Source of the DNA: a virus
Lineage: Duplodnaviria > Caudoviricetes
Reading direction: 5' to 3' (one strand)
Length of the DNA stretch: 49,211 nt
IMG/VR virus record: IMGVR_UViG_3300002098_001910
Span: 1-49,211 of that record
The notes below the pieces were generated by a model. The model did not search any database. It saw only the letters and a program-made list of their open reading frames with translations, and was not told the DNA's origin. Position 1 is the stretch's first letter. Every line of letters begins with the position of its first letter. A program made the translations under genes and the position numbers. Shown piece by piece: positions 1-49,211 of this stretch.

Positions 1-310
1 TATTTAACTCAATCTCTCGATTTGTCTTTTTTAGGTAAGATTGATAAGCATCGCCATCCCAGATGTGACAATCGTTATCAACTAAGAATTTAATATTTGT
101 GTCACCGCGTAAAAACCACAACAGTTCAGTTACAATTCCCTTGAAGTACATTTTTTTAGTTGTCAACAAAGGAAATCCGTCCGACATTTTGTGTCTGATT
201 TGTCTACCAAATACAGATAGAGTACCTGTGCCTGTTCTGTCTTGCTTCGTAATTCCATTATCTAGAATGTCTTGAAGAAGATTTGTATATACTTTGTCTA
301 AATTATTCAT
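1..310 (-). CDS. thyA: Thymidylate synthase, N-terminal part (runs off the left edge)
   Basis: Manual translation from ATG at 310: [76 protein letters not shown]...IWD. Classic [15 protein letters not shown] and ELLWFL motifs. Not in the ORF track. Confidence 0.97.
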
Positions 311-855
311 AATTTGTGTTTTTTCTTTTTGATTACATGGTTGCGAACCGGCAAAGTTTTAGTATGATATACCCCTATGTTCTCATCTATTTCATCCAAG
401 TTAAGAAGAACAATTAAATCTTTTAATTGATTCGAATAACTATGGCCAACTTCACTGTATATGTAGTCTAAATATTTGTAATATTCGGACTCTGTATTCA
501 TTTTTTGGATATCGTTTCTAACAGATATCATTAAGTAGTAATCTATAATAGATTCTTCCCATTTTTTGTAATGAGCATAACCGTTAATCGAACTGTCTGC
601 TGTGGTCATTCTATTGTACGGAACTCTCATCCCATACAAATTGTTATTTGTTTTAAAATTATTAGATTGAAACCATCCAGTTTCTAGTATGGCTTGGGCT
701 ACGACTATTTTTTTAAATTTAAATGGTAACGAACAAACAGCGAGAGTTACGTCATTTACGGTAATACTGTCTTTTGGTATTGTTAGTATTGTTTGTTGTG
801 GTATACTATTTGATAATATTAATATTGATAGTATTGTTGCAATTATTTTTTTCAT
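307..855 (-). CDS. Glucosaminidase (GH73-like) peptidoglycan hydrolase with N-terminal signal/anchor
   Basis: AQAILETGW...NNLYGM and YxxWEESIxDY motifs; hydrophobic N-terminus. Confidence 0.8.
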
Positions 856-1018
856 CTTCGAAAATTTTGGTTTCTGTGTTCTTATCTTTTATCCACCTCA
901 ACACTTCCAACATACCGTAGTAATAAGGACTGTCAGTTCTGTCTATCTCTGATAATATATTCTGTTCGAGCTCTTGCATATCACTTAACTTGATGACTAT
1001 GCTGTGTTTGTTTTCCAA
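806..1018 (-). CDS. Hypothetical protein
   Basis: Tightly packed ORF in a minus-strand gene run. Confidence 0.5.
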   Translation of the reverse strand: MENKHSIVIKLSDMQELEQNILSEIDRTDSPYYYGMLEVLRWIKDKNTETKIFEDEKNNCNNTININIIK

Positions 1019-1020
1019 GA

Positions 1021-1281
1021 CTATTCTGTTTCGTGATTATAGTATTCTTCGAACTGTTTCTCCGCTTTTGGATTCACTTCTTTTAAGTGTTCTTGTGTTA
1101 ATTCGTATCTACCAATTTCTGTACTAGAATTGAATAATTCATCCCTTAACGAATCCACCTCAGTTTTTAAAGAATCTAACGATGGTTGTGTTTCTTTGTA
1201 TTGTTGAATCAGTTTATGTTGATTGTAAATAATGTGAAATAATATTCCTACTATAATCAAACTTAAAATATATTTTTTCAT
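1021..1281 (-). CDS. Hypothetical membrane-anchored coiled-coil protein
   Basis: N-terminal hydrophobic helix followed by heptad-like SLDSLKTEVDSLRDEL. Confidence 0.6.
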   Translation of the reverse strand: MKKYILSLIIVGILFHIIYNQHKLIQQYKETQPSLDSLKTEVDSLRDELFNSSTEIGRYELTQEHLKEVNPKAEKQFEEYYNHETE

Positions 1282-1298
1282 TTTTATTTATTTTTATT

Positions 1299-1487
1299 TT
1301 AATAACCTTTTTGTATTGCAAAAGACCATTTCCATTTTAGCCATCCAATTATGAGTCCATATGCTGGAGAAGTGACCCCTGTTTCCAAAAAAAAATCTTC
1401 GTAATACCATAAATTAATGTATGGAATAACATTAAAGTCTCCATAAGTATATCTAAAATCATTATGATGTATAAACCATTTTTTCAT
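1299..1487 (-). CDS. Hypothetical protein
   Basis: Packed in operon; aromatic-rich. Confidence 0.5.
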   Translation of the reverse strand: MKKWFIHHNDFRYTYGDFNVIPYINLWYYEDFFLETGVTSPAYGLIIGWLKWKWSFAIQKGY

Positions 1488-1503
1488 AAAAAACTATTTT
1501 TAA

Positions 1504-1701
1504 TTATTTGTGTTGATTATTCCATTCATCCGTTATGTATTTTACATTATCTGACAAATAATCCATTTTAGATAACCATTCAAAAACTTCTTTTGAACCT
1601 AACATATATGATTGATTCATACAATATATAATAGATTTTTTATCTAAGAATGCTGAATGTGGAATCGATTTTTCATATATTTCTTCTATTTTTTCTATCA
1701 T
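1504..1701 (-). CDS. Hypothetical protein
   Basis: ATGA overlap with the ligase stop codon. Confidence 0.55.
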   Translation of the reverse strand: MIEKIEEIYEKSIPHSAFLDKKSIIYCMNQSYMLGSKEVFEWLSKMDYLSDNVKYITDEWNNQHK

Positions 1702-2759
1702 AGTTCAATCTCCTTTTGCCAAAATGGCTTTGAATATTTTGGTCTTATAATCTTCCAAAGATAATCAGAATAATCTTTTTTGTCAAACATTTTAAATAAT
1801 ATTGATGAATGTTCATATCTTTTTGCGTATTCTGCAAAAACTTTTTTTTCTGATGAATTTTCAACCCTCATAATAACTTCATAAATCCAATTATATTCAT
1901 CTTCAATGGATTTGAATTTTGATTCAAGTTCGGTTTTGGTATTTCTAACCCAAACATCAAACTCATCGGGAACTTTATCTAATAACTGATTTATATCTTT
2001 ATTATCTTTCAAATATTCCCAAATATCCACATTTGAAAACCCTGTTAAAATTCTATGAAGACGGACATATTCTTCACTTTTTATCTTCATTCTGAACCCA
2101 TTTTTAAACCTAATCACATAACCTTCTCGTTCTTTATCAATCATCGATTTAAGGGTCTTATAATCACCAATCCCATCATATTTTTTAACAAGAGGCATCT
2201 TGGTTTCTTCACAAATTAATTTCAAAGAGTCATAATCCAATTCTTTACCTGACGCATTGCTTATCATTGATAAAACTACTAAAGATTCATCATTTCCGTA
2301 ATTACATACAATACGGTTCTGAGGAAAAAGTATTTCTATCAGTGTTGTATATCCTTTAGGTATTGGATGAATATTATATTTTGAGTCTAATATTTCTTTA
2401 CCTTTAATTGATTGTTCAGAAAAAAATGAACCTTTTGTTGATAAAATCCATTTACCCTCATACCAAAATAAAATCCCCAAAGACCCATCTAATTTTTCAA
2501 ACACTTCAAAAGTTTCATTAGGAATATCTTCTGACACTAATTCTTCCATATTGAAGAATTTATCAAATCCTTTGGCAATAACATACCCTTCGTTATCTAA
2601 TATAAGACCACGGCATTGTTTGGTTATTTCATCCCAATTATTTTCGTATTGAGTTTTACGAGAATAATTATAGATAGAAATAGGAAGGGTTGGATGTTCA
2701 TTTTTAACCACCAACCCTTCTTCAATATATTTGTTTAATTTTTCTAAATCGAATTTCAT
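1698..2759 (-). CDS. RNA ligase, T4 Rnl1 family
   Basis: CRGLI, KFFN, motif I EKLDGSL, EGYV and RMKIK motifs. Confidence 0.9.
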   Translation of the reverse strand: MKFDLEKLNKYIEEGLVVKNEHPTLPISIYNYSRKTQYENNWDEITKQCRGLILDNEGYVIAKGFDKFFNMEELVSEDIPNETFEVFEKLDGSLGILFWYEGKWILSTKGSFFSEQSIKGKEILDSKYNIHPIPKGYTTLIEILFPQNRIVCNYGNDESLVVLSMISNASGKELDYDSLKLICEETKMPLVKKYDGIGDYKTLKSMIDKEREGYVIRFKNGFRMKIKSEEYVRLHRILTGFSNVDIWEYLKDNKDINQLLDKVPDEFDVWVRNTKTELESKFKSIEDEYNWIYEVIMRVENSSEKKVFAEYAKRYEHSSILFKMFDKKDYSDYLWKIIRPKYSKPFWQKEIEL

Positions 2760-2971
2760 TAATTTTCTATTACCATGTTTGTGTTTGCAATTGGAAGTCG
2801 GAGAATTGGTTTTGATTTATCGAATTCATCTTTTTGCATTACTTCATAAAATGCGTACAGTACTTTTACTGTTGGGACGTTTTCATAATTGAAAATTATT
2901 CGAGAATCTTCGAGGTTGTCTGAAGTCACTTTTACTGTTCTAGTTGTTGTGTTAAATACTAATGTTTGCAT
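2759..2971 (-). CDS. Hypothetical protein
   Basis: Stop/start overlap with the ligase. Confidence 0.6.
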   Translation of the reverse strand: MQTLVFNTTTRTVKVTSDNLEDSRIIFNYENVPTVKVLYAFYEVMQKDEFDKSKPILRLPIANTNMVIEN

Positions 2972-2981
2972 GTTTTTTGTT

Positions 2982-3215
2982 TTATAATGTTTTATATTCT
3001 ATTGTTTCGTTTTCAGAAATATTATCAAAACTTTCCCAATTATGATAATTTCCGTTAATTTTTGGTAACATATGGTGTTCTCTATGACCACAATATTTAC
3101 ATTTCCTAACTAAAACTCTCACTGTATCTCTTCCACTTGGATGACCAGTTACATTATGTTTTTCTCTGGTGTATTTCCAATTATGTAATCCTATATAACA
3201 AAATGGAGATTTCAT
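2982..3215 (-). CDS. Small Zn-binding phage protein (DUF1660-like)
   Basis: CxxGxHxW...RxCxxCG pattern. Confidence 0.55.
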   Translation of the reverse strand: MKSPFCYIGLHNWKYTREKHNVTGHPSGRDTVRVLVRKCKYCGHREHHMLPKINGNYHNWESFDNISENETIEYKTL

Positions 3216-3216
3216 C

Positions 3217-3609
3217 TTATAATTTTATTTCGAATCTATTTTTCATTTTTTCCATAGTTTCTTCAGGAACACCATGAATTGATTTATTTCCGTGTCTATT
3301 CTCAATTATAATTGTAAATATAGTATATCCATACTTTTCTGCCAAATCAAAATAAGGTTTCATTTCCCATTCTTGTGTAAAAGTATTAGAAACTGCAATT
3401 TTTTGATTATCAATCATTCTTGTCTCAACTTCATTTTTACACCAAGCATGAGCTTCTTTAAGTTTTGATGGGTCAAAATTATAATTCCCTTCTTTATCAT
3501 AAAAAAACTTATCTGCTTCACAAACCTCACATTCATTCCATATAAAATGTGAGAATGAAGATTTTCCTGAACCAGGAAGACCTCTTACTAATGTTAATAC
3601 TTTTTTCAT
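3217..3609 (-). CDS. P-loop polynucleotide kinase-like protein (AAA_33)
   Basis: Walker A RGLPGSGKS, VSNT, HGVP..M..RFE. Confidence 0.85.
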   Translation of the reverse strand: MKKVLTLVRGLPGSGKSSFSHFIWNECEVCEADKFFYDKEGNYNFDPSKLKEAHAWCKNEVETRMIDNQKIAVSNTFTQEWEMKPYFDLAEKYGYTIFTIIIENRHGNKSIHGVPEETMEKMKNRFEIKL

Positions 3610-3610
3610 A

Positions 3611-4279
3611 TTATTTTGAATTTAATAATCTTTCAACATGATGGTCATCTGGCATTTCAGATAATTTTTCTCTGTGTCTTAATAAAGGTATAACTTCCCG
3701 ATATAAATTATAAGGTCTGAATTCAGGGTGCCCATCCATACCAACATCCATCCTTTGTCCACGACCAAATCTCATATGAGTTGGAAGATGACAATGACCA
3801 TGTAAATGCATTACACCTTTATTAAGACCGTCCCATGAACTTATTGGATAGTGCATCAAACGAAACTTAAATTGTCCCATTTCAAGAGTCTCATAATGAG
3901 AAACAGATTTAAATAATTCTTTAGACCCACCTATATTGTTTTCTATATGATGGTCATGATTCCCCAAGATTAAATGTATGTTTTTACATATTAATCTATC
4001 CCAAAATTCACGTATTTTTTCAAACCCACCAAAAGACCAATCACCCAAATGTAATAATATATCATCTTGACCAACAACTTTGTTTATGTTGTTGACTATT
4101 GATGAGTTCATCTTTTCTATTGTTTCAAAATCACGAGTTTGTGATATAGGTATTTGATTATCTTCAGTTCTCCATTCAGTAACACCTCTACATATATTTT
4201 TATGAAAATAGTGAGTATCAGAAGTTACCCACACATTAACTTCTGGAATATTTTTGGTATCAACAGGTATCTTTATCAT
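3611..4279 (-). CDS. Calcineurin-like metallophosphoesterase
   Basis: SDTH, HLGD, GNHD and HGHCH motifs. Confidence 0.92.
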   Translation of the reverse strand: MIKIPVDTKNIPEVNVWVTSDTHYFHKNICRGVTEWRTEDNQIPISQTRDFETIEKMNSSIVNNINKVVGQDDILLHLGDWSFGGFEKIREFWDRLICKNIHLILGNHDHHIENNIGGSKELFKSVSHYETLEMGQFKFRLMHYPISSWDGLNKGVMHLHGHCHLPTHMRFGRGQRMDVGMDGHPEFRPYNLYREVIPLLRHREKLSEMPDDHHVERLLNSK

Positions 4280-4749
4280 AATAAAACTTTTAATATACTA
4301 TCCCAATCGGGATATTCATTTAACATTTTTTTTTCATAATTCCATCCAAAGTGTAATAATTTTCCTTTGAATTTTCCCGCTCCATTTGCGGTTCTATCAT
4401 CAATCAAATAATCTCCAATTAACAAATCTTTTCTATGAGTAATAAACATTTTTTTGTGAAAAAGTTTTCCAAAATATTTTTCAACCCAATATCTTTTATC
4501 CGTTGAAGAACATGGATTACCCCATGGAGCTGCGGTGGCAATAAATAATTCATATTTATTACTTTCGGACAACTTTTTAACGGCATCAATTGCTCCATCA
4601 ATAGGTCTTGGGTCTCTGAATATGCCAGGAATATGGTCAGGTGAATGTTTATATTTATGAATTAAATTCGGATGTTCTTGGAACCATTTTTCAAATTCGT
4701 GTCCCAAATCAACCAAAACTCCATCCATATCCAAGTGAATTATTTTCAT
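4276..4749 (-). CDS. 5'(3')-deoxyribonucleotidase (NT5C-type HAD)
   Basis: DMDGVL, K..WV..YF and GDYLIDD motifs. Confidence 0.9.
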   Translation of the reverse strand: MKIIHLDMDGVLVDLGHEFEKWFQEHPNLIHKYKHSPDHIPGIFRDPRPIDGAIDAVKKLSESNKYELFIATAAPWGNPCSSTDKRYWVEKYFGKLFHKKMFITHRKDLLIGDYLIDDRTANGAGKFKGKLLHFGWNYEKKMLNEYPDWDSILKVLL

Positions 4750-4769
4750 ATTACAAAGATAATAAATTA

Positions 4770-5066
4770 TTATGATAATAAAAAAACTGGATTTTGTTCT
4801 CCAGCATAAAGACCAATAATATTATAACAATAAAATTCTTCAGCTTCTTCGATGGACATACCATCTCTTTCACATAAGATTGTGAGAATTTTATCTCTTC
4901 CATATAAAATACGAGGTCCTGCACCAAATTCCTCAACAATTCCAATAATGGAATCATCAAATCCGTCAAGTATTATTGCTCCTTCGGCGAATTCATTAGT
5001 ATCGTAATTATTAATTATCATACATATAATAGTAAACTTATTGTACAAATATGTCAAATTAAACAA
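4770..5066 (-). CDS. Conserved phage hypothetical protein (true start probably the internal Met of MIINN)
   Basis: LDGFDDSIIG...EEAEEF..YNI.G.Y.G..P pattern. Confidence 0.65.
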   Translation of the reverse strand: MFNLTYLYNKFTIICMIINNYDTNEFAEGAIILDGFDDSIIGIVEEFGAGPRILYGRDKILTILCERDGMSIEEAEEFYCYNIIGLYAGEQNPVFLLS

Positions 5067-5103
5067 ATCAACATTTTAAACTATTTATAATAAATTCACA
5101 ATT

Positions 5104-6138
5104 ATGAGAGGAGCATTTGCTTTAGGTCAAATTTCGGCCGAAGAAAAATCAGACATTTTAAATAAACATAGACATGTTTACGATGGTTACAGAACAATGC
5201 AACCTGAAGTATCAAATACACAACCTCTTTATGTACAAGATTTTGCTAATGATAAAAAAGGAATTACTGTAAATAATAAAGGTGTTGTTAAACCATACAC
5301 AAATATGGGTATTAATGAACAATGGGAAGCAGCGGTTGGAGATGCTTTAGCGGGATATGCAACCGATAAAGTGATTGACGCGGTTACTGATAAATTTAAA
5401 GGTGAAACAAGTGAAGAAGTTGAAAAAAAACAAACTTGTTCTGAGTGCGGTGGAAATATGATGGAAGGGGAATGTTCTGAGTGTGGTTGGAAAGGTGAAA
5501 TGGATGAAGAAACCGGTCACCTTGATGATATTTATCACGAACAAGATTTAGACCCAAATGCAGAATTTGATTATGTTAAAGGCGCTAGTAATAAAACAAA
5601 TGCGTTTCATATTAAAGAACAAGGTGGAAATACTGGTGATATGGATGTTGATGATGTTGAAAGTTCTTACTCACAAAAGATGAAAGGTCCTGACCAATTT
5701 GGTGATGATACATATTCTGATATTGCTCCTGATATGGATGTTGATGATGTTAAAAAAGCATTTGATTTTGTATCTGATGGACCAAGTGCTGGAGACGCTT
5801 ATCCTGTAAATGAAATTGGAGATGATTTTGGTTCATTATCTTATGAAGATAACGAACTTGAAAATGAGAGAGATGAGATTGAAGAATATTCTCCAATGGA
5901 ATCTGCTTGGGCTGATGATGTTGATGAACAGAGTATTTCTGGAGTTCAAGGAGTATATGGAGATATGGAACCTCCATATGATTTTGATAGTGGTGGACCT
6001 GGAAAGGCCGGACCTTATCAAACAAGAGAAGAAGAAAATGAAGATTGGTCTGATATGGATGAAGATTTACAAGAATCATTTATTAATCAGAAAAATAAGA
6101 TTATGGAAATGATGAATCGTATGAAAGTTATTAAATAA
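5104..6138 (+). CDS. Acidic putative internal head protein
   Basis: Preceded by TATTTAT motif (5082). N-terminal ISAEEKSDILNKH; many [ILMV]xE sites; paired CSECG motifs. Confidence 0.65.
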   Translation: MRGAFALGQISAEEKSDILNKHRHVYDGYRTMQPEVSNTQPLYVQDFANDKKGITVNNKGVVKPYTNMGINEQWEAAVGDALAGYATDKVIDAVTDKFKGETSEEVEKKQTCSECGGNMMEGECSECGWKGEMDEETGHLDDIYHEQDLDPNAEFDYVKGASNKTNAFHIKEQGGNTGDMDVDDVESSYSQKMKGPDQFGDDTYSDIAPDMDVDDVKKAFDFVSDGPSAGDAYPVNEIGDDFGSLSYEDNELENERDEIEEYSPMESAWADDVDEQSISGVQGVYGDMEPPYDFDSGGPGKAGPYQTREEENEDWSDMDEDLQESFINQKNKIMEMMNRMKVIK

Positions 6139-6140
6139 TA

Positions 6141-6166
6141 AAAAACCCTCAGAAATGAGGGTTTTT
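6141..6166. terminator. Bidirectional intrinsic terminator
   Basis: AAAAACCCTC-AGAAAT-GAGGGTTTTT between convergent genes. Confidence 0.8.
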
Positions 6167-7268
6167 ACATTATATCAATCAATAAGTCAGATAATTTTTT
6201 ATCTTTAATATCTCCCCACATCAAGGTTTTTTCTTTATCATCATTTAAAAATGTGATTTCATCTTTATCTTGAGGAAAAATTGTAGTTATAATTTTTTTA
6301 ATTTCATTCAATTTATATTTTTTTTGAAAAAGTTCCAAATTTTCTTGATATAATATTACATTTGGTACAAATATTTTACTTATTAGCGTATTATCATCTT
6401 TTTTTTCGGCAAAAACTTCATTCACATCACTAATAAATTGAATTTCAGATATCGAATCAAATTTTGATTTATCTATTGTTATATCAAATGAGTCAATAAT
6501 AACTAAATGTTTTTTTACCATTTCCCTATCAATTTTATAATAAGGTAATAAATGAATATTCTTTGGTAATTTTATTTTTTTGTCGCATTTAATTAGTTGA
6601 TATGTTTCAGATGGTATAAATGATTCAATAGGTAAAAAATTATCTCTTAAATATTTTATATTATTTTCTTCAATATTAATCGGGTTAATAAAATTAAAAA
6701 AAGACCATCCATTTTCAACTATAAAATAAGGAAAATTTTTTGTTTCATTTTTTGTTAGATAATTAGATATTAAGATTTCTTTACTTAATTTAAGCATAGT
6801 TTCTGTAAAAATAATTGTACCGGAAATATTTTTTTTATTCATATAATCTTTATTCCATATAAAATTTTTATGATATAATAATATCATATCAAATTTTAAA
6901 TGTTCAAAATAATCACTGATTTTTTCAAAATCAGGAATTTCATTAACATTAGAAATCATGATAATATCTTCAAAATCTAAAGTTAAATCTAAATTCATTA
7001 TTGAATCGCATATAAAATTCAATTGATGATATTTGATATCATAATTTGTTATACATGAATCATTTTTTGATACAATAATATGAATTATTTTATTTTCCCA
7101 TTCTTTAAATAAAGATTTATTTTTTTCAAAAGAAAGTTTTTTTGATGATTCAGTTTCAACAATAATAAAACTATCAACGTAAGAATTTAATTCTGTTAAT
7201 CTAAAAAATAACATTTCTATTTCATCATCAAAAAATATGGTATCAATTATTTTTTGTTTTTTTGTCAT
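6165..7268 (-). CDS. Glycosyltransferase family 17-like protein, DxD apparently lost
   Basis: IID..FFDDEIEML..RL.EL...VD.FIIVE, GWSF. The usual SDxDEIP appears as SNVNEIP. Confidence 0.7.
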   Translation of the reverse strand: MTKKQKIIDTIFFDDEIEMLFFRLTELNSYVDSFIIVETESSKKLSFEKNKSLFKEWENKIIHIIVSKNDSCITNYDIKYHQLNFICDSIMNLDLTLDFEDIIMISNVNEIPDFEKISDYFEHLKFDMILLYHKNFIWNKDYMNKKNISGTIIFTETMLKLSKEILISNYLTKNETKNFPYFIVENGWSFFNFINPINIEENNIKYLRDNFLPIESFIPSETYQLIKCDKKIKLPKNIHLLPYYKIDREMVKKHLVIIDSFDITIDKSKFDSISEIQFISDVNEVFAEKKDDNTLISKIFVPNVILYQENLELFQKKYKLNEIKKIITTIFPQDKDEITFLNDDKEKTLMWGDIKDKKLSDLLIDIM

Positions 7269-7334
7269 ATATACCTTATCTATTGAAAAATAAAGATTTA
7301 TTAATTATTATTAATAATAACAAAATTATATAAA

Positions 7335-7931
7335 ATGTCATCATCATATCTATTCATAAATCAACAAAGAAATCATGTTAATTTTTTAAACTATTATTAT
7401 TATTCAAACGCTTTTACTTTGGAGGAAATTGGAAAAATTAAAAGAATGGGTGAATCTATTCCAAAACAAATAGCGGTTACTGGTTCAGGAAATGAAGGAA
7501 TAGTTTCTGATTATAGAAAAAGTGAAGTTTCATGGATTCAAGAAACTCAAGATTCACAATGGTTATATGAAAAAATTGCGAATTATGCAATGGCTGCAAA
7601 TAAAGAAATGTGGAATTTTGATATTTGGGGATATCAAGATTCATTACAATATACCACTTACTACGGTAATGGCGGTCATTATGATTGGCACGTAGATTTA
7701 GGTCCTAATATGTCAAATAGAAAATTATCTGTTGTATTACAATTAGCAGACCCAAATGATTATATTGGTGGGGATTTAGAAATAAATTCAGGTGGCCCAA
7801 TATTACAAGTCCCTAGACAACTTGGACTTTTATGTTTTTTCCCATCTTTTTTATTACATAGGGTAACTCCATTAACATCAGGTACTAGAACATCTTTAGT
7901 TACTTGGCTCTGCGGTGCAAATCTTAGATAA
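7335..7931 (+). CDS. 2OG-Fe(II) oxygenase (PKHD/P4H-like)
   Basis: YDWHVD, RKLSVVLQL, YxGGDL, FPSFLLHRVTP..GTRxSLVxW. Confidence 0.92.
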   Translation: MSSSYLFINQQRNHVNFLNYYYYSNAFTLEEIGKIKRMGESIPKQIAVTGSGNEGIVSDYRKSEVSWIQETQDSQWLYEKIANYAMAANKEMWNFDIWGYQDSLQYTTYYGNGGHYDWHVDLGPNMSNRKLSVVLQLADPNDYIGGDLEINSGGPILQVPRQLGLLCFFPSFLLHRVTPLTSGTRTSLVTWLCGANLR

Positions 7932-8341
7932 TGATTAGAGAATTTATTACAATTGACGATTTTAAAAGAATCAGTACTGAAAATGAATATTTTATATGGA
8001 ATTTTGTGAGAGAAGATATTTTAATAAATGATATTGAAATAAAGTCTTATTTCTATATTAAATCTAATTATGAAAATCCATTAAAAAGTATTTTAATGAA
8101 AATACAAATACCGTATTTTGAATCATTCACAAATGAAAATACTTTTAATTTTTTAAAAAATTTTGGAATCTCCTCAAATCATTTGTTGGTTGAAAATCAA
8201 GGGTTTAGACCAATTTTAATTGGGTTTAATAGGGACAAAAAAATATGTAGTACTTTAGATACTTGTTATTGTACCGAGGGTATTATTGAAACAATTTATA
8301 GATTAAACCCTAAATTTATATTAGAATCTGATTTAAACTAA
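7931..8341 (+). CDS. Hypothetical protein
   Basis: Coupled to the oxygenase stop codon. Confidence 0.55.
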   Translation: MIREFITIDDFKRISTENEYFIWNFVREDILINDIEIKSYFYIKSNYENPLKSILMKIQIPYFESFTNENTFNFLKNFGISSNHLLVENQGFRPILIGFNRDKKICSTLDTCYCTEGIIETIYRLNPKFILESDLN

Positions 8342-8916
8342 CGTTCTGTATTGAAAAAAAATACTTGGAACAATCTTCCATTCTCTTTTGTATTTCCAAA
8401 ATAATCTAAAGAAACATGAAAATTATCGGCTCTATATAGAATTAATCTATTAAATAAATTTCCATATCTGTCAACTATATCCCATTTTGTGTAATCTTGA
8501 TAATCTTCTCCAGGAGGTGAATTTTTTAAATATTCTTCAGATGTATTTTTATAATCAAAAGTCATCATACCCGTATTTTTATGTTTAAAAATACCTGTTC
8601 CAGCTGATATGGGTGCATCTGGCGTTAAATAAAGAACACCAGCCCAATCTGTTGTAGAATCTGCATGAATCCATGACCTATCTGATGCTAAAGTATATTG
8701 AAAGGCTCCAGTATAATCATCACCATAATAAGTAATTTCACCTGCAAAAGGATATAATATATCTCTGAGAGCTTTTTTTATTGTATCATTTAAAAATGAA
8801 GTAGTTCTTTGTCCTGGATAATTACCTCTAACTTTAAATTCTTGTTTAAGAGCAAAATTACGAACTTCTAATGGATTTGAATAGAAATCATCAATAACTA
8901 AAGAATTTATTCTCAT
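8338..8916 (-). CDS. 2OG-Fe(II) oxygenase-like protein (DUF6445-like)
   Basis: VIDDFY.NP..VR.FAL, NYPG.R, IHAD, GVLYL, FNRLILY...FH, RLFQVFF. Confidence 0.75.
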   Translation of the reverse strand: MRINSLVIDDFYSNPLEVRNFALKQEFKVRGNYPGQRTTSFLNDTIKKALRDILYPFAGEITYYGDDYTGAFQYTLASDRSWIHADSTTDWAGVLYLTPDAPISAGTGIFKHKNTGMMTFDYKNTSEEYLKNSPPGEDYQDYTKWDIVDRYGNLFNRLILYRADNFHVSLDYFGNTKENGRLFQVFFFNTER

Positions 8917-9010
8917 ATAATTTATGTTTGTATTTTAAATTTAAAACTAAAATATCATAAAAAAATAGATTTTACAATATTTTCAGATATTTCTTTATAA
9001 ACTATCTTTC

Positions 9011-9310
9011 ATGGAAATAAAAGAAATTGTATCCTATTATTTAAACAGTGATTTAAATATTTTGGAAGTATCCTTCAGAACAATTGAAGATGATGATGAA
9101 CTATTGAGAACTGACAACATTGACTATGGAATTGTTACAGAATACGGATTTGAACTTGAATCCGAATATTTTGATTTTTTTGAGGATGAAATTGAAAAAG
9201 ATTTAGATGATAAATCTAAAATTGAACTTGATGAAGATGAATTAATTTCATTTTTAAACGAATATTATACTGTGAATCCAAATATTTTACCAAAATCCGA
9301 ACTATATTAA
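9011..9310 (+). CDS. Acidic hypothetical protein
   Basis: Clean ORF with phage-like codon usage. Confidence 0.6.
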   Translation: MEIKEIVSYYLNSDLNILEVSFRTIEDDDELLRTDNIDYGIVTEYGFELESEYFDFFEDEIEKDLDDKSKIELDEDELISFLNEYYTVNPNILPKSELY

Positions 9311-9330
9311 TATTCTTAATATTTATAATA

Positions 9331-9570
9331 ATGAACTTAGATACAGATTTTTTAATAAATTTTTTAAAAAAAAATACAAAATCATCTAAAGATGAGATTG
9401 GAGAACAAGATTCTGCAACACCATCTTCTACTACATCGTCAACAGGAAAAGCTCCTCCAAAATGGGAGGATTCATATCCAATAAAAAGAGGGAAAGCAAA
9501 TCCATTAACAAAATCAGGTGAAAAATGGGAAACAGGGATGACAAGAGGAGCTGCCAATCAAATTTGGTAA
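9331..9570 (+). CDS. Putative virion/late protein
   Basis: TATTTAT motif just upstream; internal repeat KWE...RG.AN twice. Confidence 0.6.
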   Translation: MNLDTDFLINFLKKNTKSSKDEIGEQDSATPSSTTSSTGKAPPKWEDSYPIKRGKANPLTKSGEKWETGMTRGAANQIW

Positions 9571-9597
9571 AATTAATATATTTATAAAAAAAGTTTT

Positions 9598-9747
9598 ATG
9601 GTACAAGTAAAATATAGTCCAAAACAAGCCTTAGAAAAAATAAAGTTAATGATGAAATATGACTCATCTAAAACTTTAAATGAGAATAAACAAAATATTT
9701 CAAAAAAATCGGAAATTAAATCACCGATAATGAAAACTAAGAAATAA
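9598..9747 (+). CDS. 49-aa ORF, possibly a truncated head-protein leader
   Basis: Manual translation MVQVKYSPKQALEKIKLMMKYDSSKTLNENKQ...; TATTTAT upstream. Confidence 0.45.
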   Translation: MVQVKYSPKQALEKIKLMMKYDSSKTLNENKQNISKKSEIKSPIMKTKK

Positions 9748-9770
9748 TTTTCAAATTAATAATTAATAAA

Positions 9771-10418
9771 ATGAACATTACTAAACAAATTAGAAAAAAA
9801 CTAATTGAAACAAAAGAACAAAAAGAAAAATCTTTAATTGAAAAAACTTTAGTTAAAGAAAGACTTTTAATGATTGTTGAAAACAAAAATTTTGACAAAT
9901 TGAATGAACAACAACAACTTAAAATGAGTTTCTTATTATTAAAAGAATTATCTTATTTACATAATAATAAACTAATTAATGAAGGATTTGGTGATATCCT
10001 ATCTAACTTATTTGGTGGATTTGGAGAATCTTTAATTGAAAAGGCCGTAAATTCTATTTTAGGTGCTTTAGGATTTCCTGATGGATTTTTTAAAAATGTA
10101 ATTGTTTCTGCAATCGCAACAAGACCAAGTGAATTATTTGCAGCATTTAATGATTGTAGAGCTTTAACAAAATTAGTTGCAGAATCATTATCGGATGCCG
10201 CTTTTATGACATTAAAAAAAGAAACAGGATTTGGTGGAACAGGATATGACACATTGAGAAATGCCCTCGGAGGCGCTATTAAAGACACTAAATTTATTCA
10301 AAACTTAGAAGAAGGTCTTGAAGATACGGTATGTAGTTTATACAATAAATTTTTAGGAAGAGCTGAAGATATTCAATCAAAAGTTCAACCTAAATCACAA
10401 ACAGTTCCGGCACGTTAA
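9771..10418 (+). CDS. Putative virion protein
   Basis: N-terminal IRKKLIE and LINE sites followed by a helical domain. Confidence 0.65.
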   Translation: MNITKQIRKKLIETKEQKEKSLIEKTLVKERLLMIVENKNFDKLNEQQQLKMSFLLLKELSYLHNNKLINEGFGDILSNLFGGFGESLIEKAVNSILGALGFPDGFFKNVIVSAIATRPSELFAAFNDCRALTKLVAESLSDAAFMTLKKETGFGGTGYDTLRNALGGAIKDTKFIQNLEEGLEDTVCSLYNKFLGRAEDIQSKVQPKSQTVPAR

Positions 10419-10500
10419 ACAGTATTCTCAGAGTGAAAACTCTTTGATATAAAGAAGACAAAAAAAAAGAGGGGGTGTTCTAATTTCTAAAAAAGAAGGG

Positions 10501-11181
10501 TTATTTACCCTTCTTTTTTGTTTTAACAATCTCATCAATAATTCCATATTCCAATGCTTGTTCACTATCTAACCACAAATCACGACTAGAATCTTTTTTA
10601 ACTTGTTTGGCATCTTTACCACAGTATTCTCCTAATAATTCAAACAAAGTATTATTAATTTTTGTCCATTCTTTCATACTAATTTCAGCATCTTGAATAT
10701 TACCTACAGCACCACCTGAAGATTGATGTAACATTGTTCTTGAGAATTTTAAAGAACTTCTTTTTCCTTTAGTACCTGCCCCTAACAATACTGAACCCAT
10801 AGAAGCCGCCATTCCTGTATTTACTGTTCTAATATCACATGCAATATAATTCATCACATCAACTATTGATAAACCAGATTTAACTGAACCACCAGGAGAA
10901 TCGATATGCATTGTAATATCAGATTTATCTGTATTATCCAAGAACATTAATTGAGCTTGAACTATTGTTGACATTCTATCGTCAACACCTCCGGCAACCC
11001 ATAGAATGCGGTCACGCATTAACCTCGAAAAGATATCTATTTGTGTTGCTCTCATCTCTCTTTCCTCCAAAATGTATGGAGTCATTGATGATTGTATAAG
11101 ATTGTTGTGATAATGTAAATCTAATGAAGATTTATTTAGATGTTTAACATAGTAATCTTCAAATTCATTATTTATACTCAT
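10501..11181 (-). CDS. clpP: ATP-dependent Clp protease proteolytic subunit
   Basis: DIFSRLMRDRI, DSPGG, GMAASMG (Ser), MLHQ (His), RD.W (Asp), YGIID. Confidence 0.97.
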   Translation of the reverse strand: MSINNEFEDYYVKHLNKSSLDLHYHNNLIQSSMTPYILEEREMRATQIDIFSRLMRDRILWVAGGVDDRMSTIVQAQLMFLDNTDKSDITMHIDSPGGSVKSGLSIVDVMNYIACDIRTVNTGMAASMGSVLLGAGTKGKRSSLKFSRTMLHQSSGGAVGNIQDAEISMKEWTKINNTLFELLGEYCGKDAKQVKKDSSRDLWLDSEQALEYGIIDEIVKTKKKGK

Positions 11182-11229
11182 ATATTATATTTTTACAAAG
11201 ATAATAAATAAATTATAAAAATTACATTT

Positions 11230-12918
11230 TTATCTACTAATAATAAAATTATTTATAACTAAATAATCCAAATTAGTATTTAAGAAAGTTAAAATAGCGT
11301 CTCTTGGTGTTTCAACAATTGGTTCTTCAGGTCCATTAAAACTAGTATTTAATAATACAGGAATTCCTGTCATTTCATAAAATTTTTTTATCAAGTTATA
11401 AAATTTTGGATTACTATCTAATGTTACTGATTGATGTCTGGCAGAATTATCGATATGAGTTACTGAAGGTATTTTATTTCTCCATTCTTCTTTTACCGTA
11501 GTTGTTAATAGCATATATGGAGAATATACATCTGATTCAAAAATATCTTTTTGATGTTCAAATAAAACCGCAGGAGCAAATGGTCGATACCATTCTCTTT
11601 TTTTAATATCATTATTAATATGGTCTTTCATCCAAGATGTAATTGGAGATGCCAATATGGAACGATTACCAAGAGCTCTTGGACCAATTTCAGAACCATC
11701 TTGAAACCATCCAATAACTCTATTTTCAGTTATTTGAAATGTTATATCATTTATAAGTTCGTCAAAATCTTCATATTCTTTAAAATTTAATTGTGTGAAT
11801 TCATTTAATGTTGGTACAACATCTGATTTAGAATAAATCCTTCCAATATATGGATTAAGTGGTTCCACATGACCAATGTCTACCAATTGTTGATATGCAT
11901 ACCATGAACATCCTAAAGGAATTCCACTATCATCTGATGGAGGAATAAAAAAACAATTTTCAAATAAATTAGAATTTAATATTTTTTCGTTCGCATTACA
12001 ATTCAAAAAAGAACCTCCTGCAACACATAAATTGTTTGAACCAGTAATTTCTTTTGCCTTTTTTGCTAAAATTAAAGCTCCGTTTTCTTGTTCTCGTTGA
12101 TAAATTCCTGCGACTCTAGCTTTTGAAAAAAAATCGGATTTCCAATTGATTCTAGGGTATATTTTTTTAAGTGGGATAAAAATATCATTATCTTTTTCGG
12201 TTATATGTTCGGGAACTTTATTCAGGAATTCATCATCGGCAAAAGATGCCAACCCCATGAGTTTTCCTGCTGGCCATGTATGAGTGTTAGGATTATAAAT
12301 TAGTTGAAGACATCCTATACCATAAAAAAATCCGAGAGATGTTGATTCTGAATCTTCAAAAGAAGGTAATTCTGATTCATTTATGATAAAATCTTTTACC
12401 CATTTTTTATAAACTTCTGTATATTCATTTTTTGTGAAATGATAAATAGAAATACCTTCTGACCAATCTTCGTTAGGATTTAAATCTTTTGTATTAATAT
12501 TATCATACCATTTATGTAATTTATTTTTATAATTTAAGATACTACCAGAGGCATCCGCAACAATAACTGCAGATTCTTCAAATCCAGAACTCATAAAAGA
12601 TGAATAAGCATGTGCTAAATGATGAGGTATAAAATATAATATATCTGTTTTTAATCTATTATATACACTAAAAAATTGTTCATCTACATCGTCAATTAAT
12701 TCTGTTGTACTATAAACATAATAGTCAATATTATCATAAGTAATACCTAAAAAATTTAGACAATAATTAATTGAATCAAATGGTATTTTCCCTCCAGAAA
12801 ATGCTCCATCAGATTTTATTCTGGATAATCTTTCTTGTGTAATACCAACAACAACTCTGCCGTCTTCAATTACCACAGCTCCTTTGTGATGACCAACTGA
12901 AAATCCTAAAACTCTCAT
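11230..12918 (-). CDS. Carbamoyltransferase (NodU/CmcH family)
   Basis: ERLSRIK, HHLAHA, GKLMGLA, DDSG..LG, GPRALGNRSILA, KKRE.YRPFAP, LNTSFN. Confidence 0.95.
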   Translation of the reverse strand: MRVLGFSVGHHKGAVVIEDGRVVVGITQERLSRIKSDGAFSGGKIPFDSINYCLNFLGITYDNIDYYVYSTTELIDDVDEQFFSVYNRLKTDILYFIPHHLAHAYSSFMSSGFEESAVIVADASGSILNYKNKLHKWYDNINTKDLNPNEDWSEGISIYHFTKNEYTEVYKKWVKDFIINESELPSFEDSESTSLGFFYGIGCLQLIYNPNTHTWPAGKLMGLASFADDEFLNKVPEHITEKDNDIFIPLKKIYPRINWKSDFFSKARVAGIYQREQENGALILAKKAKEITGSNNLCVAGGSFLNCNANEKILNSNLFENCFFIPPSDDSGIPLGCSWYAYQQLVDIGHVEPLNPYIGRIYSKSDVVPTLNEFTQLNFKEYEDFDELINDITFQITENRVIGWFQDGSEIGPRALGNRSILASPITSWMKDHINNDIKKREWYRPFAPAVLFEHQKDIFESDVYSPYMLLTTTVKEEWRNKIPSVTHIDNSARHQSVTLDSNPKFYNLIKKFYEMTGIPVLLNTSFNGPEEPIVETPRDAILTFLNTNLDYLVINNFIISR

Positions 12919-12924
12919 TATTTT

Positions 12925-13191
12925 TTATTTGGTTTCTGGTTCATCCATATTAACGGAAGTACCATGAGGTAAATCTCCGTCACATTTATAGATATGAATT
13001 TGCTCTTTATATTTAAAGACTATAATTTTTTTCGCATCATCAGGTAATTTGATGTGTTCTTTAACATCCACAACAACACCTTCTTTTTCTTCAAGAATAA
13101 TATTTAACGCTTCTGCAAATAAAAGAGAAGAATTAAAATAATCTTGAATATTATTTTCTAAGTGTTGTTCATCAGAAGATTTAAGTTCCAT
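12925..13191 (-). CDS. Hypothetical protein
   Basis: Packed ORF. Confidence 0.55.
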   Translation of the reverse strand: MELKSSDEQHLENNIQDYFNSSLLFAEALNIILEEKEGVVVDVKEHIKLPDDAKKIIVFKYKEQIHIYKCDGDLPHGTSVNMDEPETK

Positions 13192-13227
13192 TTTTAATTT
13201 TTTATATAAAATGATAACAATAAAAAT

Positions 13228-13716
13228 CTAATAAATAAATGATTTTTGATAATCATTCCATATTTGATGTACATTAATATCTTCGCTAATCAATGTCGGA
13301 ACAAATGGTTTTTGTCTCATAACCATTTTAGCTTCTTCAGGAGTTCTATTTGATTTTTTAAGATTACACTTAAAACAAGATGTAACTAAGTTAGTCCATT
13401 CATTTTTACCCCCTCGTGATTTCGGCATTACATGGTCTAATGTTAAATCTTTTTTATTTCCACAATAAGTACACTCATAATTATCCCTACGATATATGCG
13501 AGACCTATTAACTTTAAGTCCTCTTGTGTTGTATTTGATGTAATTTAATAACCTAATAATAAGGGGTCGAATATATGTCTTATAAGTAGAAATGAGAGGA
13601 TTTTCACCCGATTTTACGACTTCAGCTTTACCTTTATTAACAAGAATAAACCCTTTTCTAAAAGAAGTAATATTTAATGGTGTGTAATCAGAATTTAATA
13701 CTAAAACATCTCTCAT
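13228..13716 (-). CDS. HNH endonuclease (VLVLN-type); start refined to MRDVLVLN
   Basis: RD.Y.C.YCG, LTLDHV.P.SRGG..W.NLV..C..CN..K. Confidence 0.9.
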   Translation of the reverse strand: MRDVLVLNSDYTPLNITSFRKGFILVNKGKAEVVKSGENPLISTYKTYIRPLIIRLLNYIKYNTRGLKVNRSRIYRRDNYECTYCGNKKDLTLDHVMPKSRGGKNEWTNLVTSCFKCNLKKSNRTPEEAKMVMRQKPFVPTLISEDINVHQIWNDYQKSFIY

Positions 13717-13916
13717 TATTATAATTTTATAAAAAAAATAATTAATTAATAAAAATAAAAAAGGGTTCAAATAGAACCCTTTTAAAATATTACAAATCTA
13801 GTAATAGTTTATGGTCCGATATTTTTTACGTATCATCACAACTGAGTTCTCATATTTAATTGTTAATTCCAAAAGACTTTCTACATTTGCCATACATATA
13901 AATATTGTGAAAATAG

Positions 13917-13946
13917 TTTGAAAATCAAATCTTATCACTATATTTG
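13917..13946 (+). promoter_or_regulatory. Bacteroidota-type housekeeping promoter (-33 TTTG / -7 TAnnTTTG)
   Basis: TTTG-N18-TATATTTG, 20 nt upstream of the ORF at 13967. TATATTTG also at 17556 and 25216. Confidence 0.75.
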
Positions 13947-13966
13947 TATCTAAAATATATTGATAT

Positions 13967-14278
13967 ATGATTTATATTCCAACAAAGGTTTCAACTACTA
14001 ATACAAGTTTTCATGGTACAACATTAAAAGCGTCTGCAAATCAATTAATAAATTTAATTGGAGAAATGACTCATCATAAAAAAAGTGGTGATGGGAAAGT
14101 TACTATGCAGTGGGTTAGAGAATTAAATACTGCTGATATATTTACAATTTATGATTGGAAATATTATAGAGATGTTGATATGGATGAAGAAATAATATGG
14201 AATATTGGTGGAAAAAATAAAATAATTACAGACCAAGCAAAAAAAGAAATAATTAAACTAATATATGGCGCATCCTAA
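13967..14278 (+). CDS. Conserved phage hypothetical protein
   Basis: DGKV..QW...FTIYDWK...WNIGG motif. Confidence 0.7.
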   Translation: MIYIPTKVSTTNTSFHGTTLKASANQLINLIGEMTHHKKSGDGKVTMQWVRELNTADIFTIYDWKYYRDVDMDEEIIWNIGGKNKIITDQAKKEIIKLIYGAS

Positions 14279-14618
14279 TTTACATGCAAAATCTTCTGCC
14301 AAAAAATTTGGTGGAAAACCTGAAGATTATATTCATCTTCATGAATGGTTAGATGAAACAAAAGGATGGTTTGGAAATTCATTACATAGAATGTTTAGAC
14401 ATCATAGTGAAGGGATTTTTGAAATGGAAAAAAGATTTGGAACTGAATTTAAAAATAGTGATGGAAAAATAGTTTATACCAGATATGTTGGAGAACAACA
14501 TGTTAAAGAAGATTGTAATAGTTATATTCCATCGGCAAAAGAATGGATAAATAATATTACAACTAATCAACGACCACAATGGATGTTAAAAACAATTAAA
14601 CTTGAATTCGAAGACTGA
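14265..14618 (+). CDS. DUF6915-like protein
   Basis: HP..HA.SSA..FGG..EDY...H.W.D..K, HR..RHH.EG, EQHV.ED. Confidence 0.75.
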   Translation: MAHPNLHAKSSAKKFGGKPEDYIHLHEWLDETKGWFGNSLHRMFRHHSEGIFEMEKRFGTEFKNSDGKIVYTRYVGEQHVKEDCNSYIPSAKEWINNITTNQRPQWMLKTIKLEFED

Positions 14619-14647
14619 TATATTTATTAAACTGATATATTTATTAA
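14614..14647 (+). repeat. 17-bp tandem duplication containing the TATTTAT motif
   Basis: ACTGATATATTTATTAA x2. Confidence 0.85.
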
Positions 14648-14648
14648 T

Positions 14649-15386
14649 ATGAAGAAAAAAAAAGATATTAATTCTACAAACGTATTAACTGTAGACGAAA
14701 AAAAATATTTAAATAGAATTTGTAATTATTTAAATTCTCTTGGAATAAAATATGGTACGATTGAGATTGATATTAATGAACCAGGAATGTTTGATGTTGA
14801 TGATATTAACTGGGATGAGATTAATCATTTTTCAAATAATTATTCTGCGCAAATTCCTGAAGGATTAAAACCAATTTTAATTAAAATTTTTGATTATATA
14901 AAATCTAAAGATTTATATGAAGACGTAGATGAAACGTTATATTATGAAAATATTAGTATTGATATTGATACAGAGTCAAGAGAAATTTCTGTAAATCACA
15001 GATGGGCATTTAATGGTAGAGGAGATGTAGATTCAATTACATATGATTCTCAAGAAGATTCAGTTAAATTCGATGAGTGGAGGAACAATGAATTTGCCAC
15101 CATTAATATACCTAATAATGGTATTTTAACATTAAAATATAATGGTTCTGGTGACTCTGGATATATAGAAGATTATTTTGATGAAATTAACCAAAAGGTT
15201 CCAATTGGTATTGAAAATTGGTGTTATAATGCTTTATCAGATAATTTTGGTGGGTGGGAAATTAATGAAGGTTCCGATGGAGAATTTGTGTTTGATTTTA
15301 ATAATAATGAAGTAACATTAAATCATATTTATAATACTGATGTAGATGAATCTGATACAATCTATGAAGAAAATTTCGCACAATAA
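14649..15386 (+). CDS. DUF6878-like protein
   Basis: YNGSGDSG.I and GWEINEGS.G motifs. Confidence 0.65.
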   Translation: MKKKKDINSTNVLTVDEKKYLNRICNYLNSLGIKYGTIEIDINEPGMFDVDDINWDEINHFSNNYSAQIPEGLKPILIKIFDYIKSKDLYEDVDETLYYENISIDIDTESREISVNHRWAFNGRGDVDSITYDSQEDSVKFDEWRNNEFATINIPNNGILTLKYNGSGDSGYIEDYFDEINQKVPIGIENWCYNALSDNFGGWEINEGSDGEFVFDFNNNEVTLNHIYNTDVDESDTIYEENFAQ

Positions 15387-15459
15387 TTTTTAATTAAATT
15401 TAGATTATTACTAATTTTATTATATTTATAATTAACTAAGTTCCTGAAGACTTATATAT

Positions 15460-15495
15460 AACCCCAAATTACAGAAATGTGTTTGGGGTTTTTTG
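15460..15495 (+). terminator. Intrinsic terminator upstream of mgsA
   Basis: AACCCCAAA...TTTGGGGTT followed by a T run. Confidence 0.7.
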
Positions 15496-15547
15496 TTTTT
15501 ATAATTTATTTTTTGTAATTTTATTGAAATGATAATATCAAATAGTT

Positions 15548-16000
15548 ATGATAAAAAATAAAACAATAGCTCTTATTGCTCACGATAAACGAAAAGCGGA
15601 TATGATAGAGTGGGTGAAGTACAATGCTAAAACAATGTCTGAAAATAAGTTGGTATGTACAGGTACTACAGGAAAATTGGTGGAAGAACTTTTGACCAAT
15701 TATCTTGGAAATAATAAAAATAATTTAAACATCACCAAAACTCTTTCAGGTCCACTTGGAGGAGACGCTCAAATAGCTTCTATGGTAGTAGAGGGTAACA
15801 TAGACTTATGTATATTCTTTATAGATGACTTATCAGCAAACCCACACGAAGCAGATATCATGATGTTACTAAGACAGTGTAGGATACACAATATACCAGT
15901 AGCTTGTAACAGACATTCTGCTGATTTAATGATTACATCTAAACTTTGGGGTACAAAGTATAAGCCAACACCGCAAAAGTACAAGGAATTTCAAAGATAA
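15548..16000 (+). CDS. mgsA: Methylglyoxal synthase
   Basis: IALIAHD..K, TGTTG, SGPLGGD.QI, PHE.DI..LLR, IP.ACN..SAD. Confidence 0.95.
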   Translation: MIKNKTIALIAHDKRKADMIEWVKYNAKTMSENKLVCTGTTGKLVEELLTNYLGNNKNNLNITKTLSGPLGGDAQIASMVVEGNIDLCIFFIDDLSANPHEADIMMLLRQCRIHNIPVACNRHSADLMITSKLWGTKYKPTPQKYKEFQR

Positions 16001-16012
16001 AACTAATGAAAT

Positions 16013-16612
16013 ATGATAGATAATATAAACATAATTAAGCCATTATTGAATTTTACAGACGAAGGTGATTTTTACATGTTATACATTTTTAAGAGAAAGA
16101 AAGACCAACCTGAGGGCGAAAAAGATAATCATCAATCTGTTAGGACAATTAAAACTTATTGTATTGAAAATTTGGATTATCTTGACAATAGGTATGATGA
16201 GATTAAACAACTTTGTGAGATGTTTAATGCAAGAGCTTATATTCATGTTCAAAAACAGAATCATAAGGACGTATCTCTAGAAATGCTTATTGAACTTGCT
16301 AATAGAATTAAATCTGGAGCACACAAGCAACAAAACTTATTTGATTCTGTTGTTGGTCAATTAAAAACACAAGAGAAAAGATGGATTATTGATGTGGATG
16401 ATAAAGATACAAAAGAATTGGTCGGGATTACTGAAGTTATTCACAATGCAAGACCTGAAGGCGATAAATTAGAAGCTTGTCTTCCTACCAAGAATGGATA
16501 TCATTTAATCACAAAAAGGTTTGATGTTCAAATGTTTAGAACTGTGTTTCCTAATATTGATATTCAAAAAAAGAACCCAACTTTATTGTATTTTCCCAAT
16601 AGTTTAAATTAA
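16013..16612 (+). CDS. Putative AEP (primase-polymerase) superfamily protein
   Basis: hhhDhD (WIIDVDD) followed by PTKNGYHL (TxxGxH). Confidence 0.5.
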   Translation: MIDNINIIKPLLNFTDEGDFYMLYIFKRKKDQPEGEKDNHQSVRTIKTYCIENLDYLDNRYDEIKQLCEMFNARAYIHVQKQNHKDVSLEMLIELANRIKSGAHKQQNLFDSVVGQLKTQEKRWIIDVDDKDTKELVGITEVIHNARPEGDKLEACLPTKNGYHLITKRFDVQMFRTVFPNIDIQKKNPTLLYFPNSLN

Positions 16613-16656
16613 AAAGTCGGACATTTCTGTCCGACTTAAAACCTTTTCAAAAAAAA

Positions 16657-16821
16657 TTATTTCTTTTTTGAAACGATAGACCAAATAGCACCACTAAATG
16701 TGACCGCTCCACCCAATAGTTCTTGAACCGTAGTGTCATTAGCATATCCTTTAACTACAAGGATACCACCAATAAATGTAAGTGCATGTCTAACGATACC
16801 TAAAAGTTGTTCTTTTGTCAT
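16657..16821 (-). CDS. Small two-TM protein, putative holin (54 aa)
   Basis: Manual translation MTKEQLLGIVRHALTFIGGILVVKGYANDTTVQELLGGAVTFSGAIWSIVSKKK; TATTTAT motif upstream on the minus strand. Confidence 0.65.
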   Translation of the reverse strand: MTKEQLLGIVRHALTFIGGILVVKGYANDTTVQELLGGAVTFSGAIWSIVSKKK

Positions 16822-16943
16822 TTTTTTTTATTTAAATGGTTTATGGTTATAATAAATATCTTTTTAATATAATAACTTAATGTCTGATATTATATTTAAT
16901 TTATTCAAAAATTTTTTTATTATTTTTATGATATTTATAAGTT

Positions 16944-17522
16944 ATGGAACAAAAAATGACACTAACAAAAGAACAACTGTTTAAAGCTATGAAAATGAAT
17001 GAACAGAAATCTGATGAAAAATCTACATCAGATGTAAATCTATATAAATTGTCAGATAAGATAGTTAAAATTCTTACAGAAAGACTAAAAGATGAATATA
17101 CTGCCCATTATTATTACAGAGCAGCAACAAACTGGTGTAATGATATGAATTATAAAAAAGCAGGAGCATTTTTTGAAAATGAAGCGAATGATGAATTAAA
17201 ACATGCCGAAAGATTACAAAAATATATGACTGATTTTAATATCATTCCTCAAATCCCAACAGCAAAAATTAATCATACATTTAAAGATTTAATTGATGTT
17301 ATTAATGGAGCTTATGAGATGGAATTAGCGTTAATGAAGGCGTATAACAAAGATTCTCAGACAGTATTTTCAGACGATATCACAACTTTTGATGTATTAA
17401 CTAAATTTAGAAAAATACAAAAAGGTGCCGTTGTTGAATATAATGATTTAATTAATGGATATGAATTAATCAATAAAAATGATAAATTCCAAGTATTATA
17501 TTTTGAACAAACATATTTTTAA
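16944..17522 (+). CDS. Ferritin with N-terminal extension
   Basis: E..A...Y, FF...A.DE..HA.RL..Y, A...E ferritin helices. Confidence 0.85.
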   Translation: MEQKMTLTKEQLFKAMKMNEQKSDEKSTSDVNLYKLSDKIVKILTERLKDEYTAHYYYRAATNWCNDMNYKKAGAFFENEANDELKHAERLQKYMTDFNIIPQIPTAKINHTFKDLIDVINGAYEMELALMKAYNKDSQTVFSDDITTFDVLTKFRKIQKGAVVEYNDLINGYELINKNDKFQVLYFEQTYF

Positions 17523-17598
17523 TACAAAAATGTTGACTCAATAAAAAAATTATCATATATTTGTAATATAAATAAGTAATCAAAATAAAAAAACGTTT

Positions 17599-17787
17599 AT
17601 GAAAAAAGTTATTGTTATGTTGTCAATTGTGGCTCTCGCATCATGTGGTGGGGCTTCTACTTCTAGTGAGGTTAAAGATTCAACTGCTGTTGATTCGGTA
17701 GTTGTTAAGGATTCTGTAATTGTTGCTGATTCAGCATCTGTACCTGCAAATGGTGTTAAATCCAAATCTGTAACTCCTGCAAAATAA
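17599..17787 (+). CDS. Small Bacteroidota-style lipoprotein
   Basis: MKK + hydrophobic stretch + LASC lipobox; DS(T/V) repeats; host-type promoter at 17556. Confidence 0.75.
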   Translation: MKKVIVMLSIVALASCGGASTSSEVKDSTAVDSVVVKDSVIVADSASVPANGVKSKSVTPAK

Positions 17788-17864
17788 TTTAATTATTGCA
17801 TAATTAACTCCTCAACTTATTGATAAGTTGGGGATTTTTTATTATGTTTAAATAAACAAAAGTT

Positions 17865-18488
17865 ATGAATATTATTGAAAAATTAAATTGGCGATATGCC
17901 ACTAAAAAATTTGATTCATCTTATAAGTTGAATGAATCTGAGATTGAATTGGTTAAATCCGTTATTCAATTATCACCTGCATCTTATGGTTTGCAACCAT
18001 ATAAAGTTTTGATTGTGACTAATCCTGAAGTTAGAGAAAAACTCAAGGAAGTGTCTTGGAATCAACCACAAATAACTGATTCAAGCGCTTTGTTAGTATT
18101 TGTTAGAAATAAAATTGTTGATGAAAATGAAGTTGATTCTTTTATTGAGAATATTGTTAACACAAGAGGAGTTCAAAAACAAATCTTGGAACAATATGAA
18201 AGTATGATGAAACATGCGGTATCTTCTCAAACTGATGAACAAAAAGGTGTATGGGTTGAAAAACAAGTGTATTTAGCGTTAGGTAATCTATTAACATCAC
18301 TTTCAGTTATTGGTGTTGATTCTTGTCCTATGGAAGGATTTGATAAATCAAAGTATGATGAAATTTTAGGACTAACTGATAAAACAACTGTTGTTGTTTG
18401 TCCAATAGGAAAAAGAGATGAATCGGATGATTATCAACATTACAAAAAAGTTAGAAAATCTACAAATGATTTGTTTGAAACAATCTAA
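17865..18488 (+). CDS. Nitroreductase (NfsB-like flavin reductase)
   Basis: LNWRYATKKFD, SPASYGLQP, NQPQI, DSCPMEGFD. Confidence 0.93.
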   Translation: MNIIEKLNWRYATKKFDSSYKLNESEIELVKSVIQLSPASYGLQPYKVLIVTNPEVREKLKEVSWNQPQITDSSALLVFVRNKIVDENEVDSFIENIVNTRGVQKQILEQYESMMKHAVSSQTDEQKGVWVEKQVYLALGNLLTSLSVIGVDSCPMEGFDKSKYDEILGLTDKTTVVVCPIGKRDESDDYQHYKKVRKSTNDLFETI

Positions 18489-18490
18489 TA

Positions 18491-18518
18491 AAAAAACCCC
18501 TTTTAAGGGGTTTTTTTA
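18491..18518. terminator. Bidirectional terminator
   Basis: AAAAAACCCC-TTTTAA-GGGGTTTTTT between convergent genes. Confidence 0.8.
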
Positions 18519-19739
18519 TTTTAATAATTTTTTAATTTTTTCAATATTTTCATTAACTTTCTTTTTGTATGTTGGACTTAATCTATTTAACCAGTCAACT
18601 GGTTGTTCTTTTTCTGTTGGGGATGCCCATCTTTTTTCTATCACATTACCATCTTTATCATATTTATCCATAAATGGTTTAAAAGGTGATAACAACATTT
18701 GAGCGATAAATCCTCCTGATTCTTTTTTATCTTCATAATTTTCTTTATTATCAGAAAATTTTGAACTTAAAATTTCTTTATTTAAATAAGATGATATGTA
18801 ATCTCTATTCCAACTTGAATCAAACAAAGTAACTTCAACATCAGAATCTGTTTTACCTAAAATAGTTCCTTTATCGACTGATTCTCCATTTCTAACGGAT
18901 ATGTTAGTAATATTACAAAACTGTAAATAAAATGTTTTATTATCTATTTTATGTTTTATCGTAACCTGATTTGTACATCCTGGAGAATACTTTGTATTGT
19001 CAATAATACCTGAAACAGGACTTTTTATTTTTGGATTTTGGTCTTTAGGTATTTTTATAGTACCGTATCTTTGAGAGATATTTTTTCCAAAATCTGAATA
19101 TACTTTTTCTTCTGTTAATCCTAACACATCTTTTCCCAAACTTTTTGCGAGTTCATAATAAGCTCCACCAGATTTAGATGTATCAAACATCTTTGAAGAA
19201 TCATTAGTACTTGTACTAGATGATGATAAGGGACTTTTTAAATTTAACGATTTATCTATATAATCTAGTGGATTAACTAAATTACCATCTTTTCTTAATG
19301 TAAAATGTAAATGTCTACCATCACTTTTACCATGGCCAATATCATTTGGTCCACCACCGCTTACACCAATAATGTCTCCTTGTTTAACTTGTTGACCAGG
19401 CCTAACATTAATTTTTTGCATGTGACAAAATCCTGATTTAAATCCATTAGGATGAGATATGGTTATAGTACCTCCACAATTATCATTTTTAATCTCACCA
19501 ACTTCAACAACTCCATCTGCAGGAGATTTAACATTAGCAGCATCAGCCTTTAAATCAACTCCATTATGTGAAGTTCCCCATCTTTCTCCAAACGGAGAAT
19601 TTACCGAAATACTATCCAATGGGGATACTAAGGTTGCCGCTTCAGTTGTGATATTCTTGTGAAAATCTTTCTTTAAATCAAAAAGAATATCATACGTCTC
19701 GTTTATTTTATTGATTTCGTTCATGATAATAAATATCAA
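18516..19739 (-). CDS. M23 peptidase with a second, degenerate M23 domain
   Basis: HNGVD, FCHM and HLHF in domain 1; domain 2 keeps SPVSG.I/V..G..V.KG but lacks the Zn ligands. Confidence 0.88.
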   Translation of the reverse strand: MIFIIMNEINKINETYDILFDLKKDFHKNITTEAATLVSPLDSISVNSPFGERWGTSHNGVDLKADAANVKSPADGVVEVGEIKNDNCGGTITISHPNGFKSGFCHMQKINVRPGQQVKQGDIIGVSGGGPNDIGHGKSDGRHLHFTLRKDGNLVNPLDYIDKSLNLKSPLSSSSTSTNDSSKMFDTSKSGGAYYELAKSLGKDVLGLTEEKVYSDFGKNISQRYGTIKIPKDQNPKIKSPVSGIIDNTKYSPGCTNQVTIKHKIDNKTFYLQFCNITNISVRNGESVDKGTILGKTDSDVEVTLFDSSWNRDYISSYLNKEILSSKFSDNKENYEDKKESGGFIAQMLLSPFKPFMDKYDKDGNVIEKRWASPTEKEQPVDWLNRLSPTYKKKVNENIEKIKKLLK

Positions 19740-19770
19740 TACAAATAAAAAAAACCGAGAAGAATCTCGG

Positions 19771-20103
19771 TTATCTACTACTTGAGTAGTTTAAGATTTT
19801 TTTATCTGATTTTTTTACAATAGTAGGTGTTGGTTCAATTATCGGTGGAAATATTTCTATATTTTTTATATTAATTTTTTCTTTATTTCTACTGATTCCA
19901 AATTTTATGTATTTATACCAAATTCTTTCATGTAAAAAATAAATTAAAGGTTTAATACATAATTCAATTACTCCCACAGAAGATGAAATTACGAAATTTT
20001 TTGTTAAAATATATGTAATTATTATAGTTTGTAATGTACCTAAAAATCGATATGAAATTGATTTTAAAATATGTCTTTTTATTGATACTTTTTCATTTTT
20101 CAT
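19771..20103 (-). CDS. DUF2061-domain membrane protein
   Basis: R...KSISYR..GT...YF.HER.W. Confidence 0.8.
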   Translation of the reverse strand: MKNEKVSIKRHILKSISYRFLGTLQTIIITYILTKNFVISSSVGVIELCIKPLIYFLHERIWYKYIKFGISRNKEKINIKNIEIFPPIIEPTPTIVKKSDKKILNYSSSR

Positions 20104-20139
20104 AATTAAATAAATGGTGATATTTTATAATAAAAAATA

Positions 20140-20217
20140 GTGGTCAGGGACTGTTGGGAATTTACCTGAGAGTCGACTTCCGTTCACCGCTGCAGACGGT
20201 TACAACAGTTTGACCAC
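20140..20217 (-). ncRNA. Unidentified structured small RNA
   Basis: GC-rich island with nested stems GTGGTCA/TGACCAC, CTGTTG/CAACAG and CCGT/ACGG; T run downstream on the minus strand. Confidence 0.5.
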
Positions 20218-20223
20218 CACACG

Positions 20224-20322
20224 TTAGAAATAGATATTATCACCATGTTCCCAATCAGAATCTTCTGACTCATCGGGATTGTTTGGGTCAAGTACTACCT
20301 TGTTATTCCAATTAATAAACAT
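20224..20322 (-). CDS. Possible 32-aa micropeptide or gene remnant
   Basis: MFINWNNKVVLDPNNPDESEDSDWEHGDNIYF*. Confidence 0.3.
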   Translation of the reverse strand: MFINWNNKVVLDPNNPDESEDSDWEHGDNIYF

Positions 20323-20342
20323 ACTATTCTTACGATTTTATG

Positions 20343-20414
20343 AGCCCCCGACCGGAATCGAACCGATTTATCATGATTACAAGTCATGTGCATCGCCATC
20401 AATGCTTAAAGGGC
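20343..20414 (-). tRNA. trnT: tRNA-Thr(UGU), weak acceptor stem
   Basis: Anticodon arm CATGA-CTTGTAA-TCATG; T arm ATCGG-TTCGATT-CCGGT; acceptor GCCCTTT/CGGGGGC. Confidence 0.88.
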
Positions 20415-20460
20415 TTTATTTTATAAATATACAATATTTTTAAGTACCATCAAATTAATT

Positions 20461-21051
20461 TTATTTATTTAACATTTTAACAATAGTTTCTTTGATATTT
20501 GTTTGTTTAATTCCTTCATTATCTTTTGTGATATGTACAAAATTATCTAACCCCCATTCATGTTCAAATTCCATAGAATGATATAAACCTGTTTTACCCA
20601 TATTTAAATCATCGACAGCGACCCAATTTGTTATTTCAGGATGGTCAATTAAATATTGTTTAATCTCAATTGTTCTTGATTGTTCTAAGTCCCAATTTTC
20701 GTGCCATGGAAAAGTATTTGTATCATACCAATCACAAGAACCTAATGTAGGTGTAAATGCAACTGGTTTTTTAATAATTCCATGTGATTCATAATAGTCA
20801 CCCATTTCTTCTATATTAGCCCATAGTCTCCAATCTGAACTAATAACAATTTCACAATTTGTCTCTTTTAATATTTCATTTAAAATTTTAATTGCTTTTT
20901 TATTAAAGTCATCAAATCTATATTGAACTGGCATTTCTAAAAGAGTCATGGATATTTTTCTTCCACCCCATTTTTTTTGCTTTTTGTGACGGGAACCCCA
21001 TTCTGAGGACAAACAAATCACGCTATCGTGGTCTAAAAATAATACTTTCAT
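20461..21051 (-). CDS. HAD-family protein of the RNA-repair type (HAD_SAK_2-like)
   Basis: KVLFLDHDSV, IVISSDWR, R..EI..YL, WVAVDDL. Confidence 0.8.
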   Translation of the reverse strand: MKVLFLDHDSVICLSSEWGSRHKKQKKWGGRKISMTLLEMPVQYRFDDFNKKAIKILNEILKETNCEIVISSDWRLWANIEEMGDYYESHGIIKKPVAFTPTLGSCDWYDTNTFPWHENWDLEQSRTIEIKQYLIDHPEITNWVAVDDLNMGKTGLYHSMEFEHEWGLDNFVHITKDNEGIKQTNIKETIVKMLNK

Positions 21052-21140
21052 CTTTTTTTATTATATCACAAAGATACACTATTTATATTTAAAATTCCAA
21101 AGTCAATCAGACATAAATTTTAAATTTTAACAAATGAAGG

Positions 21141-21365
21141 ATGAAGAGAAACAAGTTTACGTGGCAAAAAGCTTTTCGAAGCAATTTATCACAAATGTTT
21201 TTAATGTTGGCATTATTTTTCAATCCTTTTGGGTTCGATATTGTTCAGTATTCTCTAATATTATGGACAGGAAGTTTATGGAGAGCGAACTTCGTTTTGT
21301 ATTGTGTTGCGGGATTATTTTTTGGATTATATATTTATTTCAGAAAATTATCTAAAAGACCTTGA
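21141..21365 (+). CDS. Small membrane protein
   Basis: Two hydrophobic segments (FFNPFGFD motif). Confidence 0.55.
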   Translation: MKRNKFTWQKAFRSNLSQMFLMLALFFNPFGFDIVQYSLILWTGSLWRANFVLYCVAGLFFGLYIYFRKLSKRP

Positions 21366-21482
21366 GTTTTCCTTTCTTATAAAAATCAGATTTATTTGAA
21401 TATTTTTTCTTTTATACCTTCTCATAATAAAATGAACACGAATTCATATATATTAGAAAGGGAAGTTTAATACTTTCCTTTG

Positions 21483-21554
21483 TGGTCTTGAGAGGAATCG
21501 AACCTCTATATACAGATTAGAAATCTGTCATTCTATCCGTTGAATTACAAAACC
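21483..21554 (-). tRNA. trnR: tRNA-Arg(UCU)
   Basis: Acceptor GGTTTTG/CAAGACC; anticodon arm ACAGA-TTTCTAA-TCTGT; T arm AGAGG-TTCGATT-CCTCT. Confidence 0.93.
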
Positions 21555-21569
21555 TAATTTATGATTTTA

Positions 21570-22400
21570 TCAAAAATTTACACCAATACCAAATGAAAGA
21601 TTTTTTAATGTCGGTTCATAATCAATTTTTGTTGTTACATTTTTAAAATCATGTAATATACCAAATTTGGCAGAAATAAATGAGTTATCATATTTTGGAA
21701 ATGTAATATATCCTATATCATCAATTCCTCTATATTTAACAATCTCATTAACAACACCTAACATTACATGAAAACCAGTCCTTTTAATTTTTTTACCACC
21801 TCCGATGTAAAAAGAATTTACATTTTTTAAATCACTAACTAATGGAAAATCAACTTGAGATAAAGTTCCATTTTCAAAATAAGTGGAATTATCTCTTTTA
21901 TTTGTTGAGGAATATTCCATTATAAAATACCCTCTATTACCAATAGTGACCCATCCACCAATTTGATTATCAGTAGTTCCTTGAATACCAAAAGAGAAAT
22001 GTATTTGTTCTCCTTTTACTGTATCTACAGTATTATTTTCGTAATAATAAATACGATAAGGTTCTCTATAACCCCAATTATTATAATAATATCCTGGAGT
22101 CCAATAATTATACCCAAATGATGGTGCTCCCCAATAATACCATCTATCGTAATAAGGGTAACGATGGTTATAATAATTTTCACGGCCATAATATTGTGAC
22201 GGTCTTGGATTGGTCGTTACATAACTATTATTTCTTGGTGGTGAATTTCTCCAGTTACTTATATTATTTTGTCGTGAATTATTATTTGGCGTTATCTGTG
22301 AATTATAATTCGGAGATGAGTTTGAATGATTCCTCCAAGAGGAAGACTGCCCAAATAACAAAATAGGAACTAAGAAAATTAAAATTAATATTTTTTTCAT
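21570..22400 (-). CDS. Exported, probable outer-membrane beta-barrel protein
   Basis: Signal peptide, Y/W/G-rich low-complexity region, beta strands, C-terminal FGIGVNF (BAM-type signal). Confidence 0.65.
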   Translation of the reverse strand: MKKILILIFLVPILLFGQSSSWRNHSNSSPNYNSQITPNNNSRQNNISNWRNSPPRNNSYVTTNPRPSQYYGRENYYNHRYPYYDRWYYWGAPSFGYNYWTPGYYYNNWGYREPYRIYYYENNTVDTVKGEQIHFSFGIQGTTDNQIGGWVTIGNRGYFIMEYSSTNKRDNSTYFENGTLSQVDFPLVSDLKNVNSFYIGGGKKIKRTGFHVMLGVVNEIVKYRGIDDIGYITFPKYDNSFISAKFGILHDFKNVTTKIDYEPTLKNLSFGIGVNF

Positions 22401-22436
22401 ATGTTATTTTTATACATATTTATTTTTTTTATTAAA

Positions 22437-22616
22437 AAACAGGTTTTTTGCAACCATTATGCATCATGACCAATTTTACTTGGTGATTACTTTTAGTTTT
22501 TAGTTAGCTAAACTATCTTATTAGTAATTCTACCCTCACTGCTGTAATATCGCGAATCAAAACAGTATTTTTGGGATTCATATACCGTGGGATTTAACCA
22601 CAGTCGTCACCTGTTT
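22437..22616 (-). ncRNA. Unidentified ~180-nt structured RNA downstream of tmRNA
   Basis: Terminal stem AAACAGGT/ACCTGTTT plus several internal helices; no credible ORF. Confidence 0.5.
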
Positions 22617-22759
22617 AAATAAACATAATAAAATTTATTATTAAGTCAATTAGTAGTTTTGTAAATTAAGTGAAATTTTTTTAACTTAATTGAGTTCGAC
22701 ATATTTATTAATATGTCGAAAACTCAAAAAAGTCAAAGTGTGGAGGTGGCGGGAATCGA

Positions 22760-22956
22760 CATTTTTTGGACTATCTCATCATCTTTTCAGATGTCGGACG
22801 CTCTTGATGGTTTTACAATAGAAGCGTCTATTACCCATTAGTCTCTGCACCTTCTTCTTCCTACGAAGCTTGGCTCAGGATTGTTCCATAGTTGGAGTTT
22901 TCCCTGAATTCATCCGATTTTTCAATCAATATTTCTATTGAAAGGGGCTCGATTTA
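22760..22956 (-). mobile_element. Group I intron (197 nt, no homing endonuclease) in the tmRNA T-loop
   Basis: P1 GGGU/GCCC with U-G at the 5' splice site; P10 AATCGA/TCGATT; P AATTCAGGGAAA; Q AATCCTGAGC; R GTGCAGAGACTA; S GAGATAGTCC; P3 TCGGATG/CGTCCGA; P8 CATCT-GAAA-AGATG; terminal G. Confidence 0.93.
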
Positions 22957-23170
22957 ACCCGCGTCTTTCCTGCTCAACAATAAATTACTACAAGTTTAGT
23001 ACAACATTTGTTCTAAATGTTACGAAATATTAGATTTGATATAAGTGAGAAACCAATCTACAAACAACTTGGTCTCAGAGTTATTTTAAACGAGCTCTGA
23101 CCTGTGACCCGTATAACGGACTTCTGTTCCTGAGTATATGTCCTAACCGACTCGTAGTTGTTCTGTGTGA

Positions 23171-23236
23171 TTAAGCACCAACAACAACAGCTTCTCTAGT
23201 TAAACCAAGAGTAGCCATTTTCGCAAAAGTTGCGTC
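23171..23236 (-). other. tmRNA tag reading frame: (A)DATFAKMATLGLTREAVVVGA*
   Basis: Resume codon GAC follows TAACA, the same spacing as E. coli UAGUC-GCA; frame ends GCT TAA. Confidence 0.8.
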
Positions 23237-23347
23237 TGTTATGTTTACCACCAATAATTAAAGTCGTAGATGATATCCGACTACTTGCAACTTACTCCTG
23301 ATACCTGAAATCGATACCCTTCACCCCCATATGTTAAAGAACTTTTA

Positions 23348-23355
23348 CAAACATA
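23348..23355 (-). promoter_or_regulatory. Bacteroidota -7 element for tmRNA
   Basis: TATGTTTG on the minus strand, about 20 nt upstream of the tmRNA 5' end. Confidence 0.6.
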
Positions 23356-23407
23356 CAAATAAATATTGAAATTTGAAACAAAAAGAATATTTATATAAAA
23401 AACTATT

Positions 23408-25204
23408 TTGATACTAATAGAAGGAAAAAAAGAAGAGGCTGCAAAAATATTAAAACAAAAGTTTGAATATGATGGTCCATTTATTGACCGAATGTTAAGT
23501 GTTGACTCAACAGGATATAAATATGTTGATTATATTAGTAAAAATCTTGAAAAATTAATTCCTAATCTTGCTGGTAATAAAGGAGGTTTAAATATACAAC
23601 AAAGTAATGCGATATATGATTTATTTAGTGTTATAATACCATGGTTTAATGAAAATTTCAATAGAATTACAGAAGATGATGTGTGGGAAGCCGAAACAAA
23701 ATATAGAGAATCAGTTCATGAAACTCCTCCAAATATAACAGGAATTTCCGACCACCCAAAAGATATTACTCAATATAAAGACCCAACATTTATTAAATAT
23801 TTAATATCAATTATTAATAGTAAGAAAAGTGAAAAAGAAAAAGAGAAAGAAGCAAAATCTCAAGCCGATAAATTATATGAAGATGATGAAGTTTTAGTTA
23901 TAAGACCAAAATCATACGAATCTTCATGTTATTATGGTTCAAATACAAAATGGTGTACAACAAGTAAAGGAACCTCAAGTTATTTTAACCAATATAGTAA
24001 AGATGGTTTATTATATTATTTTATAAATAAAAATACAGGATTAAAAATCGCATTATTTAGAAACACACACGAAAAAACTAATGAGGTTTATGCTGCAAAT
24101 GATAAACAAATAACGTTAAATGATTTGATGAAATCCTTTCCAAATCAAAGTGATTTAATTAATGAATTAGCTGGTTCCACAGAATTTATTAAAGCTTTAC
24201 GTGATTTTGCTAAAGGTAAAATAGATGCTAGGGATTTAGAAAATTCAGATGATGCAATCCTTGAAGTTAAAACAAGGGACCCTTTGGGTCAAAGTATTGT
24301 TGTAATCGACTTTGGTGAAGATAAATCATTTTTTGAATCATTAGATTTGTCAGATAATGATATTTGGTTTATTGATGCAATAAATAGTTATTATGGTACT
24401 TATGAATTTTTAGATTCATATTCGATTAATGATGAGTTTAAATCAGGTTACATTCCATTTGGACATTTTAGTCCTGAAAATTATGAAAAATTAATAAAAA
24501 TTGCTTCAATAATAATTCCTGAAGAAAGTTTTAATGATAGTGATGAATATAGAGTTAAATTAGCGGATACATTAGATTCTTTATTTGAAAGAGAAATTAG
24601 TAATATTCTTGGTTATTATCAGTCAGAAAAAGAAAATGAAATGTTAACGACAGCCCAAAATACTACTAACTCCGATATAGAATCTTTTTTAAAATCAATT
24701 GGATTTAAAATCCATAAATATTATGAAGAAATTCAAACTACTCCTGCAAATTTATTAATGTGGTCATCATTTTTAGATTTAAATAATATGGATGCAATAT
24801 CTTTGTTTAAAAAAATTGCAGAATATAAAGGAGGTGATAGAATTGCTGGGTGGTATGATAATGTATATGAATTCCAAAACGATAAAAATTTTGATTCTGA
24901 AGGATTTAATGGGTCTGTTGAACGAGAATTAGATTCAATTATGGAAAAACTCGAAGATGACACTAATATTCAAGAATTTTTAGGATTTAGAAATAGAGTT
25001 ATATCAAAATTTGAAGGCAAAACATGGCATGACTTACCTAAAGATAAAGAAGTTCAATTTCGAATAGAAGGATTTGATAAAAATAATATGAAAATAATAG
25101 TTTCAATATTTCATAAAACAAAAGGGTACAAAAAGATAGAAGTATCTGAAGAAAATTTTAATAACTTACTCTACCAACCAGAATTATTTGATTTGGAAGA
25201 TTAA
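23408..25204 (+). CDS. Large putative virion protein with PcfJ-like 'SC.YG..TKWCT' domain
   Basis: V..P.SY..SC.YG..TKWCT...F..Y...LYY motif; TATTTAT upstream; TTG start. Confidence 0.6.
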   Translation: MILIEGKKEEAAKILKQKFEYDGPFIDRMLSVDSTGYKYVDYISKNLEKLIPNLAGNKGGLNIQQSNAIYDLFSVIIPWFNENFNRITEDDVWEAETKYRESVHETPPNITGISDHPKDITQYKDPTFIKYLISIINSKKSEKEKEKEAKSQADKLYEDDEVLVIRPKSYESSCYYGSNTKWCTTSKGTSSYFNQYSKDGLLYYFINKNTGLKIALFRNTHEKTNEVYAANDKQITLNDLMKSFPNQSDLINELAGSTEFIKALRDFAKGKIDARDLENSDDAILEVKTRDPLGQSIVVIDFGEDKSFFESLDLSDNDIWFIDAINSYYGTYEFLDSYSINDEFKSGYIPFGHFSPENYEKLIKIASIIIPEESFNDSDEYRVKLADTLDSLFEREISNILGYYQSEKENEMLTTAQNTTNSDIESFLKSIGFKIHKYYEEIQTTPANLLMWSSFLDLNNMDAISLFKKIAEYKGGDRIAGWYDNVYEFQNDKNFDSEGFNGSVERELDSIMEKLEDDTNIQEFLGFRNRVISKFEGKTWHDLPKDKEVQFRIEGFDKNNMKIIVSIFHKTKGYKKIEVSEENFNNLLYQPELFDLED

Positions 25205-25228
25205 AATACTTTTATTATATTTGTATTT

Positions 25229-26068
25229 ATGATACAAGATTTACAATTACTTAAAGAGGTATTATCAGTTCCAACTGCAACTTATAAAGAAGAAAAAATG
25301 ATTTTATTTTTGGAAAATTGGTTGTCCAAAAATAATATACCTTATTATGTTGATATTCATGGAAATGTATATGCAACCAAACAAGAAAACGAAGTTTCTG
25401 ATGATTTTTATTTTCCTTGCGTAATATCTCATACCGATACTGTACATGGGTTAAATGAAATTAATGTTGTTGAAGAAGAATTATATAATGCTCAAAATGA
25501 ATTAAAACTTTCATTAAAAGGATATAACAATTTGGGATTACCAACAGGTATTGGAGGAGACGATAAATGTGGTGTATTTGCTTGCATTGCTTTATTAAAA
25601 GAATTACCTTATTTAAAAGCTGCATTTTTTGTTTCAGAAGAAACAGGATGCCATGGTTCAAAACAAGCGGACCCATCATTTTTTATGAATGTAGGATACG
25701 GTATTCAATTTGACGCTCCCGAAAATTGGATGATAACTGAGAAATGTTTTGGCCAAATATTGTTTGATAGAAATAGCGATTTTTTCAAATCATGTGATGA
25801 AGCTTTATCTGAAGGAATGATTAAAGAAGATATGAAATATATGGTACATCCTTATACTGATGTATATGCTTTAAGAAATCAATTTAATTTTTCTTGTATT
25901 AATTTTTCAATAGGATATTACGATTATCATACAAAAAATGAATATGTTGTTGTTGAAGATGTTTTCAACGGTATTAATATAGGTAAAAAAATGATTGAAA
26001 AACTTGGATATAAATTGCATTATAAAGAATCAAAAAAATATAATTTGGGAAGCGGGAATCTTTTTTAA
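25229..26068 (+). CDS. Zn-dependent M20/M28-clan peptidase
   Basis: SHTDTVH, GGDDKCG, SEETGC.GS, YY..HT..E. Confidence 0.85.
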   Translation: MIQDLQLLKEVLSVPTATYKEEKMILFLENWLSKNNIPYYVDIHGNVYATKQENEVSDDFYFPCVISHTDTVHGLNEINVVEEELYNAQNELKLSLKGYNNLGLPTGIGGDDKCGVFACIALLKELPYLKAAFFVSEETGCHGSKQADPSFFMNVGYGIQFDAPENWMITEKCFGQILFDRNSDFFKSCDEALSEGMIKEDMKYMVHPYTDVYALRNQFNFSCINFSIGYYDYHTKNEYVVVEDVFNGINIGKKMIEKLGYKLHYKESKKYNLGSGNLF

Positions 26069-26399
26069 ATAAAATTCTCTAATTTATCTAAATATTTTTT
26101 TATTATCAGATATGTACCATGACCATCAACATTTGTAACAAATTGATTCTTTATTTGTTATGATTTCTAATAAAACTTTTTTAATTAAATATTTCATTAA
26201 TTGTAAATAAAAAAACCCTTACATTTCTGTAAAGGTTTTTTTTTTAAAAATTATAACACAAAAAAAATATTTAAAATTAAGGACAAACATATCCTCCACC
26301 TGGTAAAGTACCAGTACCTCCATCAGGAGATGTAGGTAAATTATTTGAAGTACAAATACAAATATTAGTTCCTTCTGTAAAATTTTTAAAAAAAAGGAC

Positions 26400-28415
26400 T
26401 TATCGTCCTTTTTTTTGTATTTTAACAATATCTCCATCTATTTTTATTTGATAAGATTTGTTTTCTTCCATTTTTCCAAGAAGAACTTCTTCAGATAATA
26501 AATCTTCTATTTTATCTTGAATCGCCCTTTTTAGAGGTCTTGCACCGTATACCTCATCAAATCCAACTTTAGCTAAATAATCAACTAATGTTTCATCATA
26601 TGAAATTTTATATTTCATTTCACCAAGACGATATACCAATTTTTTCAATTCAATATCAGCAATTTTTTTAATATTATCTGAAGATAATGAATTAAAAATT
26701 ATTGTATCATCAATACGATTGATAAATTCAGGAGAGAAAAAGTTTTTCATCTCTTTCATTAGAAGTTGTTTTTTCGCTTCTTCATTACTATAGATATTGT
26801 TAGAAAACCCAATACCTGTTCCAAAATCTTGAAGTTTTTTTGCCCCTAAATTTGATGTCAAAATTATAAGAGTATTTTTAAAATTAATTTTTCTACCTAA
26901 ACTATCCGTTGCGTGACCATCATCAAGAATTTGAAGAAGAATAGTAAAAACATCTTTATGGGCTTTTTCAACTTCATCAAATAATATAACTGAGTATGGT
27001 TTATTTTTAACTTTTTCGGTTAAGAATCCACCTTCTTCATATCCAACATAACCTGGAGGGGCTCCAACTAATTTAGATACAGTATGTTTTTCTTGATATT
27101 CACTCATATCAACACGAATAAGAGAATCCTCACTACCAAACATTTCTTTGGCCAATTCTTTTGCCAAATGTGTTTTACCTATACCTGTCGAACCTAAAAA
27201 TATAAAGGAACCAATTGGTTTATTTGGGTCTTTAATCCCAAGTCTATTTCTACGAATTGATTTGACAATTTTTAAAACGGCCTCATCTTGACCAATTATT
27301 CTATCCATGAGTACTTTATCCAAATTTAATAATGCTTTGTTATCATCCACACTCATTTTGTTCACGGGTATTTTAGTCATATTGGATACAACATCATAAA
27401 CATCATCTAAAGAAATTTTTTGTTTGTCTTTTGATAAGTCGTCCTCAAATTTTTTCTTTTCAAATTCAAGTTTTGTTATCAATTTTTTTTCTTTGTCTCT
27501 AAGCTCTGCGGCATGTTCATAATTTTGTTTCTTAACAACATCTATTTTTTGTTGTCTAATTTCCGCAGCTTTTTTCTTAAGGTCTTCAATTATTTCAGGA
27601 ACTTTAACTTCTGTTTGCATACGAGCTCCAACTTCATCAAGAATATCAAATGCTTTATCAGGAAATTCTCTATCAGTGATATATCTATCCGCTAATTTTA
27701 CACAAGTTTCAATAATTTCATCACTATAAGATACTTTATGAAAATCCTCATATTTATCTCTAACATTTTTAAGTATTTGAATTGTTTCAACAACGCTAGA
27801 TGGTTCAACTATAACTTTTTGAAATCTTCTTTCTAAAGCTCCATCTTTTTCGATATTTTTTCTGAATTCATCGAGTGTAGTTGCTCCGATACATTGAAGT
27901 TCTCCTCGTGAAAGTGCTGGTTTAAAAATATTAGAACCATCCATAGAACCTGAAGCATTTCCAGAACCAACTAATGTGTGAATTTCATCAATAAAAACGA
28001 TGATGTTTGGATTTGATTGTAATTCTTCCATAATAACCTTCAATCTTTCTTCAAATTGCCCACGGTATTTTGTTCCAGCAACAACTGAAGTTAAATCAAG
28101 ATTCACAATTCTTTTATCCAAAAGATTTTTAGGACATTCTCCTTTAAATATTTTAATCGCCAATCCTTCAACAATTGCCGTTTTACCACAACCAGGTTCA
28201 CCAACAATAATTGGGTTGTTCTTTTTTCTTCTTGATAAGATTTGAGCAATTCTTAGAATTTCTCTTTCTCTACCAATAACAGGGTCTAATTTTCCTGCTT
28301 CGGCAAGTTTAATTAAATCTCTACTGAAATTGTCCAATACAGGTGTGTTGCTTTCAGATGAATTTTTTTGTTTTTTACTCATCATTTTATCATCGTCATC
28401 CATAAGTTCATTCAT
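26400..28415 (-). CDS. clpC: ClpC-type AAA+ chaperone lacking the N-terminal domain
   Basis: Two AAA modules (GEPGCGKT/FIDEIH; GSTGIGKT/LFDEVEK), UVR-like M domain (QNYEHAAELRD), IGF loop, GARPL. Confidence 0.93.
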   Translation of the reverse strand: MNELMDDDDKMMSKKQKNSSESNTPVLDNFSRDLIKLAEAGKLDPVIGREREILRIAQILSRRKKNNPIIVGEPGCGKTAIVEGLAIKIFKGECPKNLLDKRIVNLDLTSVVAGTKYRGQFEERLKVIMEELQSNPNIIVFIDEIHTLVGSGNASGSMDGSNIFKPALSRGELQCIGATTLDEFRKNIEKDGALERRFQKVIVEPSSVVETIQILKNVRDKYEDFHKVSYSDEIIETCVKLADRYITDREFPDKAFDILDEVGARMQTEVKVPEIIEDLKKKAAEIRQQKIDVVKKQNYEHAAELRDKEKKLITKLEFEKKKFEDDLSKDKQKISLDDVYDVVSNMTKIPVNKMSVDDNKALLNLDKVLMDRIIGQDEAVLKIVKSIRRNRLGIKDPNKPIGSFIFLGSTGIGKTHLAKELAKEMFGSEDSLIRVDMSEYQEKHTVSKLVGAPPGYVGYEEGGFLTEKVKNKPYSVILFDEVEKAHKDVFTILLQILDDGHATDSLGRKINFKNTLIILTSNLGAKKLQDFGTGIGFSNNIYSNEEAKKQLLMKEMKNFFSPEFINRIDDTIIFNSLSSDNIKKIADIELKKLVYRLGEMKYKISYDETLVDYLAKVGFDEVYGARPLKRAIQDKIEDLLSEEVLLGKMEENKSYQIKIDGDIVKIQKKGR

Positions 28416-28615
28416 ATTTTAATTATTTTAACAAAGGTGTATCAAATTTTGAACATAAACAACTAATTCGACAAATTGTCGTAATATTTTTTTTATTATG
28501 TCATACTGACATATAATTTAGTTACCAACTAACAAATTGACAGAAATAGTTTATTGGTATTAAAGTTGATATCTTCAATTATAAATAATAAACTTTAAAT
28601 TAAAAACAAAAAATT

Positions 28616-29008
28616 ATGATTTACAGCAGTTCAAATTTAAACAATTTTTTAGAGAATTTTTATAATTCTTATCGAGAGCCCTTTTGGTCATCAATCATAA
28701 CAAAATCAACTTCTGAGGAACCGTATGAGATAAATCAAACAAAGGATGGTTCATATCTTTTTTTTGAAACTCCAGGGTTTAATAAATCTAACCTAAAGGT
28801 AGGCATTGAAGGTGGTATCCTTATTATTGAAGGAAAAAGAACGTATAAACTCAATGGTGAGGATATGACAAAATCAATTTCAAAACAATTTAAAATTGGT
28901 GGTGATTATAATGAATCAACTATTGAAGCAACAATTGAAGATGGAATACTTACTGTTTTTGTCCCGAATTATAAAAAGGCAGTTAAAAAAAGAATTAATC
29001 TTCTTTAA
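28616..29008 (+). CDS. Small heat-shock protein (Hsp20)
   Basis: PGF.K..L.V......L.I.G and I.A..EDGIL.V..P. Confidence 0.88.
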   Translation: MIYSSSNLNNFLENFYNSYREPFWSSIITKSTSEEPYEINQTKDGSYLFFETPGFNKSNLKVGIEGGILIIEGKRTYKLNGEDMTKSISKQFKIGGDYNESTIEATIEDGILTVFVPNYKKAVKKRINLL

Positions 29009-29038
29009 AATTTAAAACCCTCCAAACGGAGGGTTTTT

Positions 29039-29638
29039 TTATATATCTAAACATTTTAATTTACCATCAGAGCCATAACCAAAATTATATTTATGAGCAT
29101 CAACAAGAGTTCTATGACCAACAATATTTTCAATTGATTTTTGACATTCTTTAAATAATTTAAACCATTTAATAAATAAATTATAGGCGTTAGAATCGTA
29201 TTCTTTTAACTTAGTAGCGATATAAGTAATTGTTTTTTGGTCATTCTCATAATTGGTGTAGATATCTGTAATATCACGTCCAAAAGCGCCATCTTCAAAA
29301 TCTGTAATTCCAGCTTCCTCTAATTTATCTTCTAATTGTTCCCATTCTTTTATCGCTTTATCTGTATTAAGTTTTTCTACTTCAACATAATACCCCTCAT
29401 TTTTTCTATCATTAGGGTCTGAAATTTTACCAACTCTAAATATTTTAGGAAAAATATCAGGATTTGAACGAAATATTTTTACCCACTGTTCTACTATTTC
29501 TTTTTCTCCAATTTTAAATAACCTATTAGGATTATTTCTATAGGGATAAATAATATGTTCCATTCCTCGGCCATATCTTTTTTTTTTGATTGTACTAAGT
29601 TCCTTTAATTCTTCTCTAATTAATTGTAAAATATCCAT
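29039..29638 (-). CDS. Protein-kinase-like fold protein (start refined to MDILQ)
   Basis: YGRG..H.IY, KI, FPKI, EKL, DAH.YN catalytic loop, CLD. Confidence 0.65.
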   Translation of the reverse strand: MDILQLIREELKELSTIKKKRYGRGMEHIIYPYRNNPNRLFKIGEKEIVEQWVKIFRSNPDIFPKIFRVGKISDPNDRKNEGYYVEVEKLNTDKAIKEWEQLEDKLEEAGITDFEDGAFGRDITDIYTNYENDQKTITYIATKLKEYDSNAYNLFIKWFKLFKECQKSIENIVGHRTLVDAHKYNFGYGSDGKLKCLDI

Positions 29639-29649
29639 ATTTATTAAAT

Positions 29650-29982
29650 ATGAAACCATTTGAAAAATTCATGAATTACTCTTTAGGGTTAAGAGAATTA
29701 TTGGACATTTATCTTGAATTAAGACAACATTTTCAAGAACTTGAATTTAGTGAAAAAGATTTGGAAAAACCTCCTATATATACCGATAAAATGATGAATC
29801 TATTTCATAGATTTGGTGATACTCAAAAAGCTTTACTACAACAAATAAAAGATTATGGTTTTGATATAGAATGGAATGAATTTACAAACTATATCAGGAC
29901 ATTACTATCTAAAATAGATAAACTAACACCTTTAAGCGATGGCAATAACCAAAGAAGAAATCAAGGGGACGAAGATTATTAA
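29650..29982 (+). CDS. Hypothetical protein
   Basis: TATTTAT immediately upstream. Confidence 0.6.
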   Translation: MKPFEKFMNYSLGLRELLDIYLELRQHFQELEFSEKDLEKPPIYTDKMMNLFHRFGDTQKALLQQIKDYGFDIEWNEFTNYIRTLLSKIDKLTPLSDGNNQRRNQGDEDY

Positions 29983-30181
29983 TGAAATAAAATCGTCTAA
30001 TATTAAAAAAACAGAATATGATACAGAAACCAAAAAATTAATTGCAGAATTTAATAATGGTTTAAAATATGAGTATGATAATATTCCTCACAAAATTTAT
30101 ACTCAATTTAGAAAAGCAGAATCGCAAGGAAAATTTTTTACATCTGAGATTTCAAAAAAATATTCATATAAAAAACTATAG
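29939..30181 (+). CDS. KTSC domain protein
   Basis: SSNI...YD.....L...F..G..Y.Y..IP......F..A.S.G.FF...I. Confidence 0.9.
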   Translation: MAITKEEIKGTKIINEIKSSNIKKTEYDTETKKLIAEFNNGLKYEYDNIPHKIYTQFRKAESQGKFFTSEISKKYSYKKL

Positions 30182-30202
30182 ATATCGAGGTATTTATACA
30201 TT

Positions 30203-31729
30203 ATGAACAAATTTCAAAAAATTCTTAATAGCTTCTCAGTTAAAAAAACATTAAATCCCAAAGTATGGGAAAATCCAGAAAATCCAGAAAAGGCAACTAT
30301 GTTGCCAAAAGTTAGAAAGGCTCTTATGCGTATTGCAGAAGAATTTGTTGATTATTTGGGTGAAGATGTTTTTGTTGAAGATATTGTTCTTACAGGTTCA
30401 TTATCAAATTTTAATTGGTCAGAATATTCTGATTTTGATTTACATGTTTATGTTAATTTAGAACATCATGGAAAAGATGCTGAATTATATAAAGAATTGT
30501 ATAATTTAAAAAAACAAATTTTTAATGATAAACATGATATTAGAATTTTTGGGTATGATGTTGAATTATATGCTCAAGATACAGAAGAACCACACTATAG
30601 TTCTGGAGTTTATTCTATCATGAATAATGAATGGATAAACAAGCCAAAGAAATTTAAAAATGAAATTGATAAATCAATATTAGAGAAAAAAATTAAAAAC
30701 TGGACAGAAAAAATAGATAAGGCATTTGAAACACATAAAATTAAAGATGATAAAAAAATATTAGATACTTTAAAAGATAAGTTAAAAGAATATAGAAAAT
30801 CAGGATTAGAAAAAGATGGTGAATTATCATATGAAAATCTCGTATTTAAATTTTTAAGAAGGTCAGGTCATATTGAAAAACTTTTTGATATGGCAAATAA
30901 AGTTATGGATAAAGAACTTTCAGTTGAAAAAACTTTAGATGAGCAATTTGAAGATATTTCTAATAAAATAGAAGAATTTTTAAAAATATTTGACGAATCT
31001 AAATTTTTAAAAAAATTAAAAAATATAACAGAAGAAGGTAGAAAATATGAATATACTCCGGGTTTAAAAATACCTTATTCTGAAGATGTTAAACAAATAC
31101 AAACCGCATTACAATTTTTAGGTTTTTCATTACCAAAATGGGGTGTTGATGGTAAATTTGGCCCTGAGACGGAAATAGCAACAAAAAAGTTTCAAGAAAG
31201 TAGTCAATTGCCTGCTACAGGAGTAATATCAACAAATGATTTAAAAACAATTGTTGCTATAATGACAATGAAAAACTTTAAAGATTCTGATTTAGGAAAA
31301 ATAAAAACTGAAAGAGAATTTGATGTTGCAGGAACTACTGATGAAAATTTTTATAAAAAAATATTAGAAATACTTGGAGCTCCAGCATCAAACGAAAATT
31401 TAAAATTTTTATACGCTTGGAGACAAGCTGAAGGAAAGGCAGGAAAATATAATCCATTTAATACTACATATATTCTACCAGGGTCGACAAATTTTAACAA
31501 AGATGGTGTAAAAAATTATTTAACAATTGAAGATGGTCTTAGTGCCACAATTAAAACATTAAAAAATAATAGATACGATTGTATTGTTAATGGACTTAAG
31601 AATGATATTGGAGCATCTGAGATAGCAAAATGCGAATGTTTATTCACATGGGGAACTGGAGATTTAGTTTCAAAAGTAGTAAATTCTTATAATTTGGGGT
31701 CTTCTCCAAAAATAGCTAGTCTTGCATAA
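30203..31729 (+). CDS. Pol-beta-type nucleotidyltransferase fused to peptidoglycan-binding and lysozyme-like domains
   Basis: TGS...Y SDFDLH and VELY; then V..IQ.AL..LG...GVDG.FGP.T..A..KFQ; then AW..AEG...NPFNTT...V.NY...DG..AT..TL. Confidence 0.8.
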   Translation: MNKFQKILNSFSVKKTLNPKVWENPENPEKATMLPKVRKALMRIAEEFVDYLGEDVFVEDIVLTGSLSNFNWSEYSDFDLHVYVNLEHHGKDAELYKELYNLKKQIFNDKHDIRIFGYDVELYAQDTEEPHYSSGVYSIMNNEWINKPKKFKNEIDKSILEKKIKNWTEKIDKAFETHKIKDDKKILDTLKDKLKEYRKSGLEKDGELSYENLVFKFLRRSGHIEKLFDMANKVMDKELSVEKTLDEQFEDISNKIEEFLKIFDESKFLKKLKNITEEGRKYEYTPGLKIPYSEDVKQIQTALQFLGFSLPKWGVDGKFGPETEIATKKFQESSQLPATGVISTNDLKTIVAIMTMKNFKDSDLGKIKTEREFDVAGTTDENFYKKILEILGAPASNENLKFLYAWRQAEGKAGKYNPFNTTYILPGSTNFNKDGVKNYLTIEDGLSATIKTLKNNRYDCIVNGLKNDIGASEIAKCECLFTWGTGDLVSKVVNSYNLGSSPKIASLA

Positions 31730-31781
31730 TCAAAATATTAGAACTATTTACCATTAATCATATATTTATAAAGAAAAATAG

Positions 31782-32903
31782 ATGGCAATTTATTATATTT
31801 CTGGTTGTACAAATTTAACAACATTAGTTGCTGATGGATTTTCAGCAGTCACACTAAATGGTGTGTATTACATAAATTTTACAGGTGCATCAGAAGATGG
31901 TTGTTATACAATAATTTCTGGTAGTACATCACCTACTGATGGAGTTGGAACAATTTCGTCAAACTACACTAATTGTATTACGTGTGAAAATGCAACAACA
32001 CCAACCCCAACCCCAACAAATACAAAAACACCTACGGTAACCCCAACTAATACACCAACAAATACAAAAACACCTACGGTAACCCCAACTAATACACCAA
32101 CAAATACAAAAACACCTACGGTAACCCCAACTAATACACCAACACCTTCAAATACTCCTGGAGTATGTAAAACATATGAATTATATGGCGGCTCAGGAGA
32201 TACTTCTTTTGTTGGAAAAAATTGTAATGGATTTGGATTTACAGTAACAGTACAAGCAGGTCAAACTTTAACTACTTGTGCAAAAGAAATTATAATAGTT
32301 TCAGGGAATGGGACATTTATCTCAATTGGGTCATGTCCATTACCAACTCCGACACCTTCAGTTACTTCAAGTGTTACACCAACTAATACACCAACACCTT
32401 CAGTTACTTCAAGTGTTACACCAACTAATACACCAACACAAACTAAAACTCCTACCAATACACCAACACAAACTAAAACTCCTACCAATACACCAACTAA
32501 AACATTAACTAATACACCAACAAATACACCAACAAAAACTTCAACAGTTACACCAACACAAACTAAAACTCCTACCAATACCCCAACTAACACATCAACT
32601 CCAACAAATACAGGTACTCCTGCAATAACTTCAACTAAAACTCCGACACCAACAAATACAAAAACACCATCAATAACTCCAACTAATACACCAACCCCTT
32701 CAATTACTCCTAACTGGACAGGACTTTCTGTAAATCAACAATATGCTTATACGAATGAAATTGAAGGTTCATATAGTGGAGGAACATGGAATTCTAGTTT
32801 AGGAAATGTACCTCATGCTATTTATAGTAATCAAAATGGTAATATTCCAATAATTCAAGATAACTCAGTAGCGTTAGGAGGATTTAACGGATTAAATAAT
32901 TAA
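31782..32903 (+). CDS. Thr/Pro-repeat, Cys-containing mucin-like putative virion decoration protein
   Basis: TPTNTPT repeats; 42-nt unit x3 at about 32013-32142; Cys-rich globular segments. Confidence 0.75.
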   Translation: MAIYYISGCTNLTTLVADGFSAVTLNGVYYINFTGASEDGCYTIISGSTSPTDGVGTISSNYTNCITCENATTPTPTPTNTKTPTVTPTNTPTNTKTPTVTPTNTPTNTKTPTVTPTNTPTPSNTPGVCKTYELYGGSGDTSFVGKNCNGFGFTVTVQAGQTLTTCAKEIIIVSGNGTFISIGSCPLPTPTPSVTSSVTPTNTPTPSVTSSVTPTNTPTQTKTPTNTPTQTKTPTNTPTKTLTNTPTNTPTKTSTVTPTQTKTPTNTPTNTSTPTNTGTPAITSTKTPTPTNTKTPSITPTNTPTPSITPNWTGLSVNQQYAYTNEIEGSYSGGTWNSSLGNVPHAIYSNQNGNIPIIQDNSVALGGFNGLNN

Positions 32904-32924
32904 AAAATATAAATAAATCAAAAT

Positions 32925-34166
32925 ATGGCAGATTTAAAACCACTTGGAAGTGAAAAACTCACAGGACAAAATAAAATAAAAAGGATTATGGAAATTGCTC
33001 GTTACAACGAGAAAACTCCAAATAATATTAATGAAACATCTCGTTCAGAATATTCAATTACTCTTGCGGATATGAACAAATATGAAATTGTAAAAGAAAG
33101 ACAAGGTTATATTATTAAAAAAACAATCTCCGAATCAGAAACTGAATATATTGAACCAATAAAAAATAGAAAATATTATTCTTCTTATTCTCAAGCATTT
33201 AAGAGACTTAATCTTGTTGCTGGAGAATTAAATAGAATAAATGAAAATGAAGAAGGTGTTTCATTATATGGAGAGCAAAAAAGATTTACTTTAAAAACTC
33301 CAAAACCAATTTCAGCTCCAGCACCTGAAGCTGAAGTCCCTTCAGCACCTCCACCAGTTCCGGCACCATCTTTGCCCCCATCACCTAATGGTGATATGGC
33401 TCCTGAAGGAGACGTATCTCCTGAAGAAGAAATGGGACCTGAAGATGATATTGCTCCTGAAGGAGATGTAGACATGACTCCAGAAGATGATATGGAACCT
33501 AAAGATGATATGTCACATGAAGAAGGTGAAGATGGTCAAGTTTCATTTAAAACAATCCAAAAACTTACAGGAAAATTAACTCAAAAAATAAGAGTTTTAG
33601 ATACTCAAGAAGGTATGACTTCTGAAGATATTAAATACGTTATTAATATGGTATTATCATCTTTAGATTTAACAAATCTTTCTGAAGAAGATAAAGAAGA
33701 TATTTTATCAAAATTTGAAGAAGATAAAACAAAAGATTTAAGTTCCGATGATATGGGTGGAAAAGATATGACTGATGATTCAGAAGTTGAAGATATTCAA
33801 TCAGATATGGATGTTCCTTCTGAAAGTGAGATGGAAGAGTCTGGACACGGTGCAATTTTTGACCACATATTTAAGGAATCAAAAGTTGATAAAGTCATTT
33901 CAAAATACTTTGAAGTATCAAAAAGTGAATTAAGAGAAAATAAAGAAAGAAAAGTAAAACAAACATTAAAAACAAAATCAGATATCAAAAAGAAAATGGA
34001 ATCTGTTATTAAATTAACTGAAACTATTGAACAAGAACTGGCTTCCAAGAAATTTTTAGAAGAAAATATTAATTTTAAATTAATTGGAAAAACTAATAAA
34101 GATAATTTGGTTTTTGAAAATAACGGTAAACAAATTAAAATATCACCTGAAGGATTCGTACTATGA
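32925..34166 (+). CDS. Conserved structural-module protein
   Basis: Long ORF with Pro/acidic linkers in the operon leading to the terminase. Confidence 0.7.
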   Translation: MADLKPLGSEKLTGQNKIKRIMEIARYNEKTPNNINETSRSEYSITLADMNKYEIVKERQGYIIKKTISESETEYIEPIKNRKYYSSYSQAFKRLNLVAGELNRINENEEGVSLYGEQKRFTLKTPKPISAPAPEAEVPSAPPPVPAPSLPPSPNGDMAPEGDVSPEEEMGPEDDIAPEGDVDMTPEDDMEPKDDMSHEEGEDGQVSFKTIQKLTGKLTQKIRVLDTQEGMTSEDIKYVINMVLSSLDLTNLSEEDKEDILSKFEEDKTKDLSSDDMGGKDMTDDSEVEDIQSDMDVPSESEMEESGHGAIFDHIFKESKVDKVISKYFEVSKSELRENKERKVKQTLKTKSDIKKKMESVIKLTETIEQELASKKFLEENINFKLIGKTNKDNLVFENNGKQIKISPEGFVL

Positions 34167-34558
34167 GTTATTTAATATTCGTCAATGGTTTAGGTCCTAA
34201 TTATAAAGGAGATAACATTTACGAGTTTATTTTCTCTAATGATTTGGATGTGTGGGGTGATTTATGGGAAAGTAAACCTTCAAATGGTTATCCTGTTCCG
34301 CCCGAATTAAAATTTATTAAAAAGGTAGGAGTTCTGAAAAATACTGATATAAAATTGGAATTGATTCAGAACTCCGATTTTTTTTGTATGATAGATTCAA
34401 TGGATGGTATTGTTGCTTTGGCATGGGAATCTGAAGAATTTGAAAAACAAAAAAGATTGGTTTTTAGATTTGGAGATTCAGAACAAAAAATAAAAGATAT
34501 TCTCTACGAAAGAGATTTAATCTTGGAATTTGAAAAAAAAGTAGTATATGAAAATTAA
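34163..34558 (+). CDS. Hypothetical protein
   Basis: ATGA-coupled to the previous gene. Confidence 0.65.
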   Translation: MSYLIFVNGLGPNYKGDNIYEFIFSNDLDVWGDLWESKPSNGYPVPPELKFIKKVGVLKNTDIKLELIQNSDFFCMIDSMDGIVALAWESEEFEKQKRLVFRFGDSEQKIKDILYERDLILEFEKKVVYEN

Positions 34559-35585
34559 CATTAAATCTTTGGAATTAATCGAAAAAGGATTATCTTCAAA
34601 AACTGTATTGAAATTAAATGAATCCCAAATTAACATTTTGCATTCAAAATTATTTAACGAACAACCACAACCTCAGGTTATTAATAAAAGTGTTAAACAA
34701 ATTGTATTACCTTCAGGTTCTCAAACAACTGTTGGAGGTGTTTCCGTATCAAATGTAGGAGGAAAAACAACCATTACTCCAACAACTGAACAAGAAATGG
34801 ATGAAGATGTTGAAGTTTCTGATGACCCTAATAAGGACAAAGAAACTCAATCTTCACATCAAGTTGGTCCATCATCTGATGATGGATTTGGAGATGATGA
34901 TGATGGTATGGGAATGATGGAAGAAAAAAAATATAAAAAAGGTGAACCGAATCCTTGGGCAATATGTCACGCTCAGGTAGGTCCTAAAAAAACAAGGAAA
35001 TTTGAAAGATGCGTTCAATCTGTAAAAAAACAATTAAAAGAAGGAAAAAATCCTGTATCTTTGTTTCTTGAAAATGAAATTATGAAAATTGTTGAAAGGA
35101 ATTTACCACCAAAAATAACAAAAGGAGATTTAATGAAATATCTCAGTGAGGGAGAAAATTTTGCAACAAAACATATTCAATCTAATTTTGGGACAAAATC
35201 AAGTCCTAAAGTTAAAAAAGAAGTTGGAGAGAATAGTCCCGCAACAGCACCGACAACAAAACCAGCACCAACAAAAACTCCTGGTACTAAAACACCACCA
35301 AAACCAAGACCAGCACATCCTGGTAAAAACCCTAACCCTGGTGAAAATCCTTCACCAAAGGCAAAATATAAAAAAGAAGTTGGAGAGAATAGTCCTCTAA
35401 CTGCTCCAACAAAACCAGCACCAACAAAAACTCCTGGTACTAAAACACCACCAAAACCAAGACCAGCACATCCTGGTAAAAACCCTAACCCTGGTGAAAA
35501 TCCTTCACCAAAGGCAAAAAAAGTTTCACCTGAAAAGGCTAAAGAAGAAGTAATAGACGTTATAATAAAATTATTAGAAAAATAA
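34548..35585 (+). CDS. Structural-module protein with internal duplication
   Basis: NPWAIC motif; KKEVGENSP...PSPKAK twice. Confidence 0.7.
   Translation: MKINIKSLELIEKGLSSKTVLKLNESQINILHSKLFNEQPQPQVINKSVKQIVLPSGSQTTVGGVSVSNVGGKTTITPTTEQEMDEDVEVSDDPNKDKETQSSHQVGPSSDDGFGDDDDGMGMMEEKKYKKGEPNPWAICHAQVGPKKTRKFERCVQSVKKQLKEGKNPVSLFLENEIMKIVERNLPPKITKGDLMKYLSEGENFATKHIQSNFGTKSSPKVKKEVGENSPATAPTTKPAPTKTPGTKTPPKPRPAHPGKNPNPGENPSPKAKYKKEVGENSPLTAPTKPAPTKTPGTKTPPKPRPAHPGKNPNPGENPSPKAKKVSPEKAKEEVIDVIIKLLEK
35214..35519 (+). repeat. ~150-bp near-identical tandem duplication
   Basis: 35214-35366 versus 35370-35519. Confidence 0.9.
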
Positions 35586-35587
35586 TC

Positions 35588-36889
35588 ATGGCAAAAAAAT
35601 TAAAAGAACAAATAGATTACGGTAATACTCCAGAAAGAATGGACCCAAATTTAGAAAGAAAGTTGGGAAGTCCTGAAAATTTATATGCAACTAATCCTGC
35701 AATGAGAAAAGGAACTGCTGACGTTCAAAGATTAGTTAGTTCAAGATTTAAAAAAGTTGCGGATAAATTGAGACAAGTTACAGGAATTGAAAACCTTAGC
35801 TCAAAACAAGTTCAAGGAATGGTTTATCAAGAAATGATGAGAAAACTTCCAAATATTATGAGGATTGAAAGTGCTCATAAAGAAGAGCTTGAACAATTGG
35901 CGATTGAATCGTCTTTAGAAGAATCAGAAGTACCTGAAGGATGGTATGAGATTGAAGCTAATTTAGGTATGCCAAATGCTTCAAACTTTAGATTTAATCC
36001 TGAGGAACCTGAAGATGAAGAAAATGACGAAGAAGAAGAAGAAGAAAATCTTCAAATCCCATCATTTGATGTTGAAGATTTAACACATGAAGAAGAATTA
36101 GAATTAGAAAAGCATAAAAGAAATATTATAAATGCAATTATTCAAGGGGCCGCTAAAAAAGGTCATTATCTTTTTCAAAAACCTGATATAAAAGCAAAAT
36201 TAGACGCTATTGACCCTTCTCTTTATAGGGATTATTTAGGCATAATGGCAATTAATGATTTCATGTATTTTAGTATGGAGCAAATGATTGAAATGATGAG
36301 TCAAACAGGTCAAGGAGTTGCTGGTAAGGTAGAATTAAGTGATACAGGTGATGATGGAGAAGAAGATGGAGATGGCGGTGGAGAAGAAACTCCTGATACA
36401 AAAATAACCGCAACAGGATTAATTTTCCCAATATTATGCCATGAAATAATTAAAGGATTAGAAGAAGCAAAAGGTAGACATGGTTTACCAAAAGAGCCAG
36501 GAATGAGACAAAAAGTTCAAGCTCAAGTTGATACTTTATCTAACGAACCGATGCAATTAAGAATAGGACCTGAAATCGTAGAAAAACTTAGATTTGCATT
36601 ACCAGATGCAATGTTTGAAGAATCGAATAAAGGTTTAATAAACTGGTTTCATATTTTATTATATCAAATACCAGCTAAAGAATTCTTAGAAATCATAGGA
36701 AATTCAATTTCTGAAGACGCTTCTAAAGTAAAAAAAGCTACTTCAAAATTTGAAGAAATTATGAAAGAAGCTAAACAAATGAAAGAAGAATTTGAAGAAT
36801 ATAAAGAAGAGAATGATATCGAAAGTGATGAAGATGAAGATGATGGATTAGATGATTTCTTAGGTAGTCTTGGTATATCAAGGCCTTAA
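35588..36889 (+). CDS. Conserved structural-module protein
   Basis: KR.IINA.IQG, FP.L.HE..KG and E...LR.GP motifs; directly upstream of the terminase. Confidence 0.7.
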   Translation: MAKKLKEQIDYGNTPERMDPNLERKLGSPENLYATNPAMRKGTADVQRLVSSRFKKVADKLRQVTGIENLSSKQVQGMVYQEMMRKLPNIMRIESAHKEELEQLAIESSLEESEVPEGWYEIEANLGMPNASNFRFNPEEPEDEENDEEEEEENLQIPSFDVEDLTHEEELELEKHKRNIINAIIQGAAKKGHYLFQKPDIKAKLDAIDPSLYRDYLGIMAINDFMYFSMEQMIEMMSQTGQGVAGKVELSDTGDDGEEDGDGGGEETPDTKITATGLIFPILCHEIIKGLEEAKGRHGLPKEPGMRQKVQAQVDTLSNEPMQLRIGPEIVEKLRFALPDAMFEESNKGLINWFHILLYQIPAKEFLEIIGNSISEDASKVKKATSKFEEIMKEAKQMKEEFEEYKEENDIESDEDEDDGLDDFLGSLGISRP

Positions 36890-38660
36890 TAAAAATTTTG
36901 TGAATAAAGAACAATTAATAATAGAAGTTACGAAGTGCATGAGGAACACACCCTACGCACTTCGTACTTATTTACAGACATACGATAATACCGTTTCAAA
37001 ATATGTTCCGTTAGACCTTTTTCCTGACCAAATTACTTTAATTAATGATTACGATACATATAACGAAAACGTAGCTTTAAAATATAGACAGGCAGGTGTT
37101 TCCACAGTTACAGCCGCATGGGCATCCAAAAAAGTGGCATTTGCCAAAAAAACAAAACCAGAAAAAATCCTAATTATTGCCAATAAGTTAGATACTGCGG
37201 TAGAAATGGCTAATAAAATTAGAGGATTTACTGAACAATGGCCAGCGTGGGTTGGTATTGGATTCTCTACTGAAAAAAATGCTGCTCGACATTTTAAACT
37301 TAATAATGATTGTGAAGTTAAAGCGGTTGCAACATCAAAAGATGCTCTTCGTGGATATACCCCAACAATATTAATATTTGATGAAGCAGCTTACATTGAG
37401 GCTGATAGTGATTTCTGGTCCGCTTGTATGGCCTCACTATCTACAGGAGGTAAAGTTATAGTTGTGTCGACACCTAATGGATATGACCCAATTTATTATG
37501 AAATTTATGACCAATCGTTAAGAGGAATGAATGATTTCAAAATCTCTGAAATGTTTTGGTATAAAGACCCAAGATATACTAAAGATTTATACATGGTTAA
37601 AACTAATGATTTAGTTCATTATCTTTTAAACAGGGAAGATTATCCAAAAGATGTTGTTGTTGATTTATCAACAAATAATCCATATGAAAGAGACCATCAA
37701 ATAGTTAGAGATTATATGCAACAAGGATATAAGCCTTGTTCTTCTTGGTTTGAGGGAATGGTTAAAAAATTAAAGTTTGATAGGAGAAGAGTTGCTCAAG
37801 AATTGGAATGTAACTTTTTAGGTTCAGGTGATAATGTATTTGATTCTGAATTGATGCAAAATATTTTAAAAACTCAAATTAGAGACCCACAAGCTAAGAT
37901 GATGGGTGGAGGATTATGGATATTTAAAGAACCTGAAAATGGGCATAAATATGTTATGGGTGTGGATGTATCTAGAGGTGATTCTGAGGATTTCAGTTGT
38001 ATTGAGATAATAGATTTCGATACAAGGGAACAAGTCCTTGAATATGTCGGAAAAGTACCTCCAGATGTAACTGCAGAGATTGCCTATAAGTGGGGAACAA
38101 TGTATAACGCATATTGTGTCGTTGATTTAACCGGAGGAATGGGAGTTTCTACTGCAAGAAAATTACAAGAAATGAATTATCAAGGAGGATTATATATTGA
38201 TAATGTTGATACAACAAATAAATGGAAATGGGACCCAAAAATTAATGAAAAAATTCCAGGTATAAATTTTAACAATAAAAGAGTTCAGATAATTGCATCC
38301 CTTGAAGAAGCAATAAGACATAAGTTTAAAATATATTCTAGTCGTTTATATAATGAAATGAACACTTTTGTTTATATAAATGGAAGACCAGACCATCAAA
38401 AAAATCATCATGATGATTGTATTATGGCAATAGCGATGGCAATATATGTCGCAGAAAAATCATTTCAATCATTAACAAAGGTTGTTAACCATACAAAAGC
38501 AATGATTAATTCATGGGCAACAGTTGTAAATGAAAATAAAAACACTTCAGATTATTTTAATCCAACGGTTTCTCAAATGGGAGGAAACAACTCACAATTC
38601 AACCAAGGCGCCACAAAAGAAGATTATCAAAAGTATGGATGGTTATTTGGTGCCAGATAA
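36870..38660 (+). CDS. terL: Terminase large subunit (T4 gp17-like); true start likely GTG at 36900
   Basis: KYRQAGVST, ILIFDEAA, STPNG, QELEC.F, GVDV.RG...D.S, HDD. Confidence 0.96.
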   Translation: MVYQGLNKNFVNKEQLIIEVTKCMRNTPYALRTYLQTYDNTVSKYVPLDLFPDQITLINDYDTYNENVALKYRQAGVSTVTAAWASKKVAFAKKTKPEKILIIANKLDTAVEMANKIRGFTEQWPAWVGIGFSTEKNAARHFKLNNDCEVKAVATSKDALRGYTPTILIFDEAAYIEADSDFWSACMASLSTGGKVIVVSTPNGYDPIYYEIYDQSLRGMNDFKISEMFWYKDPRYTKDLYMVKTNDLVHYLLNREDYPKDVVVDLSTNNPYERDHQIVRDYMQQGYKPCSSWFEGMVKKLKFDRRRVAQELECNFLGSGDNVFDSELMQNILKTQIRDPQAKMMGGGLWIFKEPENGHKYVMGVDVSRGDSEDFSCIEIIDFDTREQVLEYVGKVPPDVTAEIAYKWGTMYNAYCVVDLTGGMGVSTARKLQEMNYQGGLYIDNVDTTNKWKWDPKINEKIPGINFNNKRVQIIASLEEAIRHKFKIYSSRLYNEMNTFVYINGRPDHQKNHHDDCIMAIAMAIYVAEKSFQSLTKVVNHTKAMINSWATVVNENKNTSDYFNPTVSQMGGNNSQFNQGATKEDYQKYGWLFGAR

Positions 38661-38697
38661 CTATTTATATTATCAAGGTATTAAGTAAAATTATAAA

Positions 38698-40545
38698 ATG
38701 GGAGAAAATAATTTAACAGTTTGGCAAAGATTATCCAAAACATTTGGACCTAATTCTCTATTAAATCAAGATTATCCAACATTTAAGTTTGATAAGAAAG
38801 AACTTTTAAGAACTAAAAGTAAAGAAGATTATGAAAGAGAGAAACTACAAGCGCAACAAACTTTCTATTTAACAAATCAATGGGCTAAAGTTGAAAATAA
38901 CTTATATTCTCAAGCAATATATTATGAACCATCAAGATTATCATCACAATATGATTACGAAAGTATGGAATATACTCCAGAAATATCCGCAGCATTAGAC
39001 ATATATGCTGAGGAATCTACAACAACAAACGAAGATGGATTTATATTACAGATATATTCTGAATCAAAAAGAATTAAATCTGTTTTAGCAGATTTATTTA
39101 ATAACTCTTTAGATATCAATACTAACTTACCAATGTGGACAAGGAATACTTGTAAGTATGGTGATAACTTTGTATATCTAAAACTTGACCCTGAAAAAGG
39201 TATTGTTGGATGTCAACAATTACCTACGATAGAAATTGAGCGTAAAGAAGTCGGAGCTTTTCAAAAATTAACTGTAGATATTCAAAAACAAGAAGATAGA
39301 AAAGCTTTACATTTTGATTGGAAAAATAAAAATATGACTTTTCAATCATGGGAAATTGCTCACTTTCGTTTATTAGGTGATGATAGGAAATTACCTTACG
39401 GAACATCAATGCTAGAAAAGGCTAGAAGAATTTGGAAACAACTTCTTTTATCTGAGGACGCTATGTTAATTTATAGAACATCAAGAGCACCTGAAAGAAG
39501 AATTTTTAAAGTTTTTGTTGGAAACATGAATGATGATGATGTTGAGGCTTACGTACAACGTGTTGCAAATAAATTCAAAAGAGAACAAATTGTTGATAGT
39601 AAAACAGGTAATGTGGATATGAGATTTAATCAAATGGCTGTAGACCAAGATTATTTTGTTCCTGTTAGAGACCCTGCAGCACCAAGTCCAATTGATACTT
39701 TACCTGGTGCAACAAATTTATCTGAGATTGCAGATATTGAATATATTCAAAAGAAATTACTGACAGCACTTCGTGTACCAAAAGCATTTTTGGGATTTGA
39801 AGAAGTTGTTGGTGATGGAAAAAATTTATCTTTACAGGATATTAGATTTGCTCGTACAATTAATAGAATTCAAAAAAGTATGTTGCAAGAATTAAATAAA
39901 ATTGCAATAATACATTTATTTTTATTAGGTTTTGAAGATGAGTTATCAAATTTTACTTTAGGATTAACAAACCCATCAACACAGGCAGATTTACTAAAAA
40001 TTGACGTATGGAAAGAAAAAGTTCTTCTTTATAAAGATTTAGTTTCTGACCCTGGAAATGGAATACAACCAGCATCGTCTACATGGGCTAAAAAACATAT
40101 ATTTGGATGGTCTGATGATGAGATACGATTAGATTTACAACAACAAAGAATTGAAAGAGCGGTTGGTGAGGAATTAAAAGCAACTCCAACAGTTATCACT
40201 AAAACAGGTTTATTTGACAATATAGACAAATTGTATGGAAATACTTCAGGAGCAACTGCAACAACAGCAGCTGAACAAGGAGCTCCATCAGGAGAAATAG
40301 AATCTCCATTACCATCATCATTTGGCGGAGCAGGAGAATCCTCACCGCCAGCTCCATCTGAAGAGGAAGGTGGAACCGCAACTCAACCGTCACCTGCAGA
40401 AATAACTCCTGAGTCTAAATTTGATAATTTAAATATTTTAATAGAAAATAATCTTATAAATGGTTCAAAGTTCATTGATTTAGGTCATGCACAAGAATCT
40501 TTAGGAGAAATTTCAAAAGAATTAGATAAGTTACTAAACTCGTAA
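38698..40545 (+). CDS. gp20: Portal protein (T4 gp20-like)
   Basis: EDA.LIYR..RAPERR.F, D.F.P.R, I.TLPG..NL..I.DI.Y, AL.VP. Confidence 0.95.
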   Translation: MGENNLTVWQRLSKTFGPNSLLNQDYPTFKFDKKELLRTKSKEDYEREKLQAQQTFYLTNQWAKVENNLYSQAIYYEPSRLSSQYDYESMEYTPEISAALDIYAEESTTTNEDGFILQIYSESKRIKSVLADLFNNSLDINTNLPMWTRNTCKYGDNFVYLKLDPEKGIVGCQQLPTIEIERKEVGAFQKLTVDIQKQEDRKALHFDWKNKNMTFQSWEIAHFRLLGDDRKLPYGTSMLEKARRIWKQLLLSEDAMLIYRTSRAPERRIFKVFVGNMNDDDVEAYVQRVANKFKREQIVDSKTGNVDMRFNQMAVDQDYFVPVRDPAAPSPIDTLPGATNLSEIADIEYIQKKLLTALRVPKAFLGFEEVVGDGKNLSLQDIRFARTINRIQKSMLQELNKIAIIHLFLLGFEDELSNFTLGLTNPSTQADLLKIDVWKEKVLLYKDLVSDPGNGIQPASSTWAKKHIFGWSDDEIRLDLQQQRIERAVGEELKATPTVITKTGLFDNIDKLYGNTSGATATTAAEQGAPSGEIESPLPSSFGGAGESSPPAPSEEEGGTATQPSPAEITPESKFDNLNILIENNLINGSKFIDLGHAQESLGEISKELDKLLNS

Positions 40546-40552
40546 TATTTAT

Positions 40553-41266
40553 TTGAAAATGATACCAATGACCTTCGGAACAATAAAATCCATAATAGAA
40601 AAAAATCTTCTTGAATCTTATAAAGACGAGAAAGAATTCAAGAAATTATTAAGAGAATTTAAACAAAACGTTTTAATGAATAAATCTATGTCGAAAATTT
40701 ATTCATTATATAATCAATTAAATTCACCACAAGAATTATCAGAATCTGACGCTAAAGAATTTTTACAAGAAGGAGTACATTTAATTCAAAAATTATTACC
40801 GAATATCAAGCTTCCAAATACTATTTCTAAGGAGATAGATAACAAATATTCCGATTTAGATACAATTGTTTATTTAAATAAATTAAATTTATCAGAAAGA
40901 TTACAATCGAAAAAAAATCTTATTAAAGTCCTAACTTCAAGTAGTACTACAATCAAAGAATCTATAAATATTCCTGTTAAATCGATGGTTAGTATTGCAA
41001 ATCAAACATTAAGAAATTATATAGAAACTATGGATGAGAATTCTAAAAAAGAATTTTTAGAATTAATATCTGAAGATTCACAATCTTTGGAAACTAAGTT
41101 TGAAATAATTCGTGAAAATACAATAAGTAAACTTCAAAATATTTTAGAAAAAGAAGAAGAATTTGAATTAAAAACTAAGTTATCCGAAACAATAGATAGA
41201 ATTAAAAATGAAAAATTCGACCAATTTAACTTTTTAAAGTTAAAAAGTTTAGAAGAATCTATTTAA
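40553..41266 (+). CDS. Head-module hypothetical protein
   Basis: Between portal and protease; TATTTAT upstream. Confidence 0.7.
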   Translation: MKMIPMTFGTIKSIIEKNLLESYKDEKEFKKLLREFKQNVLMNKSMSKIYSLYNQLNSPQELSESDAKEFLQEGVHLIQKLLPNIKLPNTISKEIDNKYSDLDTIVYLNKLNLSERLQSKKNLIKVLTSSSTTIKESINIPVKSMVSIANQTLRNYIETMDENSKKEFLELISEDSQSLETKFEIIRENTISKLQNILEKEEEFELKTKLSETIDRIKNEKFDQFNFLKLKSLEESI

Positions 41267-41448
41267 CTATTTTTCTGTTTCTGAACGTATATTGCCTTTA
41301 ATATTTTATTTCTGTTTTTAACAGAATCTTTCACATACTCTTTTCTTTCAAAAAGAATTTTATTTTGTTTAGTTTTAATAACTTTAGATTTTAAATTCTT
41401 TAAGGCTTTTTCTATGTTTTCGCCATTTTTTATTTCAATAATTATCAT
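41263..41448 (-). CDS. rpsU: Ribosomal protein bS21
   Basis: I.IK.GENIEKALK..K.K..KTK....L.ERKEY.K.SV..R....KA.Y, the Bacteroidota-type bS21 pattern. Confidence 0.9.
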   Translation of the reverse strand: MIIIEIKNGENIEKALKNLKSKVIKTKQNKILFERKEYVKDSVKNRNKILKAIYVQKQKNS

Positions 41449-41549
41449 ATATATATATATACAAATATCTTATTTTTGTAAAAATTTTGACATTAAGAAT
41501 AAATAGTGTTACTTTTTAAAAAAAATAAACATTATCAATATGAAAATTA

Positions 41550-42005
41550 ATGAAAAAAGGTAAAAGTGTTAAATTAAACTTATTTAATACAATTAAATCT
41601 GTTTATGGTACAGTGGATTCTAAAGAATTAAAATCAGTTTACATTAATATTCAGTCATGGGTAGACCCCAAATTTGAACACGATAATTGGAACCGTGTAG
41701 TTTGTAATTTAAGTAGAGAAATAAAACATTCTGTTTTTAATTCGGTAGATAATTTACTATTTAAAGAACAAACAATAGTTGATTTAGATTTAAGAACAAG
41801 TGGAATATCATTCGGTAAAAAATCCTTCTTTAATTTAGAAATCAATTTATATGCAAATAGAGAAATTGATTTCAAATCAGTAGAATTGAAAGATTCAATT
41901 AAAAAAATAATAAAAATCATTCATAAAAATAACATTAGTAATAATGAATATTTTTATTTTTCTACAACTAAAAAGCAAATAAATGAACAAAGTATTGTTA
42001 TCTGA
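41550..42005 (+). CDS. Conserved hypothetical protein
   Basis: YGTVD.K..KS.YI.IQSW...IVDLDLR.SGI..KKSF. Confidence 0.7.
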   Translation: MKKGKSVKLNLFNTIKSVYGTVDSKELKSVYINIQSWVDPKFEHDNWNRVVCNLSREIKHSVFNSVDNLLFKEQTIVDLDLRTSGISFGKKSFFNLEINLYANREIDFKSVELKDSIKKIIKIIHKNNISNNEYFYFSTTKKQINEQSIVI

Positions 42006-42027
42006 TATATTTATTCTAAAATAGCCA

Positions 42028-42759
42028 ATGAAAAAATTAAGAATTTTAGAAGCCAATGAACTTGGGCATGGTATTTTAATTGAAATGGATGCAGGATGGG
42101 TTTCTCCAAAAGATGAAATAAATGCGAATATACTTAAAGAAGCGTCAACTTTAGATTATAGAAATCCTTTTGAATTTTACGCTGTTTTACAAAAATATGA
42201 TACTGCCAATAGAAATGGAAGATTTTATCCTGAAAGAATCTTAAAAAGAGAATCAGAAAAATATAAAAAAACAATATCTAAAGGATTATCAACTTCAGAA
42301 CTTAACCATCCTGAATCTTCACTAATTGATTTAGATAGAGTATCTCACATGATAACGGATATATGGTGGGACCGAAATATTTTAATGGGTAAATTAAAAT
42401 TATTAACATCACCAGGATTTCATGAAAAAGGTATTGTTTCAACTAAAGGAGACCAAGCGGCAAATTTAATGAGACAAGGGGTTACTTTAGGAATATCGTC
42501 AAGAGGTGTTGGTTCACTAAAAAAAGTTGGAGAAAGAAATGAGGTACAAGATGATTTTGAATTAATATGTTTTGACTTAGTATCATCTCCATCAACACCA
42601 GGAGCCTATTTATTTTCAAATCCTGAGGACAGAGAAAAATATGAAGAAAATTTAGAAGAAGAAAAAAGAAATTATAGGATAGAATCTTTATCTGATAATA
42701 ATTCTATTGATAAATCTATTGATTTAATGAAAAAATTATCCGATTATTTAGATAAATAA
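42028..42759 (+). CDS. gp21: Prohead protease (T4 gp21-like)
   Basis: NRNGR.YP, ELNHP, VSH.I, GISSRG.GS, FDLV..PS.P.A. Confidence 0.95.
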   Translation: MKKLRILEANELGHGILIEMDAGWVSPKDEINANILKEASTLDYRNPFEFYAVLQKYDTANRNGRFYPERILKRESEKYKKTISKGLSTSELNHPESSLIDLDRVSHMITDIWWDRNILMGKLKLLTSPGFHEKGIVSTKGDQAANLMRQGVTLGISSRGVGSLKKVGERNEVQDDFELICFDLVSSPSTPGAYLFSNPEDREKYEENLEEEKRNYRIESLSDNNSIDKSIDLMKKLSDYLDK

Positions 42760-42769
42760 AAATCTACTT

Positions 42770-42982
42770 ATGAACGAGAAATATTTTGTGGCTAAAGTCA
42801 CCTATGATTTACCTGATGAAAATTCTGGAAAAATTAAAAAAATTAAAGAAGAAAAACTTGTAAAAGGATTTTCAGTGACTGATGTTGAAGCAAAAGTTAC
42901 TAAGAAATATGAGGTATTTTCCTATGATTGGAGAATAACTTCAGTATCTGAAAGTAAAATAGATGAAGTTATTGAAGATTAA
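42770..42982 (+). CDS. Small protein (DUF4494-like)
   Basis: YF.AKV.Y...GK.KK..E..LV...SVT..EAK...I.SV.ESKI.EV. Confidence 0.6.
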   Translation: MNEKYFVAKVTYDLPDENSGKIKKIKEEKLVKGFSVTDVEAKVTKKYEVFSYDWRITSVSESKIDEVIED

Positions 42983-42998
42983 TAATCCTAAAAAATTT

Positions 42999-43029
42999 AA
43001 AGTGGTCAAATCTGACCACTTTTTTTTTG
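42999..43029 (+). terminator. Intrinsic terminator
   Basis: AAAGTGGTCA-AATC-TGACCACTTTTTT. Confidence 0.85.
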
Positions 43030-43119
43030 CTATTTTGATATAATAATTATTTCTTTTTCATGTAAAATAATAACTTTTTACACTTTGATACTATTTATTA
43101 GTTAAAATAATAGATTTCT

Positions 43120-44706
43120 ATGCAAAAGAATAAATCATTAGTACAAGAGGCGCTAATTCAAATGAAACAAGTTGAAGAAGCAATAGCCGAAAATGCAAAA
43201 GGAATACTTGCTTCTACTATGAAGGAAGAAATCAACCAATTAGTAAAAGAATCTCTTTCTGAGCAAGACGATGAAAATGAGATTGATTTAGATTCAGATG
43301 TAGACATTGATGTAGATGACAAAGCGCACAACGCTGATGTCGATATTGATATGGATACTGATAATGAAGATGATATGGATGTTGATACAGACACTCACAT
43401 TGATTCTGATGAAGAAAGTCCAATTGATTTAACTCATGAAGACGATGATACAATTCTTAAAGTATTTAAAGCTATGAGTGAAAAAGACGGAATCATCATT
43501 AAAAAAGATGGTGACGATATTCACTTAACAGACAATGATGCTGATACAGAATATCTCGTTAAACTTGGTGAATCTGAAGAAGACGAACAAATAAACATGG
43601 ATGAAATGAATCACATGAATTATGACGAACAAGATGAATCGATTGATGATATAATCGACGCAATCTTTAGCCCAAATGGCAATACTTCAAAAGTTGATGT
43701 TAACGATTTAAAAAAAGATGTTGACTCAGACGATGAAGAAGTTGTTTATGAAATTGAATTTGACGAACAAGACGAAGAAATGGACGAACAAAACTGGCAA
43801 GAAGAAATGGACGAACAAAACTGGCAAGAAGATATGGACGAACAAGACGAAGAAATGGACGAACAAGACGAAGAAATGGACGAACAAGACGAAGAAATGG
43901 ACGAACAAGACAATTTAGATGAATCTATCAATCAAAAAAAATCACAGAAAAAGATTAAACCTAAAGGCGTTGGAATTGGCTCTGGACCTAAATTCTCATA
44001 CAAAAAAGGAAACTTTAAAGGATTCTCTGAAGATAAAAAAGAGGCTCCAAAAGCTATGGGAACTGGTAAGGCAAAATTCGAATACAAAAAAGGACCTAAC
44101 GCTGAAGGTAATGCTAAAAAGGTTGAAACAAAAGAAGCTTTTGGTGGTAAAAAAGGTGACGATTCAAAAAGTCACAAAGATTATGAAAAATCAGAAACCA
44201 AAGAAGCCGCAAGAACTTTCGGAAGCGGTTCAAAAGAAGGAAGAGGCTTAAGAAAAGGCATCACTAATAATAGAAATTATGTTTATAGCAATAGTGGTGT
44301 TAAAGTTGAATCTTTAGAAAATGAAGTTAGTACGTTGAGAGAAAAAAATGAAGAATATAGAAAAGCATTAAATGTTTTCAGAGAAAAACTTAATGAGGTT
44401 GCTATCTTCAATTCAAATTTAGCTTACGCAACAAGATTGTTCACGGAGCACTCAACAACTAAAAAAGAAAAAATAAATATTCTTAGAAGATTTGATGGAG
44501 TTGAGACCTTGAAAGAATCAAAATATCTTTATAAATCAATTAAAGATGAACTTTCAAAATCAGATACAAAATCAATCAATGAATCAGTTGAAAACAAATT
44601 AAATAAACATGTATCAACAGGTTCATCAAGTACCCTTATCGAATCAAAAACTTATGAAAATCCTCAATTTTTAAGAATGAAAGATTTAATGAGTAAAATG
44701 GGTTAA
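43120..44706 (+). CDS. Prohead core/scaffold protein (gp22-like)
   Basis: Acidic, coiled-coil, directly upstream of the MCP; many [ILMV]xE sites. Confidence 0.8.
   Translation: MQKNKSLVQEALIQMKQVEEAIAENAKGILASTMKEEINQLVKESLSEQDDENEIDLDSDVDIDVDDKAHNADVDIDMDTDNEDDMDVDTDTHIDSDEESPIDLTHEDDDTILKVFKAMSEKDGIIIKKDGDDIHLTDNDADTEYLVKLGESEEDEQINMDEMNHMNYDEQDESIDDIIDAIFSPNGNTSKVDVNDLKKDVDSDDEEVVYEIEFDEQDEEMDEQNWQEEMDEQNWQEDMDEQDEEMDEQDEEMDEQDEEMDEQDNLDESINQKKSQKKIKPKGVGIGSGPKFSYKKGNFKGFSEDKKEAPKAMGTGKAKFEYKKGPNAEGNAKKVETKEAFGGKKGDDSKSHKDYEKSETKEAARTFGSGSKEGRGLRKGITNNRNYVYSNSGVKVESLENEVSTLREKNEEYRKALNVFREKLNEVAIFNSNLAYATRLFTEHSTTKKEKINILRRFDGVETLKESKYLYKSIKDELSKSDTKSINESVENKLNKHVSTGSSSTLIESKTYENPQFLRMKDLMSKMG
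43762..43911 (+). repeat. In-frame 21/27-nt tandem repeats (DEQDEEM / DEQNWQEEM)
   Basis: Directly visible in the sequence. Confidence 0.9.
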
Positions 44707-44736
44707 AAAATAAATTAAAAAAAAAATAACAACAAA

Positions 44737-46539
44737 ATGGGAGCATTATTAGAATCAGGTCTTGTTGGTAACATCGGTCTTAAGCACCTTAAAGTTATCA
44801 AAGAAGACACAATCAGCAAATGGGACAAATTAGGATTTCTAGAAGGTCTTAAAGGTCACATGAGAGAAAACGTAGCACAGCTTTATGAAAACCAAGCGTC
44901 TTACTTAATTAACGAAGCATCATCTACATCTGATACAGGTGCATTTGAAACAGTGGTTTTCCCTATCGTAAGAAGAGTTTTCTCAAAACTTTTAGCTAAC
45001 GATATCGTATCAGTACAAGCAATGAACTTACCAATTGGTAAATTATTCTATTTTGTACCTAACATTCAGTCGTATACCGACCCAACAAATTTGGCGAATA
45101 CTGGTCAACACTATGCACCTTATGGGTCACCTAACGCATCTGCAGACCAAACACCAAACAGCGGTTATGACTATAATAACACTAAAGACCTTTATGATAG
45201 GTTCTACGAAGGTAATGAACCAGCATTAGACCCACCAGGTTTATTTGATTATTCTAAAGGACAATATTCGTCTATCACTGCAAATGTATCTACAGTAGCA
45301 TGGTTATACGACCAATTAGTTGTTTCAGGTTATGCAACTTCTGATTACAGAAAAGTATTAATCGTTATGTCAGGTTTTGCTTCTGACGGAGCAGGTAAAT
45401 TAATCGGTCCTGATGGTCAACCAATGGATAACGAAGCATTCCTTTCTGATTTAACAGTTTATGGAGTTGCTGGAAATCCAACAACTGCAGCTAACGTAAA
45501 CAATCCTTATTTATTTAGAGTTGTTACTCAAAGATATGGTAAAGGTATTGTTCAGTATGGTAATAACAATGCAACACTTACATTCCCTAATAGTAAAACA
45601 GGTGGCGGTCAATATGACAACATTTGTGATGCTGAAGGTAAGATTTATCTTGAAGTTGATTTACAAGTACCTTGTACTGTTGGTCAAAATTCATTAGATG
45701 GTTATTCTGGTTCAACATTCTCATCAACGACAACACCTGATACTGCGTTCGCAGCAACTTATAGAATCTATAAGAATTTAGAATTTGAAGATAGAATTGG
45801 TGAGGTTTCGTTTGACCTTATGTCAGTAACAGTTTCTGTAACTGAAAGAAAATTAAGAGCACAATGGTCTCCAGAAATGGCACAAGACGTTGCAGCATTC
45901 CACAACATTGACGCTGAAGCTGAATTAACAGCTCTATTGTCTGAACAAGTTGCGGCTGAAATCGATAGAGAAATCTTAAGAGACCTTAGAAAAGGCGCAG
46001 CATGGAACTTAAGATGGGATTACAACGGTTGGAAGAGATTAGGTACTAATGCAGTTCCTTATACTCAAAAAGACTGGAACCAAACATTGATTACTGCGGT
46101 TAACCAAATTTCAGCTCAAATCCATAAATCTACTTTAAGAGGTGGTGCTAACTGGATTGTTGTTTCTTCTGAAATCAGTGCAATTTTTGATGATTTGGAA
46201 TATTTCCACGTATCAAATGCTGCTCCTGAACAAGACCAATACAACATGGGTATTGAAAGAGTTGGAACATTAGCAGGTCGTTACCAAGTGTACAGAGACC
46301 CTTACTTCCCAGCTAACCAAGTGTTATTGGGTCACAAAGGAACTTCTTTGTTAGACACTGGTTACATCTACGCACCGTATGTACCACTACAATTAACTCC
46401 AACAATGTACAATCCGTTTAACTTTACACCAATAAAAGGTATCATGACTAGATACGCAAAAAAGATGGTGAACAACAGATTTTACGGTAGAATTACAGTT
46501 GATGGTGTTAGAACATTTGATTTAAGAGAATTGAGATAA
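44737..46539 (+). CDS. gp23: Major capsid protein (T4 gp23-like)
   Basis: P.VRRV, VQ.M..P.G..F, RKL.A.W..E.AQD....H.IDAE.EL, EIDRE, YAPY.PL, P..G..TRY. Confidence 0.97.
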   Translation: MGALLESGLVGNIGLKHLKVIKEDTISKWDKLGFLEGLKGHMRENVAQLYENQASYLINEASSTSDTGAFETVVFPIVRRVFSKLLANDIVSVQAMNLPIGKLFYFVPNIQSYTDPTNLANTGQHYAPYGSPNASADQTPNSGYDYNNTKDLYDRFYEGNEPALDPPGLFDYSKGQYSSITANVSTVAWLYDQLVVSGYATSDYRKVLIVMSGFASDGAGKLIGPDGQPMDNEAFLSDLTVYGVAGNPTTAANVNNPYLFRVVTQRYGKGIVQYGNNNATLTFPNSKTGGGQYDNICDAEGKIYLEVDLQVPCTVGQNSLDGYSGSTFSSTTTPDTAFAATYRIYKNLEFEDRIGEVSFDLMSVTVSVTERKLRAQWSPEMAQDVAAFHNIDAEAELTALLSEQVAAEIDREILRDLRKGAAWNLRWDYNGWKRLGTNAVPYTQKDWNQTLITAVNQISAQIHKSTLRGGANWIVVSSEISAIFDDLEYFHVSNAAPEQDQYNMGIERVGTLAGRYQVYRDPYFPANQVLLGHKGTSLLDTGYIYAPYVPLQLTPTMYNPFNFTPIKGIMTRYAKKMVNNRFYGRITVDGVRTFDLRELR

Positions 46540-46561
46540 TCAATTTCTTATGAAATACACT

Positions 46562-46590
46562 AAAAGGGACAAGAAATTGTCCCTTTTTTT
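46562..46590 (+). terminator. Terminator after the MCP
   Basis: AAAAGGGAC-AAGAAATT-GTCCCTTTTTTT. Confidence 0.85.
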
Positions 46591-46734
46591 ATTTATTATA
46601 ATAAATAACTGATTTTTCGGTTAAATGTTGTATATTCATAATTATGAAAAAGATAGAATTAAACAAAGAAGAATTAGATAACATTATTAAATCAAATAAG
46701 GTTTTATAGTGTATTTATAATAAAGTTTATATAA

Positions 46735-47931
46735 ATGATTAAGCAAACATGGAATATTGGTGTTAAAGAAAAATTAAGAATTCTTAATTTACATGAAACT
46801 GCAACTAAAAACCAATATCTTATATTAGAACAAAAAGAGGTGGTAACAAAAAAAATTGAAATTGGGAAGCCGATAACTTTTAATTTACCAAATACATTTG
46901 CTAGTGGTCAATATAAAATTACTAACACAATATCAATAGATTCTGCTATAAATCAAATTAACAATTATGTAAAACAATATCCATTAAACTCTAAATTTGA
47001 GGTGATAATAGAATCATCAGAATCTAAAGTTCCGAATACAGGAGTTGGATTAAATCCAGGAGATTTATCAAGATTGAGGGCTGAAGAAATTGAAAACTAT
47101 ATAAATGGTAAAATACCAAAAAGTGTAGTACCAAAAATTGAAAATAAGGGAGCTCAAGGTCCAGAATGGAATCCTAAATTAGGTTCTAATAATTCAATAT
47201 ATACAGAATATCAATATGTTAAATTAATTTTTTCAATTTCAGGTGAAAAAGAAAATATTGAGACAAAAATAATTCCTGTAAATTGTAATGTATCTGCAAA
47301 AAATACAGGAGGAGGGGTCATACCATCATCTAAAGATTTTACACAAGTACAAGAATGGGATTTAGGAGAAGGGGAAGGCCAAATTTATTTGTGGTATGAA
47401 ACATATGAAATGCCAGATATCATATATTTTGAGTATAATGGTAAACCTATACATACCCCAATTTTTGCTGGTTCTCAAAAAGATGAATATAGAATTTTTG
47501 TTGGTGTTTCTCTTTTGGCAAAATATAAAGGTGGAGCATTGCCAGCACAATTTGGTGAATCTCAATATAAAAAATTAAAAAATACTGATAGTGTGATTAT
47601 AAATTCTTTACCTGCAATGAAAAAATGGGGATTATCAAAATCTTTTGATAATACATTTGGAAAAGGACAGGAATTTGATAATCCTAATTATATGAATTCT
47701 TTTATAAAGTATGATAATAGTGATGGTAAAGTAAGGGATGGTAAAATATTAATTAAAGAATTAGGTGAAGATTTCCCTTGGGGGTATTTATCGTCTAAAA
47801 TGGGTCCTACTCTTGTTAAAAACATTGGTCCTATCAATAAAAAAATGGGTGTTGATAAAATTAAAGTTATTAACGTCAGCCCTAACGGAACTACTAAATG
47901 GTCTATTGGGGGAACTTGCAATCCATTCTGA
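46735..47931 (+). CDS. Putative virion protein with OmpA-like domain
   Basis: N-terminal EK.RIL.LHE; F.SG...I..S.S.V...LS..RA......I...QYV; TATTTAT upstream. Confidence 0.6.
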   Translation: MIKQTWNIGVKEKLRILNLHETATKNQYLILEQKEVVTKKIEIGKPITFNLPNTFASGQYKITNTISIDSAINQINNYVKQYPLNSKFEVIIESSESKVPNTGVGLNPGDLSRLRAEEIENYINGKIPKSVVPKIENKGAQGPEWNPKLGSNNSIYTEYQYVKLIFSISGEKENIETKIIPVNCNVSAKNTGGGVIPSSKDFTQVQEWDLGEGEGQIYLWYETYEMPDIIYFEYNGKPIHTPIFAGSQKDEYRIFVGVSLLAKYKGGALPAQFGESQYKKLKNTDSVIINSLPAMKKWGLSKSFDNTFGKGQEFDNPNYMNSFIKYDNSDGKVRDGKILIKELGEDFPWGYLSSKMGPTLVKNIGPINKKMGVDKIKVINVSPNGTTKWSIGGTCNPF

Positions 47932-47969
47932 TAAATTTATCATTTTACAAAAAAACAAAGAATATTAAT

Positions 47970-48389
47970 CTAAAATAAAAATTGATTATTTTTCTTTAAA
48001 ATTTTATATCCTAATTTAATTCTTGGTTCAACTTGGGGTAACGAAAATTCCACAATTTCTCTTATTTCAGTAAGTAATGAATTATCTTCTCCTTTTAATT
48101 TAACATTTTCAAAATAAACATATCTATTTTTATCAAATGTTTTTTTAATCATTGTGAATGAAGATTGAAATCCAATTAATTCATCCATAATTTTTTCCAT
48201 ATGGAGTAAATGCGGTGATAATTTTTTTAATATAAAATCAGAATCAACTTTTTGTAAGTAAGCAAATAAAAGATATTGTTTGTGTTCAAAATCTATTGGA
48301 GATTCGATATACCAATTCAGAGACAATATATTTTCCATCTCAGATATGTTTATAATAAATATCTTTATTACTAATCTTAAGATAATCAT
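47970..48389 (-). CDS. Conserved hypothetical protein (true start probably MENIL)
   Basis: W....PIDFEHKQY.L.AYLQ motif. Confidence 0.65.
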   Translation of the reverse strand: MIILRLVIKIFIINISEMENILSLNWYIESPIDFEHKQYLLFAYLQKVDSDFILKKLSPHLLHMEKIMDELIGFQSSFTMIKKTFDKNRYVYFENVKLKGEDNSLLTEIREIVEFSLPQVEPRIKLGYKILKKNNQFLF

Positions 48390-48487
48390 TTTAAGACGAT
48401 TCTTTGACTTAAAAAATAATTTTGGTATTATGTACGTAAAATTAAAAATATGTCTAAAAACAATATTTAAAATTGTATTATCAATAC

Positions 48488-49116
48488 TATTTTGAATATG
48501 TGTTATCTAATATTTATTTTACCGTACAATCTATTTTGTTATTTTGTCCTGAGATTGTTTCTAACTTGTAATTTAATATTCTTTTAACTCGATACCATAA
48601 GTGGTATGATAATAGGTAGTTGTATCTACCTCGTAATTTAATACTTCTTCTACCTAGTCATATTCAGTACCGATTTCTGTAATCGTTGTATCTACCTTGC
48701 AATTTAATACTTCTTCTACCGGATGCCTATGGGAAAAAAGATATTGATATGTTGTATCTACCTTGCAATTTAATACTTCTTCTACCTTCCCCTTTCCAAA
48801 AACGCCTTCTACACAAGTTGTATCTACCTTGCAATTTAATACTTCTTCTACCTTATCACCTCTAGGAAGAGTTGGCAGTGCAGTTGTATCTACCTTGTAA
48901 TTTAATACTTCTTCTACCGCTCCATTCAAACTGGGGAATATTGAGTTAGTTGTATCTACCTTGCAATTTAATACTTCTTCTACCTCATCGTCCAGTAATT
49001 GTTTAACATCATCAGTTGTATCTACCTTGCAATTTAATACTTCTTCTACCTCACTGGTAATGTGATGAAATAAAAACCGGGTTGTATCTACCTTGCAATT
49101 TAATACTTCCTCTACC
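48488..49116. CRISPR. CRISPR-like array: 8 near-identical 36-nt repeats (48619-49116), 2 degenerate repeats (48554, 48488), nine 30-nt spacers
   Basis: Repeat GTTGTATCTACCTTGCAATTTAATACTTCTTCTACC at 48619, 48685, 48751, 48817, 48883, 48949, 49015 and 49081 (exact 66-nt period); spacers are unique. Confidence 0.88.
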
Positions 49117-49211
49117 CATTCAGACATAATCTGTTCATATTCTTTCATATCTAATGAAAATAATTGAAAAAAATATCTAAAAAATTCCCATCTCCAGTAT
49201 AATTTTCCTGT
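48654..49211 (-). CDS. Gene (5'-truncated by the window edge) whose C-terminus is encoded by the array
   Basis: The frame is open from the window edge: ...TGKLYWRWEFFRYFFQLFSLDMKEYEQIMSEW, then [VEEVLN(C/Y)KVDTT + variable 10-mer] x7 to TAG at 48654-48656. Confidence 0.75.
   Translation of the reverse strand, partial: TGKLYWRWEFFRYFFQLFSLDMKEYEQIMSEWVEEVLNCKVDTTRFLFHHITSEVEEVLNCKVDTTDDVKQLLDDEVEEVLNCKVDTTNSIFPSLNGAVEEVLNYKVDTTALPTLPRGDKVEEVLNCKVDTTCVEGVFGKGKVEEVLNCKVDTTYQYLFSHRHPVEEVLNCKVDTTITEIGTEYD

Follow-up and report, generated by a model that had tools for sequence, protein, structure and literature searches.

An array of nine 36-nt repeats with eight inserts lies at one end of the window (by which we mean the whole 49,211-base stretch of viral DNA analysed here) and forms the 3' end of a conserved gene of jumbo phages. 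Comparison of arrays across the family of this gene shows that units are gained beside the gene with duplication of 36 nt and are lost internally, and sequence matches identify a minority of the inserts, about 10 of 426, as pieces of Bacteroidota-type genes lying in either orientation and in any frame. We consider it likely, with a probability of roughly 0.6, that the type II-C Cas1-Cas2 of the host takes 30-base pieces of its chromosome and writes them, in frame, into a phage gene predicted to be early, whose product would acquire random peptides. The wider proposition, that jumbo phages of lake Flavobacteriia use host CRISPR adaptation as a writer of peptide libraries and that the peptides are selected against host targets, we hold to be slightly better than an even bet.

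A repeat array forming the 3' end of a jumbo-phage gene

The window is a viral record estimated to be 16% complete, with a GC content of 28.8%. It contains a T4-like head-gene block, whose genes were named from translations read by eye, and within this block a gene for an S21-like ribosomal protein (41263-41448, minus strand; E = 1.7e-4, below the curated cut-off). Freshwater phages with bS21 have predicted hosts in the Bacteroidetes, mostly Flavobacteriia (PMC9723584), and the head-gene block together with the reverse-strand S21-like gene fits an assignment of the window to this group. Those phages have genomes of about 300 kb with a reverse-strand bS21 gene inside a terminase-portal-protease-capsid block, to which the arrangement in the window is a candidate parallel; the present gene family and its arrays are not mentioned in the accessible portion of that paper. 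Neither the window nor the phage records G001, G006 and G007 contain the tetramer GATC, suggesting strong avoidance of a restriction site. A 398-aa gene that follows the capsid gene (46735-47931, plus strand) gave a weak OmpA-like match (E = 0.042).

Eight of the repeats are near-identical (0-2 mismatches), and the ninth, which was missing from the initial annotation of this DNA, is degenerate (Table 1). That annotation had described 36-nt repeats and 30-nt inserts making up a 66-nt unit, and had read seven translated peptides from them; seven inserts of 30 nt were recovered with all seven peptides as quoted, and an eighth, presumably the oldest, measures 29 nt. On the minus strand translation can proceed without a stop from the window edge across six inserts, and the frame ends at a TAG on the junction of insert 7 and repeat 8 (48654-48656). 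Nothing of note was seen in 48488-48553. The window repeat is itself open in four of the six frames, and with bacterial spacers as the model six open units would be expected by chance with P = 0.022 for this frame and 0.127 for any frame; the open frame of this single window is modest evidence and could be due to chance.

Contigs from all four runs break at the array. In X1 and X3 the position 48655-48684 is occupied by a different insert, stop-free when read by hand. The same two runs revealed a second paralogue at window 49089-49123, with nearly the same repeat and at similar depth. A repeat-only contig of X3 reached a depth of 2075, as against 84 for the flanking DNA, suggesting many repeat copies in that sample. 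Exact searches of viral contigs with the window repeat, and with the cores of window inserts 2 and 1, gave no matches.

Table 1. Features of the array and of the gene that ends in it
Feature	Position	Strand	Remarks
Whole open frame in window	48654..49211	-	185 aa, 5' end open
Gene body, 3' part	49117..49211	-	cut by window edge; occupies the CRISPR-leader position; full body about 81 aa before repeat
Repeat 1	49081..49116	-	the gene's own last 36 nt, VEEVLNCKVDTT; putative integration site
Insert 1	49051..49080	-	presumably newest; RFLFHHITSE; donor not found
Repeat 2	49015..49050	-	
Insert 2	48985..49014	-	DDVKQLLDDE; borderline donor matches only
Repeat 3	48949..48984	-	
Insert 3	48919..48948	-	NSIFPSLNGA; donor not found
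Repeat 4	48883..48918	-	one change, C to Y
Insert 4	48853..48882	-	ALPTLPRGDK; also in contig of run X2
Repeat 5	48817..48852	-	
Insert 5	48787..48816	-	phage reading CVEGVFGKGK; matches 30 nt of Flavobacteriales ileS
Repeat 6	48751..48786	-	
Insert 6	48721..48750	-	YQYLFSHRHP; donor not found
Repeat 7	48685..48720	-	
Insert 7	48655..48684	-	ITEIGTEYD; TAG made with first base of repeat 8
Repeat 8	48619..48654	-	2 mismatches; past stop
Insert 8	48590..48618	-	29 nt, presumably oldest; past reading frame, stop-free in first-position frame
Repeat 9	48554..48589	-	degenerate trailer repeat, 10 mismatches
Repeat sequence elements singled out			GGTGGAAGAGG and ACAAC

The frame upstream of the array is a real gene, since the locus P0001 has a body 100% identical to it, with one different insert and a short second repeat, and L082/G001 supplies the start codon and the first 81 residues, ending at the first base of the repeat. 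A profile search with the gene body recovered 420 representatives at E<=1e-3, and most of the top matches end in 22-residue units; in the close relatives L003 and L004 the gene is missing at this site. The initial annotation had held that the gene-proximal repeat simply continues an ordinary gene body and that coding sequence fills the leader position; both points are borne out by these homologues, the upstream frame neither closing nor lacking relatives, and a conserved gene body stands where a non-coding AT-rich leader would be. AlphaFold2 predicted a confident small domain (pLDDT 88), in which the repeat takes in the final part of helix 3, then a turn, then the beginning of the last strand, which runs on into the insert; the next repeat opens a helix. 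Pfam, PHROGs and the ESM Atlas yielded nothing usable for the array protein, its best matches among solved structures were uninformative (Z 4.4 at best, rmsd 2.9-3.8 over 56-84 residues), and viral structure models returned uncharacterised relatives only. Collections of cultured phages and plasmids contained neither a family member nor a donor.

Preservation of the reading frame and polar growth of the arrays

At least 55 viral loci were fetched, along with 78 metagenome loci from the best 80 of 335. After duplicates, short or truncated matches and matches without the motif were dropped, 277 profile matches gave 203 distinct genes, 157 of which have two or more repeats. The arrays were walked on DNA irrespective of stops. 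Among 335 non-redundant inserts with good flanks 322 are exactly 30 nt long, comparable to 390 of 452 in bacterial arrays. None of these 322 has an internal in-frame stop at its nine inner codons, whereas 98-157 of them do when any of the remaining five frames is read; the family sequences are related, and the counts are of non-independent events. The only junction stop among the 30-nt inserts is that of the window. Of 384 bacterial spacers flanked by similar repeats, 156 contain a stop in that frame, so that the inserts depart far from the random rate of stops which the initial annotation had named as a reason to abandon its view. The frame extends to the last repeat in 117 of the 126 complete arrays with three or more repeats. 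Homologues of the gene also carry 36+30 arrays whose repeat follows each one's own protein sequence, as the same annotation had anticipated. Stop recoding was considered and dropped, the genes being read intact under table 11.

In a wider superfamily set of 312, obtained with an iterated profile, a 66-nt period was found in 146 and a period of 64, 65 or 67 nt in 19, while 8 are cut off and 139 have no second repeat at the threshold. In a separate count, 13 of 146 first inserts differ from 30 nt, and a frameshift just past the first peptide is therefore tolerated. The expectation that units be divisible by three thus holds for the bulk of the inserts (322 of 335), but not for these first ones. 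Inserts that now lie past a stop or frameshift have a stop in the first-position frame in 1 of 12 cases, a small sample which fits purging while an insert is the newest. In downstream repeats we counted 229 synonymous, 291 non-synonymous and 0 nonsense changes, the expected shares being 0.28, 0.69 and 0.03; this synonymous excess, with the lack of nonsense changes, suggests some protein-level constraint on later units too. Synonymous sites within the repeat are also constrained: in a set chosen for active arrays and related by descent, GTG is used in 60 of 63 Val codons, as against 35 of 120 in the body.

There are 2-13 profile matches per record; with the iterated profile, the number of superfamily ORFs was 15 in one complete genome and 10 in another. 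At the loci L147, L177, L186, L145 and L151 about 3 to 6 paralogues follow one another in tandem, and every one of them has a short array to itself. The repeat peptides are different (VENTLQMKVTNT, VEEHYKLEVTTT) in sister subfamilies, which occur at L167:2347-2950, L191, G007 (L241:1009-1503) and G006:274809-275041; the first inserts of these subfamilies are often 29 or 31 nt long, the protein ending a few codons later, and we infer their products to be late and virion-packaged. A TATTTAT motif precedes the start in 25 of 40 VENTL-type genes, and many distant members start with an MKYLITE-like leader.

Growth of the arrays is polar. In 125 array pairs with a common insert, which are related and non-independent, the first insert is common in 9 and the last in 55; within orthologue groups the corresponding figures are 17 and 46 of 76 arrays. 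Private inserts concentrate at the gene end, and repeat mismatches climb from 0 to 6.8 along the array. No order inversions were seen in 214 comparisons and no insert was duplicated inside one array in 548, which supports the earlier suggestion of gain at the gene-proximal end. Internal unit losses are common, and 11 of 423 inserts are found in more than one gene group.

Donors of the inserts and relatives of the repeat

The inserts are almost certainly captured foreign DNA. They show no relationship to one another, their nearest-neighbour distances being near those that shuffles give, and their natural k-mer biases make random non-templated synthesis unlikely. Their GC content is 42% (0.416 observed, 0.412 simulated, as against 0.32 in phage DNA), and 9 of 322 contain GATC, which is missing from the phage records examined. 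A simulation that draws pieces of Bacteroidota-like DNA in random frames and discards those with stops fits these properties, with some excess of sense in-frame pieces. Capture solely from sense in-frame coding DNA was rejected, the estimated share being about 0.45, compared with 0.98 in an all-sense control and 0.27 for random pieces.

A search of the window array against 401 Flavobacteriales genomes gave 12 matches, 11 of them on insert 5 (in 11 of the 401 genomes). The best aligns at 28 of 30 nt with ileS in a shifted frame. In 9 of 10 loci checked the match falls on the same site of one large gene, with 2-5 mismatches, and two of these donor genes that were tested both proved to be ileS; in the closest matches the gene itself encodes LCRRRFWKGE at this place, in a frame that is shifted by one base relative to that of the phage. 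Insert 2 matched a 941-aa Flavobacteriales protein at 23 of 30 nt and 8 of 9 aa in a shifted frame, a borderline case for which a phage protein gives a similar score, and its 6 weak matches in 261 genomes, with 8-12 mismatches over the insert, were not convincing. With a query that included intergenic DNA, 401 genomes of the G026 genus returned 17 matches, none placeable on an insert.

We then compared 426 inserts with 2.0 of the 2.59 Mb of genome G490, a stand-in for the host. Scores of at least 31 were reached by 13 inserts and of at least 32 by 9. At the same two thresholds shuffles gave 0.5 and 0, inserts that had been reversed or complemented gave 3 and 0, and a set of 411 bacterial spacers gave 1 and 0; chance may explain about 1-3 of the 13 matches. 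The donor genes include ileS, rpoB, metK, rsmH, rpsH, rplM, two aldehyde dehydrogenases and an ABC-F ATPase, with 7 inserts in sense and 6 in antisense orientation and 4 in the phage frame. The remaining 413 had no donor at a score of 31 or more in the 2.0 Mb searched; only conserved donor genes are visible because this genome stands in for the host. Another 161 genomes included 2 with a match to insert 3 of L176 at 27 of 30 positions, and array L122 matched none of 161. No protospacers beyond chance level were found in the phage loci or genomes, and the 13 flanks in the stand-in genome displayed no PAM motif. The spacer-capture idea of the initial annotation gains from these results, the identified pieces being of Flavobacteriales chromosomal genes.

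Bacterial genomes were scanned for the 3' motif of the repeat at a 66-nt period, and the best 80 of 125 loci were studied; the matches listed are mostly Bacteroidota arrays, and among 23 hand-picked loci Cas13b scored over the cut-off in 14. At positions not covered by the motif searched for, the phage repeat matches bacterial repeats, mostly of VI-B type, at 10.5 of 23 positions, compared with 6.2 for shuffles, and its ACAAC end corresponds to the leader-distal GTTGT of II-C and VI-B repeats. The 36/30 geometry had already been pointed out as typical of these types, with which the relationship to Cas13b repeats agrees. Phage and bacterial arrays mostly agree as to which end decays. No cas13b was found beside the array, its neighbours encoding 62 aa (L082), 139 and 398 aa, as against more than 1,000 aa for Cas13b, and no cas family matched the 139- and 398-aa proteins. 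By the features tested, the array grows like a CRISPR array and is not part of a CRISPR-Cas immune system.

Proposed mechanism, alternatives and known systems

The Bacteroidetes -7 promoter element TAnnTTTG (PMC6847099) lies 3-12 nt before the ATG in 46 of 114 subfamily genes, as against a background of 1.7%, and also in L082, which points to early transcription by the host polymerase. In the gene studied here the body stands in the place of a leader, before a repeat resembling those of Cas13b (VI-B) arrays, and we propose that on this repeat the host Cas1-Cas2 would act in trans during infection, using fragments of the host chromosome. Inserts would be taken from Bacteroidota-type genes in any frame and either orientation, a unit being gained next to the gene by a 36-nt duplication and others being lost internally, and the predicted early protein would grow at every such event by 22 residues, 12 from the repeat and 10 forming a random peptide. 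Selection would presumably remove stop-containing inserts when they stand first in line, and would account for a pattern that is itself observed. With several paralogues, each having its own array, the outcome would be a renewable peptide library on a small folded domain, the peptides likely binding or evading host factors early in infection. On balance we favour such adaptive use, because about 40% of events would be lost to stops, paralogues are many and there is little or no phage DNA among the inserts. The peptides look random, with no clear position-specific preference, which counts against the model in that a tight binding function might leave one; so does the tolerance of frameshifting first inserts.

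The host II-C Cas1-Cas2 is the likeliest candidate for the writer, and a probable one in our judgement, because no integrase was found in the phages. Neither a Cas1 over the cut-off nor a reverse transcriptase (RT) was detected in 20 phage records, three of them complete, and neither Cas2, Cas4 nor II-C Cas1 in 5; cas1, cas2, cas4 and RT genes were those that the initial annotation had proposed to look for. A weak Cas1 match of 13 bits in G006/G015 was discarded, as it sits in an unrelated-looking 586-aa ORF. A phage-encoded integrase or recombinase of an unrecognised kind could perform the same capture; it would account for a repeat that varies with each gene and for the limited occurrence of Cas1 in Flavobacteriales genomes (56 of 251), a figure that counts as well in favour of a host enzyme. 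Cas1 is missing from all 5 genomes tested among those with the ileS match, which are stand-ins and not the host, and many conserved phage proteins belong to no family. We nevertheless regard a phage enzyme as quite improbable, given that no integrase family occurs among the 113 scanned of 163 shared phage proteins, and that the arrays agree with those of II-C/VI-B type in geometry, in the spread of lengths, in polarity and in the GTTGT end. The two complete genomes do have in common a PD-(D/E)XK exonuclease (L250:5161-6012 in G007, with an orthologue in G006), which speaks for a phage contribution and might possibly supply host DNA fragments; it has a single cysteine and hence no Cas4-type four-cysteine motif.

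A different objection accepts capture and takes the peptides as passengers of a decoy or tolerated Cas1-Cas2 site, stops being purged merely as the protein needs some tail. The near-random peptides without positional preference, the tolerated frameshifted tails and the many sites per genome would suit it, as would the report that a Cas4-like protein of a Campylobacter phage pushes II-C acquisition toward host DNA (PMC4283603). We think it unlikely: a protective sink should hold phage DNA, but 0 of 426 inserts score 32 or more against phage proteomes and their composition is unlike that of phage; a non-coding decoy would escape the loss of events to stops; and the stop-free inner codons and the pattern of changes in downstream repeats also tell against it. 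Were the array instead to act as RNA, be it a Cas13b guide, a decoy or an antisense regulator of host mRNA, with the protein secondary, the VI-B-like repeat in the VI-B transcription direction and the essential host genes among the donors would find an explanation. Such a role is very improbable, as the predicted repeat hairpin is weakened (median -4.1 vs -9.2 kcal/mol, a few family repeats reaching -9.2 and the window repeat having -1.1), donors are split between sense and antisense, and an RNA role leaves the absence of stops in 322 inserts unexplained; the dual RNA and protein function entertained in the initial annotation loses ground with the hairpin and the donor orientations. A further view has it that this is a repeat protein of the usual kind, in which recombination in the constant pieces does no more than reshuffle existing peptide cassettes and no new DNA enters; the common internal losses and the inserts found in more than one gene group are what it predicts. 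The matches to bacterial housekeeping genes out of frame or antisense, the strict order, the lack of duplicates and the private inserts at the gene end make it scarcely tenable, and reshuffling is largely refuted as a source of new inserts, though it stands as a route of loss and exchange.

Under the preferred reading, writing by host Cas1-Cas2, the closest parallel is the VI-B array of Flavobacterium columnare, which according to the accessible part of PMC8092290 is filled in trans by II-C Cas1-Cas2, the two repeats sharing mainly the leader-distal GTTGT. The phage arrays resemble it in the 36-nt repeat, the mostly 30-nt inserts, the leader-distal GTTGT, a related repeat sequence, polar growth, a degenerate trailer repeat and the lack of local cas1/cas2; they differ in the coding leader position, in-frame units, weakened hairpin, identified inserts from host-type chromosomal genes, and the lack of any cas gene found in the phage. 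The Campylobacter II-C case (PMC4283603) likewise has host-derived spacers during phage infection, but there, so far as the available sections of the report go, spacers enter the host's own non-coding array, and a Cas4 family match was found in 0 of 5 of the present phage records. Huge phages have compact Cas-less arrays with host-like repeats and some spacers targeting bacteria (PMC7162821), similarly short and in genomes without acquisition genes. In the accessible text of that study the arrays are treated as sources of guide RNAs and translation is unmentioned, whereas the present repeat lies within a folded protein domain, differs between paralogues and is accompanied by a purging of stops. 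Its tables, or those of PMC9723584, may list such arrays as ordinary CRISPRs.

We found no description of a translated, acquisition-built array in the full-text literature searched, which consisted largely of openly available main texts. Diversity-generating retroelements also bring about targeted, repeated diversification of the C-terminal region of a phage protein, by means of an RT, a template copy and adenine mutagenesis. The present system shares the repeated, targeted change of such a region, but RT is found in 0 of 20 records, there is no template copy in G006, G007, G001 or the window, and foreign 30-mers are inserted with site duplication in place of adenine mutagenesis. CRISPR adaptation is known as the writer of a non-coding immune memory; here the insertions would extend a protein, with the reading frame as the object of selection. 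If true, this would be a means of targeted protein diversification that differs from retroelements, from invertases and from recombination cassettes. It would let one observe directly how new peptide sequence arises, under selection, from DNA that is out of frame or antisense, and the inserts would form an ordered record of the hosts infected by an uncultured phage. The approximately 50 natural repeat variants (48 distinct) would map the needs of the integrase, bearing on the acceptance of divergent repeats by II-C Cas1-Cas2 (PMC8092290), and the process, if reproduced in the laboratory, could be a template for continuous in-cell peptide diversification.

Several bacterial loci with VI-B-like 36/30 arrays have other noteworthy features. 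Large ORFs without a match to the Cas13b model adjoin such arrays at L315:8793-12221, L286:8045-11752, L279:1502-4600, L285:1344-4586 and L257:899-4488, and are possibly divergent or split effectors. In Thalassospira genomes (L284, L302, L297, L277 and L266) there are several arrays with this type of repeat and the 36/30 geometry, and the one neighbouring protein tested, of 518 aa in L302, matched no family. Arrays beside TnpB-family genes (333 and 410 aa) were encountered at L288:4931-5929 and L318:2416-3645, in a Patescibacteria and a Phycisphaerae assembly.
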